Assembly (NCBI GenBank): GCA_016184305.1
Contig: JACPCX010000042.1
Span: 1 to 13,115 of the forward strand
Source of the DNA: Candidatus Rokuibacteriota bacterium
GTDB lineage: Bacteria > Methylomirabilota > Methylomirabilia > Rokubacteriales > CSP1-6
Direction: 5' to 3'
DNA length: 13,115 nt
The notes under the pieces are model-generated. The model was not told where the DNA came from, ran no database searches, and saw only the letters and a list, made by a program, of their open reading frames with translations. Shown here piece after piece: positions 1 to 13,115 of the stretch; within the stretch, counting starts at the first letter, position 1, and the number at the start of each line of letters is the position of its first letter. A program made the position numbers and the translations under genes.

Positions 1-1
1 G

Positions 2-151
2 GCGATCGGGATCCGCCCCGACGCCGAGGTGACCGCCGCGGTGGACGGGGAGCTGGTGGAGCGGGGCACGCTCCTCTCCGACGGCGCCAAGGTCATGCTG
101 CTGAGCCCCATGGCAGGGGGAGCCGAAGCCGGAGGCGAGGCGACCAGCTGA
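2..151 (+). CDS. MoaD/ThiS-family sulfur carrier protein, 3' part (5' truncated by window), with a 9-aa extension after the GG motif
   Basis: Manual translation from base 2: AIGIRPDAEVTAAVDGELVERGTLLSDGAKVMLLSPMAGG-AEAGGEATS*, stop TGA 149-151. The L-x-D-G-x-x-V-x-L-L-x-P-x-A-GG ending is typical of ThiS/MoaD, and it lies next to an AOR gene. Not in the ORF track. Confidence 0.8.
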   Translation, partial: AIGIRPDAEVTAAVDGELVERGTLLSDGAKVMLLSPMAGGAEAGGEATS

Positions 152-272
152 GAGATGGGCCAGGGCCGTTGGCGGCTGCGCCGGATAGCCGGGGGAGCCG
201 CAGCCGCAGGCGAGGCGACCAGCAGAGAGATGGGCCAGGGCCGTTGGCGGCTGAGCCCGGATAGCAGGGGGA
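101..272. repeat. Imperfect tandem repeat, 75-bp period (about 2.3 copies), REP-like
   Basis: 116-190 (gggggagccgaagccggaggcgaggcgaccagctgagagatgggccagggccgttggcggctgcgccggatagcc) is nearly repeated at 191-266. The submotif ctgagccc..at.gcaggggga occurs in related form near 101, 176 and 251. Confidence 0.9.
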
Positions 273-284
273 ATAGGAGACACG

Positions 285-2143
285 GTGGACAGGCATGGCT
301 ACTGGAACAAGATCCTGCACGTGAGCCTCGGGGACGGGCGGACCTGGGTCGAGGAGCCCGGCGACCGCTTCTTCCGGCGCTACGCTGGCGGCCGCGGATT
401 CATCGCCCACTATCTGCTCACGCAGGTGCCGAAAGGCGCCGACCCGCTGGGGCCCGACAACATCCTGGTGTTCGCTCCCGGCTGGGGCCCGACAACATCC
501 TGGTGTTCGCTCCCGGCGTGGTCACGGGCGCCCCCGTCCCGGGCGCTGGCCGGCACAGCGTCGGTGCCAAGTCGCCGCTCACGGGCGGCTTCGGCGAGTC
601 GGAGTCCGGCGGCTACTGGGGCGCCGAGCTCAAGCGCGCGGGCTGGGACGCGATCGTCGTCCACGGCGTGTCGCCGGCGCCCGTCTACCTCTGGATCAAT
701 GACGGCGCCGTCGAGCTTCGCGATGCCGGGCCCCTCTGGGGGCGTATCACGGGCGAGGTCGAGGAGGCGATCGTCTCGGAGCTCGGCGACCCGCGCATCC
801 GCGTCGCCCAGATCGGGCCGGCCGGCGAGAACCTCGTGCGCTTCGCCTGCATCGCCAACGATCTGAACGAGGTGGCCGGGCGCACCGGGATGGGCGCCGT
901 GATGGGCAGCAAGCGGCTCAAGGCCATCGCCGTCCGTGGCCGGAGCCCCGTGAAGATCGCCGACCAGCCGGGCCTCACCGCCATCGCCAAGTGGGTCTCG
1001 TCCACCATGAACGAGAAGCACCGCGCCTTCCACGAGTTCGGCACGGGCGCCGCGATGCAGGGCAAGAGCCTCGAGGGCGGCATGCCCGTCCTCAACTACC
1101 GTCTGGGCGCCTCCGGCACGGTGGCCAGGGTGGACGCCGTCGCCGTGCGCGACCAGGTGCGCGTCAAGATGACCTCGTGCTACTCGTGCTCGGTGCGCTG
1201 CAAGAAGATCGTCCACATCGAGCGGACGGAGGAGGCGGCGCGCGAGGCGTCGGAGACCGTCTACCAGGGCCGCGCGAAGGTTGCCGTCGATCCCGGCGGC
1301 CGGTACCGCGTGGATCCCCGCTACGGCGGCCCGGAGTACGAGTCGCTCGCCGCGCTCGGCGTCAACCTCGGGCTCGACGATCTGATCGCCATCTGCAAGT
1401 CGAACGAGCTGTGCAACTCCCTCGGGATGGACACGGTGTCTCTCGGCGCCACGCTCGCGTGGGCGATGGAGTGCTTCGAGAAGGGCCTCCTCACGCTGGA
1501 GGACACGGGCGGCGTCCCGCTTCGCTTCCACGACGCCGACGGCGTGGTCGCGCTCGTCGAGATGATCGCCCACCGCCGGGGCGTCGGCGACCTCCTCGCG
1601 GAGGGATCGCAGCGCGCCGCGCGCCGGCTCGGGCGCGGCGCGGAGGCGTTCCTGACCACGGTGAAGGGGCTCGAGATGGCGATGCACGACCCGCGTCACA
1701 TGCCGATCATGCGCGCCTCGTATCTGCTCGCCCCCACGGGCGGCGACCACATGCGCCAGACCGGCAACCGCAACGGCCTGCGTAACCAGGTCGGCCTCTG
1801 CCACTTCCTCGCCTACGACGACAGCCAGTCGCTCCAGATCCTCAAGGCCGTCACCGGCTGGGAGGTGACGCCCGAGGAGCTGGTGACGATGGCCCACCGG
1901 GGGCTGACCCTCGCGCGGCTCTTCAACCTCCGCGAGGGCTTCGGCCGCGCCGACGACCGGCTGCCGGCACGGTTCAGCGACCCGCTGCCCAAGCACGCCG
2001 GCCTCACCCCGGAGCAGCAGGACACGATCGTCACCGACTACTACATCGAGCAGGGCTGGGACGCAGCCACGGGCGCGCCCACGACGGAGACCATCCGCGC
2101 GCTCGAGATCGAGGACGATGCCGCCCACGCGGTGTCGCGATGA
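285..2143 (+). pseudogene. Aldehyde:ferredoxin oxidoreductase (tungsten AOR family), frameshifted by a 35-bp duplication
   Basis: N-terminus in ORF 285 (GTG after GGAGA; GYWNKILHVSL...GGRGF...DPLGPDNILVFAPG), remainder in the frame of ORF 155..2143: KSPLTGGFGES, GRTGMGAVMGSKRLKAI, CYSCSVRC, GPEYES, GMDTVS, VKGLEMAMHDPR, GLCHF, FNLREG. Removing one repeat copy gives a 607-aa open frame. Confidence 0.88.
446..515 (+). repeat. Exact 35-bp tandem duplication inside the AOR gene
   Basis: gctggggcccgacaacatcctggtgttcgctcccg at 446-480 and at 481-515. Confidence 0.97.
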
Positions 2144-2169
2144 CACGCACCCAAACGAGGAGAGACGAC

Positions 2170-2769
2170 ATGGCTCAGCTGAGGATTCCACTGGACGCGC
2201 AGCGCTTCGCCACGGGCCTGACCTGGAAGGACTACATGGCCCAGATGGGCGACACCCGCGCCCGCACCGAGGACAACTACCAGAAGGCGGTGCTGACCGA
2301 CGAGGAGCGGAAGTTCTTCGCCGGCATCAGCCAGGTGCGCCATGTGCTCATGCTGGCCGAGAACTGGTGCGGCGACGTCCACCGCAACTCGCCGCTGATC
2401 GCGCGCATCTGCGAGACGATGCCGGGCTGCGAGCTGCGCGTGTTCTTCCGGGACCAGAACCTCGACCTCACGGACTGCTTCCTCAACCACGGCTTCCGCT
2501 CCATCCCGATCGTGGTCTTCTTCGACAAGGACTGGAACGAGCTCGGCCGCTGGATCGAGCGCGCGCACGCAGCGACGGCCAAGGTCGCCGGGATCCGGGC
2601 CCGGACGCTGGACGCCGCGCCGAAGGACCAGCAGGACGCCGCCATGGCCGAGTACCGCAAGCTGGTCACGGCCGAATACGACGTGCCCGGCGGCCCGCTC
2701 TGGCGTGCCGCCGCGGCCGAGGTGCGGCTCTTGCTGGAGACGCGGCTCGGCCTGGCGCCCAAGGCGTAG
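2170..2769 (+). CDS. Thioredoxin-fold protein (Thioredoxin_9-like)
   Basis: AENWCGD motif, RSIPIVVFFD cis-Pro strand, ELGRWIER. ATG 2170 follows a GAGGAG RBS and is preferred over ATG 2140. Confidence 0.82.
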   Translation: MAQLRIPLDAQRFATGLTWKDYMAQMGDTRARTEDNYQKAVLTDEERKFFAGISQVRHVLMLAENWCGDVHRNSPLIARICETMPGCELRVFFRDQNLDLTDCFLNHGFRSIPIVVFFDKDWNELGRWIERAHAATAKVAGIRARTLDAAPKDQQDAAMAEYRKLVTAEYDVPGGPLWRAAAAEVRLLLETRLGLAPKA

Positions 2770-2834
2770 GGACGCCCGCGCCGCGACCGGGGACATCGGT
2801 CATCGCCCGTCCGCGGCGGCGGAGGGTGGAGGGG

Positions 2835-2872
2835 TTGACTCTCCGCGCTCATGTGGTCACAATGACCACATG
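2835..2872 (+). promoter_or_regulatory. Sigma70-type promoter and palindromic operator of the TA operon
   Basis: TTGACT (2835-2840), 17-bp spacer, CACAAT (2858-2863). A perfect inverted repeat CATGTGGTCA-caa-TGACCACATG (2850-2872) overlaps the -10 box. Confidence 0.75.
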
Positions 2873-2898
2873 CCACCAGTCCCAGCGGGGGTGCGTGC

Positions 2899-3186
2899 AT
2901 GAGCAAGGCCGTCGGAGTCCGGGAGCTCAAGACCCGTCTCGGGAGCTATCTCCGCGATGTCCGGCGCGGGCGGACCATCGTGGTCACCGACCGGGGCGAG
3001 CCCGTGGCCGAGCTGCGGCCGATCGCGCCGGCGAGGGCCGGCAGTGGCGCGGAGATCGATCGGCTCGTGGCCCTCGGGCGCCTCACCAGGGTGTCACGGG
3101 CGCCGCTGGCGCCATTCCGCCCCATCAGGCGGAAGGGCCGCTCGCTCTCGGATGCCATCGTCGAGGATCGGGAGGATCGTTTCTGA
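2899..3186 (+). CDS. Type II antitoxin, Phd/YefM family
   Basis: VGVRELKTRLGSYLRDVRRGRTIVVTDRGEPVAELRP is the Phd/YefM N-terminal signature. 95 aa, directly upstream of a PIN toxin. Confidence 0.9.
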   Translation: MSKAVGVRELKTRLGSYLRDVRRGRTIVVTDRGEPVAELRPIAPARAGSGAEIDRLVALGRLTRVSRAPLAPFRPIRRKGRSLSDAIVEDREDRF

Positions 3187-3611
3187 TCCTGTACGTCGAC
3201 GCGAGCGCGCTGGCGAAACGCTACGTCGACGAATCCGGCAGCGCCGGAGTCCGGAAGCTCCTCGCGAGCGGCGGTGTCGCGACCAGCCGTCTGTCCGAGG
3301 TCGAGGTCGCGTCCGCGCTGGCGCGGCGCTGCCGGGAGAGAACCCTCACCCGGCGCGAGCTGGATCGGGCGCTGGCCGCTCTTCGAGCCGACATCGACTC
3401 GATCGCCCTGATCGAGCTCGCCGCCGAGGTCGCCCAGACGGCCGTCGTGCTCCTCGCGCGCCATCCGCTTCGCACCGGCGATTCCGTGCAGCTCGCGTCC
3501 TGCCTGTCCCTCCGGCGCCAGGTCACGGAGGAAGTGCGTTTCCTGGGTTACGATGGGCGCCTCAACGCTGCCGCGCGCGCCGAAGGGCTGGCCCTCATGA
3601 TGGCGGGCTAG
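3183..3611 (+). CDS. vapC: Type II toxin, VapC/PIN-domain ribonuclease (apparent CTG start)
   Basis: (L/M)ILYVDASALAKRY..E...SRLSEVEVASAL...LRTGDSVQLAS...FLGYDGRLNAAARAEG carries the PIN acidic residues. GGAGGA at 3171-3176. CTG 3183 overlaps the antitoxin TGA. It is the 3' part of ORF 2118..3611. Confidence 0.88.
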   Translation: MILYVDASALAKRYVDESGSAGVRKLLASGGVATSRLSEVEVASALARRCRERTLTRRELDRALAALRADIDSIALIELAAEVAQTAVVLLARHPLRTGDSVQLASCLSLRRQVTEEVRFLGYDGRLNAAARAEGLALMMAG

Positions 3612-3674
3612 GCGCGTGGCGCTCGGCCCTTGGACGTGCTCGGATCGGGTGTCGGGCTCAACGGCGGTAGCGCC

Positions 3675-3842
3675 ATGATCAAGACCTCGTATCCCCTCAA
3701 CACCGACGAGGACATGGCCGGGCATGCGCTCGGCGATGCCGAGCGCGCCGCCCTCCAGGCCGGAGACATCGGGAAACTCTACGAGCTCGGCGCTAACCCA
3801 TATTCGATCCGCCGGGTGTTCAGGCGGCGCTTCGCGATCTGA
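3675..3842 (+). CDS. Small LigA-like protein (extradiol dioxygenase alpha-subunit-like), apparently internally shortened
   Basis: MIKTSYPLN-TDEDMAGHALGDAERAALQAGDIGKLYELGANPY resembles the LigA-type pattern Y-x-L-N ... L-x-x-x-E-R-x-A-L-x-x-x-D...L-x-x-x-G-x-N-x-Y. 55 aa from ATG 3675. Confidence 0.45.
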   Translation: MIKTSYPLNTDEDMAGHALGDAERAALQAGDIGKLYELGANPYSIRRVFRRRFAI

Positions 3843-3864
3843 AGCCCCGCGTGCGCGCTCGCTG

Positions 3865-6117
3865 ATGGGGCAGTTCGGGATAGGGCAGGGGATCAGGCGC
3901 TTCGAGGATCTCCGGCTCCTGCGGGGCCAGGGCCGGTACCACAACGACGTCAACCTCCCCGGCCAGACGCACGCCGTTCTCGTCCGCTCGCCGCATGCCC
4001 ACGCGCGGATCCGCTCCATCGACACCTCCGCGGCGCTCAGGGCCCCGGGAGTCCTCGCCGTCCTCACCGGGGCCGACGTGGCGCGTGACGGGCTCGGGAC
4101 GATGCGGATGACGCTCCGGCGCCAGCGGCCCGACGGGTCGCCGATGTTCGCCTCCCCGCACCGCGGCCTGACCCAGGACCGCGTCCGCCACGTGGGCGAC
4201 CCTGTCGCCCTCGTGATCGCCGAGACGCCCGCCGAGGCCAGGGACGCTGCCGAGCTGGTGGACGTCGACTACGAGCCGCTGCCGTCGGTGACGGCGACGG
4301 CGGAGGCCGCGGCGCCGGGCAGCCCGCCCGTGTGGGACGAGTGCCCCGACAACATCTCCAACGTCTTCGAGGCGGGCGACAGGGCCGCGGTCGACGCGGC
4401 CTTTGCCCGGGCCCACCGCGTGGTCCGCCGCCGCTACGTCATCACCCGGGTGCACGCGCAGTACATGGAGCCGCGGGGCGCGCTGGGGGTCTACGATCCC
4501 GGCGAGGACCGCTACACCCTCTATGCGGACGTGCAGTACCCTCACCGCGTCCGGAACGCGCTGGCGAGCCACATCTTCAAGATCCCCGAGCACCAGATCC
4601 GCGTCATCGCGGGCGATGTCGGCGGCGGCTTCGGGACCAAGGGCTGGCAGTACCCCGAGCACAGGCTGGTGGTGTGGGCGGCGCGCAAGGTCGGCCGGCC
4701 CGTGAAGTGGGCCTGCCAGCGCCATGAGGCGATCCTGGCCGACGAGCACGCGCGCGACAATGTCAGCGAGGCGGAGCTGGCGCTGGACGCGGAGGGGCGG
4801 TTCCTCGGCCTGCGCGTCCGGACGCTGGCGAATGTCGGCGCCTACGTGTCCTCGGACCGCAACCTCCTCGCGACCTTCGCCAACGTGTTCACCCTGGTCG
4901 GCGTCTACGCCTTTCCGGCGGCGCATGTCCACGTGAGCTGCGTCTTCACCAACACCAATCCGACCGCGCCGTACCGCGGGGCCGGCCGGCCGGAGGCCAT
5001 CTACGTCATCGAGCGGCTCATCGACGATGCCGCCCGCGAGCTGGGCGTGGACCCGGTGGCGCTGCGCCGCCAGAACCTCATCGCGTCCTCGGCGATGCCG
5101 TTCCGCACCCCGCTGGGGATGACGTACGACTGCGGGGAGTTCGAGAAGAGCATGGATGCGGCGCTCGCGCTCGCCGACGTGGCGGGCTTCGCCGCCCGGC
5201 GCGAGGAGTCGCGCCGGCGGGGCAAGCTGCGCGGCATCGCCGTGGTCAACGCCATCGAGCGGGCCGCCTCCCCCGGGCCCGAGTTCGCCGAGCTGCGCTT
5301 CAACCCCGGCGGGTCGGCGACGATCTTCATGGGCACCAAGAACCAGGGCCAGGGCCACGAGACGACGTTCAAGCAGATCCTCCACGAGCGCCTCGGGATC
5401 GCACCGGAGGAGGTGCGCTTCATCGACGGGGACACGGACCGCGTCGCCTTCGGCATGGGCACCATGGGGTCCCGCTCCACGGTCATCGGCGGCACCGCGC
5501 TGTGGATGGCCGGCCGGTTCACGGTGGCGGGGACTGACCGCGCCGTCGCGCTGAAGGAGGTGGCCCGGGCCGCCTTCCAGCCCGCTCAGATCCCGCCCGG
5601 CCTCGAGCCGGGCCTCTACGAGACGGGGACATTCTCGCCGCCGGCCGACACCTGGCCCAATGGCTGCCACGTCTGCGAGCTGGAGATCGACGAGGCGACC
5701 GGAGCCGTGACGCTGTGCCGCTACATCGTCGTGGACGACGTCGGCACCGTCATCAACCCGCTCACGCTCAAGGGGCAGATCCACGGGGGCGTGGCCCAGG
5801 GCGTGGGCCAGGCGCTCATGGAGCAGGTCCAGTACGACCCCGAGAGCGGCCAGCTCCTGACGACCTCCTTCATGGAGTACGCCATCCCGCGCGCCGACGA
5901 CCTGTGCGACATGCACATCGAGAGCCATCCGGTCCCGACCACGCTCAACCCCCTGGGGGCCAAGGGCGCCGGTGAGGCCGGAACGGTGGGTGCCCTGCCC
6001 GTGGTCATCAACGCCGTCATGAATGCCCTGGCGCCGCTGGGCGTCCGGCATCTCGACATGCCGGCGACGAGCGAAAGAGTCTGGCAGGCCATCCAGGCCG
6101 CCAGGGCGACGCAGTGA
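3865..6117 (+). CDS. Xanthine dehydrogenase family molybdopterin-binding large subunit (CoxL/CutL-like, not form I CO dehydrogenase)
   Basis: GIGQGIRRFEDLRLLRGQGRY, RSPHAHARI, DVGGGFGTKG, PYRGAGRPE, QGQGHET, GQIHGGVAQG, NPLGAKGAGEAG. Start ATG 3865 gives 750 aa. The form I AYRCSFR motif is absent. Confidence 0.92.
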   Translation: MGQFGIGQGIRRFEDLRLLRGQGRYHNDVNLPGQTHAVLVRSPHAHARIRSIDTSAALRAPGVLAVLTGADVARDGLGTMRMTLRRQRPDGSPMFASPHRGLTQDRVRHVGDPVALVIAETPAEARDAAELVDVDYEPLPSVTATAEAAAPGSPPVWDECPDNISNVFEAGDRAAVDAAFARAHRVVRRRYVITRVHAQYMEPRGALGVYDPGEDRYTLYADVQYPHRVRNALASHIFKIPEHQIRVIAGDVGGGFGTKGWQYPEHRLVVWAARKVGRPVKWACQRHEAILADEHARDNVSEAELALDAEGRFLGLRVRTLANVGAYVSSDRNLLATFANVFTLVGVYAFPAAHVHVSCVFTNTNPTAPYRGAGRPEAIYVIERLIDDAARELGVDPVALRRQNLIASSAMPFRTPLGMTYDCGEFEKSMDAALALADVAGFAARREESRRRGKLRGIAVVNAIERAASPGPEFAELRFNPGGSATIFMGTKNQGQGHETTFKQILHERLGIAPEEVRFIDGDTDRVAFGMGTMGSRSTVIGGTALWMAGRFTVAGTDRAVALKEVARAAFQPAQIPPGLEPGLYETGTFSPPADTWPNGCHVCELEIDEATGAVTLCRYIVVDDVGTVINPLTLKGQIHGGVAQGVGQALMEQVQYDPESGQLLTTSFMEYAIPRADDLCDMHIESHPVPTTLNPLGAKGAGEAGTVGALPVVINAVMNALAPLGVRHLDMPATSERVWQAIQAARATQ

Positions 6118-6234
6118 GCTTGTTCGCCGGTCCCGGGCGGGAGGTGGAGGTGGGGAGGCCGCCCCCAGGGTCCCGGCGAAGTCGGCTGCTCGGATCCCGA
6201 GCTGGCCCATGGGCGAGGTAGTGCCTGGGGTTGA

Positions 6235-7234
6235 CCCGGTTTGGATGTCGAGCTTGACCAGCTGTGTGCCCTCCGGCTTCCGGGTCTCGTGGGGACTGTC
6301 CAGGGCCCGCACGCGGTCGCGCGCGTGGCGCTGCAGCGGGGAGACGAAGACGGCCTTGGGCCGCCGATGGCGCTGGTAGCGGGCCCCGCGGCGCGCGAAA
6401 CCGCACGTGTCGCCCACGTACAGCCAGTTGCTGGCGCGATAACAGGTCCCGCGACAGCGCGCGCCGTCGACGAAGGGTTCGGCCAGCAGGAGCGTGTGCC
6501 CAAAGACCGCTTCCCAGTCCCGCCGCAGGCGCCGCAGGTTCGCGGCCAGGATGCGCGAGGCGAGGGAGGGCACCGTGACGTCGGGCAGGATCAGAAAGCG
6601 GACGTTGTTGACGAGCCAGGGCAGCCGGCGCGCGCGCGTCGGGGCGTCCCAGCCGAGGGAGCGATCGCGCGGGGGGGTTGTGCAGCGCGGCGGCCGCCCA
6701 GCCCACCAGCGCGACCAGCGTGTCGCCGACGAACGCGACATAGCGCAATGACTCGCCGACGAGCCAGCCACAGGCAAGATAGTGGGAGCGCTGCATGGTC
6801 TGGCGCCACCCCGGGTGCTCGGCGGGCCGGATCGGCCGCACCACCAGCGGCCCGGTCAGCGCCGGGCCCGCCGCGCCGGGCTCCAGGCCGCCAAGCACCG
6901 CCTCCGGCCCCCGCGCGGCCCTGCTCGGCGCCGCGCAGTTCCCCGGCCGTCGGGCCGCGGGCAACCGGATGAAGCCCCGGCGAGCCAGCCGCAGCACCAG
7001 CACGCGGCACGAACTGACCGCGAACTGGCCGTTGGGCCGAGCCCACCGCAATCGCCGGCAGACCTCCCGCGTGATCGCTTCGCGCCTCAGCCCCGGCCGC
7101 CCATCGATGACGCGCTGACTCCGCGCGAACTCCCGCGACCCGAGCCGACTGCCGCGATAGCAGACGGTTCGGGGGGCCCCGCAGCTGGCGCTTGGCGCGC
7201 TCTGGGTGACCGCCATCCGCTCGCTGTGGCACAT
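6235..7234 (-). pseudogene. DUF4338 / DruA-like protein remnant (often IS/transposase-associated), frameshifted
   Basis: N-half in ORF 7234 (EVCRRLRWARPNG, HYLACGWLVGESLRY). C-half in the frame of ORF 3820..6777 (RDRSLGW, LVNNVRFLILP, LASRIL, DW, LLAEPFVD, GTCYRASNW..VGDT.G). The frame changes at a C7 run (G7 on + strand, 6671-6677). No local stop codon, so the 3' end is approximate. Confidence 0.75.
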
Positions 7235-7330
7235 CGGGGCCGGCCGAGTTCAGCGCGTTCTGGCTATTCCCCCGAAGACTTCATAGGTTCGCGCCGATCA
7301 TGACGAGGCCGTGAGCTCACCTCAAGGAAA

Positions 7331-7360
7331 GTGCCCCGACGCCCGAAAATCCAGTAGAAT
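7331..7360 (+). promoter_or_regulatory. Possible promoter for the BREX operon
   Basis: TAGAAT -10-like hexamer at 7355-7360 in the relatively AT-rich divergent intergenic region. The -35 match is poor. Confidence 0.3.
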
Positions 7361-7406
7361 ACGGCTGTTTCGCACGGTCCCATCGGCGGACAAGGCGGAG
7401 AACAAC

Positions 7407-7904
7407 GTGGCCGATCCTTTACCCGATCAGATCGTTCGGAAGATTGACGAGGTCAAGGACGGCTATCACCGGCTCGTCCTCGTCGTCGCGCCTGAAGGGG
7501 CGGGCAAGACCGCCGTGCTCCACACGGTCGGTGAGCGCCTGGGAGCGCCATGCATCAATCTCAACCTGGAGCTATCGCGGAGGCTCCTCGACCTCACGGA
7601 ACGCCAGCGCTCGCTGCATGTCCAGGAACTGGTCGAGGAAGTCGTCGCCGAGACCGGCGCCGACGTGGTCCTGCTCGACAACATCGAGATCCTGTTCGAT
7701 CCGAAGCTCCAGCAGGACCCGCTCCGCTGCCTGCAGCAGCTCGCGCGACGCCGCACGGTGGTGGCCACGTGGGGCGGCGCGGTGGCGCACGATGGAGCCA
7801 TCTCGGCTGTGCTGACCTACGCCACGCCGGGTCATCCTGAGTACCGGCGATACTCCGCGAACGATCTGACCATCGTGACCCAGGTGATGGCACCTATCGC
7901 ATGA
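7407..7904 (+). CDS. brxF: BREX type 3 P-loop protein BrxF
   Basis: [16 protein letters not shown] (Walker A-like), [47 protein letters not shown] 7407 follows GGAG. 165 aa, immediately upstream of a large ATPase. Confidence 0.85.
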
Positions 7905-7935
7905 GCGGCCACGACGCCGCACGCGAGTCCCAGCG

Positions 7936-10900
7936 ATGAAATACGCGGACCTGATCCAGTTCGACCCCATCGAGACGGTCGTCCAGCTTCGTGACGCCGA
8001 CAAGGTCGCCGCCGCCCGCCGCCTGGTCTCGACGTATGTCATCTCGGACACGATGGCCGACAAGCTGGCGAACCTCGTGTTCGCCCACCTCCAGTTCGAG
8101 CAGCCTCAAGACAACAAGGGTCTCCTCATTGTCGGCAACTACGGCACCGGAAAGTCGCACCTGATGTCGGTGATCTCAGCGGTGGCCGAGCACGCCGACC
8201 TGGTGCAGGTTCTTCGCCACACAGATGTTGCTAAGGCCGCAGGGAGGGTGGCCGGGAAATTCAAGGTGGTCCGGGTCGAGATCGGCGCCACGACGATGTC
8301 GCTACGCGACCTTTTGTGCCAGGAGCTCGAGGAACACCTCGCGCGGCTCGGCGCCCCTTTCGCGTTCCCCTCCGCCGGCGAGGTCAGGAGTCACAAGCCG
8401 CTGTTCGAGCAAATGATGGCGGCGTTCCAGCAGCGCTGGCCCGACCACGGGCTCCTGCTCGTCGTCGACGAGCTCCTCGACTACCTGCGCACCCGGACGG
8501 ACCATGCCCTGATCCTGGACCTCGGCTTCCTGCGCGAGATCGGGGAGGTCTGCCGGGATCTCCGATTCCGCTTCGTCGGCGGCATCCAGGAGATGCTCTT
8601 CGACAATCCGCGCTTCCAGTTCGTGGCCGACAGCATGAGGAGAGTCAAGGACCGCTTCGAGCAGGTACTCATCGCCAGGGACGACATCAAGCACGTTGTG
8701 GCCGAGCGGCTCCTGCGCAAGACATCCGAACAGCAGGCGCTGATTCGCCAGCACCTGCAGCCGTTCGCCAAGTTCTACGGGGCGATGAACGAGCGTATGG
8801 ACGAGTTCGCCCGTCTGTTCCCGGTGCATCCCGACTACATCGCCACCTTCGAGCAGATTCGCGTCGTCGAGAAGCGGGAAGTCCTGAAAACGCTGTCGAA
8901 CTCCATGAAGCAGCTCTTGCCGCAGGAGGTCTCGGCGAACGACCCGGGCCTGCTCGCCTACGACACTTACTGGGCGGCCATCCGTGAGAATCCCTCGTTC
9001 AACGCAATCCCCGACGTCAAGGCAGTCATCGACTGCAGCCAGGTGCTGGAAGGCCGCGTTCAGCAGGCGTTCACACGGCCGGCGTCTCGGCCGATGGCCC
9101 TGCGGATCATCCATGGCCTGAGCGTCCACCGCCTCACGACCGGTGAGATCGACAGCCCTCTCGGGGCCACTGCCGCTGAGCTGCGGGACGGCTTATGCCT
9201 GTACCAGCCCGGGATCGAGCAGATGGGCGGGGTCCCAGCAGATGACTTGCTCGGGCAGATCGAGGTAGTGCTCCGCGAGATCGTCAAGACCGTTAGCGGT
9301 CAGTTCATCTCCCTGAATACCGAGAACCAGCAGTACCACCTCGACCTCAAGAAGACCGCGGACTACGACGCGCTCATCGACAAGCGCGCCGAGACGCTTG
9401 GGAGCGATCTCCTCGACCGCTATTACTTCGACGCGCTAAAGCGCGTCATGGAGTGTGCAGACGTCACCGTGGTCAACGGCTACCGTATCTGGGAGCACGA
9501 GTTGGAATGGCGCGAGCGGAAGGCTGCGCGCCTGGGCTATCTCTTCTTCGGCGCGCCGAACGAGCGGTCGACGGCGCAACCCCCGCGCGACTTCTACCTG
9601 TATTTTCTCCAGCCCCACGACCCACCCCCCTTCAGGGATGAGCGGCGGGGCGACGAAGTGTTCTTCCGCCTGAGCGCCCCGGACGATGAGTTCCGGGACG
9701 CTCTGCGCCGGTACGCGGGAGCGCGCGACCTGACGGGCACGTCATCGGGCCAGGCCAAGAAGACTTACGAGGACAAGGCCGAGGGCGCGCTTGGCAAGCT
9801 GACCGGGTGGCTCCGAGATCACATGACGACGGCCTTCCAGGTCGCCCACCAGGGGCGCCAGAAGCCCTTGCTCGAGTGGGTCAAGGGGAAGGTCCCACCG
9901 AGATCCGGCGCGAGCATCAACGTCCGTGACCTCGTGAACGCCGTGGGGTCAATCTGCCTCGTTTCCTCCTTCGAGGAGCAGAGCCCGGACTACCCGACCT
10001 TCTCGATCCTCATCACCAGCGATAACCGGAAGCAGGCCGCCCAGGACGCCTTGCGCTGGCTCACCGGCCGCCAGCAGACGAAGCAGGGGGCCGCCGTGCT
10101 CGACGCGCTCGAGCTGCTCGACGGCGAGAAGCTTCGTCCGCAGTCGTCGAAGTATGCCCGGCACATTCTTGACCTGCTCGGACAGAAGGGCCACGGCCAG
10201 GTGCTCAACCGGCCGGAGCTGATCCACGACGTCCTTGGCGTGGAGTACGACATGAAGTTCCGTCTCGATCCCGAGTGGGTCGTCGTTCTCCTGGCTTCGC
10301 TGGTCTACACCGGGGACCTGACGCTGAGCCTGCTCGGCAAGAAGTTCGACGCAAGCGGGCTCGACCAGCTGGCCGCCACGCCCGTCGACGACCTGATCGC
10401 CTTCAAGCACGCCGAACGACCGAAGGAGTGGAACCTCCCCGCAATCAAGGCGCTCTTCGAGCTGGTGGACCTGCCCACTGGCCTGGCCACCCAGATTACC
10501 CAAGGAAGCGACGAGCCAATCGTGGCGCTGGCGACCGAGGTCGCCAAGCGCGTCGAGCGGATCGTGGTCGCTCAGCAGAAGCTGCAGGACGGGTTGGCCT
10601 TCTGGGGCAAGGCCGTCCTCGCGGAGAACGAGCAGGCGGACATCGGTCAGCGGCTCGTCAAGACCAAGGCCTTCCTCGAGTCCCTCCAGGCGTACAACTC
10701 AGCGGGGAAGCTCAAGAACTTCCGCTACACCGCCGACGAGGTGACGGCCCAACGGATCGGCCTGGATTCGCTTCGCGAAGTCGAGGGTCTGACGGAGCTG
10801 GTCGCCGATCTCGCTCCGGCAGCGGCCTATCTCATGACGGCAGAGCACGTCCTGCCGGCCACCCACTCCTGGGTGTCCACCATGCAGACCCAGAAAGCCC

Positions 10901-11643
10901 AGATCATGGCCGAGGTCGGTAGCCCGCAGAGACGGACATCGCCGTCGTTCCGCCAGCAAGTGGCCCAGCGCCTCGGTGCGCTGAAGGCAGACTACGTCGA
11001 GACCTACCTGCTCGAGCACGCCAAAGGGCGCCTCGACGCCACCGTCGACAGGCGCAAGACCAAGCTGATGAAGGATGGGCGCCTGGACCGGCTCTCCAAG
11101 CTCTCGGCCATCGAGCTGATGCCGCGCCAGCAGCTCATCGATGTCCGGGAGCGCCTCGCCACCCTGAAGCCGTGCTACGCCGTCGGCAAGCCCGAGCTCG
11201 AGGCCGACCCGGTGTGCCTGCACTGCCAGCTCCGTCCGGCGAACGAGCCTCCGGCCGCTCCCGCCTCGGCCCAACTCGCCCAGCTCGACCAAGAGCTGGA
11301 CACGCTCTTTAGCGACTGGACGCGCGCGCTCCTGGCGAACCTGGAGGACCCGACCACCAAGGGCAACCTCGCCCTGCTCAAGCCGGCGCAGGGCAAGGCG
11401 ATCGAGGCGTTTCTCAAGTCACGCACGCTGCCTGACGATCTCAGCAACACCTTCATCCAGGCCGTCCAGGAGGTGCTCTCCGGCCTGCAGAAGGTCGTGG
11501 TCACTGGCGCCGACCTTCGCACCGCTCTCCTGGCGGGAGGGTCGCCGGTCACCCCCGTCGAGCTGAAGAAACGCTTCGACGACTACCTCGCCGGCCTGGC
11601 AAAGGGCAAGGACCCGGCCAAGATCAGGATCGTCATCGAGTAG
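7936..11643 (+). CDS. brxC: BREX type 3 large P-loop ATPase (BrxC/PglY, DUF6079 family)
   Basis: 1235 aa. [18 protein letters not shown] start, Walker A GNYGTGKS, Walker [33 protein letters not shown]-terminal CLHC and IRIVIE. Lies downstream of brxF. Confidence 0.88.
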
Positions 11644-11651
11644 CCAGCTGA

Positions 11652-12136
11652 ATGGCCGCCCGGTTCAGTGACGCGGAGATCGCGCAGCTGCTCGCGGAGG
11701 CGAAGCCCTTGCCCGACGACTACCAGGCGCGCCTCCAGCTTCGCAGCGGTCGGGTCACGAACGTGCCGAGTTGGACGTTCGCACTCCCTCGGGGAATCGC
11801 TTCCGAATCCTGCCCCGACAGAACATGCGCAATGCCCTGGACTTCTCGGCAATCATCGCCCACGCCCCATCAAACTCCAGCCTCTTCTTCCGGCTCCGTC
11901 GCTACAATGGCAGGAGCCATGAGCACACCAACCGGCTCGAAGGCACGACCTTCTACGATTTCCACATCCACATGGCCACCGAGCGCTATCAGGCCCTGGG
12001 AGCGAAGGAGGAATCCTTTGCCGAGCCGAGCGACCGCTTTGCCGATCTCCGCGGGGCTCTCGCCTGCTTGCTCGATGACTGCCCCTTCCGTCGGCCCGAC
12101 ACCCCCTCCTCGAAGGGCTCACGCCATGACTCCTGA
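11652..12136 (+). pseudogene. Small hypothetical His-motif protein (RRYNG-x-SHEHTN...FHIH), frameshifted near 11745
   Basis: Frame of 11652 gives MAARFSDAEIAQLLAEAKPLPDDYQARLQLR. The protein-like continuation is in the -1 frame: SGHERAELDVRT...LDFSAII...RLRRYNGRSHEHTNRLEGTTFYDFHIHMATERYQ. That frame has a stop at 11669 and no good start of its own. Confidence 0.65.
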
Positions 12137-12902
12137 GGCTGTCGAGCGAGACTTCCGCGAGAAGGTCTGCGACAAACTCCGCCTCGCCTCGGAGGGCCTC
12201 GACCGCTACCGGGTGTTCACCCCGTTCCAGTTCGAGGATGGCGACCATCTCGCCATCGTGCTCAAGCGCGAGGGCAGCACCTGGGTGCTCTCCGACGAGG
12301 GGCACACCTACATGCACCTCACGTACGAGCTCGACGAGCGCGATCTGCACAAGGGCACGCGCGAGAAGATCATCACCAATGCCCTGTCCGTGTTCGCTGT
12401 GGAGGATCGCGACGGTGAGTTGGTTCTCACGATCCCGGACCAGCGCTACGGGGACGCTCTCTACAACTTCGTCCAGGCACTCCTCAAGATCACGGACGTC
12501 ACTTATCTCTCCCGCGAGCGGGTCCGCTCCACGTTCCTCGAGGACTTCCGCGCGTTGATGGAGGAGACGGTGCCTGAGAGCCGGCGTGCTTTCGACTGGT
12601 ACCATCGCGAGCGCGATCCGGACGCCAAGTACGGCGTCGACTGCCGGATCAACTCGATGGCGCGGCCGCTCTTCGTCTTTGCCGTCCAGAACGACGACAA
12701 GGCGCGCGACACGACCATCACCTTGCACCAGTTCGAAAAGTGGGGCCTCGCCTTTCGCTCGGTGGCCGTCTTCGAGGACCAGGAGTCAATCAACCGACGG
12801 GTGCTGGCCCGATTCAGCGACGTGGGCGAGAAGCTCTTCTCGAGTCTGGGGGCGAACCGGGACCGCATCGTCCAGTACGTGCAGGACTCCATGAATGGCT
12901 GA
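12126..12902 (+). CDS. DUF1828-domain protein
   Basis: YRVFTPFQFEDGDHLAIVLKREGSTWVLSDEGHT matches the DUF1828 TPF-x-x-x-x-GD...LSD-x-G-x-T pattern. Likely start is ATG 12126 (258 aa), within ORF 11652..12902. Confidence 0.75.
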   Translation: MTPEAVERDFREKVCDKLRLASEGLDRYRVFTPFQFEDGDHLAIVLKREGSTWVLSDEGHTYMHLTYELDERDLHKGTREKIITNALSVFAVEDRDGELVLTIPDQRYGDALYNFVQALLKITDVTYLSRERVRSTFLEDFRALMEETVPESRRAFDWYHRERDPDAKYGVDCRINSMARPLFVFAVQNDDKARDTTITLHQFEKWGLAFRSVAVFEDQESINRRVLARFSDVGEKLFSSLGANRDRIVQYVQDSMNG

Positions 12903-13115
12903 ACGTAAGAAGTCGGGTTCGAAGAGTGCATCTGCGTCCCGGAAGCGGACTCCGAGGGCTCGTGCCAAGGGTCGCACCGGCGAGCTCTTCATCGAGGCCG
13001 GTGGCCAGCTCCGGCTGGCCGACAAGTCCGCCGAGCAGGTCGTCCTCGAGACCGGCCGCGTCGAGTGCCTCGGCCTGACTTTCGACGGCGAGGACGCGAG
13101 GCGGCAGCACTTCCT
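12895..13115 (+). CDS. pglXI: BREX type 3 DNA methyltransferase PglXI, N-terminal fragment (runs off the window)
   Basis: Manual translation from ATG 12895: MAERKKSGSKSASASRKRTPRARAKGRTGELFIEAGGQLRLADKSAEQVVLETGRVECLGLTFDGEDARRQHF. The VECLG-x-TF...ARR-x-x-F segment resembles BREX-3 methylase N-termini, and the position fits the brxF-brxC-pglXI order. Catalytic motifs are outside the window. Confidence 0.65.
   Translation, partial: MAERKKSGSKSASASRKRTPRARAKGRTGELFIEAGGQLRLADKSAEQVVLETGRVECLGLTFDGEDARRQHF

Follow-up and report, generated by a model that had tools for sequence, protein, structure and literature searches.

A two-gene insert in a BREX-3 operon

The window, i.e., the whole stretch of 13,115 nucleotides that was analysed, carries in its latter part a BREX-3 operon on the forward strand, whose brxF, brxC and pglXI genes were recognised with Pfam, PADLOC and NCBIfam. 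The operon starts with brxF (7311–7904), coding for the BREX-3 P-loop protein (PADLOC BrxF, E 9.6e-60; NCBIfam BREX_3_BrxF, 180.6 bits, cut-off 50). Next comes an intact brxC/pglY (7936–11643) for a DUF6079 protein of 1235 aa (PADLOC BrxC, 1875 bits), with residues 1–1235 matching a Pfam DUF6079 profile of 1238 positions. The 5′ end of pglXI (12895–13113), cut by the end of the contig, matches PADLOC PglXI weakly and is 89% identical to residues 1–73 of PglXI from the intact relative L004. A search of the window's own assembly for the remaining BREX-3 genes recovered PglXI only as this 73-residue stub at the contig end and did not recover PglZ with the L004 query; since the assembly is 88.8% complete, the missing PglZ and full-length PglXI do not show absence.

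Between brxC and pglXI lie two co-oriented genes, here called A (11652–12136) and B (12126–12902), packed without real intergenic space: the brxC stop (11641–11643) is followed after 8 nt by the ATG of A at 11652, the ATG of B at 12126 overlaps the frame-2 stop of A (12134–12136), and the stop of B (12900–12902) overlaps the pglXI ATG at 12895 by 8 nt. These coordinates bear out the spacing and overlaps described in the initial annotation. Scans for sigma-70 promoters and terminators found no promoter-like or terminator-like sites in 8311–13115 and one weak hairpin at 8298, which is weak evidence fitting co-transcription of the operon. As outlined in the main text of a BREX survey (PMC12839542), the BREX-3 core has six parts and no DUF6978/DUF1828 pair; DUF1828 is absent from that main text, and its supplement may list the pair.

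Gene B is intact and codes for a DUF1828 protein of 258 aa. Gene A codes for a DUF6978-like protein in two reading frames when set against the intact homologue P0004 (162 aa, 96% identical): codons 1–31 are read in frame 0 over 11652–11744, up to a 1-nt deletion at 11743/11744 (97% identity to P0004 residues 1–32), and the remainder, with the conserved core of RYNG, HxH and HxH, is read in frame 2 over 11744–12136 (95% identity to residues 31–153). The intact homologues confirm that the small gene needs the frame repair called for earlier, and the motifs quoted then were all found (RY-N, HxH and HxH in the small protein, YGVDCRI in the second).

Distribution of the pair and its relation to PDC-M24

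The initial annotation had presented the pair as uncharacterised; in the sense of uncatalogued this does not hold, as the pair links via a phage homologue to the already named PADLOC candidate PDC-M24, one of the outcomes that the initial annotation had listed as speaking against its reading. The window's B matches the PDC-M24B profiles PDLC04539 (E 2.7e-20) and PDLC04540 (E 1.8e-13), covering only positions 17–147 of 255 in the PDC-M24B profile. For A, the window's frame-2 product has no PADLOC match at E up to 10, and P0004, its intact relative, has none at E up to 1e-6; a phage homologue of A (38% identical) matches PDC-M24A (PDLC04538, E 1.2e-8) and that of B (26% identical) matches PDC-M24B (E 1.3e-13). 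The membership of the window's A in PDC-M24A is thus transitive, because only the 38%-identical phage homologue matches the profile. Given that the phage copy matches both PDC-M24A and PDC-M24B, the pair can be seen as a divergent member of PDC-M24, and the window pair would be a copy of a widespread, already catalogued candidate defence pair. Both have a DUF6978-type gene of ~150–170 aa followed by a co-oriented DUF1828 gene of ~255 aa, embedded in BREX, Hma and restriction-modification operons. In contrast to PDC-M24, the window's A subfamily lacks a direct PDC-M24A match, the window's gene A is broken, and conservation is far higher within this subfamily than in the phage copies. By the account in the preprint (bioRxiv 10.1101/2024.01.29.577857), PDC systems are computational candidates obtained through "guilt-by-embedding". 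A literature search did not find PDC-M24, and the titles and abstract openings of papers on DUF6978 and DUF1828 hold no link to the pair.

The neighbourhood check shows a fixed pairing: B directly follows A on the same strand, as in the window and in PDC-M24, in 80/80 related loci, and the same order recurs in phage 5399, in G001, a genome of the same genus, and in 3/3 viral contigs. The frequent nesting in defence operons is likewise upheld, with 28 of the 80 loci in or beside methylation-based systems (BREX-3 10, Hma 10, type I 3, type III 2, type IIG 2, type II 1); 5 loci have the pair between HmaA and HmaB, 3 have it between hsdS and hsdR, and 2 between mod and res. With only 10 of the 80 pair loci in BREX-3, the pair falls outside the BREX-3 core, as had been claimed, and the brxC–pglXI gap of other BREX-3 loci also holds other cargo. 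No defence-type neighbour was found in 35/80 loci among the neighbours scanned (104 cluster representatives of 341 ORFs by Pfam and 57 proteins by PADLOC, with labels spread via BLAST clusters).

The spread is patchy, A occurring in 2 of 61 related genomes with the window's own counted, and pair homologues are 50–70% identical between phyla; both A and B are unusually conserved for defence cargo. Viral contigs yielded only 3 loci of the window's subfamily and plasmids only 3 partial, weak matches to B. The copy in Pseudomonas phage 5399 shares its strand with cI and follows that gene directly, a position typical of exclusion genes expressed in the lysogen and comparable to that of lambda rexAB in temperate phages. 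The likeness to rexAB is one of place and strand; none of the searches brought up a resemblance to RexA or RexB. The pair counts among the commonest unexplained cargo cassettes, both behind prophage repressors and inside immune operons that work by methylation; the window adds a BREX-3 example at the brxC–pglXI junction.

Domains of the two proteins and their predicted complex

Protein B (model pLDDT 87) has two domains. The Pfam DUF1828 match (PF08861, 90.8 bits, above the cut-off of 22; E 7e-26) covers residues 32–122. By fold matches, residues 1–131 form a domain resembling the type III secretion chaperones (Spa15, SicP, InvB, SpcU, VecA), with 3cxj at Z 9.6 (rmsd 3.1, 119 aligned), Spa15 at Z 9.4 (rmsd 2.8, 109 aligned) and VecA at Z 8.2. 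Just as these chaperones hold effectors, the N-terminal domain of B holds its small partner A in the predicted complex; unlike them, B has no secretion context and shares with them a sequence identity of only 4–15%, and the chaperone fold points to a mode of partner binding, not to a function.

The C-terminal domain (residues 133–258) matches the restriction-endonuclease fold, with PspGI at Z 10.7 (rmsd 5.9, 153 aligned), Cdn1 at Z 9.4 (rmsd 3.6, 111 aligned), Can2 at Z 8.8 (rmsd 3.4, 113 aligned) and BsaWI and NucS at Z 8.5 each; the best Foldseek match is VC1899 (E 0.008). CheY-like receiver domains score nearly as high (Z 7.5–8.6), so support for a restriction-endonuclease core fold is moderate. 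The third strand is a hydrophobic run that lacks a catalytic (D/E)xK, and distant homologues share no invariant residue in this domain, Asp172 being lost in L090. In the model, then, the C-half agrees with the degenerate restriction-endonuclease-like domain suggested at the outset.

For protein A, the label "DUF6978-type" stands as regards kinship and fails as regards the Pfam threshold: DUF6978 (PF22398) scores 19.6 bits on P0004, below the gathering cut-off of 29.6, and matches at E up to 1 occur in 14/33 subfamily members (best 4.7e-9), with none for the window's frame-2 product. Protein atlas matches are to DUF6978-type or unnamed clusters only, with no usable match once DUF6978 is left out; the profile of A finds nothing below E 1.7 among PDB sequences, and NCBIfam has no model for A or B. 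The AlphaFold model of A has a pLDDT of 68, falling below 50 in the conserved region 84–111, and neither Foldseek against the PDB (best E 0.23) nor VIA-align against 48,161 chains (best Z 4.0) gave a fold match; with the model poor in the conserved core, these nulls say nothing about the novelty of the fold. Across the wider family, A conserves an Arg, Asn-Gly, His92, Asn94, His105, His107 and Thr-Glu. It is probably a metal-dependent hydrolase or nuclease, an assignment for which, in the absence of a fold match, the conserved His/Asn/Glu pattern is the sole ground. The isoelectric points of A and B were uninformative, and no DNA-binding regulator domain was seen in either.

The complex modelling of the pair gave ipSAE values of 0.84, 0.84 and 0.83 for A with B, against 0.00 for the best of 3 controls, with a partner pLDDT of at least 85 and runs agreeing in at least 87% of contacts. 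The ipSAE mark is reached by 116/157 solved complexes and 2/215 mismatched pairs, counts that hold only roughly here because our own alignments were used. This supports, but does not show, that A and B bind each other. In the predicted interface, B residues 37–43, 58–63 and 66–68 face A residues 84–95 and 107, positions that are among the few invariant in distant homologues. The window thereby yields a concrete model in which the conserved Asp-Gly-Asp loop of B would sit on the His92/His105/His107 cluster of A, and an interface so placed over the conserved site is, as modelled, no less compatible with a composite active site than with inhibition.

Function of the cassette

The best explanation, to which we give an even chance, is that A and B make up a mobile two-gene PDC-M24 cassette of an effector (A) and its inhibitor or sensor (B), with the window copy decayed. 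The pair would be cargo rather than BREX-3 subunits, a self-contained and horizontally mobile cassette of A (~160 aa, DUF6978-like) followed by B (~258 aa, DUF1828). It recurs in methylation-based immune operons, usually just upstream of a methyltransferase or restriction gene, and is also met behind the repressor gene of temperate phages. A would act through a site built from its Arg, Asn-Gly, His92, Asn94, His105, His107 and Thr-Glu. The chaperone-like domain of B would hold A in a 1:1 complex with the Asp-Gly-Asp loop covering the His cluster, and the C-terminal domain, nuclease-like in fold and devoid of the catalytic motif, might, as a sensor or an anchor, set A free or switch it on upon infection. 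The window copy would then have lost the effector and kept the partner. More broadly, we infer that the pair may have a toxin-antitoxin or guard function.

The alternative that survives best, and which we hold possible though not favoured, is that A and B are obligate subunits of one machine, both needed for a single activity, with no toxin held in check. Its composite site would join the His cluster of A with the Asp-Gly-Asp and Asp/Thr of B, e.g., to sense or cut nucleic acid that is modified or foreign. The predicted interface does bring the most conserved residues of the two proteins face to face; A rises from a pLDDT of 68 alone to at least 85 in the complex, values that come from different predictors, and the genes are always adjacent and often overlap. 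Against it, the phage and viral homologues of B lack His 41, 60 and 64.

A more far-reaching reading, which we consider unlikely, would make the cassette a general guard of methyltransferase-based immunity: B would keep watch on the state of the system next to it, or on an anti-restriction factor of the phage such as a DNA mimic or SAM depletion, and once the system is blocked it would release A, a His-cluster nuclease of a new kind without a known fold, so that the infection is aborted. This would explain why BREX-3, Hma, type I and type III operons carry the cassette at the same point, just upstream of a methyltransferase or restriction gene. A parallel for such guard logic, as proposed in the initial annotation, is the anticodon nuclease PrrC, which is encoded inside the EcoprrI type Ic restriction-modification locus between the subunit genes, is kept silent by the host system and fires when a phage blocks restriction. 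Like the pair, PrrC is an extra gene nested within a methylation-based system; unlike the pair, it consists of one ABC-ATPase-type protein, related to A or B neither in sequence nor in fold, and the pair is also found apart from methylation-based systems. PrrC is named in the discussion of the Payne preprint (bioRxiv 10.1101/2024.01.29.577857). Comparable in its place is PARIS/HEC-01 (an AriA-AriB-like ATPase plus TOPRIM), which is likewise two-gene cargo of the same gap and found in BREX and Hma, with proteins unrelated to A and B; at L048 the HEC-01 pair and the DUF6978/DUF1828 pair stand side by side between brxC and pglXI. In the main text of the BREX survey, the trigger of PARIS is Ocr and its target tRNA (PMC12839542).

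That B is instead the effector, a non-canonical PD-(D/E)xK nuclease with A as its regulator or sensor, seems improbable. The fold of residues 133–258 and a weak match of the B profile to a CRISPR-associated protein (E 0.008) speak for it, whereas the third strand without (D/E)xK, the want of any invariant residue in that domain and the almost equal scores of receiver domains speak against it. We give no higher probability to a cassette without an anti-phage role of its own, whether a selfish addiction module or a gene pair that regulates the methyltransferase or restriction gene next to it; its place in immune operons would then only reflect a permissive insertion site. The loci without a defence-type neighbour among those scanned, the frequent overlap of the cassette with the start of the downstream methyltransferase gene and the other cargo in the same BREX-3 gap would suit such an element; the lack of a DNA-binding regulator domain in A and B and the position behind cI in a temperate phage would not, and 7 of the 9 Hma-embedded candidates tested by Payne et al. 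protected, by the preprint's account (bioRxiv 10.1101/2024.01.29.577857).

Probable decay of the window copy

Set against intact homologues, gene A has two lesions. It lacks one C at 11743/11744 and 10 nt after 12105; the second loss alters its final ~10 residues and shifts the stop from 12127–12129 to 12134–12136. In L004, an intact relative, the stop of A falls on the start of B, with an overlap of 4 nt. Contigs from runs X1 and X4 of one study are identical to the window through both lesions (word depth 5 and 47, X4 having 47; X1 may be the window's source sample), and close relatives from two further studies (X5 and X6) carry both the additional C and the additional 10 nt and have the intact form. 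Both deletions are real. That the cell has an intact gene A, with the frameshift an assembly error or bypassed by programmed −1 frameshifting, is very improbable: the 1-nt lesion does fall in a short C run and minority alleles are invisible in contigs, but both lesions are exactly reproduced in independently built contigs of two runs of one study (X1 possibly the source), a 10-nt deletion is atypical as a read error, and programmed frameshifting is rejected because 11739–11747 holds no slippery heptamer and close relatives encode A in a single frame.

As the small gene is truly broken, the window copy is probably not working, and it is probably a decaying remnant with its putative effector gene broken and its partner B intact. 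Compared with L004, gene A differs at 28/456 nt (13 nonsynonymous and 11 synonymous codons), gene B at 21/774 nt (8 and 11) and BrxC at 89/3705 nt (30 and 54). Of the 80 loci, one has a split A (L057) and one a split B (L074), so there is no general bias toward losing A first. A practical consequence for annotation is that under table 11 the region 11652–12902 reads as one accidental ORF of 416 aa, a false fusion due to the frameshift in gene A, which gene callers would report as a single protein.

The embedded gene pair and its family

The start of a BREX-3 operon occupies the right half of the window, with brxF (7311–7904, +; PADLOC E 9.6e-60; NCBIfam BREX_3_BrxF), brxC (7936–11643, +; full-length Pfam DUF6079) and the 5' part of pglXI (from 12895, +), of which the first 73 codons precede the contig end. 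The later operon genes lie beyond the contig end, and no trace of them was recovered from the source MAG (239 contigs, 88.8% complete), of which the window is one entire 13,115-base contig. As the initial annotation had described, two extra reading frames are lodged between brxC and pglXI: the ATG of gene A (11652–12136) is 8 nt past the brxC stop, that of gene B (12126–12902) at 12126 overlaps the gene A stop, and the gene B stop (12900–12902) overlaps the start of pglXI (ATG at 12895). A consensus scan of the brxC–pglXI stretch found no promoter-like or terminator-like site, which is weak evidence.

Gene B encodes a DUF1828 protein (Pfam score, 90.8 bits; cut-off, 22), of which only the N-terminal half is covered by a match to PADLOC PDC-M24B (E 2.7e-20). 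The A subfamily is related to Pfam DUF6978 below the curated threshold: its member P0004, the closest intact relative of A, reaches 19.6 bits where 29.6 are required, and a match at E ≤ 1 is seen for 14 of 33 members. Neither the window A fragment nor P0004 matches a PADLOC profile. A bridge is offered by temperate Pseudomonas phages, of which 5399 encodes, immediately after cI and on the same strand, an A homologue of 172 aa (38% identity to P0004) and a B homologue of 258 aa (26% identity to window B) that overlap by 4 nt. The former hits PDC-M24A (E 1.2e-8) and the latter PDC-M24B (E 1.3e-13), and the phage pair and the window proteins share matches to uncharacterised PHROG families. By way of the phage-pair matches, the window pair can be assigned from sequence as a divergent member of PDC-M24, an already catalogued two-gene phage defence candidate. 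The window copy adds a new member to a known kind of candidate.

A cassette recurrent at methylation-based defence loci

With one genome scanned per species, 376 stretches encoding an A relative were recovered, the best 80 of which were kept as loci and stem from many phyla. In all 80, A is followed by a co-oriented B homologue, at a spacing of -76 to +15 nt by our own ORF calls; contig ends truncate three of the B genes, and there is a split A in L057 and a split B in L074. Both genes are also present in all three viral contigs found and in a genome of the same genus. A occurs in only 2 of 61 related genomes, the window's own included. A and B are each 50–70% identical across phyla (phage copies, 26–38%), and the alignments of the two proteins over these loci, L004–L083, have mean column identities of 64% (A1) and 73% (A2). 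The patchy occurrence, taken with the cross-phylum identity, suggests that the genes spread horizontally while strongly constrained, and the pair has the appearance of a fixed, mobile cassette. The conservation of both proteins is unusually tight for defence cargo.

Neighbors were three ORFs per side, each 90 aa or longer, and 341 of them reached 120 aa; among these, Pfam was run on 104 cluster representatives and PADLOC on 57 proteins, and the remaining labels were assigned via BLAST cluster, those of L007 and L034 being too weak and excluded from the count. Methylation-based systems contain or adjoin the pair in 28 of the 80 loci. These are BREX-3 (10 loci, the pair after brxC and before pglXI in every case where the contig has both), Hma (10 loci, 5 of them complete with the pair between hmaA and hmaB, and 5 partial), type I (3 loci, between hsdS and hsdR), type III (2 loci, between mod and res), type IIG (2 loci, adjoining the enzyme gene) and DpnII-like type II (1 locus, adjoining the system). 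Another 17 loci have other defence-type neighbors only, e.g., Cas1, DarG, KAP NTPases, HNH, PDC-S28, PDC-S31 and PDC-S60, and 35 have no defence-type neighbor among those scanned, three of these with both flanks below 1.5 kb.

Among relatives, the brxC–pglXI gap also holds other cargo (L042, 5877–6989; L043, 8680–9867; L048, 8090–9864 and 11311–13095), namely a YhcG/DUF1016 nuclease (PADLOC PDC-S02), a HEC-01/PARIS-like ATPase with a DUF4276 protein, and a Schlafen-type gene; the gap is therefore a cargo hotspot. A survey of BREX describes embedded "backup" effectors in general, and its main text does not name the DUF6978/DUF1828 pair (PMC12839542).

Predicted complex and proposed division of labor

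The model of B (pLDDT 87) has two domains. Residues 1–131 resemble the type III secretion chaperone fold, with matches to 3cxj (Z 9.6, rmsd 3.1, 119 aligned), Spa15 (Z 9.4, rmsd 2.8, 109 aligned), and VecA, InvB, SicP and SpcU (Z 7.5–8.2). Residues 133–258 resemble restriction-endonuclease-like nucleases, i.e., PspGI (Z 10.7, rmsd 5.9, 153 aligned), Cdn1 (Z 9.4), Can2 (Z 8.8), and BsaWI and NucS (both Z 8.5), with receiver domains scoring nearly as high (Z 7.5–8.6). This domain lacks the catalytic (D/E)xK and has zero invariant residues once phage and viral homologues are included, so that its earlier description as a degenerate restriction-endonuclease-like domain is fair. A alone was modeled poorly (pLDDT 68, conserved core under 50), and a fold search with that model returned no match.

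Prediction of the A–B complex passed clearly, giving ipSAE values of 0.84, 0.84 and 0.83 where the best of three controls gave 0.00, with a partner pLDDT of at least 85 and at least 87% contact agreement between runs. Of 157 solved complexes, 116 attained the mark, as did 2 of 215 mismatched pairs; these figures apply only roughly, since the prediction used our own alignments. The two proteins, suggested to be partners at the outset, therefore probably bind each other, the prediction being supportive though short of demonstration. The predicted interface joins residues 37–43 (an Asp-Gly-Asp loop), 58–63 and 66–68 of B to residues 84–95 and 107 of A (an Arg/Asn-Gly and His cluster), and coincides almost exactly with the residues invariant in the most distant homologues: Arg, Asn-Gly, His92, Asn94, Gly98, His105, His107, Thr110 and Glu111 in A, and Pro33, Asp38-Gly-Asp40, Asp57, Gly59, Thr61, Met63, Leu65 and Tyr67 in B.

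From this interface and conservation, we infer that A would be the catalytic or effector part, held by the chaperone-like domain of B with the acidic loop over the A site, and that the C-terminal domain of B would serve as a non-catalytic sensor or anchor. The main rival, a composite active site common to A and B, fits the same interface and conservation data. Of the initial interpretation as a whole, the accessory cassette, the probable binding and the good domain guesses stand, the novelty yields to the existing PDC-M24 entry, and the suggested guarding of BREX stays speculative.

Probable decay of the window copy

Under table 11, 11652–12902 is a single 416-aa ORF, open in frame 0 from the A start to the B stop because of a frameshift in gene A, and this is an accidental, false "fusion". 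Past residue 31 the frame-0 product is Pro/Ser/Thr-rich nonsense, and a well-formed protein is encoded in frame 2, from 11744 on. Initiation at 11652 would yield B carrying a 158-residue nonsense extension. Intact A homologues of 157–163 aa are plentiful (855 of 858 candidates at E ≤ 0.001), and the closest, P0004 (162 aa, 96% identical), aligns to the window in two pieces. Relative to intact homologues, one C is absent at 11743/11744, and 10 nt are absent after 12105, replacing the last ~10 residues and shifting the A stop to 12134–12136 from an ancestral 4-nt stop-on-start overlap, as in L004, the nearest relative of the window locus.

Logan contigs of four public runs were compared over 11400–12400. 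Those of X1 (word depth 5, perhaps the source sample) and X4 (word depth 47), two runs of a single study, are identical to the window across both lesion sites, without gaps; therefore, the lesions are not an artefact of the MAG assembler, though contigs could miss a minority intact allele. In two further studies, with contigs 90–99% alike, the extra C is present in two contigs of X5 (soil) and one of X6 (groundwater), and the extra 10 nt in one of the two X5 contigs and the one of X6; these close relatives retain a whole gene A. Divergence from L004 amounts to 28/456 nt in A, 21/774 in B and 89/3705 in brxC, with nonsynonymous to synonymous codons of 13:11, 8:11 and 30:54, respectively, which is compatible with relaxed constraint on A, short of proof. 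With A broken and B, brxF and brxC intact, a decaying remnant is the best interpretation of the window copy. The complex model and this natural loss of A open the way to clear experiments.

In L004, pglXI is followed by a 200-aa protein (13636–14235; PADLOC PDC-M45B, E 4.6e-61), and the expected BrxHII helicase is seen only as a 491-aa piece (about 14235–16024), so that this BREX-3 operon may be eroded. In the long-contig MAG of L010 (about 5,700–16,500), an intact pair lies between a brxC and a pglXI that are both broken up into several ORFs, which reflects either indel errors of long reads or the survival of the cassette in a decayed BREX-3. Elsewhere in the window, a 497-aa ORF (2118–3611, +) has a C-terminal PIN domain (residues 359–465, Pfam E 1.1e-7) and no family match in its N-terminal 350 residues; it lies between an aldehyde:ferredoxin oxidoreductase gene (155–2143) and a molybdopterin-binding xanthine-dehydrogenase-like gene (3724–6117).
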